Source of the DNA: Podarcis cretensis
Taxonomy: Eukaryota
Assembly: GCA_951804945.1 (NCBI GenBank)
Contig: OX638150.1
Location: 11,284,001-11,348,000, forward strand
Direction: 5' to 3'
Length of the DNA stretch: 64,000 nucleotides
Part shown: one piece after another, positions 1-64,000 of the stretch
Position numbering within the stretch: position 1 is the stretch's first letter
Layout: the number at the start of each line of letters is the position of its first letter
Notes under the pieces: model-generated
Seen by the model: the letters and a program-made list of their open reading frames with translations, nothing else
Database searches by the model: none
Told to the model about the DNA's origin: nothing
Made by a program: the position numbers and the translations under genes

Positions 1-27300: not shown

Positions 27301-30300
27301 TTTACATTAAAAACGTTTGAAAAGAATGGCTGCAGATGGGTCTGTACATGTATTGCTTAGATCGGCTCTTTTAAAATGTTGTCGACTTAATTTTAACCAC
27401 GTAGAGAAGCGTCTTTTTTTGTTCTGCTTTCAGTCCATAAACAACATTGATTGTTCATTTTATTATTTTATTTTTCGCCAGAATAAACATACATATACAT
27501 ATTTTTTTTGTACGGCTCCTATCAACAGCGTGATCAATTTTCATTCGCTGCAGCAGAGATTCGAAAGTCTTCCGAGGCTGCAAGCCACATTCTTGTGGTT
27601 TCATGTTGTAATTCGGTGGTTATCAAAAGCAGAGACGCTTAGGTCTAACATATGTTGAACATCCGTACAGTTCGCAACTTTATTAAAAGAGTATAAACGA
27701 GGCCTTAATGAGACGCCATTTTAAGGGTGGTTTTTGTGAAAAATACGGTATATAACAAGAATGATGGTGCATGATATAATGTGAAAGCCTGATCAATTTT
27801 GCTCTCAAAGTAAACTTCAGATTCATATAAGGATTATCTAAATGGGGGGATTGAAAGTATGGAGGGATGGGGGGGGGGCTATTTTTGCTTTATTCCCATC
27901 AATGCCATTTCCCAATGCAGTCACACACAAATCCATATTAAAAAAAAAAAAAATAGGCCTTATCATAGTCCACCTCCCCTTTATCCAATTTTGTGCCCAT
28001 CAGATGTGCAAAGAAAGGCAGGAGACAAAATTAATCGTACATTCAATTATGCTTTTGGAGAGGAGGGGAGGGAGGTTGCTCTTAACGACCCACAAGAGTC
28101 TCTCGCCCTAGCAAAATGGGGGGTCGCGGGGGCATTTTATTTACAGGCACGCAGGCATGGCTGGTTCTCTTCGTCGGGGGCTCGGAGGTCCCTCCTGCAG
28201 AAGTTACTTGCAAGTAGAGCGGCGAAAGTCACCCCCCTCCCCGAATCCACAACCAGGCGAAGAAGACCGGCTCAAGGCGATAGGAGCTTCAAGTCTACTT
28301 GCCAAAGCCACTGCCCCTTTTCTCTCCTCCACAGACTTCTCCAGGGTCCATTGAGGCCAACTTTCCGAGCCCCAAATTCCAAACTCTTTGCGGACCTCCA
28401 GTGGTGGTGGAAAGCTTTGCCCAGGGCGATTGGTCTGGCGGCTCTTTTGCTGGGTTGCTTAACAGAATTGCTTTATTTACATGATGCCACCGGCGAGCAG
28501 GCTGCACAGTCAAGTTTATGTTTCTCAACTCCAGAACTCAGAGGAGGAGGAGTGTTCTCTGGGCTGCTGGGACCACTTGCCGAGAGGTGCGTGGGTCTGC
28601 ATGCCCGTGAACAGCCATGTTCAACATACAAGCTGTAGCCTGCACAAACCACGCCAGGGACACGCAGAAATACACCCGGACGCGCACACATCTCCATCTC
28701 CCCCAGCTCTAGTGCCCACTGATGGTTGTGGTGGGGGGACCAGCTTGCACTTCGCAAACAAACAACAAACAGCAACAATAACAAAACGGGAGAACTTATT
28801 TCTTGCACTCCAATTAACATTTTAAAACAGAAGAAGTCTTGCCCAGAATCCAGTTAAAAAAACTCGTCCCTCACCTTCCTCACTCTGAGCTATATCTCCC
28901 AACAATGTCACCTCCTAGCAGCTTCCAATACGTTAAGGAGGGATTCCAGGCAGGGGGACAGGAAACAGGTTCGCTTAGCTGTGTGTTTGCACGTCACACC
29001 GAGAGGTCCTTCGCAATTAGCCTGTGTGCCATTAACGTGGCTTTACACCGAGATCCCCAGCCTATGAGGGAGAGGACCTTATCCTGATGGACCTTCCGAG
29101 CGAGAAATAAAGTTGTCTTATGCAAAGCCCCAAATGCGTGCTAGGAATTTAGAGGGAGGAGGAAAAGAAGGAGGGGGGAGAGAGAGGGAGAGAGGAGAGG
29201 GGCACTTGTAAAACTTTTATGCCAAACAAAGTTATAAAAACTTTCCATGCGTTAAGATATCAAAAGGTTTATAACAATAATAAAGCTTGAATGTGTGCTG
29301 GTGTGTGTGTTTGTGTGTGTGAGAGAGAGGGAGAGAGAGGGAGAGAGAGAGAATTCTAATATTCTAGCAATATTAAATCGCTGAGCAACTGAGTTAAATA
29401 TTAAGTACCATAAACACCAGGCTTGGTTCGAAATCGGTATTTGTAATGCGTGAGTCCATATATATTCAAATGGGTGTCATATGAGTGTGTGTATGTGTGT
29501 GTGTGTGTATCCCACACCCACAAACCCACACCCACGTATCGCCGCCTGCTGCTGGACTCTTAACTCAGTAGGCGGGAACATTTAAAAAAAAAAACGAAAA
29601 AAGAATCTGAAGGCCTTTCTGATTCCGGTTTATTACAAAAGGGTTAAAGGTGATGGACTTGACTCCATTGAAGTTCAAAGACATCATATATTCACATTTT
29701 TTTGTTGTTGTTCTTGTGGATCTCTTCGTCTCTCCCCCCCCCCCAAACACAATGCAACCAACATAACGCTAGCGTATAAAGTACAGTTAGCTATTAGGCT
29801 ATATTGCCGCTAGATGCCTCGACTTTGGGGAGGGAAGGGAGGCAGAAGGCTAAAAAAAATGACACCCCTGCTCCTAAATGGTACCCCCTCACTCCCCTAG
29901 CTAAATAGTCCCCTTCCAAAAGAAAAAGGAAAGACCCCGAAGAACATTAACGGGTTATCCCTACCTCGCACTGCTGCTTAATACCCTTGTAAAGTCCCAC
30001 ATGGTCTATAAACTTGGATTTTACAACTGGCATTCCATTTTAGCTCGAGAAAACTTTGAACTAGGCCTCCAGTTTCATTGTGTCGCAGTCCCAGCCAAAG
30101 ACGTGGAAAAGGAGGTGGGATGGGGGGGGGCGGAGAGGACAGGAGAGGGGGAAAGTTAGGAGTCAGAGCGTGTGTGTGTGTGTGTGTGTGTGCAGGGGGG
30201 GGGACTGGAAGAAAGCTAAGCAAAGACACCCTTATTTGTTTACTATTTACTGCGGAAGTCTTTTTCTATGGCCAGACGGTGGTAATTAAGGAAAAATTAA

Positions 30301-32104
30301 GCTGTTTAGTGCTGCAGCCTTTATTACAATGTCTAGACTAGTCGCCCCCTTTGTCCAGACAACGGCCGCAGTCACGGGGTATTGACTGGACTTTCTGACC
30401 TGGCGATGTGCACCTTATTGCACCTACGTTTTAAGTTTCTCCCTAACCTTGGAAAAGTTTAGAAGTCGCCCATTAAAGAGAGGCGGGCGCCTTTCTCCCC
30501 CATCAGAAAGATGCGCCATTTTGTTTCCTCCGTATCCCCCGCGTGTGAGTGGGGTGGTTTTGGCTCCACTCCTAAGGGCTGTTTCGGACCTTCTCTGATC
30601 CACCTTGGGTTCCATGGCACTTCCCACACCCTTCTGTGCTCTGGGCACCACAAACCAAAGAATCGCCCATGACAAGGACATATTTACAGTAGACCTTGAC
30701 TGTCTAATCCAAGGAAGAGGGAGGTTATAGGCCCTACATCCGTATTCGCCAGACTCTTCAGGGAACAACCGCACCACCACACACACGCACCAGGAGGAAG
30801 AAGGGAGAAAAACAGATAAATGCAAAAATAAAGCAGTTTCCATCCCGCGTATGTATATGTCTGTATGTCTGTTTATATACAAACACGCACATACCCCTAT
30901 TATTATACATAATCTTTTCCCCTCATCTCTTCTAATGAGAAACATTCCTGTTAACATCACCCTTTCAGATAGCATCATGGCGAACTGGAAGATGGATCTA
31001 TCAAGGAAGCTAAAGTTTCTTTTCTCTCTGCCTCTTTTCTTGCAAACGAAGCACATTTTTGTGGGTTTCCCCATCGCTGACAAATCAAACCGCAAAGGCA
31101 ACATCAAAGTATTTGCATTGCAAATGGTTGCATTTAGAAGCAACCCGTGAGGAACTCACATTGCCTGTGAAGGAGAATATAATTTTGTTACTGCTTGCCC
31201 TTTAAGCTAGAGACACCTTCAGACACCAAATGTGAGTAACACGAGGATTCGTCAAGAATGAATTGGTAGATTTAGAGTAGGAGACAGACTGACCATTCAG
31301 AATTCTTATATTCTCCACCAGCACACAAAATTTTAAAAATACATTCAACTAGTGAAAGCGTCTTCCTGCGCATTTTCTTATCACTGTGAAGAAAATTACA
31401 TTTATTTAACGGAGGGAGGAGTTGTACACGTAAAATTGCGCTTCTGTCCCTATGTCTGTGAGTTGAACTTGTTTTTGTTTAAGAGAAGGAATTAAGTACT
31501 TGACTTTGCATTTGTGCAGTGCAAGAGGCAAAAGGGGAGGGGGAGGTACTTTATCCTTGACATTACGAAAATTTCCGCTTCTTTTGTGTTTGCAATCAGA
31601 GATGCGCTCATTAGCAGACATCACATTAGTTGTGCTTTTTAAAAAGAAAAAGGGGGGAAAGCACGTTGCAATATTGCTCATTAAGCACCAATTTCAGCAT
31701 ATTGCAATATATTTCTCTTCCAGGGTGGGGTGGGGGAAAAGGGAAAAGAAATAAAAAGATTAACTACATTGGGAAAACAGACAAAGACATCTGGAGCCAA
31801 GCACAGGGCTGTATTATTGGGCCAAGAAATTCCTATAAATTTGAATGCAATGATGAAAACAATGAACTCCACAACAAATGTCTAGTTAAACGCAGAAGGT
31901 TCATATTAATTTGGCTATATCATATCGCATACGTATGTGTGTGTGTATATATATATATGTATGCATGCGTAGGTACACACACACACAATTTAACCATTTG
32001 GCCATAGGAAAGTCCATGCCACGTTGACCGCAATGAGTCTTTTAAGAGGGAAATACTAATAAAATGGTCAAATAAAATCATAATGTAGAACAGCTTGAAA
32101 TGTC

Positions 32105-32110
32105 TTTATT
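32105..32110 (-). terminator. Candidate HOXC11 polyadenylation signal AATAAA
   Basis: AATAAA on the minus strand about 1.0 kb after the stop, with a TGTA element upstream and T-rich sequence downstream. Inferred only. Confidence 0.45.
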
Positions 32111-33119
32111 TGCCACAGAATTTCACAGAGTTTCCCGGGATTCACTTCTTTACATACACAAAGATTTATTTATAATTGTGGTTGTTACTGTTGTTCTTGT
32201 TCTTGCTGCTGCAGTTTGGTCTCCCACGTCCAGGAAAGAAAGGAAAAAAAGCATTTACATACCATTTAAGAGACAGTTATTGCGAATTTATTGTAGTCCA
32301 TTCCCCATTCCTCCCCCCCCCCGCCCATCCCCCACCCCTACCCTCTCTCCAGATGCAAAGAGGGGAAGAAAGAAAGAAAAAAAATCAAACCTGGGACTGC
32401 ATAGAATATGAATATATAAAAGATACATGAGGGAATCAATGGAAATCACATCCTTATAGTGATACCAATTCTTGGACAGGTTATTTAAATTAGATTTCAA
32501 TGAACAACAGTCCTTGGCATGTACAGCAGTGGAACCCTGATGGAGTGGAGTGCGTGTGCACGGATGAACACGTGTGGGTAGATACACACACACACACACA
32601 TCTGCACGCACACTCAGACAAAGCCCTCCTCCCAACCGAAGACTTTGGGAGGTGCTTTTGCGTAGATGCATCATCAACTTGCATATCAAAATAAGGAGAA
32701 GTAGGTGCATACTGTCGTGAACACAGCACTGTAGTTTCCTCCATCGAACATAGATGATGATGATGATGATGAAGATGAACTGAACAAAACAAAACAAAAC
32801 AAAACACCGATGATAAAAATAATTCCATTTCTTCAAGACTAAACGTTAAATTAAAAGTTCATACAGTATTCAAGTCCTTTCAACGTTTAGGTAATCGGGA
32901 AAAGTGTATAAACCCTGAACCAGGTCCCAAACATACAGATATAAGGAAGGACGGAGAAGGTTGAAAACTCTGAGGGTTGCTTGAAGACTCCACAGTCAAA
33001 CCGTGCTTGCAACTTCCCTTCTTCATACACAGAATACTTCAACGAGCAGAGGATGTATTTTTTATTTTTTTATTTATATATATATATATAGATATGTATA
33101 TATAATATACAAAAGAGGT

Positions 33120-33352
33120 TCACAATAAGGGATTTCCAGAGAAATACTGCAGGCGGTCTCTGCTTAGTTTTTTTTCTTTCATCCTTCTGTTCTGAAACCA
33201 AATTTTAACTTGTCGATCAGTGAGATTCAACATTCTGGACAGCTGCAGCCTTTTTTCTTTGTTTATGTAGACATTGAAGAAAAATTCTCTCTCTAGCTCT
33301 CTGATTTGGAATTTCGAATAGGGACATCGCTTCTTTCTTGTGCGGGGGGCAC
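33120..33352 (-). CDS. HOXC11: Homeobox protein Hox-C11, coding exon 2 (homeodomain)
   Basis: Translates to (S)[76 protein letters not shown]. Acceptor is a pyrimidine tract then cctaaag| at 33354-33353. Confidence 0.97.
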
Positions 33353-34783
33353 CTTTAGGGGGGAGGGAGGGAGAAAAATATAACCAGGAGGGAGTGAAAA
33401 TAACTAAGCAAATGACACAACAGAGCCCCAATAACCGCCCCCCCCCATCACCAAGATCTCAAATGCATAGCTTCTCTCTCACACGCACCCATCTGGAAGC
33501 ACATCCTACGGCCATGTGTAACATCCTAACAGACATGTGTACCACAACACAGCCATGAAGACAGCCTTTCCTGTTTCCAGCCCATGATCATTTTCCCCTG
33601 TTTTGGGGGGCTTTTCCAAAGGGATTCCTGAGTGCAATAATCAACAATAACTGCTGGGGGGAAGGAAGCCGGCGAAGCAGCTGGGAAGCATAGACGTTCA
33701 AACTGCAAATCTGCCGCCTTTCTTACAGAGTCAGCAGGAGCAACGTTAGAACTATGAGGGCTCAGAATTCTGCTCTGCATAAGTTTTTGATTATCGGGAA
33801 CGCCACCCTCCAAATACATTCAGCACACACATACACACAGAGAGAGAATCAAAGCAACATATCTGAGCAGTCTAAAAAAAGGGAAGCAATGTGTTTCCCA
33901 AGGCAGCAAACAGAATTGCAAACACAACGTGTGCGCGCGCCTGTGTGGGTGTGGGTGTGTAAGTTCATGCAGGACTTAGCCTTCCATTCACCTATGAATG
34001 AAAAAATAAATAAACATCCATGATGCATTTACTTGAACAGTTGCTTCGATTTAAGGTTGTTGTTGTTGCTTTAAAAATGAAAATAAACCCACTTATATAT
34101 GAATATCTAAAGGCATCTGAGTATATTAAAATATACTTAAAATGTGTGTGTGTGTGTGATAAACACATTTAATAGCAAAATAAGCATTGTCTATTTGAAA
34201 AGAAATCACCCAAAGAACTACGCCTAAGCAATGCAATTTGCAGGAAGAAAAGCAACAACAAGAGCAAGAAGAACAACACAGGATGCACTGAGGACATGAA
34301 AACGTTGCATTCCCTTTCCCCACATTCATAGCAATATAGATATATATTTGAATTTCTGCATGCATTTTCAATAAGGGAAAAAAATAACACCACCCGCCCC
34401 CCCCCGCTCGCTCGCGTGCATCTCTCAGTGCTTCCTCGCGAGGACAGGAAGCAAGAGCAGTGTTCTGCCCAATTGCCTTTTACCCTCAGAAGCCCGGGAC
34501 CAAATCCTTTTAAAATGCTCATGTAAGTTCATGATCAAAGTTAATATTTGTCACCATGGTGTGCTTTTAAAATTTCACAGACTCTGAGATACTGTGTCTG
34601 CGCCTAACATCTCCATTTTTCTCAAAGAGCCTTTCCCATCGTAAAAATTCTTCTCGTTGCAAGAAAGAGCTTTGTAGGTTATAATAAAATCCTTTGAATG
34701 CTTATAAAACTCCACATAAAATTTGACCGACAAAACAGCGGGCTAGTCCCTTAACCTTTCCATTTACTGCTTTCTCTACCTAC

Positions 34784-35462
34784 TCGAGTTGCTGGTTTTG
34801 CTCCCTTCCTTGTTGACAGAGGAGGATGAAGCTGAAGAGCCCGGGTTGGTGTTTTCTTCCTCGTCTTCCGGGTCTACGCCTTGGTCGCCGCGGGATGACA
34901 GCGCGGTGGGCTGGGAGTCGGTCTCCAGCTTGCTCTCGGTCTTCTGCAAACAGGTCTCGGGCGGGTTCTCGGTGGAGCAGTAGGCGTTTTCGAAGAACCG
35001 GTCGAAGCCTTGCGGGAGGACACTGTTTTTGTTCATGCTGGAGTAGAAGCCCGTGGACGCCGGGTGGTTGGAGCTAGGGTGGTGGTGGTGGCTGTACACG
35101 CTTTCGTTTTTCATTAGCATTTCGGTCATGGTGGAAGGCGGGAGGCAATCCCTGTGCATCAGATCTTCCGCGGAATAACACGAGGCGTAATTGCTTCTAT
35201 GGTGCCATTTATTCGAGGGGTCTAGCCCGTAGGAGACCTCTCGCACTGGCTGCACTTGAGAGAGGTTAGTGGAATAAGGGTAGGAGATTTGGCGAGAGGG
35301 GGCCTGTGGCAAAAAAGATGACACAGTTGAAAATTCTGGGACGTAATAGGTGCAGCTGGGGAGGTAGAGATTGGAAGCGCAACCTGCTCGCTCTCCAAAG
35401 TCAGCACTCCGCTCTTTGCGCGACTGGGAGCAGAAGTTTCCTAGGTTCACTGAGTTAAACAT
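34784..35462 (-). CDS. HOXC11: Homeobox protein Hox-C11, coding exon 1
   Basis: [18 protein letters not shown]...[34 protein letters not shown]...[15 protein letters not shown]. Donor A|GTAGGT at 34783. Exons of 679 + 233 nt give 303 aa; intron 1431 nt. Confidence 0.97.
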
Positions 35463-35574
35463 CTTTCTCCTTTTCTTGCTCCTATAGATAGATGTTTTGG
35501 ATCCGATGTGCAGAGGGGGAAAAATTTGGGAAGGCGAGATGACGCGCTATCCGTCTTAGTCGCTCTCTCCAGGA

Positions 35575-35673
35575 CACGTGATCCAAAGTAGATATTGTCA
35601 TATATCAGTTTGGAGCACTTAGAAGCGTAGGAGTGGTTCACTTAGGTAAGATCTCAGAGGTTCAAACGATTGG
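35575..35673 (-). promoter_or_regulatory. HOXC11 proximal promoter: E-box CACGTG (35575-80) and a more distal CCAAT (35669-73)
   Basis: Motifs read directly; the E-box is 113 nt upstream of the ATG, similar to the paralogs. Confidence 0.55.
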
Positions 35674-35757
35674 TTTTCAAACACCGCAGAAACATTATGA
35701 AAATCAATCGCAGATTTGTATTCATTTTCTTCCAGGCACACCCCTTGTAAGCATTCA

Positions 35758-35760
<3 letters not shown>

Positions 35761-35807
<47 letters not shown>
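35761..35807. repeat. (CT)n/(GA)n microsatellite about 300 bp upstream of the HOXC11 ATG
   Basis: Read directly from the sequence. Confidence 0.95.
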
Positions 35808-35811
<4 letters not shown>

Positions 35812-37150
35812 TTGGATTTTGCTTTCAGTTGTTCAGGAGGATTCAGATATGGGGTTGGGTGGGGGTAGCTCAGGGGTGGAGGAGGCGAGGGAGGGTCTAA
35901 AGGATGTGTTAACTGTAATTTTTCCTCTCTTACTTTTTTTTTAAGGGGGTTCTTTCCATGCAAGTCACATTTTAGGCATGATCAGACACATTCTTTTATT
36001 TCCCTTTTTCTTCTTCTCTTCTCTGTCTTTTTTTATTTTCTTTTCTTAAAAATGTGGATTCAACTGTTAGAAGCCCAGGGGACTGGATAAAGATTCTTCA
36101 GTAAGTTTTCAAACATTTCTCAAGGTCTTGCTCCAGGAGTCCGGAGCACAACTCCATATAGTGGGTGTGGGTGGGATCTTTGGAACAGATAGGTATATAG
36201 GGGAGCCACTGGCAAGTTTCTCACGTTTATTAATTACTTAGATGCCTATGTAGGGATCTCATGTATGCATAAGGACACCTAATCTGCCAAAGAGAATGCA
36301 CACCTCCAGCAGCATATCCCAAATATGCGAGGAGCCGAATAAACTTTGAAACTTTTCTAGGGATTTAAGCCCGAACCTGAACCCTCTGAGGCATGGGCTT
36401 AATGACTTCAGAGTATTGGAATTAGGGAGGATACATCAGGACATAGGACTAATAAATATTCGAAAGGCCCCTTTAACGTTTGGTTAAATATTTATTATGT
36501 AAGAGTGGTATATTGAATATTTAATGCAGCTGTTTATTGTCAATCAATGTATGTTCACGGTGCCTTGCGACCTTTATTCTGCCAGCGAAAGAAAAGGCGG
36601 GGGGGGTGCACTGAAAAAAAATAAATAGGATTCTTATTAAAGTCATTTGTCCTTGTATTTGGTGCTCTTGGAGTCTCTCAGCGCCCACCCTGTGATTCCC
36701 TCAGATTTTTAAAGCTGGAAGAAGGAATATTTGTAAAAGGTGTCTTGTAGAACATTCCTCCTGACTTTCAGACAATTGTTAACCTAAAATGTCTTCTTTC
36801 AGAAAGCCATGCTATAAAGGCGTTTAGAGAATATTGACAGTTGATAGAGGCTGCTGGCATATCCAGTAAAGTCCCCCTAAACAAAGGATGCGTGCTTAAA
36901 ACTCTCCTGTCTTTCAGATGATCTGGAGCACACATCACACAGGCTCATCAAACAGATTTTGCGCCTGAATTGACAACTTTTTCATTTGTTTTTACTTTAT
37001 TTTTTAAAAAGGTCCTGTAATTGATCTGCAAAGAAATAAATAAAAATGTTTAGTTTCCACCTGATGCAAAATATCTCCAATATTTTGTTGTCTTTTTGCT
37101 CTCATCTCTGCCTTTATTTCTGTTTTTAATTCACTTTGCTCTCTTCAAAG

Positions 37151-37152
<2 letters not shown>

Positions 37153-37188
<36 letters not shown>
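37153..37188. repeat. (GT)18 microsatellite
   Basis: Read directly from the sequence. Confidence 0.95.
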
Positions 37189-37190
<2 letters not shown>

Positions 37191-40100
37191 GACCCAACAA
37201 CTTTGCTTTGTTTACATAGAATCCTCCCGCCTTAATCTCCATCGCTGGCTCCAGTTTTGGACAGTTTAAAAGCCTCATAACAAAATTCACACAGCATCAG
37301 GAGGGCAAAATGACTTTACTAGTGATATCCTGTCAATTCGTGTTGCAGTAAATTAAACTCTCAGGAACAAATAACAAAGTCCAGGAACATGGCGGGCTGG
37401 TATATAAGAATATGTGGGAACTGAGGGGTTGTTGTTTTTTAACGTTATGGTTTTTGTGGTTGTGAAGCTTTTCCTTTGGGTAAGCCTTGAACAAATCCTT
37501 AAGAAGAAGAAAAATCTAGCAACTTGTGATACAAAAGGAGACGCTCTGCGATGACCTCATTTGCCCCATAATTCATTTTAATTTGGGAGGCTCTTTTTAC
37601 TTTTAAAACCACCAGGTAGAGTTTAGTCAGCAGGTAGAACAGATTCCTAAGCAGTCTGCAGCGACGAAGACGCCCCAGGAAAGGAAGGGACATCTGCTGA
37701 AACCAAAAAGGGAGGATGAGATTAATGAACAGAATGACTGAAACGAAAAATGATTTTTGGTCACGGGGAGGAAACTGACTATATCGGACAGGAGATCAAA
37801 ATCTTTAAAGGTCGTGTGTGACTCGGGACTGAAGTATAGCCTTAAAAACCACAGTGGGACTTTTATTGGGTGGGTTTCTTTCAAATCCAGAGTCTTTATT
37901 AAGTGATCCTACAGACAAAACCTAAAGAAAACATGGCGGCTCTTGCTCTCTCTTTCTCGTGAAGCCCTCTGATCAACCTGTCCTTTTAATTTCATACGCC
38001 TACGGGCGACGTTCTTCACTTTCGACTGTTCTGCGTCTTTGGACGTAGGATGCCTCGCCCGCAGAGGGTTCAGATAAACGCGCCTCCAGGTTCCAAACCA
38101 TTCGGAGCCTCCTCACCAAATACACACCTCTGCTTATGGGGAAGAAGAGATGGGTGTGTGTTGTGTGTGAGAGAGGGGGGACAGGAGTAGTGCAAGGCTT
38201 CTGCAGGGATGGTCTGTTTTGGCTCTCTCCTTCGCTCTGCCGTTTATGAGTTAGATGCTGCTTTAGACACAAACTTTTAATTAAAGTGTCAGGGAGCCTT
38301 TAACTACCCCTTTTTACGCAGCAATATTCATGCTAACTACAAACTAATAAAAATATTGTTTACGGGGATCATTATTTTCCTCCACTCCTTCTTACCAAAC
38401 ACTATTTATTGAACCTGCCCGAGGTGGGGTGGGGAAAGTGAAGAAATTTGCAGTGCTGGGTGCTGTTTCGGAATGGTTCTGCAACATCTCTTGGAAAGTG
38501 AGTTGCCCCCGCCCATTCCCCCCACCTCTTCTTCTTTATTCCTTCTTTCCACTTTTCCTGGTGGGGCAGAAATTTCTCCTGTGTCTCATCCGGCTGCATT
38601 GGTGGCGAGCAGAAAGGGTCTAAAGCGGGTGGCTGTTGAAAGCATGTGGGGTATAACACACAGGATATCTCCTCTAGGTGTGCGAATAATTTATTGCTCT
38701 TAATAGGTAGATATAAGCTCAAGCGAGCCCCAGTGCCGTTGTGTTTTTTAAAGCCCGGTTTAAAGTATAGGATTTGTCGGCTTCCTGCGAAGAAGCACAG
38801 AAAAGACAGCTGTGGAGCCACAGCACTTGAATTTGAACCACCAAAGTCAATTCCCTGACTACCATAAAACAGAAGAATGAAGGCTGGAAGTCTCACATTC
38901 CTTTTGGTCTCCACTTAGAAAAAAATATATAAAAAAACACACACAAAAAACCAACAGCCCATTGAGCATAAACCGTGAGTGCTTTACTCGTTGATAGATT
39001 TCATATTCACAGCCAAGAAATACTTTTTAAAAACTTTTTTAAAAAAATTAGTTGTCTAAAAACCCTCTTTAATATATACGGGGGAGAGAGAAGAAGTAAG
39101 AAAAGGAAAAATCTTTCAAAGTAGGTGCGTTATGACAGTGTCTCCCCAAGTTGTGTGATGGTGTGACTCACTATGAAGATGCATAAGAAAGAGCAGAGCA
39201 GGCAGAGAGAACAGGATTGTGTCAATTGCCAGGCAGAGCTTCCTAGGTGTAATTAGACATATGTATATGTTCACCCGGCTGGTTGTTTGTGGCTCGCCAA
39301 GTGTACTTCAACATGGCATTGCTGTGTTAATCAGGCAATACATTCCCTTCTTCTGTTGCCGGGTCATTTGCCCGACAGAACCAAGATCACACTATAAACA
39401 CATCCCAGTATTTTGTCATTGTTATTATTATTTAGGCAGAAAATTGTATCCACGTGACCAAGACTTTCTAGGAAACGTACTTTTCTGTGGGTAAAATGAA
39501 CTTTGAAAGAACCTAGCTCCGATTATAGTTGTGGCGGGTTTGGCCAAAGAAATGTTCCCATCGTGGTCAGGACTCCGGTCTCTGGGTTTGTTTGTGTACA
39601 TTAAGCGAATCAAGACTGAACGGTACATGATGGACAAGGCGGATTTGGGCATAACTAACAAACATTTGCCAACTAGTCTATGGACGGCAAAGATTTGTAG
39701 GTATGGTCGAAACCCGCCTTGGATTTCATATGAACTAGTTTCATCGTCCTCTTATCAGTTTGGGAGAAAAATTAACATATGTAAATCAGTGCAAATTTCG
39801 ATTAACTTCATGGTCCACACCGATTAATGCTTTCATTCAGAGACCGCCATACTGGTCTCTCTTTTAGAAATGTGCAGACTATGACACAAAGACTACCTTG
39901 TAGAATATGCATAAATGTAGATATTCTAATCTAAATCTCTCTTTCCCCATCTCCCAGAATCCCAATCATAGGCACATGTACTACCCAACCCTAAAGCTTT
40001 TCTTAGGGAGAAATGGGGTCACGAAAATGTTGTTTACCTCTTGCCTTTTGGCCTTTTCTTGCCGGATTTCCCCCGAATTTCAGAATGAAGCGGACGCCCC

Positions 40101-40256
40101 TTAGATATTTCTACGGCCTGCAGTAAGATAGGTTCTCTATACAGGGGGTGAAGGATTACTTTTGTGAGGTTTGGGGATGGGAAGCCAACCAAACCTTTCA
40201 AGCAGCCGTTTTCGCATGCCTTCTTTGGGCCAAAGAATCCCAAACTTTTGACGCTT

Positions 40257-40366
40257 TAGGATTGTGACCTGTGAGTCTTCAGCGATGCAGCTCACTGGAA
40301 GCAACTCAGTCCCACTGAATCCTATGCAAGTGACTTACAAGTCAATGTGTTTGGGATCACAGCCTA
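40257..40366. mobile_element. Degenerate short MITE relic (family A)
   Basis: Imperfect inverted ends TAGGATTGTGACC ... GGGATCACAGCCTA and a central CCCACTGAA motif like the other family A copies. Confidence 0.45.
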
Positions 40367-40936
40367 GGAATGATTTTTTCCCCCGTGCAACAGCAATGCA
40401 ATTACTTCCCAAGGAAAAATAAAGTACCCCGATGTATTTAAATCAAGCCAAAGGGTACTACAAACCTTCGCCAGCAAGCAGATTATCCTCGACTGCTTGT
40501 GTGTTCAGGAAATCCGGGGCCAGAGACAATAGCTACAAGTAGGAAGCTCTTGGAAAATATTATTGTCCCCCAATGGCAAAGATAAATTTAATTGGATATA
40601 AGCCAGCCTACTAAAGACGACTTCATAAGCTGCTAACGATTCAAAGCGGGGAAGCGGGGAGGGGGAGAATGTTTCAGATCTTCCACAGGCCAGGGTTGCA
40701 AGTTCAAAATCATGTGGACCCAATAAAGATAAAAGCTGATAAGCGGTATGCTTCCCAGCCACACGCAAAGTCAACAGTGAGCAGTATAGCTGCGCTGAGG
40801 GATGCCCGGACTAGATGCCCCACGCAGAATTCTCCTCTGCGCATTATTGGGGTAATATAAACCATCATAATTGGGAGGATTGCAAATGATACTTGGCATA
40901 TTGCAATGAATAATAAAGTGCAGTGATTGCTCAGTA

Positions 40937-41037
40937 GGGTCTGATCCTGTGCACACAAGCAAGTTCGATTGAAGCCCATTGTCTACAGAGGGTTGCTTGG
41001 CTTTACTCCCAAGAAAAACGTGCATTGGGTTGCAGCC
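40937..41037. mobile_element. Degenerate short MITE relic (family A)
   Basis: GGGTCTGATCCTGTGCAC ... AAGCCCATTG ... TTACTCCCAAG ... GTGCATTGGGTTGCAGCC. Shares its terminus with the 57.5 kb copy and the TTACTCCC motif with the 52.2 kb copy. Confidence 0.5.
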
Positions 41038-42540
41038 ATATCAATATACATGTAAGGATCGTTAGGTCAGTTCCACTAGTTAGGAAGCTAGAAGCGAATA
41101 AAAGGAACTCTTACGCCAACATATTTGGCCGACCCTTCCAGTCCAGACACACTTGAATATATATGCTACAAAGCCAAGTTCATTGGAGTTTGCCAATGGC
41201 TTATTCCGCTTTCCAAATGAAAGGGGACCTAGTAATTCACCCAAGAAGCCAATTTTCGGTGTGTTTCAGGTTCCTTTCAAAAAGAATAGCTGCACTGGAT
41301 TGTGTTCAAAAGAAAGTGGGCCATTGACCAACATAATACACAAACGTTTTAAAAGCACCCAACGTTTTAAATAATAAAATTCTACAACACGCAGAGAGTG
41401 AATAGACTTGCATAGATTTTTAAAAAATGCTTTATTGTCTGGATGAGGTTCTCGGGATGTGGATCATCAAATCCCATCTAAGGAATTTTTGTTTCACTTG
41501 AGAGTTCAGTTTTATTAGCAAATATCTCCGTATGCACGATATAACCTGTATTGTAACGGGATAGCTTCTTATTAGATTGTGTGAAGGAAGACATAGCAGC
41601 CACTGCGAGTGAGATTTTGCCAAAAGGGGTTTAACTTATATGAAACATTCTGCATTTGGTTGTGTGTATGAGCTGGATTTTTTTTAGCTTTTTAGTCTAC
41701 CTTGATACCTACATTTCTTTCATTTCAGCCAGCAGGCTGCCTTGTTCCCATCAGACACACCGTGATCAAAGTGAAGTCTCAACGTTTTTACAGGGGAGGG
41801 GCGGAAAGAAACTTCAATAGCTTACCCTCCCACTCCCCGATGTAAGTCAGTAGGGCTGGAATCAACCCCAGTATCCACATTTATCAGAATAAAATGAAAC
41901 AGAATGCCTGGGATAGTTGTGTGGTGACATTCGGCAAACATAGAAACCAGCTATAAGGAATGCTCATTACTTCAGAGCGCCTTTTGGCAATGCCATGAAA
42001 TATCAGCCTCTTTGTTTGCATGGGGACGTGTGCGCCTGCGCAAGGCAGTCTCTCTCTCTCCCTCTCTCTCTCTCTCTCTCGTGAAATCTATGTGTCCCTC
42101 AATATATGCATATGAGAACAGTTGAAAGTAACTTGATAGTGCATCTACAGACATCAATTGTTGGAAATTCGCATGAAATGCAACTACAAACGCATGACTC
42201 TATATGTGCTTTTTGTTTTGTTTTGTTTTGAAATGTCGTGAATTATTATGTCTCATGGTTTCTAGAAATTAGCGGTAGATGAGTTACTTTCAGTGGGGTA
42301 CAAGATCTAAATGATCCAGTCAAGATCCAGATCCTGTCCTTTAACAATAAAGTTGCGGGGGGGGAGTGTGCAGCAATGCATTTAACTTTCAATCGTGTGC
42401 ATTCCCTTGGAAATCCTTCTTGAAATCTCAAATTATATTTCTAAAATGAGGTACTTAGTTAAAAAAAATCACTCGGAACAAAACCCAAATGCTGTTTTTC
42501 TCTGTATGCCATTCCGCTTATGAAGTCGAATAGTTCTTGT

Positions 42541-42653
42541 GGTCACGATCCGGCCACAGTTAAATCCCACCAATGTCACTGAGGGACATACTTTATATAC
42601 ACACACTACCCTGAAATTAATTTAAAAGTGACCGTCTTTGGCTGGATCGTGCC
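42541..42653. mobile_element. MITE relic (family B) with terminal inverted repeats
   Basis: Left end GGTCACGATCCGGCCA versus the right end reverse complement GGCACGATCCAGCCA. Related termini occur at 46.5 and 50.0 kb. Confidence 0.6.
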
Positions 42654-42725
42654 TTTGACTATTTACTTGTGTTACAGCTGTCCCCCTCCCCATTTATAAA
42701 CCCTCTTTTTATTAAATACCAGACG

Positions 42726-42775
<50 letters not shown>

Positions 42776-42810
42776 CTCTCTCTCTCTCTCACTCTCTCTC
42801 TCTCTCTCTC
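42726..42810. repeat. (CTTT)n(CT)n polypyrimidine microsatellite
   Basis: Read directly from the sequence. Confidence 0.95.
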
Positions 42811-44206
42811 GTCTCTCCCCCGCCCTCTCTCTTTATAGATATATACACACAGAGTGACTTACTAAACTGAAATTTAAAATATCTGTTTTCTTAGTAACTT
42901 TATATTGCTTTAGTTATTGACTTCATCCTACTAGGATTCAGAACCAGCTTGTCTGAAGTGCTGTTTGATGCTTCTATTCTCTCCCTCACGCGCACATTCC
43001 ATCATTCTGCTTTCTTTATCAGACATACTCCCTTTGGGACTTCTTCAAATCTGCTATTCTGTGTCTGCATATAAATGGATATTTTTTTACAGTAAGGAGT
43101 TTAGGAACTCACATGGTCGCATTGTCCATTTCAGTAAGCTGTAGGGAGAGCAAATCCAAAATTGTGCGTCCTCTGCACGCTGGAAAAGGATGCAGATTTG
43201 TTTGGCTTTGTTCTTAAAATACCTTTAAATGCTAGCAGCGAGATACTAAATATTTTAAGCTCGGAGTTCCCGTTGACTTCAAGGATGTGCACATAAGGAT
43301 GTCTCCTCATAGTGACTCGTATAGTAGGTAACGTGGCAAGTAGGCTGCTGTTTACAACAAAAATAAAGCAACGCTAATTGATAATGTGGGACTGAAAGGA
43401 AAGGACAAGTATATTCCGTGTTGATTTTTTTTTTTTTAATACAAACAGAGGCCGTCTTTTTTGAGGTGGAGTCTTGTTTACCAATTTCCTCTGCCATGCA
43501 GGGCAAACGAATGAAAAAAAAGCTCTCCCGTGCCTTCTGCGCCACGCAGAAATCCCAAAACAAATAAACAAACAGGACTGGAAGTTCAAAACGGGGAAGA
43601 ACTGCTGATAGCGCTGCAAATGCACATCTGGCATTAGTCTGGGAAGAGCCACACAAGCGCGCGCGCGCACGCTGTATAGATTAGGCGGCTTTGGAAACTG
43701 TCACTGGGAAATCTGTTCATTTTCTCTAATGGACTAGGAGAAGGATTGTTGTTATATTCCTCGCCCATCCCACAACAACATCCTTGCTAAACAGCACGCA
43801 CGAACGCCGGGTGTCAAGACAATATAAATGATTGGGTTTGTGTTTTTTTGTTCATATGCGTTGCGGCACTGCCGCCTCAGCTAAGTAACAACTGTATGCG
43901 CTACCGCTATGGAGGAGGGCCATAGACCCAGGCGAAATTTATAGCGGCCCCGGCGTTGCGGTTATGATTTTGCTATGATATTACTTGGGAACAAAGTCCC
44001 ATTGATTCCCTTGGAAATCTACTCTCTTGCAAAGGCGTGGGGTTTTTTTGTTTGGTTTGTTGCTTTCCCTCCCTTACTCTCACCGTCCCCACCGCACTCC
44101 CACGTCGCTGCCAATACGAGAAGAAAATGGGAAGGGGGGGGTGAAGCTACTTGGATAGCCTAAAATTATGGGTTGACCTCGATGGAGATTTAATTCTCAT
44201 GCTCCC

Positions 44207-44225
44207 CTCCACCATCTTGCGGTGG
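44207..44225 (-). promoter_or_regulatory. Candidate CTCF site CCACCGCAAGATGGTGGAG between HOXC11 and HOXC12
   Basis: Matches the CTCF core consensus (CC-A/G-C-N-A-G-A-T-G-G) by eye; not scored with a PWM. Confidence 0.5.
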
Positions 44226-44963
44226 TAAGGAAGCGAACCTGCTCTTCTCCGTCTCAGCCAAAACAAGGACTCCAGCCATTTTTCATATCTTTCCTTCGAG
44301 AAGAAGACTTATCTTTCACCATAATGAGAACGGCTTTGCCACTGAGAGGGAGGGGCGCTTTCTTTTGGGGGTGGGGGGTGGGAAATAAATAAATAAATAA
44401 AGCCTCTTTATTCACCCACTAACCACCCACTTTCGCCTCTCTCTCTCTCTCTCTATTTCCTCCCTTTCCCTTCCCTTCCCCTCTCCTCCATCACCCTCCA
44501 GCCCTTATCCCAGTCGCGATATCACCTTATCGGTTCAATCTATGTAAAGACCACCCACCCACTCCCCTCTTTAACCTCCGAATCCCTGGCAGATCTCCTG
44601 TGCGCAATTAAGCCCGTTCTGGGACCTCCGACGGACAACCTGTGATATGAAAATGTCTATAATCCAGCCCTCCACAGTAGACAGGCTACTCAAGACTTTG
44701 CAGGATCTCCCCTCATTTCCGCTCTTATTAATTTCAGGCGCTCTGATCTATCCAGCCCATCCCTCCCACCTCCTCCTTTATTTAAAGATTATACGATTAA
44801 GACAAGAAAATCTAAACCCTCCTTTCCCTTCTCCCCTCCCCCCACCCATTCTCCCCCTCTCCTTACCGAGCGAACTTCATTGTTTTCTGGAGGAAACCGT
44901 AATGTTGAGACATTAAACCCTAATTGGGCTTTTCTTTATGACGTTTAATTTCCTCCATCGCAG

Positions 44964-45329
44964 ACGTGTTTGCATCTTGCTGAAAGAGGAGTTGTTTGAA
45001 GTCTGCAATCCCGGAGGGGGGGGGGGAGAGGGAGGGGAAAAAAAAAACTTTCCAAGCAGCAGTCGTCATGCGGACTTCTGGTCTCATTCCCACATAGTCT
45101 CACCCTCCATGCACCCCCCACAGCCTTCCTCTTGATCGTTGCATTCAGATAGCCCCCCCTCCCTCAAAATAAGAATGGTGATGTAAAAGAGAGGGGAAAA
45201 TGGGCCCGGGGGGGGTGTTTAAAAAGAGAGACAGAGACCCATATGTTTACTCGGGTAAGAAATGCGATGGCCATTTAGCTCTGTTGTGACAAATCCATGA
45301 AAATGGAGGACCGCCGTATACCATATAAG
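44964..45329 (+). ncRNA. HOTAIR: Putative HOTAIR-orthologous segment (exon 3-like and exon 4-like blocks), antisense to HOXC
   Basis: Syntenic position and strand. GAAGTCTGCAAT...G-tract and ATGTTTAC...AGAAATGCGATGGCC...GAAAATGGAGGACCGCCG..CCATATAAG|GT resemble human HOTAIR exon 3 and exon 4 sequence as recalled. Possible acceptor at 44963 and donor at 45330. Transcription is not shown. Confidence 0.6.
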
Positions 45330-46512
45330 GTACGTAGGATGCTAACTTGACCTTCACTTTGTAATGGCGGCCCCCGCCCACCCAGACAGACTGTTGTAAA
45401 CAAAAGTCATCCGACCAAAAAAAAAAAAAAAAAAAAAAAAAGATTAGCACCGGGCAGACAAGGTCTCGCAGAATTGCTAACACATTTGCTGGTTTTTAAG
45501 CTGCGGCAAACGAGGTACAATATTCTCTGAACTACAGTAGGGGACGGAGTGGGGGTGGGGGATGGAGGAGGAGGAGGAAGAAGAAGAAGGGGGGCGGGCC
45601 TCATCATTGAAGATCAACAAAGGTCTCCCCAGATCTTTAGTTTGCTGTATTAAAGGGTTGTTAAGAGGGAGTCTTCCAATGCCGGGCTTCGTTTAGATTA
45701 CAGCGTCCGGAGCTGTTATTGAATGTGGCCTTGAGGTAGAGGGTGGCTGGGTGGCTGGGTGGGGGTGGCCGGCGCTTCTCTTAATGAATTTATCTGTCCA
45801 GATTCTTAAAAAAAAACAGCAATTCTTCATTACGATGACGACGAGGACGGACGATTTACGAATTCACTCTAATTTTAATGCAGGAGATCATTCAAAAAAT
45901 CGCCTCTGCTTTTATTTAAATCTATAGAATGTTTTGTTTACGTCAATCTGAAATGGAAAGTGTTAAAAGAAAGCGCGAGTAGCCTTCCTTCTTTCCTTTT
46001 TAAGGAAGGCAACGAGAGTCTCCCGACTCGCCATTTCCGCAGCAGCCAAATCACAACAGTGGCAAAAAGTTTGTCAGAGTGCAGAAAATAGGTTTCGTTT
46101 TCCTTTTCGAAATGCTGTGTTTGGGCCCAGGAAAAGGCTCGGTCCGTGATTGTCAGTGCGGGGAGTTCAGCCTTGTATGGTGGTGGCGGCTGTTTGCGGG
46201 GAGGGGGGGGGGAGGGAGGAGGAATCGAGACTGTACCTGATCAAACAATATAATTTATTTAACATACCTTTTTGCTTGTCAGTTACCTAGACATAATGGA
46301 GCGCTATCGATAGACGGGTCATGGATCCCGATCCACTGCACGTATTAGGCGATCGTCTCCATTTAAGTCATTTTATTCCCCTTTAAACCAACCTAGTAAT
46401 AATGGCCACCAAGTTATTGCATCTTTCACAAACTCAGAACTTTTAAAATCAGCGCCGCATACTTCACTGATGCAAGGCCGCCAGTCGTTTATATAGATGA
46501 GTAACTAGGAAA

Positions 46513-46615
46513 GGCACGACCAAAGACCAATTAATTTCAATGAGGAAGAATTAAGCACGTGCTTAATCGACAACAAGGGGACTTTCAAGCGCTCCACTTT
46601 GACTGGATCCTGCCC
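46513..46615. mobile_element. MITE relic (family B) with an 18-bp internal palindrome
   Basis: GGCACGACCAAAG ... CTTTGACTGGATCCTGCCC termini; central ATTAAGCACGTGCTTAAT at 46550-46567. Confidence 0.55.
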
Positions 46616-48280
46616 TTTCAGGAATACAGAGGAGGCAGTAAACTATAGGTTAGGCTGTTATTGTATCACTACATTCTGACGCAGATAACTGGCATAGCAA
46701 GCAGAGCATGTTTGCTTGTTTGTATCTTTATTTGTGTGTGTGTGCGCGCGCGCGCGGAGAAACACAACATTCGAATCATAAGCATGAAAAAGGGTGAACG
46801 TGTTCAAGTCTCTGTCGGCAAACACAACCACCTATTGCCCGGTCTTGGCAGGCTAATCGTCGCCTTCATTTCAAAGCTGCCCTCTCCCTTTGATTTTAGC
46901 AGCAGCTACTGGGAGGTGTGTTTTGTGGGTGTTTAAAGCCCTTCGTTTGGTGGCCCTACGTGTACCTCTGAGACGGAGTACATGCGTTCTCCTTTGTCAT
47001 TTACATCCAGAGCTCTGGATTTGTTCCTTTGAATATTTATTCCTTTATTCCTATGGCTGCTTTGTATGGCCCCTCACTGGCCCAAAATTTGCACTACCAC
47101 GCAAATGCATGCAGAATATGTGCAAATATTTTGCCCCCACTCAGTCAGGAATTCTCGAGGGACACAAGGGATGCCGGCAGCAGGACTTTGCTGATTGTGC
47201 AACCTTTAAAGGACAATTCGGTGGAACTCCCTCTTCAACTGCAGTAAATGGCAGAGCTCTCGCAGATTTTGATGGTGAGTCTTGGAAGGCGCTATCTGTT
47301 CGTTATTAGGACTCCCTCCTACCCCACCCTATTTCATATAATAATACTAATGATTCTTTCTTTCTCAAAACCTCACACAGCCTCATAATAGATTAATAGT
47401 TCTTCATCACAATGAGATGAATTTTCACATGCCCTTTAATTATCATCTCATCTCCAGCGAACACTGGTTTTGGAGAAGGTAAAGGGGGGTATTGGATACA
47501 ACTACAAAGATGGTTCCCCCCCCCCTTGGGAAGATTAATGTTGGCTGTGATTCTTAAAAGATCTTCAGATATAGCCCAGGCTGCTTGCATAACAACAATC
47601 AACTACCACAAGGCCTTCATCACATCACTTTATTAAAGGGGGAAAGTATTTTTAGCCTGTCTGTTTCAGACCCAGCCAACCATAAACAAAGATTCTTAAA
47701 TGCAAATGCGGTCTTATTTGGGTTCCAGAAAGGCAAATGAGATTTCTAACTTTTGGGCATGCCATAAAAGGAGAGTTTTTAAAGCCACCTTCACTCTTAA
47801 TTATGGGAAAGCCCTAGCGTTTCCAAATATAGGAAAACGACTCAGTCCAAGTTAAGCGTCAACTTGCTTCTGAGTAAAACTGGATAGGATCCGGCTGCAA
47901 AATTTATCGCTTTCAAGTGGGAGAGATTTAAACACCTGCTTTGAGGCTGCAGTCATAGGCAGACACATTTACTTGGGAATAAGTAAATAGGGGTAGTATG
48001 AGGGAGCACATCTCTCTGAACTCTATAGAACTCCATAGCCCTTAACTCAAGCTAGAATGTGTGCACATTTCCTTTCAAATTAAGGTTATTGGGAGATACA
48101 CGTAGACATAACCTCATGTTGTTGTTAGTTTGTTGGTTGGTAAGTGAGTGGTTTTCTTTAATTGATTCATCAACTCTGCTGGTTAACATAATCTCGCAGA
48201 AACAAAGCCTGGCTGTAAGAAATTCTAAGCAAACTCTTATGGCTCCTGCAAGGAATACAAATGTATCCATCTTTGTATCT

Positions 48281-48470
48281 TTCCTATCCTTTTCATCTTT
48301 ATTATCACTCTTGTTAACAACACCAGCGAGGCTTGATACATATATCTCGTTTAAATGCAGTCAGCCATGAAGCCACTGCAGTTGGTTGCTACAGACATAT
48401 TAATTAATTTATTCTCTCAACAGTAAAATATTGCTGTGTCTCCTTGCTACCAACCAAGTCATATAAAAAT
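48281..48470 (+). ncRNA. HOTAIR: Putative HOTAIR terminal-exon (exon 6-like) conserved block
   Basis: TTCATCTTTATTAT..CTTGTTAACAACACCAGCGAG..TATCTC..TCAGCC..TAATTAATTTATTC..AGTAAAATATTGCTGTGTCT is collinear with the recalled human HOTAIR last-exon sequence CATCTTTATGATG..CTTGTTAACAAGACCAGAGAG..TAATTAATTGATTC..TGTAAAATATGGCGGCGTCT. Confidence 0.6.
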
Positions 48471-48859
48471 CAGGGTTTATTTTTTTACCCCCTCTGCAGT
48501 TCATTAGGCTTTACCTATAAGTTTCCATTTGAAATGATTTGCTTTAAAACTAATTACTCGTATTCTATTTCATTTCCCAATCCCGGAGTGTAAGATGGAT
48601 TCAAAGGTGGCGTGGGTGGCATATGTTGGTAAACATTGCTAATTATTCCCACTCTGTCTTGATTGTGTATTTATGAACCCACCCATATAAAAGGGGGAGA
48701 AAATACTCAGTAAAAGGTGCGCTGGCATATTGATGATAATGGCACATGTTACTTAAAAGAGTGCAGTGTCGCTAGGGACAGTGTAAGATGATAATGTATC
48801 AGCCGAGATTTTGTTTAGCAGATTTCCACTTTGAGAATAAAATATTGGACTCACTTGCA

Positions 48860-49054
48860 GCACATTCCAATACACACCGACTCAGAAGTGAGCCTCTTTG
48901 AGATTAGGCAACGTGGTGCCCTCCAGGTGTGGTGGACTGCCAAAGCCTATCAGTCCAAGGCAGCATGTCCAATGGTCAGGGATGATGGGAGTTGGAGTCC
49001 AACATCTGCAGAACACCACAGTAGACTATTCATGGTGTATATAGGACTGCAGTC
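48860..49054. mobile_element. Family A MITE apparently split by a palindromic hAT-like MITE (about 48905-49022)
   Basis: The family A left half (ACTCAGAAGTGAGCC) and right end (ATAGGACTGCAGTC) flank an element with imperfect inverted arms at 48913-48938 and 48996-49019 and a GGGATGATGGGAGTTG core. Confidence 0.55.
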
Positions 49055-49226
49055 TCAGGGTAAGGAAGAAGAGAATGAGGACCAGAATTGCACACTGGGA
49101 TGACAGCAGAAGGCCCAAGCATAGGCTAGCCCTGCCCAATGTCTACAGTGCTCCAGGTGTATTCAGAAAAGACTGTTTTGGGGCCATGGCTTCTAGGGAA
49201 TTTCAGGGACCTCTGTTTGCCTAATC

Positions 49227-49478
49227 CAGGGGTAGGCAACCTAAGGCCCAGGGGCCAGATGCGGCCCAATCGCCTTCTCAATCTGGCTTGTGGACGGTCC
49301 AGGAATCCGTGTGTTTTTACATGAGTAGAATGTGTCCTTTTATTTAAAATGCATCTATGGGTTATTTGTGGGGCATAGGAATTCATTTATTTTCCCCCTC
49401 CAAAATATAGTCTGGCCCCCCACATGGTCTGAGGGACGGTGAACAGGCCCATGGCTGAAAAAGGTTGCTGACCTCCTG
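49227..49478. mobile_element. Non-autonomous hAT (Charlie-like) DNA transposon / MITE, 252 bp
   Basis: TIRs CAGGGGTAGGCAACCT ... AGGTTGCTGACCTCCTG. Flanks GCCTAATC and GCCCTAATC approximate an 8-bp TSD with central TA. Subterminal GGCCC repeats are typical of hAT elements. Confidence 0.85.
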
Positions 49479-49794
49479 GCCCTAATCTTTGAGTAAATGC
49501 TGGCACATAGCTTCAATTGCAATCTCACTTCCAAACAAGTGGGCAGGGCAGACCACTTGCCAGGGGAGCTAGTTGATGGTTACACCTCCTGGGCTGATAC
49601 ACTTCCTTAATCCCAATGGCAAGGATTTGATCCTCTGTGTTTGCATTTGCTGAAGAGAAGGTATGCCCACATCAGCGCTGTTAAGGTATTTATTTACCCC
49701 TCCAGGGATATCTCTTCTGGTGTGGCTGAGGACTAGTATTGAAATAAAATCAGAAATGAGGGGAAAGTAGATGTTGCTTTCATTAAGCAGCATC

Positions 49795-50025
49795 TAAGAG
49801 TCCTCTCTGATGTGGTTTTAAGCTCTTCTGATGTGTTAGCCCTCTCAAATGGAAAACAATGGGTCTTAAAGTGTGTTTAACTCTGACTGGATAGGATCTA
49901 TCATTATCATGATGAAGAATCCAAGAAAAGGTAACCACTTTAAAGTCCTGTTGATTACAGTAGGGTAATCAGAGTTAAACACCTGATTAACTCAAAGAGC
50001 TTTTAATTTTGAGTAGATCGTGCCC
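49795..50025. mobile_element. One or two adjacent family B MITE relics
   Basis: Ends in GATCGTGCCC like 42645-42653. Perfect 14-bp inverted repeat at 49873-49886 and 49969-49982. Confidence 0.5.
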
Positions 50026-52191
50026 GTTTGTATAACTAACTCTACTACTCCCACATTGCACCTATATGATAGCGTACCTAGGGTGCCATTAATATAGGGT
50101 GCTATATTAATATTTACATAATGTTATGTAAGTATTCATTTTTAAGCTTCCCGTTTAAAAAGGTTGGAGAGATTAATAATGAGGTCTATAATATTTCCTC
50201 CGGAACACGCCTGGCCCCAATCTTCTGATCGCCCTTTGCTATTAGGTGTCCCGAAAGAAGATGCATTCGTAACAAAGCCTATCGTTTTTCGAAAATAGAC
50301 ACAGTTTGTACGTGGCAAATGGCGCCTAGTGTCATACACGAGCGAATGACCCTATATAATGGAATTTCATTTTTTTAATGCCCTTCACGACGAGATTTGT
50401 TATGTTATCTTTTTTGCTTTCTCTTCAGTCTGCGGGGTCTTTCCAAAATACCAGAAGAGCATGGGAATGTTTGCAAAACATTTTTGGCTGCAGCCGTTGA
50501 CGGGATGAAAGCCAAGGCAAGGGAAGAGACAGACAGATAGCTTTGCCGCAGATTCTCCGTGAAGTCCAAGACCAAGGCTTGCTGACCCCCAAGCGAGGGA
50601 CCATTTGTCAAGAGGGAAGACATCCCGTGCGCCCGGGAAACCGCGAGAAACAGTATTTCAATTGTCTTATATATGCTTCAAAATAGCACCGATTATGAAT
50701 TCTCAGTAAGTAGATATGTGGCAGTCACTGCAGAGGCTAAGCTTACCGAAATATAAGATAGATACAGGGATTAGAGAGAGAGACAGACAGATGGATAAGA
50801 CGGACAGACAGAAAGCGGAGGCAGGCCAACCAGTATTCCACATTTGCACATTAGCACGAGACAATGGCGTTTTAATAATTTAAAATAAAATAAAAAAATT
50901 AATCACTGGCTTGCACTTTTTTTAAAAAAATAATCCACGCTAACATTTCCCTACTTTGGTAACTTGAAGGAAATGTGTCAAATACTTGTTAGCATTGTTA
51001 TCCGGATCATAAAAGCTGCCTTCTTACTTGGGAACAAGTTCCATTGGAATAACTATGCATAATGCGACATGCTGCTGCTGTTGGTGGTGGTTTAGTAAGA
51101 AGGAAAAGGACATCCTGTTAAACCGATCCTGAATTTTGGGTGGTAGTTGTGGTGGTGATGCGTGTGGAGCTTACCTGCTACTGGCGAGCAAGCAAAACAC
51201 ATCGCTGGGGTTTTCTTGGGACTAGCATGCATCGCTTCAGATCTATAATATATAATTACTCTTTGCACCATCTTTCTGTGCTGAACAATGACTATTATGT
51301 GCATATGTTCAGCCCCAGAGGGTAAATTATCTATTTCCCCCCGATAACACATAAAACATTTGCTCACAACCCTTTCGGTATAGAGAACACCTATAGTAAA
51401 ATAATACTAATAATGATAAAGATAAAGCATTACTTGTTTTTGGATCAAGCCTATGCGCTTTTGCATATTTCCCATAATTTTGGAATAATTTGCACTGTTG
51501 AAATACAACTTAACTGGGTGTGTGCCTGTTGTTGGGGTTTCCCCCCCTTATTCTCTTGAAGGCAGAATTATTCCTTGCAATTCGGGAGATGGGGTTATAC
51601 TTTCCGCTTCTTAATGAATTCATTTTAAAGCCATAGCTATGAAATACACCCCTATATAAAAAAAGCAGCAGCAGAAGCAGCAAGCAAGCTGAGGAACAAT
51701 ACGCACTTTTACTGCGAGCAACAATTTGTCCTAGCCACTCACTGGTAATAAATAAGTTTTATCTATTTGGGTGAGTGTTTAAGCGTCTTTGGAACCAAGC
51801 ATTCCCTCTTCAAGGTGAACCGATCCACAATTTTCTACACAATTTATGCCTCTATATACAATCCAGGCTTGTTGGAGATGATCCAGAACCCTAGTCACTT
51901 CTGCGGAGCCCTTAACAGTCCTCATATGACAACCAACGTTCCGTGCACACCTCCAGTAAAAGAGGCAGAAATGATATTTGTGTGGGTACTTCTTTCGAAG
52001 AAATGAGAGTGAAAAAAGAAAAAAGAAACCTTGTGAGTGAAATCTATATCCTTTTGAAGCCAAGGGCAAGTCTCCAATTGATTTTAATGGTGGTGAATGA
52101 CAGCTCTTGAAAGCACGGTGGGGAGTGATTCAGTGAGATGGGCACCCCTAAACAGATGCACTTGAAAGAAAGTCCTACAGAGATACACCAA

Positions 52192-52270
52192 GGTCCTCTG
52201 CGTCCTTACACAGACGTAAGCCCCACTTAGTTGAATGCAGGTTACTCCCTAGTAAAGGGTGCATAGAGAC
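52192..52270. mobile_element. Degenerate family A MITE relic
   Basis: CAGACGTAAGCCCCAC ... TTACTCCCTAGTAA ... GCATAG motifs shared with other copies. Confidence 0.45.
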
Positions 52271-52375
52271 GTTATTACTACTGCTGCTGCTAGCTCTTTT
52301 GAGTACGGTAGGTCAGTGTTATTAAAGGTGAGCAAGGTGAGGTTGCCATGTTAACAGCTTGCCTAGCGCCTGCTA

Positions 52376-52465
52376 GGCTGTAACGCTACACAAATTTACC
52401 TGCGAGTTAATTCCATTGAACTTAATGGGGCTTACTTCTGGGTAGGCATGTAGAGAATTGAACTC
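52376..52465. mobile_element. Family A MITE relic (clearest copy)
   Basis: Central hairpin CCATTGAACTTAATGG, then GGGGCTTACTTC, the exact reverse complement of GAAGTAAGCCCC in the 57.5 kb copy. GGCTG start and a flanking TTA/TAA. Confidence 0.6.
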
Positions 52466-53297
52466 TTAAGGGCCGCAGCGAGGTTTGTACCAGGGATTAG
52501 CCCTCAGCGAAACTTGCTTCCAGATAAGCACCTTAGGCTCGAATTATTGCAAGGAAAAGAACGCACATAGAGTTTTCTGTGCTAGGGGAATCAAGAGTTA
52601 CCTATCTATACCTCGAGGCATCCATAGCCGCCATTATTAGCATTTAAATGAATTTGGGCCGGATTCTTAAGGGGAACAGTGTGAATATTAGAGGAATCGG
52701 TGAATGTTTAAAGGATCAGGGCCCCGTTGTCTTGCAACTTCCCATAGATCTCCATTACTCTTGATGGATCATAGAAATAGTTTCCCTTGAAATGGATATT
52801 ACATCCTATAAGCTTCTGGGCTCATATCCAGCCCAGGTACTGAACTATATCGAGTTCCAAATGTAGAATGTTCACCTACAAAGGCACTATAGCCCTATGA
52901 ACAAAGAAGCAACGTTTTATATCATTCGTGTCATTAAATTTTAACTCATAGCCCGCTGTTATAATTTCTTCCTGGACTTTATGAAGGATTTCCTATTAAT
53001 TTCGTGCGCGCGCAAACACACACACACACACACACGCAGCTCCACCCAGTATTTTAAATGCGTGCGATGGGGTCAGAGCGGAATTCAATCGGATGCTGTT
53101 GCCGACAAATAAGAGGAGGCTGACCAAACCTTGTATGTTCACCTTTTAAATAATATTATGCACACACAATATACAAATCAATGCATCCCCCAAGATCCGT
53201 CTCTGCTACCGATACGTGTGCGAGTGTTGTTTGGTCACAATTGCAGCTCCTGCACACCACAAGCCAAACAGCCTCTCTGGCGCGTCAATATTGTGTA

Positions 53298-53316
53298 TGT
53301 TCAGAAGGGGGCGTCG
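53298..53316 (+). promoter_or_regulatory. Candidate CTCF site TGTTCAGAAGGGGGCGTCG
   Basis: Matches the CTCF core (C-A-G-N-A-G-G-G-G-G-C-G) by eye in a CpG-containing context; not scored with a PWM. Confidence 0.45.
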
Positions 53317-54584
53317 CGGGTTGGGGGGAGGAGAGAGGAGTTAGCAAACTACATCACCGATCTCTAACAATTGCCTTCGCGCAATCTCTTTCTTTCCTTA
53401 ATGCACCTATACCATAAGAACACAGGACCTCTTTGCAAGGAAGTGCCTTCTTCTAATAACAGGACTAAAGAAAGCGGAGAGAATAGACTGGCATAAACTC
53501 ACACCTATCCTATTCCCACTTATTAAGAGCCGAAGGCGCAAAGGATTCTACATGGGAATGAGCAGTTCTTGATCCGCTTTTTGGACATGGTCTCTCCCTC
53601 CTCCCCTTCACAATCCACTTATTGATCTTTTAAAAGGGTTTTGGCGTGCGCGCGCCTGCCGGTGTGTGTATTAATGCATTGCTCCAGCCGCCACTAAACT
53701 TTATGGTTGAACCGAAGACCTGAAAGGTGGATAAAGCCATTACATGTAAATCTTCCTTTCCAGAGGAAGATTCCACCTCTCTCTCTCTCCCTATACATAC
53801 ATACATACATACATACATGCATGCATGCATGCATACACCCCCATCCCCTACCACTCATACAACCTACACAATTCATGAAATTTAAATTGACTCTGTGGAA
53901 TCGCTGCTATAAAGGCACCTGGCTGGATATTCAGAAGAGAGAATAAAACACGACGCCAACGGGAGGAATTAAATATGGGCTTATTGAAGAAGATCGAATC
54001 CAAGGCTCGTGAGGGTTTTTGTGCTTTGTTTTGGAGGTGGGGTATTTGTTTGTTTTTGTTTATATTACAAGAGTTGCAGATTTAAATAAAAGTGTCTCTT
54101 AATTTAAAAAAAAAAAACATCCATGTTATTTTAAATAAATAAATATCTTCCCCCTTTAATCTAGGGGAACTTTGTCTTGGCCTCAGTTGCTCCTGAAAGG
54201 GGACAAAAAGAAATAGACTGGTGACACCTCTCTTTCCCAGAGAACAAAATATCAGTAATGATTGGGTTTATAAGCAAGGCCATCAGGAGACCCCCCCCCA
54301 AAAAAAACCCTTATATTCGCATTAAACATTAACATCCCAGATTCATTTACTCTCTTATCTTCTTGGATTTTTTTTTAATTATAGGTATCATTGTGCTCCG
54401 AGGCACCCCTTACTTTACAACCTATTTTATATATCCACCTAATTATTTTTTTTAAGGGAAACATGATCTATATACCTCCAAATGTTTCATTGGCTTATTT
54501 CTGTGCGCGCGCGCTACTCTTTTACTAAGCTCTCTCGGTCCTCCAACAGTCGATAGTAAATCACCAACCAGAGGTTTGAAACAT

Positions 54585-54594
54585 TTTATTTATT
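54585..54594 (-). terminator. Candidate distal HOXC12 polyadenylation signal (AATAAATAAA)
   Basis: Overlapping AATAAA hexamers on the minus strand with upstream TGTA elements and a downstream GT-rich TGGTTGGTGATTT. Would imply a 3' UTR of about 4.2 kb. Confidence 0.4.
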
Positions 54595-56928
54595 ATCAGA
54601 AATCACATAATAATACATTCAATTTATTATTATTATCATTATTATTATTATCATCATTATTATTGTGAAACAACTTTTTACATGACTATATAAAGCCGGG
54701 GGAACGTGCTATGGACAGACATTTGCATAGGCCCTACATATAATAGCTTGAGGTAAGAAACATTACATATGGACTATATTGCCAACGATGCATATTTAAC
54801 AACAGCAGGAAACTAGACTAGAGAATAACAAGCGAAGGACCGAGCCACAGACACCGGGAACTAACACAAGACGAACAGAATTCACACGGAATAATAATAC
54901 TTCAATGCAATCTGAACGAGAATATTGCATATATTTAACTTCTTCATTTTCAAATTTTAAATTATTACTCCCCCTCCCTTTAAAAAAATCGTTGAAGTGG
55001 CAACTGAGAATCGCCTGTTATGTGCAGTTACACACCAAGGAGACCATTCTCAGGACTCAAGATTCTTGCTGGTGGGTTGTGTATTGTATTTCTAAGCGTA
55101 AAACTCCTTCGCTGTAGATAGAAATCGCTCTCGGCGCGTAAAATATTAACATCAAGACAGTCTCTTTCTCTCTGTCTGTCGCCTTCCACAGTTGTAACCG
55201 AACGCTGCGTTATAACATTGCCCCGTAAACGCTCAAAACCCTGGTAAGCCAGCCGCCAACCCCTTCCAAAACGCAACCTTTTGCCAGCGAGTGACATGTC
55301 ACATCTTTTCAAGAGGAAGCGATGGTAGCAAACCAAGTACAATACTGCTAAGTCTGATTCCTCGAACATATTCCTCCTTTACCGCACAGACACAAATCTT
55401 CCCTTCTAGATTTATGCAACACACCCCATGACATTTCAGTTGGCTGAAAGTCGTTATTTTGACCGAAAATGCTGCTTCTTTCTTATTAATATTATTGAGA
55501 AAACTGGGACAAAATGGATGATGACAGCGCTACCGGCTTAAGCGGTTTCATCGGACTGCTCTGTTCAAAGGAGGCAAAGCACAGGCTGGAGACAACGGGA
55601 ATGGCGTTAGACTGAAGCCTACAGTTTTCAGTTCTTCAAGGTACCTTTTTGGAGAAATAGGTAGGCGTCCTCCACATTTAGCCGCCTAACAACACAGACA
55701 CCCACATGTGCTCTGTTCATTGCACATAACTGGGGGGGGGGGGGAAATATATGGATGTCTCTCACACACGCCCGCCTCCCAATCTATTGCACATAATTGT
55801 GACTGGGTACCTATTAGATTCAAAGCAACTCACAGGCAGAGACATGCCTCTTCTTTTACAAAGGTTAGAGTTTGTAAAGGGGAGGGGTGATATACCAAAA
55901 GGGTGATACTGGGATGGGGGACCTCTCAAAATTCTGGATATTGGGGGGGGGGGGTAGGGGGAAAGCGGACTAAAGACAAGGAACGATGACACAGCCATGG
56001 GAAGCAGACCTAAATATAAGGCTTGCAAGGGTGGAGAATGAGCGGGGCGGGGGACACACAGAGGCATTTTAAGGACTAGACGGCATCCTTTGCAGCTCGT
56101 AAAGGCAAAGCATTCCTGCCACCGGCCATGACCATGAACGCCGGGACGGGGAGCCACGTGGTGACAATTGAGTCTGGCCCAGGAAAACGTTGCCTTTGTC
56201 ATAAAATTAATCCCCTCCGATATAAAAACGAATGAAGCAAAGCCTGTCGTAGCAAAACTCGCCGCTTAGACCGTCTTGACCCCCCTCACCCTACTTTGCT
56301 GTTGTGGCTCATTTGTCTCTTCGTCCAGTTCCCGGCCGCTCCCCCCCCACCCCGCCCAGCGGCATTTTTTTTTTTTAAAGTATGCAATTAGGAAACCAGC
56401 AGAACAGAACGAGAATAGGTTCCTGGACCCCGATGGAATAAGTACCAGGAATATCAAGGGAACTTATTCCCAAGTCAATCATTTAACGGGCTGACAGGGA
56501 GAGAGATTCCTGTCGGGTTACTTCCACGGTTGCAGCAACCCTTGTCTGCCGCCTCCCCGCGCGCCTTCCTCCCCGCATTGAGTGGGAATTTAAGGAATGG
56601 GAGTTTAAGCAATGCCCAAGCCTGGCAGAGCTATTAGGAAATCTAATGGTTGTCTGAGGCAGGAGATGACCGGCAAGGCAACCCGCTCTGCGCTTCCCCT
56701 TGCCCGCTCTGGGACTGTTCTACACCGGGGAAAGTACAAAGGGGAACCGGCGGTGGGGGTGGGAGTTAGACGGATGAATGAATGCGTTGGGCAGAAATTA
56801 CCGTATATCCCCCAAAGCAGGATGCGTGCGTTTGTGTGGCTGTAGTGTGTGTGTGTGTGTGGGGGGAATAAGGCGACACCCCCCATAAATGTTCAGAGTC
56901 ATCAGCTGCTGCCTATGAAAAATCAGGA

Positions 56929-57059
56929 NNNNNNNNNNNNNNNNNNNNNNNNNNNNNNNNNNNNNNNNNNNNNNNNNNNNNNNNNNNNNNNNNNNNNNNN
57001 NNNNNNNNNNNNNNNNNNNNNNNNNNNNNNNNNNNNNNNNNNNNNNNNNNNNNNNNNNN
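56929..57059. other. Assembly gap (131 N)
   Basis: Run of n characters. Confidence 1.
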
Positions 57060-57483
57060 ACTGCCGTGATTAAAAATAAAAATCTAACTAAATATGAGGA
57101 AGATTAAAAGAGGGGAGGGGTGGTGGAGGTAGAGGAGAAACATCTCATTCATTTCGAAAATAGCCACCATTAAAGAAAACGTTTTTAATGCCAGACGAGA
57201 ACTCTCTATCTTAGAAGGAGGGAAGCTATTAATAGCTTAATTAGCTCCAAGGGGCTGCTACTATAGTTAATGTATAAAAGGGGGCATCCCCCCACCGCCC
57301 CTCGCCACCATCTTGATCATCAATAAACACAGTAGCATAATAAGCGGGACGAAGTCTCCTTCAGTGGAGCTATTATCAAAACACAAATTGAAATTATTGT
57401 TATCCTTCTGTTCCGCTTATGGGGTTGTGGACAGAGGAGACCCATGCAGGCGGCGCGGCTGGACTAGGAACGCGAGAGGTACC

Positions 57484-57561
57484 GCGCAATTCTACACAGG
57501 TCTACTCTGAAGTAAGCCCCCCTGCTAAACCCCAGCATGCAAAGGAGTATAGGGTTGCAGC
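57484..57561. mobile_element. Truncated family A MITE relic
   Basis: GCGCAATTCTACACAGGTCTACTCTGAAGTAAGCCCC ... TATAGGGTTGCAGC, with a 12-bp exact inverted match to the 52.4 kb copy. Confidence 0.55.
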
Positions 57562-58754
57562 TGTAGCCTCTGAAAAGGTTGCTTTTTTATAATACCCTAA
57601 CATGACAAATCATTCCTCACTTTATGGGGTATTGGATTAACTCGAGGTGGGTTTCTCCCCCCCTTTTTTTGGAGTTTTGCAGCCCAATCATAGGCGTTGT
57701 TTACTTGAAAGTATTCGCACTAGGTACACTGGGTCTAGGTACAGTGGGCATCCTCAGAAGCGCGCGTGTGGGCACCGCCTGCCATTGGAAAAGCCTTGGG
57801 AGTAGATGTCTACAAAATTCCATCCTCAGCTCGACTTTCCCCCAGAAGAGCATTCGAGTAAAGCACCAATATATTTCCCACCCGCCAAGCACGGGGGACA
57901 GCCAGCTGAACCTCGAAGTTTCAAATATTGGACACCCCTATTATTATCGAGATAGATACGCTGCAAACCTCTATCTAGGTACTGAACTTTTTTCCGCCCA
58001 GTGTGCCCTGAAAATAAACCCTGGCAAACATAAAACACTGGCTCGCCATTCTCCATCAGAATGGTTACGGTTGATTTAAGGTGAATGCCACATCCACTTA
58101 AGCTTTTACTCCAGAGAATGAAAAATCCCAACACACTAAACCGAGATATATATAGGACAGTGACTTTGCTTCCTGGAATGCTCTCTTGCTGAGGACCGGG
58201 TTACCGACCAAACAAAGCCAAGGCCAAGGCAATGGAGACCCTCCCTCACTCTGCCCCACACAAAACAGGGAACCCTGTTGCTTAGAGGGGAAACCCTACC
58301 TGTGAATGCTCGCACACGCGTAATAAGAGCGAGAGTGTCGGGCTCAAGACTCACATTCAGAACATACTCAACGACACTGACTGACAAATCTTGGTGAACC
58401 ATACATTAGAAAAGCCACGCTGATTGATGAAGGGGGGGGGGTTCCTTTCTGCGTATTCACATTTGGTTCTTCCCTAACAGGTCCAGAAGTGGAAGAGAAG
58501 CATCCCACCCCCTCATACTCTCTCAATCACACACTTATAACGTAGACACGCCTGCTGTTGGCTGGCTTTCTTTATCTTTTTAAAGGATACTGACTTTCGT
58601 TGGTTTGTTTTGTCTCTAAAGGAAAAAATAATAATAATCTAAACTGGCTATTCAAACCAGAACAGGTAAGAGTCTCGATACCACCAGTTGTGATGAAGAA
58701 GGCCGGAGAGTCTCTGTGGGGTTTTTTTTACCCGATAGCGGACTTGTCTGAACT

Positions 58755-58993
58755 TTAAAAGAAGGAAAGGGCTTGCTCTCTCAGGAGGAGTCTTTTCTTT
58801 TTCATACGCCGGTTCTGGAACCAGATCTTCACCTGCTGGTCACTCAGGTTTAACCGATCTGAAAGCTCCCTCCTTCTTTGGCGAGTAATGAATTCATTGA
58901 CCATAAACTCCCCTTCCAGCTCCGCTAGCTGTAGTTTAGAATAGGGTTTTCGCTTTTTCCGGGACCTTGTGTGCATCGGGTACCAGGGAGCAC
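58755..58993 (-). CDS. HOXC12: Homeobox protein Hox-C12, coding exon 2 (homeodomain)
   Basis: Translates to (G)[78 protein letters not shown]. Acceptor ttcttag| at 58995-58994. Confidence 0.97.
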
Positions 58994-59351
58994 CTAAGAA
59001 CAGCGTGATGGAAAGGAGATTTAAACACACGGAGGGGAAGAGAGATAGAGAAAGAAAGAAACGAAAAGAAAAAGGGGAGCGGGTAACGCTTTAAAAAAGG
59101 GAATGCTTCCCCCCTCCCTTTTTGACCCACACACCGCTCCTTATTTAATAATATGAGATACACGTTTCTAATGCGCAATCCAGTAAAGATGCTTTAACTT
59201 CGAAAGAAAGGAGGATGGGTGGGAAGAAGACCTTTACATCTTCGTTTTAGATTCCAAGCTCCTGGGCTCCTGTGTACCACATAAGTCATACATTGCAGGT
59301 TTTCGGAACTATTAAGATTTAAGGAGAGACCTTAAAAAGAACTAGTTAGGG

Positions 59352-59403
<52 letters not shown>

Positions 59404-60347
59404 GCTGGACTTTTATAACCGATGGCAACTTTTGCTTATTTATCTTACAAAAAAATAAGCAACCTAAGCTAGCTCTTGCAGATCCCGAACAGCCAAAAAG
59501 TACCAGCACCACCAGCTAGAATGAATGCTAGAGTGTCTCTGTGGTTACCGTGTAAGACCTCAAGGCACCAGATGGGCTGGCATGCCTTAGGTGTCCGGTT
59601 TAGGAGATGTCAGATCTGAAGTTTAAGGACGAGGAAGCCTCTGTCTTCAGAGTCCCAAAGCCAGATTCTGCAGAGGGAATGAAACATCTCCAGCAGCCAG
59701 GGACGCTTCACAGGAGACGAGAACCAACTGGTCCTTGTTCCTGGAAGTGTTTGCTCACCAGAGGATCAGGCACATAACGGGAAGCTTTATGAGAGAGAGT
59801 TTGTTTGGGTTGGGGTTGGTTTTTTTTTTTTTTGTATTTTGGCAAATGGTGTCTCAGCATTGCGTGGATATATATACTTTTCTTTATAGAACCTTCCCGG
59901 TTTTGTATGGGGATGGGCTGGGATGGCGGGAAGGCGAGAATTGGGTTTTGAAAACCAGGGTGTTTGTTTCCCTTTTTTTAATGCAGAGCTTGGCACCATC
60001 CTTAAAATGGGTTTTTACCCAGGGTGGCTAATCTCACCGGGGACAGAAAACCCGTGGAAGTTTAGCCCTGCAGTCAGACTTCTACCAAATCTTCCAAATA
60101 CAATCACACACCCTTCTACATTTCATTTCTGTTGCAAAAGCTTCACGCACCCAGTGGGAAATTGTCCTGCATGTAGCGTGCCTGTTCGGATTCGGGAGGA
60201 GGGTGGAGAGAGAGAGAGAGAGAGAGAAAGAAAGAGGCATGGAAATCTGTCTATCTGGGCCATCGCGATCTCTTTTATGGGATATTTACATGTTTATAGG
60301 CTTTTCTTTTAAAAGAAGCAGCACCTAATAAAGCACGAGGCATTTGA

Positions 60348-60366
60348 GTGCTACCCCTAGTGGCCT
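60348..60366 (-). promoter_or_regulatory. Candidate CTCF site AGGCCACTAGGGGTAGCAC in the HOXC12 intron
   Basis: GGCCACTAGGGG core match by eye; not scored with a PWM. Confidence 0.5.
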
Positions 60367-60588
60367 CGGCACAAATAGACATGCTTCAGTCCCAGCTGCT
60401 AATTTCATGGAATTTATAACAGCAAGAGTCGCGAGCAGACTTTTTCAAGCGAGAGAGCGCGCGCGCGTAAGAGAGAGAAATAGAGAGAGAGAACACAAAA
60501 TAAGAATAAAATAAAGAAGAGGCATTGCATAAATTCGCTTTTCTTATTCGTATATATATATATATATTTCCTGGTCGCACGTTCTTAC

Positions 60589-61153
60589 CCCCAGCGGAAA
60601 GATTGCTTCCTTGGTTGATAGGGGAAACCATTGTGGACGGCTCGCTGGTGGCGCCCTTATTGCCTTCATTGAGTAAGGAGGAGCTGGAGTCTGACTCCAA
60701 AGACTGACAAGAGGGGGGATCGTGGGGCACCGCCTCGGGAGCCGGATAGTCAAATTTGCCGAAACTGCCGCTCATTCCATTGGGGATCCCCGATTCGAGA
60801 GGCATCAAGGCATTGTCCCTAACCCTCTCTTCCCTTTTGAGGGGAGCGTTCTCGGAGCACGCCTCCCTATAGTAGCACTTGCTCTCTTCCACTCTAGCTA
60901 GGTCGCAGGCTCGGCTGAAGGAAGGGTTAATAGACACGGGGCTGCTGAGATAGGGCTGGGGGTATCCGTTGCAGGGTTCTGAGGATGCCCAGGGCAGAGA
61001 ACAGACATTGTCCCTTCTTGGGTAGGAGAGAGACGGCAAGCCGGGCAGCTGTCCTCCGGAGGCTCGGAAATTGGGGAAATAGAAGGTGTCTCCCGTATGG
61101 ATGTTCACCAACGGTCCCACAAACCCAGGATTAAGGAGATTATGTTCGCCCAT
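60589..61153 (-). CDS. HOXC12: Homeobox protein Hox-C12, coding exon 1
   Basis: [53 protein letters not shown]...[23 protein letters not shown]. The true ATG is at 61153; the ORF track starts earlier at a TTG. Donor G|GTAAGA at 60588. Exons of 565 + 239 nt give 267 aa; intron 1595 nt. Confidence 0.97.
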
Positions 61154-61229
61154 TTCCGCGGGCCTGACCAAGAGCTTCTAGTTTATTGCTATCTGACATT
61201 AAACATAGTTAAACCTAAAGGTCCACCCT

Positions 61230-61251
61230 ATTGGTCCGCAGGGGTCACGTG
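61230..61251 (-). promoter_or_regulatory. HOXC12 proximal promoter module: E-box (61246-51) and CCAAT (61230-34)
   Basis: Same orientation and 11-nt spacer as the HOXC9 module. Confidence 0.65.
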
Positions 61252-64000
61252 GGCGCCAACTTGCGTTGGAGAAAGGGTGCCACCCACCTTTAGCAATTTG
61301 AGACAAAACAAAACACTAAGTTCTGCCTTTCGGTTTTTTATATGCTTTTTTAAAAAATCATAAAACATTTTATAAAATAAAACAACGGGCTTTAAGCACT
61401 GGCCTGAGAAACCCAAAGCACTGTAAAAAATAAAAAATATTATCCCCCCCCCTTCACCTTAAAGAAATGACACCCTTCTCCCCCAGCTGCTTTTAGGGTC
61501 CCTTCAACAGCTGGCAAAATTAAGCAATTTTCTCATTAATTAGCTCCTTTATTAACTAAAACAGTTGAAATTTACAATATCTCTCAATAAATTACTATTA
61601 GATATTGTGTCATATAAAGTTTACAGGCTCTTTAAGGAGACGAATGAGTCTAACCGCAACAGGCTCATATTTACAGATGATAGGGCGAAAGAGTTTTTAA
61701 ATCTCTTCAACATTTCCACCTTTAACAGGGCGGAGTGCGGGGGTCTTCTGCCTCTGCGCCGCCTCCCCCCCCCCAATTCTGTCTATTTATTTATTTTTTA
61801 AAAGCAATCCAACAGCCTAGCTAGGGTGAATTTGTGTGTGTGTGTTTTCTGGGGGGGTTGGTGGGTGTGCAAACATTGCCACGGCCAATTTCTGAGGGCT
61901 TTAAAAAAGGAATGATCACCCTTATGAAAATTAGATACATTAAAACAAAGGGAACTGGCGGGGGGGGGCGTCGTTTTATCCGCTCCGCTCACCTGAAATA
62001 ACAGTGAGGAGGACGCGTTAGCGGACCTTCAATTAGTACCCACTCAAAGTGGGACGAATCGGTCCTTTCTAAAGCTCTGAGCTAGAGGAAGGAGGGAGGG
62101 AGGGGACCCCGAAAATAAGAGCTGGTTCTGTCTAGGAGAGAGACTGCTGGGGGCGTCCTCTTCAGAAATCCGATTTACTGTGTCAGAGAGATCTCGCTTT
62201 GAGAAAGGAACCTTAAAAGGCAATCCCGATTTAGGAATGATCAAAACTAAGCTTCGTGGAGAACAAAGGGGAGAGAGGTCATCTTATGGGAAAGGGGGGT
62301 ATATATATATTTATGGGGACTGCATCCCACGCCGCCCCCCCCCCAAAAAAAGAAGATCGGAGGAATTTTCTCTGCTACCAACTTCCAAGACTACAGAATT
62401 AGACGACAAATTACCGTAAATACTCATGTATACGTAAAAACTGATTTGTCGGAGGTCTTGTCGAAGGCACCGAACCCTCGACACCCCACCCCACGTAAGC
62501 AAACCAACATGAGGAATGGACGGCTACATACCTTTATTTTTATTTTTATTTAAACAATAGCAACCTACCCCCTATATTGATGCGCAGAACCCCGGTGTTA
62601 TTGAAATCCCTCGGAATACATTACCCGGGACTTCCTTTACATTAATGGCTACTCCCCCTTCTCCCGACACGCTCCGTACTTTAGCTCTGCCAGCTATGTA
62701 GGAAGGGGGGAAATCACGTGTTAATCAAATAAACACTTTTCTTTCCTAGTTCTATTAAAGGGCCAGCTCCCTAATACCCCAAATTTCCCTTCCAACATGC
62801 TCCTCATACACCTATGTGTAAGTGGGCATCCTTTTCGGGCAGATACGTACCTTAATGTGAGAGCTTTCTATCCGGCTAAACACTGTTAACCCGTCCTTAC
62901 TTAAGGTTAGTACATTATTATTATTATGATTATTATTTTAAAAATTCAGGTGCAGTTCCTTGCACTTCTTTGATTTTAAATGGAGATAGTGCATATCTCT
63001 TGACGGAGTAAACCGTTTTACAGCCAGCAAGCGCATGATCGCCGCAGATCGAGTATAAATTTGGACCTCTTTTAGGGAAAAATAATAATCGTTCTTTGTT
63101 TTAATCCTTCTACCTTACATTCTCCAGCAGTCTTCGTGGCTTTGTTCTCTTATCGACACCGGAACATTAACTTTAGCCTCGCGGAGACGTTTTAATCCTT
63201 CTCTCACTCGCTCTAACAGCGAGGGGAAGAGATAACAATAGTTGTAGAGGCACCGAGGTTTTCCATCCAAGAAGACCGTATCGTTTCTATATTATGAGAT
63301 AACGCCCCACCCTCTCAAGAATAAAGAGAGAGAGAGAGAAACCCAGATTATTCTCGTTGGCAGCAGGTCTCGAACCATCTTAAAACCCAAGAATAAAAAC
63401 CTGGTGGTATCTCTCGGTTTGGCTGCAATCGTGTCCACCGCGAGACCTTTTCAACTCTTGTTGAATTCAGTGGGCTAGAAAGCCGGTTGACTCTGTCAAG
63501 ACCGCAGCCCATAACATCAGGAAAGCAGGTTCACAGGTACACAGCGTGACACGTTGATATATTTCTGGCCGGTTTAACAATGATAAAGCTTTATTAGTAT
63601 TATTTTATTTGGAAACACCGCCCCTCCTCATTGCACCCTTTGCAGCGGTTCACACTGGAATAAATGATGTCGGAGGTCCAAAGGAGGCAAGGGGGGGGGG
63701 GTGAGTCTCGGTGACGGTGTTTAAAGTCTCCAGGTTTCTGTGATAATCTATTTATTGCCAGTAAGGATGCCCATTTCGGTGGGAAAATAATGATGATGAT
63801 AATAATCTGACGGTTATGATTGTCTTTTCTTTTTTTAATCCACCCCGTTTACTTGCAGCAAGAGAATGTAATTACTTTACTGCGGACCTTAAAATAAAAC
63901 ATTCTAAAGACTCGACTAAGGCTTCTTCATGAATAATTTATATTACTAATTTAGAAGAGGAAGGGGGATATATTCTTTTGGAGGGAATATACATATCAGA

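What the first reader, a model, noticed from the sequence alone, without database searches (positions are those of the whole stretch)
44940..45045. HOTAIR exon 3-like G-rich block behind a plausible splice acceptor
Seen: TTTAATTTCCTCCATCGCAG| (acceptor-like, 44963) followed 34 nt later by GAAGTCTGCAATCCCGGAGGGGGGGGGGGAGAGGGAGGGG. Recalled: human exon 3 contains GAAGCCTGCAGTAGGGGAGTGGGGAGTGGAGAGAGGGAG, inside the 5' region reported to bind PRC2. PRC2 is known to prefer G-tract/G-quadruplex RNA. The block lies about 330 nt before the exon 4-like donor, in the expected order. Inference: a G4-capable module could be ancestral in amniotes.
Basis: partly seen in the sequence, partly recalled or inferred. 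Interest (0 to 1): 0.7.

Follow-up and report, generated by a model that had tools for sequence, protein, structure and literature searches.

The report
Reptile remnant of HOTAIR exon 3
This reptile likely keeps a worn-down copy of exon 3 of the much-studied mammalian non-coding RNA HOTAIR in the expected place, but its run of G letters looks like ordinary repetitive DNA rather than an ancient protein-binding fold, and the one likely spliced RNA fragment found in a relative runs the opposite way.

Summary
The sequence is as described and lies in a reptile HoxC11-HoxC12 interval with HOTAIR exon 4, the known vertebrate CNE and exon 6 blocks in order. Homology to exon 3 is likely real and does not rest on the G-run. 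A 10-base core equals cow's published exon 3, occurs once in 64 kb, and sits 331 nt before the exon 4 donor (mammals 298-424). It lies 34 nt behind a top-1% acceptor (mammalian exon start 36-40).

The ancestral G4/PRC2 module is not supported. The window has 28 canonical G4 motifs, hundreds of unrelated contigs match the G/A run, and 0 of 10 published mammalian exon 3 sequences hold a canonical three-tier motif. No exon 3 donor is left.

The acceptor AG is kept in 3 of 3 relatives covering it, but its use is not shown. One relative's contig reads through it and joins 44867 to about 43344 at GT-AG signals of the opposite, Hox-sense strand.

Best reading: a conserved regulatory island beside the HOTAIR enhancer, also inside a Hox-sense exon. 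The scan had not noted this on other DNA.

The parts
44944..44963 (+). Acceptor-like site (pyrimidine tract + CAG) at the position expected for the HOTAIR exon 3 acceptor; use not shown
   Evidence: Rank 12 of 1469. No difference listed here in X14 or X15; X19 keeps the AG with C>G at -5.
44998..45007 (+). Non-repetitive 10-base core shared with mammalian HOTAIR exon 3
   Evidence: By eye: 10/10 with cow; first 9 identical in horse and dolphin; 9/10 in the 4 primates, dog, mouse and rat. Unique in the window.
45016..45037 (+). G11-AGA-G3-A-G4 purine tract, able in silico to form a three-tier G4; likely a slippage-expanded run
   Evidence: In X14, summed depth is 9784 at 45025-45049 against 130 in the flanks, and two contigs over the runs have a gap.
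45038..45047 (+). A10 run; no usable exon 3 donor follows (best GT in 45010-45170 scores -1.5 bits; the GT nearest the human position, 45062, scores -5.7)
44854..45026 (.). Conserved island holding the minus-strand donor, five homeodomain-type cores (44866-44963), the acceptor-like site and the core
   Evidence: X19 contig 161/173 alike, no gaps, unlike letters before 44854. X15 139/140 alike here against 26/30 at 43314-43343 (Fisher p 0.004). Homeodomain cores 5 against a mean of 1.2; 2.6% of windows reach 5.
44861..44869 (-). GT donor (first intron base 44866) of a likely Hox-sense intron of about 1522 nt
   Evidence: The X15 contig leaves the window here. 7.5 bits, rank 20 of 1187. Sequence.
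43113..43370 (-). T-rich tract and tandem CAGCAG acceptor (AG ending 43345), then the likely next Hox-sense exon; a strong donor at 43112 could end it (not shown)
   Evidence: The loose end of the X15 contig maps to 43314-43343. The acceptor is weak by matrix (-0.5 bits; 4.0 at 43348); the donor at 43112 scores 8.6 bits.
45226..45335 (+). HOTAIR exon 4 homologue ending at 45329 with a strong donor
   Evidence: Rfam HOTAIR_3 33.1 bits, E 4.3e-5, below gathering 80. Donor 9.6 bits, rank 7 of 1127. The model consensus is the reverse complement of the published exon 4.
45342..45373 (+). The published 32-nt HOTAIR CNE (enhancer-like), 12 nt after the exon 4 end (8 nt in human)
   Evidence: 30 of 32 letters alike with Table S1 of PMC7139118, by eye
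48283..48430 (+). HOTAIR 3' conserved blocks (placed in exon 6 by their order along the locus, an inference)
   Evidence: Rfam HOTAIR_2 47.5 bits, E 1.4e-8; HOTAIR_1 22.9 bits, E 2.1; both below gathering
33120..35459 (-). HoxC11 (two exons), flank
   Evidence: DUF3528 + homeodomain; paralogue name from gene order and recalled Hox sequences
58755..61177 (-). HoxC12 (two exons), flank
   Evidence: homeodomain in exon 2; exon 1 had no Pfam hit; name from gene order, recalled

Best explanation
The block is likely the diverged orthologue of the 5' half of mammalian HOTAIR exon 3, and it is likely kept as regulatory DNA and as part of a Hox-sense exon rather than as an RNA G-quadruplex. Shown: it sits inside a 170-bp island conserved among relatives, about 320 bp from the HOTAIR CNE, which has enhancer marks in human and mouse. 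Inferred: the island carries homeodomain-type sites and works with that CNE in cis on HoxC11/HoxC12. Inferred from one contig: a transcript on the Hox strand crosses the island, reading the G-run as a C-run, and splices from 44867 to about 43344 towards HoxC11, much as ncHOXD11 does at the paralogous CNE. Inferred: the G11 run is a slippage expansion of an older purine-rich stretch, so its G4 potential is incidental.
For: Homology: core identity, uniqueness and spacing (core to exon 4 end 331 nt against 298-424 in 10 mammals; exon start to exon 4 end 365 against 338-461); rough joint chance for core plus acceptor 4e-6 to 1e-4 for 1-30 motif tests. Island: X19 161/173 alike without gaps; X15 139/140 against 26/30 in the next exon, p 0.004; homeodomain cores in the top 2.6%. 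Hox-sense splice: the contig breaks exactly at a top-2% minus-strand donor and resumes behind a minus-strand AG, and no plus-strand GT-AG fits; rough chance 3e-4. G-run as background. Literature: CNE with enhancer marks and bidirectional CAGE; ncHOXD11 starts about 55 nt before the paralogous CNE (PMC7139118); deleting mouse Hotair acts in cis (PMC5157951).
Against: The exon 3 comparison is by eye on a short match with gaps upstream. No Rfam HOTAIR model hit 44900-45150 at E up to 10, and BLAST of human exons 1-3 finds nothing significant even in mouse (PMC3102750). The Hox-sense join rests on one contig (depth 5.6) in one run whose RNA status is a guess. Only 30 of about 281 loose letters were seen, the join needs one letter different from the window at 43344, and the acceptor scores weakly. 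A strong plus-strand acceptor 34 nt before the core (about 1% by chance in a 20-nt band) is better explained by real HOTAIR-sense splicing than by a DNA element. The enhancer role is untested, and the motif enrichment is modest and was chosen after looking.
Confidence: 0.5

Rival explanations
1. A HOTAIR-sense RNA is made in this reptile and uses the acceptor at 44963. With no exon 3 donor left, the exon would run 366 nt to the exon 4 donor, fusing exon 3, intron 3 and exon 4. The acceptor is then what is conserved, with no special role for the G4.
For: Acceptor rank 12 of 1469 at -34 (mammalian exon start -36 to -40); exon 4 donor rank 7 of 1127; AG kept in 3 of 3 relatives that cover it; a HOTAIR-like host transcript is listed for coelacanth; the first mouse exon is 234 nt and only its second half matches exon 4.
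Against: The one spliced-looking contig crosses 44963/4 without a joint and fits the other strand; this does not exclude plus-strand RNA. X19 has G at -5. Mouse tissue RNA-seq showed no spliced 5' exons (PMC3102750), although unspliced upstream transcription exists (PMC5157951).
Confidence: 0.27
2. One reading: an amniote-old G-quadruplex module in HOTAIR exon 3 that binds PRC2.
For: A three-tier G4 is predicted if the plus strand is transcribed (-18.8 kcal/mol in 102 nt, still present in the 366-nt model). All 10 mammals are purine-rich after the core. PRC2 prefers G-tract and G4 RNA in vitro, including two-tier (GGAA)10 (PMC5706960). The human block falls inside the annotated EZH2-binding region 141-440 (PMC12723722; mapping by my arithmetic).
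Against: 0 of 10 mammals have four G3+ tracts with loops up to 12 nt, and mouse and rat have two after the core (by eye). The G/A run varies in length in a close relative. 27 other canonical motifs lie in the window. G4 was not dominant in human 141-440 by CD. The minimal 89-mer is described as two duplexes (PMC4881525). PRC2-RNA binding is not G4-specific, and its occurrence in cells is disputed (PMC13316113).
Confidence: 0.07
3. Chance likeness: the island is a reptile element unrelated to exon 3, and a 10-mer, a strong AG and a common G-run happen to lie upstream of the true exon 4 homologue.
For: No Rfam hit. If any 10-mer of any of the 10 exons were allowed anywhere in 300 nt, a match is not rare (my estimate about 0.1, not computed in a call). 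7 of 202 strong acceptors in the window are followed by a G4Hunter block. The second conserved block of mammalian exon 3, near its 3' end, has no convincing match by eye.
Against: The match falls on one of the two best-kept stretches of the 10 mammalian exons, at the right distance, with the acceptor at the right offset and a further TGAAA(G) shared with cow and horse upstream.
Confidence: 0.15

Closest known systems
Human HOTAIR exon 3 (NR_003716.2; hg19 chr12:54360161-54360060 in PMC3103462 supplement S2)
   Same: Position before exon 4, core motif 34-40 nt into the exon, purine-rich tract behind it, anti-Hox orientation.
   Different: Here the purine tract is a G11 homopolymer plus A10, the 3' conserved block and donor are not recognisable, and use as an exon is not shown. 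PMC3103462 found exon orthologues only in mammals (platypus, chicken and zebrafish gave none; no reptile was searched).
HOTAIR CNE / enhancer (PMC7139118)
   Same: Present at 45342-45373, 30 of 32 alike, just after the exon 4 donor; already listed for alligator and painted turtle.
   Different: The finding is a separate island about 320-490 bp away. No squamate is in Table S1. Their flank alignments (mmc1.pdf) could not be read and may already cover it.
ncHOXD11 (Hox-sense non-coding transcript starting about 55 nt before the HoxD CNE; PMC7139118)
   Same: A Hox-sense transcript in the Hox12-Hox11 interval near the CNE, heading towards Hox11.
   Different: Here only one contig supports it; its start and any link to HoxC11 are unknown; it is in HoxC, not HoxD.
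Mouse AntiHotair (PMC5157951)
   Same: Hox-strand transcript between Hoxc12 and Hoxc11.
   Different: AntiHotair is unspliced, about 1.8 kb, starts at a CpG island near the Hotair 3' end and stops near the Hotair end; the contig here looks spliced and overlaps the exon 3 region.

Membership tests
HOTAIR (locus/lncRNA) | Lies between HoxC11 and HoxC12, with homologous blocks in anti-Hox orientation and in exon order | tested here: met
HOTAIR (Rfam HOTAIR_1-5) | Score at or above the gathering threshold | tested here: not met
   0 hits at gathering in 64 kb; 33.1/80, 47.5/60, 22.9/44; none over the finding at E up to 10. Which exon HOTAIR_4/5 model could not be established.
HOTAIR exon 3 | Sequence homology outside G-runs | tested here: inconclusive
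   Core and spacing favour it, but only by eye and short-motif counts; no formal alignment to mammalian sequence was run
HOTAIR exon 3 | Acceptor at the 5' end | tested here: met
   As sequence only: rank 12 of 1469; AG kept in 3 of 3 relatives covering it
HOTAIR exon 3 | Donor about 102 nt after the acceptor | tested here: not met
   Best GT in 45010-45170 is -1.5 bits; 45062 is -5.7
HOTAIR (locus/lncRNA) | Spliced transcript on the anti-Hox strand | tested here: inconclusive
   4 runs laid, all contigs; no plus-strand joint; one join fits the Hox strand
HOTAIR (locus/lncRNA) | PRC2 binding by the 5' domain | not testable with these tools
   Needs biochemistry
Canonical three-tier RNA G-quadruplex | Four G3+ tracts with loops of 1-7 nt | tested here: met
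   45016-45037
Conserved G4 module | Tracts kept in orthologues | tested here: not met
   0 of 10 mammals by eye; horse reaches four tracts only with a loop of about 26 nt; two-tier G4s remain possible
ncHOXD11-like Hox-sense transcript | Spliced on the Hox strand in the Hox12-Hox11 interval | tested here: inconclusive
   One contig in X15 with GT-AG only on the minus strand
ncHOXD11-like Hox-sense transcript | Start near the CNE and linkage to the Hox11 gene | not testable with these tools
   Contigs show no starts; only 30 loose letters were given

The most novel reading that the evidence does not exclude
The HOTAIR exon 3-4 region is an amniote-old, two-way transcription unit. Reptiles splice an anti-Hox RNA into 44964, so HOTAIR's 5' exon structure predates mammals. 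They also make a spliced Hox-sense RNA across the same island, the HoxC counterpart of ncHOXD11 and possibly an upstream leader for HoxC11. Sense-antisense overlap at the CNE would then be the ancestral state, of which human HOTAIR and ncHOXD11 are the surviving halves.
Probability: 0.13. Interest if true: 0.62.

Novelty: new member of a known kind. Interest (0 to 1): 0.3.

Why it matters
HOTAIR's age, and whether it acts as RNA or as DNA, are disputed. A reptile remnant of exon 3 would push one more piece of the locus back to the amniote ancestor, beyond the known CNE. What is kept (a short core, homeodomain-type sites, splice signals on both strands) and what is not (the G-tracts in register, the exon 3 donor) favour a cis-regulatory reading over a conserved PRC2-binding G4. 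The Hox-sense splice gives a cheap test of whether HoxC has a counterpart of ncHOXD11. The evidence is thin, so this is a modest lead.

Tried and rejected
No whole genome is held for this window. The Rfam search of 44900-45150 at E up to 10 gave 9 chance-level hits, none HOTAIR. A scan of metagenome contigs for a vertebrate copy of the locus gave 1 match, L001, which reads as bacterial coding DNA with no HOTAIR hit; dropped.

Sequencing runs: 24 listed, 20 holding part of the stretch, no RNA holder listed; 4 of the 24 were laid and 20 were not. X16 gave only 31-50 nt records on the G/A run. The X19 record at 45218-45249 and the X14 loose ends in repeats come from unrelated places. No run covered 45250-45330 and X19 did not cover 44600-44853; a hole proves nothing. 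In X19, 4 of 12 differences lie near contig ends and are unplaced, so it is unknown whether its core is intact. No silent control stretch was laid on X15, and the CNE itself was not compared across relatives.

A plus-strand reading of the X15 join was rejected because no AG precedes 44866 and no GT follows 43343 in a register that fits. The internal CGCAG of human exon 3 was considered as the homologue of the acceptor and rejected: it lies 18 nt before the core and is absent in the 6 non-primates. The longest ATG frame in a minus-strand splice model is 86 aa and was not pursued.

Wu 2013 (PMC3964825) is not held. No paper naming RF01906-8 was found. The scan's own notes had nothing near, nothing in relatives and no note with HOTAIR or HoxC11. 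A formal alignment or profile against the mammalian exons was left out because those sequences were available only as text in a paper.

Full report
Setting. The window is a vertebrate HoxC cluster with the Hox genes on the minus strand: Hox9 and Hox11 N-terminal domains, homeodomains and miR-196 (paralogue names from gene order and recall). An unchecked note of this scan calls the genome a lizard; I did not test that. The finding lies between HoxC11 (start 35459) and HoxC12 (end 58755). Rfam models HOTAIR_3 (45226-45328, 33.1 bits, E 4.3e-5), HOTAIR_2 (48283-48348, 47.5 bits, E 1.4e-8) and HOTAIR_1 (48393-48430, 22.9 bits, E 2.1) match below their gathering scores. The HOTAIR_3 consensus is the reverse complement of the published exon 4, so the HOTAIR-sense strand here is plus. 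The 32-nt CNE of PMC7139118 follows the exon 4 donor, 30 of 32 alike by eye. The locus is therefore the HOTAIR region, which is already known to have a CNE in alligator and turtle.

Observation. All letters and distances are as reported. The acceptor scores 9.6 bits on a recalled frequency matrix, rank 12 of 1469 plus-strand AGs in the interval and within the range of the four true Hox exon 2 acceptors, 5.9-12.2.

Is it exon 3? By eye, the window's 10-base core equals cow at 10 of 10; its first 9 letters equal horse and dolphin; it differs by one letter in the four primates, dog, mouse and rat. It occurs once in both strands of the window, and the expectation in the 128-nt band allowed by mammalian spacing is 0.0004. 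Core to exon 4 end is 331 nt here and 298-424 in mammals. Exon start to core is 34 nt here and 36-40 in mammals. Allowing 1-30 motif tests, core plus acceptor come to roughly 4e-6 to 1e-4 (independent terms, chosen after looking). Against this, no HOTAIR model hits 44900-45150 at E up to 10, the 3' conserved block of mammalian exon 3 has no clear match, and no donor above -1.5 bits lies in 45010-45170. No formal alignment to mammals was run. I put homology at about 0.8.

Is it a conserved G4? In silico the tract folds into a three-tier G4 and has the top G4Hunter peak of 54 plus-strand regions, by 0.04. But the window holds 28 canonical motifs and 34 G or C runs of 8 or more, and this one ranks 12 of 28 in predicted stabilisation. 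In the close relative X14, 424 records were laid and summed depth at 45025-45049 is 9784 against 130 in the flanks, so the G/A run matches many unrelated places. Two contigs over the runs carry a gap (G or A run not resolved). In the 10 mammalian exons, by eye, at most three G3+ tracts follow the core (two in rhesus, cow, dog, mouse and rat), and 0 of 10 have four tracts with loops up to 12 nt. Two-tier G4s remain possible, and PRC2 does bind such RNA in vitro (PMC5706960). The human block lies within the annotated EZH2-binding stretch 141-440, but CD showed no dominant G4 there, with ThT ambiguous (PMC12723722). The minimal 89-mer is described as two duplexes (PMC4881525). G4 is not necessary for PRC2 binding, and binding in cells is disputed (PMC13316113). 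A shared purine-rich stretch is plausible; a selected G4 module is not supported.

Relatives. Four of 24 listed runs were laid on 44600-45330, all as contigs. X14 has one contig over 44600-45024 with 5 other letters, of which 4 are listed, all at or before 44831. X19 has one gap-free contig over 44854-45026 with 12 other letters in 173, the AG kept, C>G at -5, four differences unplaced and unlike letters before 44854. X15 has a 421-nt contig (depth 5.6) that matches 45005-44866 at 139 of 140, crosses 44963/4 without a joint, and then leaves. Its loose end maps once in the window, at 43323-43343 (3 mismatches in 21; 0.01 expected), extending to 43314. In that organism the island is far better kept than the distal piece (1/140 against 4/30, p 0.004).

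The join. On the minus strand the break falls exactly at a GT donor (7.5 bits, rank 20 of 1187) and resumes behind a T-rich tract and tandem CAGCAG, giving an intron of about 1522 nt. No plus-strand GT-AG fits. A random break would show this about 3 times in 10,000 (rough). Limits: one contig and one run, RNA status guessed, 30 of about 281 loose letters seen, a weak acceptor score, and one letter that must differ from the window. A genomic deletion or chimera is less likely but not excluded. The simplest reading is a Hox-sense spliced RNA whose exon contains the finding, on which the G-run is a C-run. It does not exclude a plus-strand RNA.

Mechanism. Shown: position, conservation of the island, splice-like signals on both strands, G-run as background. 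Inferred: the island, with five homeodomain-type cores in 98 nt (top 2.6%; motifs recalled), acts as cis-regulatory DNA beside a CNE with enhancer marks and bidirectional CAGE in human (PMC7139118), and lies in an exon of a Hox-sense RNA comparable to ncHOXD11. This fits mouse data that Hotair has two exons, lacks a BLAST match to human exons 1-3 (PMC3102750) and acts in cis when deleted (PMC5157951). Confidence is 0.5. Rivals are a used HOTAIR-sense acceptor giving a 366-nt fused exon (0.27), chance likeness (0.15) and an ancestral G4/PRC2 module (0.07).

Novelty. The locus and CNE in reptiles are known. Searches for HOTAIR with reptile, lizard, snake, Anolis or non-mammalian terms, and for Hox-sense HOXC11 upstream transcripts, listed no paper whose title or abstract describes a reptile exon 3 remnant or this splice. 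The library lacks most subscription journals, and the unreadable Figure S1 of PMC7139118 may show the flank. Verdict: new member of a known kind, interest 0.3.

Papers seen. PMC7139118: parts 1-4 of 6 and Table S1. bioRxiv 10.1101/250621: passages and section 6 (its supplements are closed). PMC3103462: parts 1-2 of 7, passages, part 1 of 5 of supplement S2 plus search hits (S1 unreadable). Passages only: PMC5157951, PMC3102750, PMC8293171, PMC8046370, PMC9181245, PMC13316113, PMC5706960, PMC10746524, PMC3750649, PMC12723722, PMC4881525. Wu 2013 and Guo 2024 are known only through those passages and listings.

Noticed in passing
window 44867 to 43344, minus strand: A contig of run X15 joins these places at GT-AG signals of the Hox strand: a likely spliced Hox-sense non-coding RNA between HoxC12 and HoxC11. 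A strong donor at 43112 could lead to a further exon.
   Followed up: partly
window 45255: A second strong plus-strand donor (9.1 bits) inside the exon 4 homologue, 75 nt before the main one.
   Followed up: no
window 45417-45441: An A25 run sits where, by analogy with ncHOXD11 (about 55 nt before the CNE on the Hox strand), a Hox-sense start would lie.
   Followed up: no
window 48283-48430: HOTAIR_2 and HOTAIR_1 blocks are recognisable below gathering; HOTAIR_2 is the best-scoring HOTAIR piece in this reptile.
   Followed up: partly
window 20315-21235, minus strand: HoxC10 exon 1 carries a long proline/glutamine run (about 30 residues), perhaps a lineage-specific expansion.
   Followed up: no
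window 14199-14272, minus strand: miR-196 precursor, the only Rfam hit at gathering in the window (87.2 bits).
   Followed up: no
window about 56920-57060: A run of N (assembly gap) in the HoxC11-12 interval.
   Followed up: no
L001:4034-5200: Chance 21-letter match in what reads as bacterial coding DNA; unrelated to the finding.
   Followed up: partly

What the first reader, a model, noticed from the sequence alone, without database searches (positions are those of the whole stretch)
45236..45335. HOTAIR exon 4-like block with an intact splice donor in a non-mammalian (probably squamate) HoxC cluster
Seen: on the + strand, antisense to the Hox genes and between HOXC11 and HOXC12, the sequence reads ATGTTTAC..AGAAATGCGATGGCC..GAAAATGGAGGACCGCCGTATACCATATAAG|GTACGT. 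Recalled, not aligned: human HOTAIR exon 4 ends ATGTTTAC..AGAAATGCCACGGCC..GAAATGGAGGACCGGCGCCTTCCTTATAAG before an intron. HOTAIR is usually described as poorly conserved and largely mammalian. Inference: this exon end and its donor may predate the mammal-reptile split, so a spliced reptilian HOTAIR ortholog may exist.
Basis: partly seen in the sequence, partly recalled or inferred. Interest (0 to 1): 0.85.

Follow-up and report, generated by a model that had tools for sequence, protein, structure and literature searches.

The report
Lizard HOTAIR exon-4 and CNE block
Between HOXC11 and HOXC12, a lacertid lizard carries a clear copy of the best-conserved piece of the mammalian HOTAIR gene: the end of exon 4, its splice donor and the adjoining ancient 32-letter element. 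This is real, but published work showing the module in most jawed vertebrates largely predicts it, and I could not test whether the lizard splices it into an RNA.

Summary
Rfam's HOTAIR_3 model (mammalian exon 4 region) matches 45226-45328 over its full length (33.1 bits, E 8e-4, below gathering). HOTAIR_2 (48283-48348, E 1.4e-8) and HOTAIR_1 (48393-48430) are collinear with it, all in the HOXC11-HOXC12 interval.

The published 32-nt HOTAIR conserved noncoding element (CNE; Nepal et al. 2020) starts 12 nt after the donor, at 45342. It matches the published HOTAIR-sense oligo at 39 of 40 letters on the + strand. This fixes the sense strand as antisense to the Hox genes. It also implies that the Rfam models are reverse-complemented.

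HOXC10 exon 1 is 98% identical to Lacerta agilis, so the genome is from a lacertid and "squamate" is right.

The novelty is overstated. Nepal et al. (2018 preprint, 2020) already reported about 175 nt around this CNE, including the flanking "HOTAIR exons", as conserved across non-teleost jawed vertebrates. They also proposed an ancestral HOTAIR. Squamates were not in their species list.

The donor AAG|GTACGT is strong, but it overlaps a perfect CArG box, so constraint at the DNA (enhancer) level is a live rival.

RNA evidence could not be obtained.

The parts
45226..45329 (+). HOTAIR exon 4-like block (the 3' part of a putative exon). Conserved sub-blocks lie at about 45243-45250, 45258-45272 and 45299-45329.
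   Evidence: Rfam RF01906 HOTAIR_3 matches over its full length at 45226-45328, reported on the - strand, 33.1 bits, E 8.3e-4. Sequence read. Single copy in the window.
45330..45335 (+). Candidate 5' splice site AAG|GTACGT. It lies 12 nt upstream of the CNE.
   Evidence: 9.2 bits on a rough donor matrix; 12 sites this good on the + strand of 64 kb. The Rfam alignment ends 1 nt before the GT.
45334..45339 (+). Second, weak GT (TAC|GTAGGA), exactly 8 nt upstream of the CNE. That is the spacing reported for human and mouse.
   Evidence: 2.5 bits; spacing; the 8-nt spacing is stated in Nepal et al..
45321..45330 (.). Perfect CArG box CCATATAAGG spanning the exon/intron junction.
   Evidence: One of only 5 matches to CC[AT]6GG in the 64-kb window. 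The reverse-complemented mammalian Rfam consensus ends CCUUAUAA, which fits a CArG box if followed by G|G.
45342..45374 (+). Lizard copy of the published 32-nt HOTAIR CNE (33 nt here: one C-to-A change and one extra G).
   Evidence: The HOTAIR-sense 40-nt oligo of Nepal Table S4 matches 45340-45380 at 39 of 40 letters. The 32-mer of Table S1 is located at 45342.
48283..48348 (+). HOTAIR exon 6-like conserved block (Rfam HOTAIR_2).
   Evidence: 47.5 bits, E 1.4e-8, model 1-69, reported on the - strand.
48393..48430 (+). HOTAIR exon 6-like conserved block (Rfam HOTAIR_1). Weak on its own.
   Evidence: 22.9 bits, E 2.1, but full model 1-37, same strand, collinear, and 45 nt from the HOTAIR_2 hit.
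45149..45149 (+). Nearest plausible 3' splice acceptor upstream of the block (ttgcattcag|A). Others are at 45124 and 45098. A mouse-like transcription start in this area is equally possible.
   Evidence: Pyrimidine-tract and YAG scan. Speculative.
34776..35462 (-). HOXC11 exon 1 (flanking anchor; the block lies 9.8 kb upstream of its ATG).
   Evidence: ORF and homologs.
58755..59030 (-). HOXC12 homeobox exon (flanking anchor).
   Evidence: ORF with homeodomain sequence.

Best explanation
Positions 45226-45380 are the lacertid ortholog of the conserved core of the HOTAIR locus. The core comprises the 3' part of mammalian exon 4, its 5' splice site, and the ancient 32-nt CNE that begins a few nucleotides into the intron. 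That homology is shown. The inferred mechanism is as follows. The + strand is transcribed antisense to HOXC11 and HOXC12. The block then serves as the end of an exon that splices from 45329|45330 to a downstream exon carrying the exon 6-like blocks at 48283-48430. This would be a mouse-like [exon 4]-[exon 6] architecture. The abutting CNE would act as an enhancer and is sometimes retained in the RNA, as described in mammals.
For: - Position and orientation between HOXC11 and HOXC12.
- Full-length, significant match to Rfam HOTAIR_3, with collinear HOTAIR_2 and HOTAIR_1 hits.
- The published HOTAIR-sense CNE oligo matches the + strand at 39/40 letters, starting 10 nt after the GT.
- The same CNE lies 8 nt from the exon 4-type splice site in human and mouse.
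- The donor AAG|GTACGT is among the 12 strongest on the + strand of the window, and it persists despite a 4-nt spacing change right next to it.
- In mouse, the first Hotair exon ends in the exon 4 homolog and splices to the exon 6 homolog.
- Exon 4 is the best-conserved short exon in mammals.
- A HoxC host transcript is recorded for coelacanth.
- Taxon: HOXC10 exon 1 is 98% identical to Lacerta agilis.
Against:
- The last exon base and the first intron base are also the GG of a perfect CArG box. In mammals the CNE region carries enhancer marks, a DNase-hypersensitive site (DHS) and bidirectional CAGE tags. DNA-level constraint could therefore explain the conservation without any splicing.
- Looking only for HOTAIR exon families biases the search toward finding 'exonic' blocks, and the interval holds many other conserved elements.
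- Strong-looking donors occur by chance; one lies inside the block at 45255.
- No hits to HOTAIR_4 or HOTAIR_5.
- Rfam scores are below gathering.
- No significant RNA fold on either strand.
Confidence: 0.55

Rival explanations
1. DNA element only. The block is the conserved flank of the HoxC11-C12 CNE enhancer. The CArG box (a possible SRF site) and neighbouring motifs are what selection preserves. The exon and donor use known in mammals is either a later exaptation or irrelevant in lizards. Any lizard transcription here would be unspliced, bidirectional enhancer RNA.
For: - Perfect CArG box at 45321-45330, one of 5 in 64 kb, with W-to-W change only relative to the mammalian consensus.
- A paralogous CNE exists in HoxD, where it has a different transcript context.
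- Conservation is patchy, in 7-13 nt islands separated by indels, as in clusters of binding sites.
- No RNA-structure signal.
Against: - A CArG box needs only the GG. The lizard also keeps T at +2, G at +5 and T at +6, giving a near-consensus donor.
- The exon 6-like blocks 3 kb downstream are conserved collinearly.
- Human, mouse and marsupial all use this exon, and coelacanth has a host transcript.
Confidence: 0.4
2. The conserved block belongs to a Hox-sense (- strand) transcript. By analogy with the HoxD paralog, where the CNE lies about 55 nt downstream of the start of a noncoding HOXD11 transcript, the block would be the promoter-proximal part of a distal HOXC11 transcript.
For: - The paralogous HoxD CNE is embedded in a sense noncoding HOXD11 transcript just downstream of its start site.
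- The two CNEs have the same orientation relative to the Hox genes. This follows from their RNA complementarity.
- Bidirectional CAGE tags are seen at the human CNE.
Against: - No such HOXC sense transcript is described in the papers read.
- The flanks of the HoxC and HoxD CNEs share little homology.
- The strong splice signal is on the + strand, not the - strand.
Confidence: 0.04
3. Chance resemblance, with no homology to HOTAIR.
For: Rfam scores are below the gathering cut-offs.
Against: E 8e-4 and E 1.4e-8 for two families, plus a third collinear hit, all in the expected interval, order and strand. The published CNE lies directly beside the block at 39/40 identity.
Confidence: 0.01

Closest known systems
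Mammalian HOTAIR exon 4 (Rfam RF01906, 'HOTAIR conserved region 3')
   Same: Same interval (HOXC11-HOXC12) and same orientation relative to the Hox genes. The model aligns end to end, and a GT follows the aligned exon end directly. Three conserved islands are shared.
   Different: Only about 65% identity to the mammalian consensus, with 5 inserted bases. The score of 33 bits is far below the gathering score of 80. Expression and splicing are unknown in the lizard.
HOTAIR CNE of Nepal et al. 2020 (32 nt, HoxC11-C12, with a paralog in HoxD11-D12) and its ~175-nt conserved flank
   Same: The CNE is present at 45342-45374 with one substitution and one inserted G. It carries the 'A' at CNE position 22 where the human 32-mer has C, which may be the non-mammalian state the paper describes. 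It sits immediately downstream of the exon 4-type splice site. The conserved stretch here, about 155 nt (45226-45380), is close to the ~175 nt reported.
   Different: No squamate is among their 37 listed species. The distance from the donor to the CNE is 12 nt here, against 8 nt in human and mouse. A second, weak GT sits at the 8-nt position. The HoxD paralog could not be examined because it is not in the window.
Mouse Hotair (two exons: first exon ending in the exon 4 homolog, second exon homologous to human exon 6)
   Same: The lizard has homologs of exactly those two parts, and no detectable homolog of the regions modelled by HOTAIR_4 and HOTAIR_5.
   Different: The mouse transcript is shown by RNA-seq and in situ hybridisation. 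The lizard architecture is only inferred from DNA.
CArG-box (SRF-type) enhancer elements
   Same: Perfect CC(A/T)6GG at 45321-45330. The motif class appears to be kept in the mammalian consensus.
   Different: No binding or chromatin data for the lizard. The motif overlaps a splice donor, so the two constraints cannot be separated from sequence alone.

Membership tests
HOTAIR lncRNA gene | Located between HOXC11 and HOXC12 | tested here: met
   HOXC11 at 33120-35462 and HOXC12 at 58755-61171, both on the - strand. The block is at 45226-45329.
HOTAIR lncRNA gene | Sense strand is antisense to the HOXC genes | tested here: met
   Met at the DNA level only. The published HOTAIR-sense CNE oligo matches the + strand and the Hox genes are on the - strand. 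Transcription itself was not tested.
HOTAIR lncRNA gene | Sequence match to the exon 4 region at Rfam's curated gathering score (RF01906, 80 bits) | tested here: not met
   33.1 bits. The match is nevertheless significant (E 8.3e-4) and covers the full model.
HOTAIR lncRNA gene | Collinear match to the conserved exon 6 domain (RF01905 at 60 bits, RF01904 at 44 bits) | tested here: not met
   47.5 bits (E 1.4e-8) and 22.9 bits (E 2.1). Both are below gathering, but collinear and on the same strand.
HOTAIR lncRNA gene | 5' regions modelled by HOTAIR_4 and HOTAIR_5 | tested here: not met
   No hit at E up to 10 in 35400-58800. The first three human exons are likewise not found in mouse or tammar.
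HOTAIR lncRNA gene | A transcribed, spliced, polyadenylated RNA using the exon 4 donor | not testable with these tools
HOTAIR lncRNA gene | PRC2/LSD1 binding and regulation of HOXD or HOXC genes | not testable with these tools
   Needs experiments.
HOTAIR CNE (Nepal et al. 2020) | 32-nt element between HoxC11 and HoxC12, antisense orientation, with few mismatches | tested here: met
   Located at 45342-45374 with one substitution and one 1-nt insertion. Unique in the window.
HOTAIR CNE (Nepal et al. 2020) | Lies 8 nt from the splice site | tested here: inconclusive
   12 nt from the strong GT at 45330 and 8 nt from the weak GT at 45334. Which GT is used is unknown.
HOTAIR CNE (Nepal et al. 2020) | Complementary paralog between HoxD11 and HoxD12 | not testable with these tools
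   The HoxD cluster is not in the window, and no note on it exists in the scan.
CArG box / SRF site | CC(A/T)6GG motif | tested here: met
   45321-45330; 5 such motifs in 64 kb.
CArG box / SRF site | SRF occupancy or enhancer activity | not testable with these tools
   Needs ChIP, ATAC or reporter assays in lizard tissue.

The most novel reading that the evidence does not exclude
Lacertid lizards express a spliced, Hox-antisense lncRNA whose exon ends at 45329 and joins an exon carrying the 48283-48430 blocks. On this reading, HOTAIR as a processed RNA with the mouse-like exon 4-exon 6 core, and not merely its CNE, dates back at least to the amniote ancestor. [quoted passage not shown]
Probability: 0.5. 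Interest if true: 0.45.

Novelty: new member of a known kind. Interest (0 to 1): 0.3.

Why it matters
HOTAIR is still widely cited as a poorly conserved, mammal-only lncRNA (He et al. 2011). The lizard locus adds a squamate to the bracket of turtle, alligator, frog, coelacanth, gar and shark already published for the CNE. It also shows that the exon 4 end and a consensus donor are kept alongside the CNE.

Lacertids therefore offer a practical non-mammalian system for a long-running question: is the conserved core of HOTAIR constrained as RNA (exon and splice site) or as DNA (CArG/CNE enhancer acting on HOXC11)? The overlap of donor and CArG box allows separating mutations. A change at +2T hits only the donor, and a change in the CC hits only the CArG box.

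The gain is incremental, because an ancestral vertebrate HOTAIR has already been proposed in print.

Tried and rejected
After I therefore sent no letters of 44001-50000 to any search tool, whether Rfam, DNA pattern, collection, paper or findings search. I worked on that stretch only by local reading, folding and scripts on the window file. One search used a 16-letter word from Nepal's Table S1, identical to the window's own letters, to locate the CNE inside the local file only.

2. Orthologous loci. No other tool holds vertebrate genomes, so no cross-species alignment was made.

3. Taxon. My first reading, 'gecko', from HOXC11 exon 1, was wrong. That exon is too conserved: turtles and Gekko are both at 94% and birds at 90%. 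HOXC10 exon 1 gave Lacerta agilis at 98%.

4. Rfam HOTAIR_4 and HOTAIR_5 gave no hits.

5. RNA folding of 45226-45385 gave z-scores of -1.3 (+ strand) and -0.7 (- strand), neither significant.

6. The search of earlier findings by words found nothing.

7. Literature searches for HOTAIR with gecko, squamates or reptiles found no report in squamates. The 'gecko' hits are the GeCKO CRISPR library.

8. Hox exons were searched singly, by reference.

9. The N run at 56929-57059 was left alone.

Full report
**Observation.**
- ATGTTTAC at 45243-45250
- AGAAATGCGATGGCC at 45258-45272
- the run from GAAAATGGAGG to CCATATAAG at 45299-45329
- GTACGT at 45330-45335

The window is a HoxC cluster with every gene on the - strand:
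- HOXC9 at 2051-2416 and 4091-4774
- mir-196 at 14199-14272 (87 bits)
- HOXC10 exon 1 at 20315-21220
- HOXC11 at 33120-33431 and 34776-35462
- HOXC12 at 58755-59030 and 60386-61171

The block therefore lies in the HOXC11-HOXC12 interval on the antisense strand, 9.8 kb upstream of the HOXC11 start codon.

**Is it more than chance?** At gathering thresholds Rfam reports only mir-196. A permissive scan of 35400-58800 gave three hits:
- HOTAIR_3 at 45226-45328: full model 1-98, 33.1 bits, E 8.3e-4
- HOTAIR_2 at 48283-48348: full model, 47.5 bits, E 1.4e-8
- HOTAIR_1 at 48393-48430: full model, 22.9 bits, E 2.1

These are three families of one gene, on one strand, in the order 3-2-1 and in the expected interval. 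That is not a chance pattern, although each score is below its curated cut-off. About 64 of the 98 HOTAIR_3 positions are identical. They fall in three islands, and the 28 nt next to the donor are about 82% identical. The block is single-copy in the window.

**Strand.** The Rfam hits are reported on the - strand, which is the Hox-sense strand. This looked contradictory until I read Nepal et al. 2020 (PMC7139118). Their Table S4 prints a 40-nt RNA oligo in HOTAIR transcript orientation around their 32-nt conserved noncoding element, or CNE. That oligo matches the window's + strand at 45340-45380 in 39 of 40 letters, with one extra G. HOTAIR sense is therefore the + strand, the arrangement is the same as in mammals, and the structure-less Rfam HOTAIR models must be reverse complements of the RNA. 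This last point is an inference from the adjacency. I could not inspect the Rfam seeds.

**What it is.** Table S1 of the same paper gives the 32-mer and its hg19 position. The figure legends say the CNE lies eight nucleotides from a splice site, in an intron of the Ensembl models, and that the same holds in mouse.

In the window the CNE starts at 45342, which is 12 nt after the GT at 45330 and 8 nt after a second GT at 45334.

The 2018 preprint is explicit:
- The flanks are called 'corresponding HOTAIR exons'.
- A HOTAIR host transcript is listed for coelacanth.

Quinn et al. (10.1101/026013) searched 43 vertebrates. They found one deeply conserved element and a splice site they scored as conserved only in eutherians and metatherians.

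Within mammals, exon 4 is the best-conserved short exon (He 2011; Yu 2012). The mouse transcript is essentially [exon 4 homolog]-[exon 6 homolog] (Schorderet and Duboule 2011). The lizard has homologs of exactly those two parts and none of the regions modelled by HOTAIR_4 and HOTAIR_5.

**Taxon.** HOXC11 exon 1 first suggested a gecko. However, the 90% clusters mix geckos, turtles and birds, and direct comparison gives 94% for turtles and Gekko alike. HOXC10 exon 1 is decisive:
- 98% to Lacerta agilis
- 83-86% for the next hits
- 81% Varanus and 80% Phrynosoma
- 76-78% crocodilians

The window comes from a lacertid lizard, so 'probably squamate' is correct. No squamate is in Nepal's list of 37 species. 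Searches for HOTAIR with squamates, reptiles or gecko found no report. The squamate instance appears to be undescribed, but it is expected by phylogenetic bracketing.

**Donor versus DNA element.** On a rough matrix typed from my own knowledge of vertebrate 5' splice sites, AAG|GTACGT scores 9.2 bits. Only 12 + strand sites in 64 kb do as well. It matches or beats the HOXC9 (7.4) and HOXC12 (7.6) exon-1 donors. The Rfam alignment runs without a gap to one base before the GT. By the exon-side alignment this GT is therefore the positional ortholog, and the 4-nt spacing difference lies in the first intron bases.

Three points weigh against reading too much into this:
- A decoy donor of 8.7 bits sits inside the block at 45255.
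- CCATATAAGG at 45321-45330 is a perfect CArG box, one of five in the window. Its terminal GG is the last exon base plus the first intron base.
- In mammals the conserved flank coincides with a DNase-hypersensitive site and bidirectional CAGE tags.

A CArG box does not need T at +2, G at +5 or T at +6, all of which the lizard keeps. That favours real donor constraint, but only mildly. RNA folding of 45226-45385 is unremarkable on both strands.

**What could not be done.** The N run at 56929-57059 was left untouched.

**Verdict.**
- The claim of surprise is not supported. The module's antiquity and the idea of an ancestral HOTAIR are already published.
- Whether the lizard makes a spliced RNA from this donor remains open. 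I put it at about 0.55, against 0.40 for a DNA-only enhancer flank.
- Novelty: a new (squamate) member of a known kind. Interest: modest.

Noticed in passing
window 45226-45328, 48283-48348, 48393-48430: All three Rfam HOTAIR families hit the Hox-sense strand, yet the published HOTAIR-sense oligo matches the opposite strand 12 nt away. The Rfam HOTAIR_1 to HOTAIR_3 models (which have no structure) therefore appear to be reverse complements of the RNA, numbered along the human + strand. Anyone annotating strand from these families would get it wrong.
   Followed up: partly
window 45311-45317 and 45364-45370: In the + strand fold, the exon end (CCGCCGU) pairs with the 3' part of the CNE (AUGGCGG), enclosing the donor in a hairpin. 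The CNE's extra G relative to the human oligo lies in this helix. The overall fold z-score is not significant, and with one lizard sequence no covariation test is possible.
   Followed up: partly
window 45330-45341: Tandem GTs 4 nt apart (GTAC GTAGGATG). The strong one is 12 nt from the CNE and the weak one 8 nt, which is the spacing reported for human and mouse. A 4-nt indel sits exactly at the exon/intron junction.
   Followed up: partly
window 45255: A decoy donor-like site, cgg|GTAAGA (8.7 bits), lies inside the conserved block. The mammalian consensus differs at this position.
   Followed up: no
window 45418-45441: A run of 24 A's about 45 nt downstream of the CNE. It could cause internal oligo-dT priming artefacts in poly(A) RNA-seq of this locus.
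   Followed up: no
window 43250-44250, 45500-46750 versus 47000-50000: CpG observed/expected is 0.8-0.97 in two patches flanking the block, but only 0.05-0.37 from 47 to 50 kb. The patch at 43.5-44.2 kb, with a donor-like site at 44225, could be an upstream promoter or first exon.
   Followed up: no
window 14199-14272 (-): mir-196 precursor (87 bits, above gathering) between HOXC9 and HOXC10, as expected for mir-196a-2.
   Followed up: yes
window 34776-35462 (-), proteins P0001, P0002, P0142: HOXC11 exon 1 is so conserved among sauropsids that 90% clusters mix gecko, turtles and birds. The ORF also reads 228 aa into the intron with the same length in unnamed Logan products (97.8% for P0142). 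This exon misleads taxon calls.
   Followed up: yes
window 53790-53838: A (TGTA/TGCA)n microsatellite produces spurious sub-threshold hits to mir-3149, mir-297 and mir-1277.
   Followed up: no
window 56929-57059: A run of 131 N (assembly gap or masked) in the HOXC11-HOXC12 interval.
   Followed up: no

What the first reader, a model, noticed from the sequence alone, without database searches (positions are those of the whole stretch)
48281..48470. Third collinear block resembling the conserved core of the HOTAIR last exon
Seen: several ordered motifs (CATCTTTAT, CTTGTTAACAA, ACCAG, TATCTC, TCAGCC, TAATTAATT, GTAAAATAT) about 3 kb after the exon 4-like donor on the same strand. They match the recalled human exon 6 in order. 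Three blocks in the right order and orientation make chance less likely. TAATTAATT and TTTAT are homeodomain-type sites, so the block could equally be an enhancer.
Basis: partly seen in the sequence, partly recalled or inferred. Interest (0 to 1): 0.75.

Follow-up and report, generated by a model that had tools for sequence, protein, structure and literature searches.

The report
Lizard copy of HOTAIR's conserved core
A lizard Hox cluster keeps a short stretch of non-coding DNA that matches the most conserved part of the mammalian long RNA HOTAIR, so this stretch is older than mammals, and it is more likely a gene-control element in the DNA than evidence of a working lizard HOTAIR RNA.

Summary
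The window is the posterior HoxC cluster of a lacertid lizard (HoxC12 exon 1 is 100% identical to a Zootoca record). All 7 motifs lie in order at 48294-48431, with spacers close to human. Rfam HOTAIR_2 matches 48283-48348 (E 1.4e-8) and HOTAIR_1 matches 48393-48430 (weak alone). They are collinear with an exon 4-like block, its splice donor and the known 32-nt CNE about 3 kb upstream. The block is the orthologue of 'domain B' of HOTAIR exon 6, which He et al. 2011 called mammal-only (no squamate was tested). No score reaches an Rfam cut-off. No other HOTAIR part was found, and transcription could not be tested. What persists is short AT-rich islands, two of them palindromes, at fixed spacing. 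A predicted hairpin is stable in the lizard but is broken in 5 of 10 mammals. Best reading (0.6): an amniote-old DNA cis-regulatory element for posterior HoxC genes, overlapped by HOTAIR in mammals. Main rival (0.2): RNA-level constraint. It is a real but modest extension of a known locus.

The parts
48281..48470 (+). Orthologue of HOTAIR exon 6 domain B (conserved non-coding block); core 48294-48431, 35% GC, 2 CpG
   Evidence: by-eye comparison with 10 mammals in He et al. supplement S2
48283..48348 (+). Sub-block 1 = Rfam HOTAIR_2 region (reported on - because the model is antisense to the RNA); holds the TTTAT site, the TGTTAACA palindrome, ACCAG and TATCTC
   Evidence: 47.5 bits, E 1.4e-8, gathering score 60 not met; 38 of the first 48 ungapped columns identical to human by eye
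48393..48430 (+). Sub-block 2 = Rfam HOTAIR_1 region; holds the AATTAATT palindrome and most of GTAAAATAT
   Evidence: 22.9 bits, E 2.1, E 0.5 in a 5.5 kb scan, gathering score 44 not met; same 44-nt gap from sub-block 1 as in human
48393..48441 (+). Predicted hairpin (stem B, arms 48393-48399 and 48435-48441) if transcribed in HOTAIR sense
   Evidence: Pair probabilities 0.89-1.0 in 5 of 5 contexts; equivalent 6-bp stem intact in 5 of 10 mammals by eye
45226..45329 (+). HOTAIR exon 4-like block (Rfam HOTAIR_3), ending in a consensus-like donor with GT at 45330
   Evidence: 33.1 bits, E 8.3e-4, gathering score 80 not met; donor sequence; human exon 4 end
45342..45373 (+). 32-nt jawed-vertebrate CNE of Nepal et al., 12 nt into the intron (8 nt in human)
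   Evidence: 30 of 32 identical to the human HOXC copy in Table S1, by eye
33120..35462 (-). HoxC11 coding region (two exons), flanking gene; name from its translation and cluster position (recalled), not searched
   Evidence: ORFs; start codon
58755..61153 (-). HoxC12 coding region (two exons), flanking gene
   Evidence: ORFs; exon 1 100% identical to a Zootoca vivipara Hox-C12 record, 95% king cobra, 67% wombat

Best explanation
The block is the lizard orthologue of HOTAIR exon 6 domain B (shown), so it was present in the amniote ancestor (inferred from lizard plus mammals). It most likely acts as DNA: a compact cluster of transcription-factor sites that helps set HoxC11/HoxC12 expression in posterior trunk, hindlimb or genital tissue. 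The candidate sites are a posterior-Hox/Cdx-type TTTAT, a homeodomain TAATTA palindrome, a forkhead- or Sox-like TGTTAACA and a GATA-like site (labels recalled, not scanned). In mammals the antisense HOTAIR transcript runs across it, so it appears as the most conserved part of the last exon. Shown: sequence, position, order, spacing. Inferred: the binding factors, the target gene, the tissue and enhancer activity itself.
For: (1) Conservation sits in 5-11 nt islands, mostly AT-rich, at near-fixed spacing; each of the 7 motifs is intact in 8-10 of 10 mammals by eye. The GC-rich linkers turned over: human core about 53% GC and 7 CpG by eye, lizard 35% and 2 CpG. (2) Two 8-bp palindromes (TGTTAACA, AATTAATT) are invariant in 10 of 10 mammals and the lizard, which suits double-stranded binding (inference). 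(3) The block (about nt 950-1190) lies outside the mapped PRC2 (nt 1-300) and LSD1 (nt 1500-2146) regions and away from the one covarying stem named in the text I read (1427-1451). (4) R-scape finds 0 covarying pairs in HOTAIR domains D2 and D3 where about 29-30 were expected (Rivas 2021). (5) The neighbouring conserved block has enhancer chromatin in human and mouse (Nepal). (6) Deleting mouse Hotair altered Hoxc11/Hoxc12 in cis, not Hoxd in trans (Amandio). (7) Indels of -3, +2 and -1 against human argue against coding.
Against: No enhancer assay or chromatin data for this block was found in any species. Amandio et al. explain their cis effects by lost terminators and new read-through transcripts, not by an enhancer. 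Short ordered motifs are also what RNA-binding proteins would preserve. The exon 4 donor is retained in the lizard, which suggests a spliced antisense transcript. The lizard sequence folds better than its shuffles on the HOTAIR-sense strand (z -3.2, 2 of 200; 4 of 1000 with motifs fixed). CpG is depleted around the block (o/e 0.10-0.35 over 47.5-49.9 kb), which may indicate germline methylation. The motif labels come from memory.
Confidence: 0.6

Rival explanations
1. RNA-level constraint: a spliced antisense HOTAIR existed in the amniote ancestor and is still made in lizards, and domain B is kept as linear protein- or RNA-binding motifs, partly shown on a hairpin (stem B).
For: Exon 4-like block with an intact donor, same strand and order. 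HOTAIR-position transcript reported in coelacanth. Stem B pair probability at least 0.89 in 5 of 5 contexts. One stem pair is G-C in apes and A-U in mouse and lizard. He et al. predicted a recurrent GC-rich paired fragment in domain B, and the lizard can form a 6-bp stem around the same motif.
Against: Stem B loses 1-2 of 6 pairs in 5 of 10 mammals (rat, dog, cow, horse, dolphin); the 'compensated' pair is a mismatch in all five and sits at CpG sites. The second stem arises at 118 of 2,972 background sites (4%) and falls to probability 0.17 or less in wider contexts. The fold z-score ranked 1 of 150 only on a grid anchored on the block. On an unanchored grid the four windows overlapping it most scored -0.6, 0.0, 0.0 and -1.7, while 8 of 569 others reached -3 or lower. 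No exon 5 match above chance. No further HOTAIR family hit.
Confidence: 0.2
2. Transcription boundary: the block helps terminate or insulate Hox-strand read-through (HoxC12 or Anti-Hotair) before it reaches HoxC11.
For: AATAAA occurs on the Hox strand at 48298 and 48408 in the lizard. In mouse the deletion removed termination sites on both strands and let Anti-Hotair leak into Hoxc11.
Against: Neither hexamer is canonical in the 10 mammals. Mouse Anti-Hotair ends near the Hotair 3' end, about 1.3 kb from domain B. The hexamer is common here (13 copies on that strand in 45-52.5 kb).
Confidence: 0.07
3. Relic or passive conservation: once functional, or simply slow-evolving inside a Hox cluster, and without present function in lizards.
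For: Scores fall below all Rfam cut-offs. CpG-poor surroundings and a likely transposon about 0.8 kb downstream. Mouse deletions of the exon have little phenotype.
Against: About 79% identity over 48 ungapped columns, and spacing held within 3 nt, after roughly 320 million years (date recalled). The lizard keeps the same islands that are invariant among mammals, while the rest of the 23 kb gives no Rfam HOTAIR signal apart from exon 4.
Confidence: 0.1
4. Chance resemblance of AT-rich motifs.
For: HOTAIR_1 alone has E 2.1; two motifs are only 5-6 nt and are common.
Against: HOTAIR_2 E 1.4e-8 at the syntenic position, in the right order, strand and spacing; no HOTAIR hit in the 35.5 kb control.
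Confidence: 0.01

Closest known systems
HOTAIR exon 6 domain B (He et al. 2011, PMC3103462; Rfam RF01905 HOTAIR_2 and RF01904 HOTAIR_1)
   Same: Same place between HoxC11 and HoxC12, same strand, same seven motifs in order, near-identical spacing.
   Different: Non-mammalian host. 35% against about 53% GC. GC-rich linkers not conserved. Below gathering scores. No evidence of transcription.
HOTAIR CNE / exon 4 enhancer (Nepal et al. 2020, PMC7139118; Rfam RF01906 HOTAIR_3)
   Same: Present 3 kb upstream in this window (30 of 32 nt); a precedent for a HOTAIR piece that predates mammals and carries enhancer marks.
   Different: A separate element. Nepal et al. state that the remainder of HOTAIR has limited homology in vertebrates; their Table S1 lists no squamate, and no HoxD paralogue of domain B was tested here.
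Mammalian HOTAIR lncRNA as PRC2/LSD1 scaffold (NR_003716)
   Same: Locus position, antisense orientation, exon 4-like block with donor, and domain B.
   Different: No trace found of exons 1-3 (PRC2 region), exon 5, domain A or the 3' LSD1 region, though the tests were limited to Rfam models and one motif; scaffold function untestable.
Hox-cluster conserved non-coding elements in general (for example the 356 caecilian Hox CNEs in PMC4470032)
   Same: Short intergenic block with homeodomain-type motifs conserved across tetrapod lineages.
   Different: This one is exonic in a much-studied mammalian lncRNA.

Membership tests
HOTAIR locus orthologue (DNA) | Lies between HoxC11 and HoxC12 | tested here: met
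   (HoxC12 confirmed by search; HoxC11 by translation and order, recalled)
HOTAIR locus orthologue (DNA) | Blocks read antisense to the Hox genes in order exon 4, CNE, exon 6 domain B | tested here: met
HOTAIR locus orthologue (DNA) | Significant similarity to exon 6 domain B | tested here: met
   HOTAIR_2 E 1.4e-8; by-eye comparison
Rfam HOTAIR_2 / HOTAIR_1 / HOTAIR_3 | Score at or above the gathering threshold (60 / 44 / 80 bits) | tested here: not met
   47.5 / 22.9 / 33.1 bits
HOTAIR lncRNA gene | Transcribed, spliced, polyadenylated antisense RNA | not testable with these tools
   No expression data; donor present, 8 acceptor-like sites and AATAAA at 48836 and 49743 on + are not specific
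HOTAIR lncRNA gene | 5' exons 1-3 (PRC2 region), exon 5, domain A and 3' LSD1 region | tested here: inconclusive
   No further HOTAIR Rfam hit at E<=10; exon 5 motif 4 matches against 3.64 expected, none in the interval; no full alignment to human was run
HOTAIR lncRNA gene | Binds PRC2/LSD1 or acts in trans on HoxD | not testable with these tools
   Disputed even in mouse
Conserved structured RNA | Covariation-supported helices | tested here: inconclusive
   By-eye pair count on 11 sequences: stem B intact in the lizard and 5 of 10 mammals; no R-scape run; fold score not outstanding on an unbiased grid
Developmental enhancer (Hox CNE) | Deeply conserved non-coding block with clustered transcription-factor-like motifs | tested here: met
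   factor names recalled, no matrix scan
Developmental enhancer (Hox CNE) | Open chromatin, H3K27ac and orientation-independent reporter activity | not testable with these tools
   No data found for this block

The most novel reading that the evidence does not exclude
A spliced HOTAIR with exon 4 joined to a domain B exon dates from the amniote ancestor, and domain B is a true RNA module: AU-rich protein-binding motifs held in a hairpin whose stem is kept from lizard to mouse and human. The function of HOTAIR would then lie in nt 950-1190, not in the much-studied PRC2 and LSD1 ends, and reptile genomes would supply the sequence divergence that covariation tests on mammals have lacked.
Probability: 0.15. 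Interest if true: 0.72.

Novelty: new member of a known kind. Interest (0 to 1): 0.36.

Why it matters
Whether HOTAIR works as RNA or marks regulatory DNA is a long-running dispute. He et al. 2011 called domain B the backbone of a gene born in marsupials, and a 2021 review lists orthologues only in rodents, carnivores, primates and marsupials. A lizard orthologue moves this block back to the amniote ancestor. It also narrows the constrained sequence to about 55 nt in seven motifs, which gives precise bases to mutate. The surprise is limited: the neighbouring CNE was already traced to sharks and a HOTAIR-position transcript to coelacanth, Yu et al. noted weak conservation in frog, and public multi-species alignments probably already show this match (not checkable here).

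Tried and rejected
Rfam at gathering threshold: only mir-196 in the window. Exon 5 motif search: 4 matches against 3.64 expected, none between exon 4 and the block; two by-eye candidates near 47,680 and 48,060 were rejected as too weak. Narrower Rfam scans found no further HOTAIR family. Folding as evidence: the top rank (1 of 150, scan stopped at 53,501) came from a grid anchored on the block and vanished on an independent grid. Stem A was rejected as common and context-dependent. Protein coding was rejected: the two stop-to-stop frames over the 5' half are unremarkable and indels against human shift the frame. Tandem or dispersed repeat origin: none at the block. Tammar sequence: the motif was not found in 7 readable supplement files, and the .doc file holding it cannot be read. 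Nine paper searches returned no paper, by listing or passage, reporting HOTAIR exon 6 homology in a squamate or testing this block as an enhancer. PMC6984365, PMC12979699, PMC5179926 and PMC3091776 gave nothing on this block. Not run: a computed alignment to human HOTAIR or to other reptiles; no vertebrate genome collection is available, and the bacterial, phage and plasmid collections were judged irrelevant.

Full report
Setting. Stop-to-stop frames show four two-exon Hox genes on the - strand, with mir-196 at 14199-14272. The most 5' gene is HoxC12: its first exon (187 aa) is 100% identical to a Zootoca vivipara record, 95% to king cobra, 82-84% to several birds and 67% to wombat. Zootoca is a lacertid lizard. 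One exon does not fix the species, so I say lacertid lizard. The other genes are named HoxC9, C10 and C11 from their translations and order (recalled, not searched). The finding lies in the 23 kb HoxC11-HoxC12 interval, where HOTAIR lies in mammals.

Observation. All seven motifs are present in order on + between 48294 and 48431. He et al. 2011 print HOTAIR exons for 10 mammals in transcript sense (supplement S2; I read parts 1, 2, 4 and 5 of 5). By eye the human spacers are 7,1,19,12,32,14 against 7,1,16,12,34,13 here, the spans are 140 and 138 nt, and 38 of the first 48 ungapped columns are identical. The seven motifs are intact in 9, 8, 8, 10, 9, 10 and 9 of the 10 mammals. This is the segment they call domain B of exon 6 (about nt 950-1190). 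The best two by E-value are HOTAIR_2 at 48283-48348 (47.5 bits, E 1.4e-8) and HOTAIR_3 at 45226-45328 (33.1 bits, E 8.3e-4); HOTAIR_1 follows at 48393-48430 (22.9 bits, E 2.1). HOTAIR_1 is weak alone but sits 44 nt from HOTAIR_2, as in human. None reaches its gathering score. The control region 1-35500 gave no HOTAIR hit among 47 rows. The shuffle test (best chain 2 of 7 motifs in 500 shuffles) agrees but is biased by hindsight.

Strand and collinearity. The exon 4-like block ends at 45329 in a consensus-like donor. Twelve bases later comes the 32-nt CNE of Nepal et al., 30 of 32 identical to the human HOXC copy. The donor-to-block distance is 2,965 nt against 2,278 in human. So there are two independent loci, exon 4 plus CNE and domain B, in the right order. 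Nothing else of HOTAIR was detected: no further Rfam family and no exon 5 motif above chance. These tests are narrow; a full alignment to human was not run.

RNA or DNA. The lizard + strand folds better than its shuffles (z -2.8 for 48281-48470; z -3.2 for 48341-48460; 4 of 1000 shuffles with four motifs fixed). One hairpin, stem B, is stable in all five contexts tried, and the equivalent arms pair fully in human, chimpanzee, gorilla, rhesus and mouse. Against this, rat and dog lose one of six pairs and cow, horse and dolphin lose two. The one pair that looks compensated is a mismatch in those five and involves CpG sites, which mutate fast. The block ranked first of 150 windows only when the grid was anchored on it; on an independent grid it did not stand out. 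A second stem around TCAGCC is of a kind found at 4% of background sites and dissolves in longer contexts. Rivas 2021 reports variation without covariation in all four HOTAIR domains (passages). Perry et al. 2026 find primate covariation mainly in domain 3, naming a stem at nt 1427-1451 (parts 1-4 of 8 read); their table of pairs is in a closed supplement, so pairs near nt 1070-1120 cannot be excluded. What lizard and mammals share is short, mostly AT-rich islands, two of them palindromic, at held spacing, while base composition moved from about 53% to 35% GC. The block lies outside the mapped PRC2 and LSD1 regions. The adjacent conserved block has enhancer marks (Nepal preprint parts 1-2 of 5 and passages; iScience passages). 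Mouse Hotair deletion acts in cis on Hoxc11 and Hoxc12, although the authors ascribe this to lost terminators (Amandio passages). I therefore favour a DNA cis-element (0.6) over RNA-level constraint (0.2), a relic (0.1), a termination element (0.07) and chance (0.01). The two leading readings can both hold: an antisense transcript may exist in lizards while the constraint is on the DNA.

Comparison with what is known. He et al. [quoted passage not shown] Their 'kangaroo' assembly is dipOrd1, which I recall as the kangaroo rat, a rodent. Yu et al. (passages) found exons 4-6 in tammar and much lower conservation in frog. Schorderet and Duboule (passages) found only about 400 bp of the large exon above 75% identity between mouse and human. 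Nepal et al. traced the CNE to sharks, list transcript evidence in coelacanth, list no squamate, and say the remainder has limited homology in vertebrates. Their figures S1B and S1E, which could already show this block, are in a file too large to read. A 2021 review lists mammalian orthologues only (passages). Nine searches showed no report of the exon 6 block in a squamate; the library lacks most subscription papers.

Verdict. Real, correctly identified, and a new member of a known kind: the lizard orthologue of a known conserved region. It dates domain B to the amniote ancestor and sharpens a testable question, but it does not show a lizard HOTAIR RNA. Interest 0.36. The bold reading, an amniote-old RNA module, has probability about 0.15 and would merit about 0.72.

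Noticed in passing
window 45226-48430: The three Rfam HOTAIR models that hit are the reverse complement of the transcript and numbered from its 3' side, so their reported strand (-) is the Hox strand, not the RNA strand.
   Followed up: yes
PMC3103462, note added in proof: The 'kangaroo' assembly behind the marsupial-origin claim is named dipOrd1, which I recall as the kangaroo rat, a rodent; tammar HOTAIR was shown separately by Yu et al..
   Followed up: partly
window 45342-45373: The 32-nt CNE of Nepal et al. is present (30 of 32); their Table S1 lists no squamate. It lies 12 nt from the donor, against 8 in human.
   Followed up: yes
window 47500-49900: CpG-depleted stretch (o/e 0.10-0.35) around the block, against mostly 0.4-0.95 in the rest of the interval; the human block is CpG-rich.
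   Followed up: partly
window 49225-49480: A ~255-nt stretch that looks like a squamate hAT-type miniature transposon (recalled resemblance), inside what would be the 3' part of the last exon.
   Followed up: no
window 48298-48303 and 48408-48413: Two lizard-specific changes create AATAAA on the Hox strand inside the conserved block; mammals have non-canonical hexamers there.
   Followed up: partly
window 14199-14272: mir-196 precursor on the - strand between HoxC10 and HoxC9, 87.2 bits, as expected.
   Followed up: yes
window 20315-21235: HoxC10 exon 1 carries a long proline/glutamine tract, possibly lineage-specific.
   Followed up: no
window 56929-57059: Assembly gap of about 130 N in the HoxC11-HoxC12 interval.
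   Followed up: no
window 52427-52460 and 57487-57520: Inverted pair of 34-nt repeat fragments, 82% complementary, probably retrotransposon tails.
   Followed up: no
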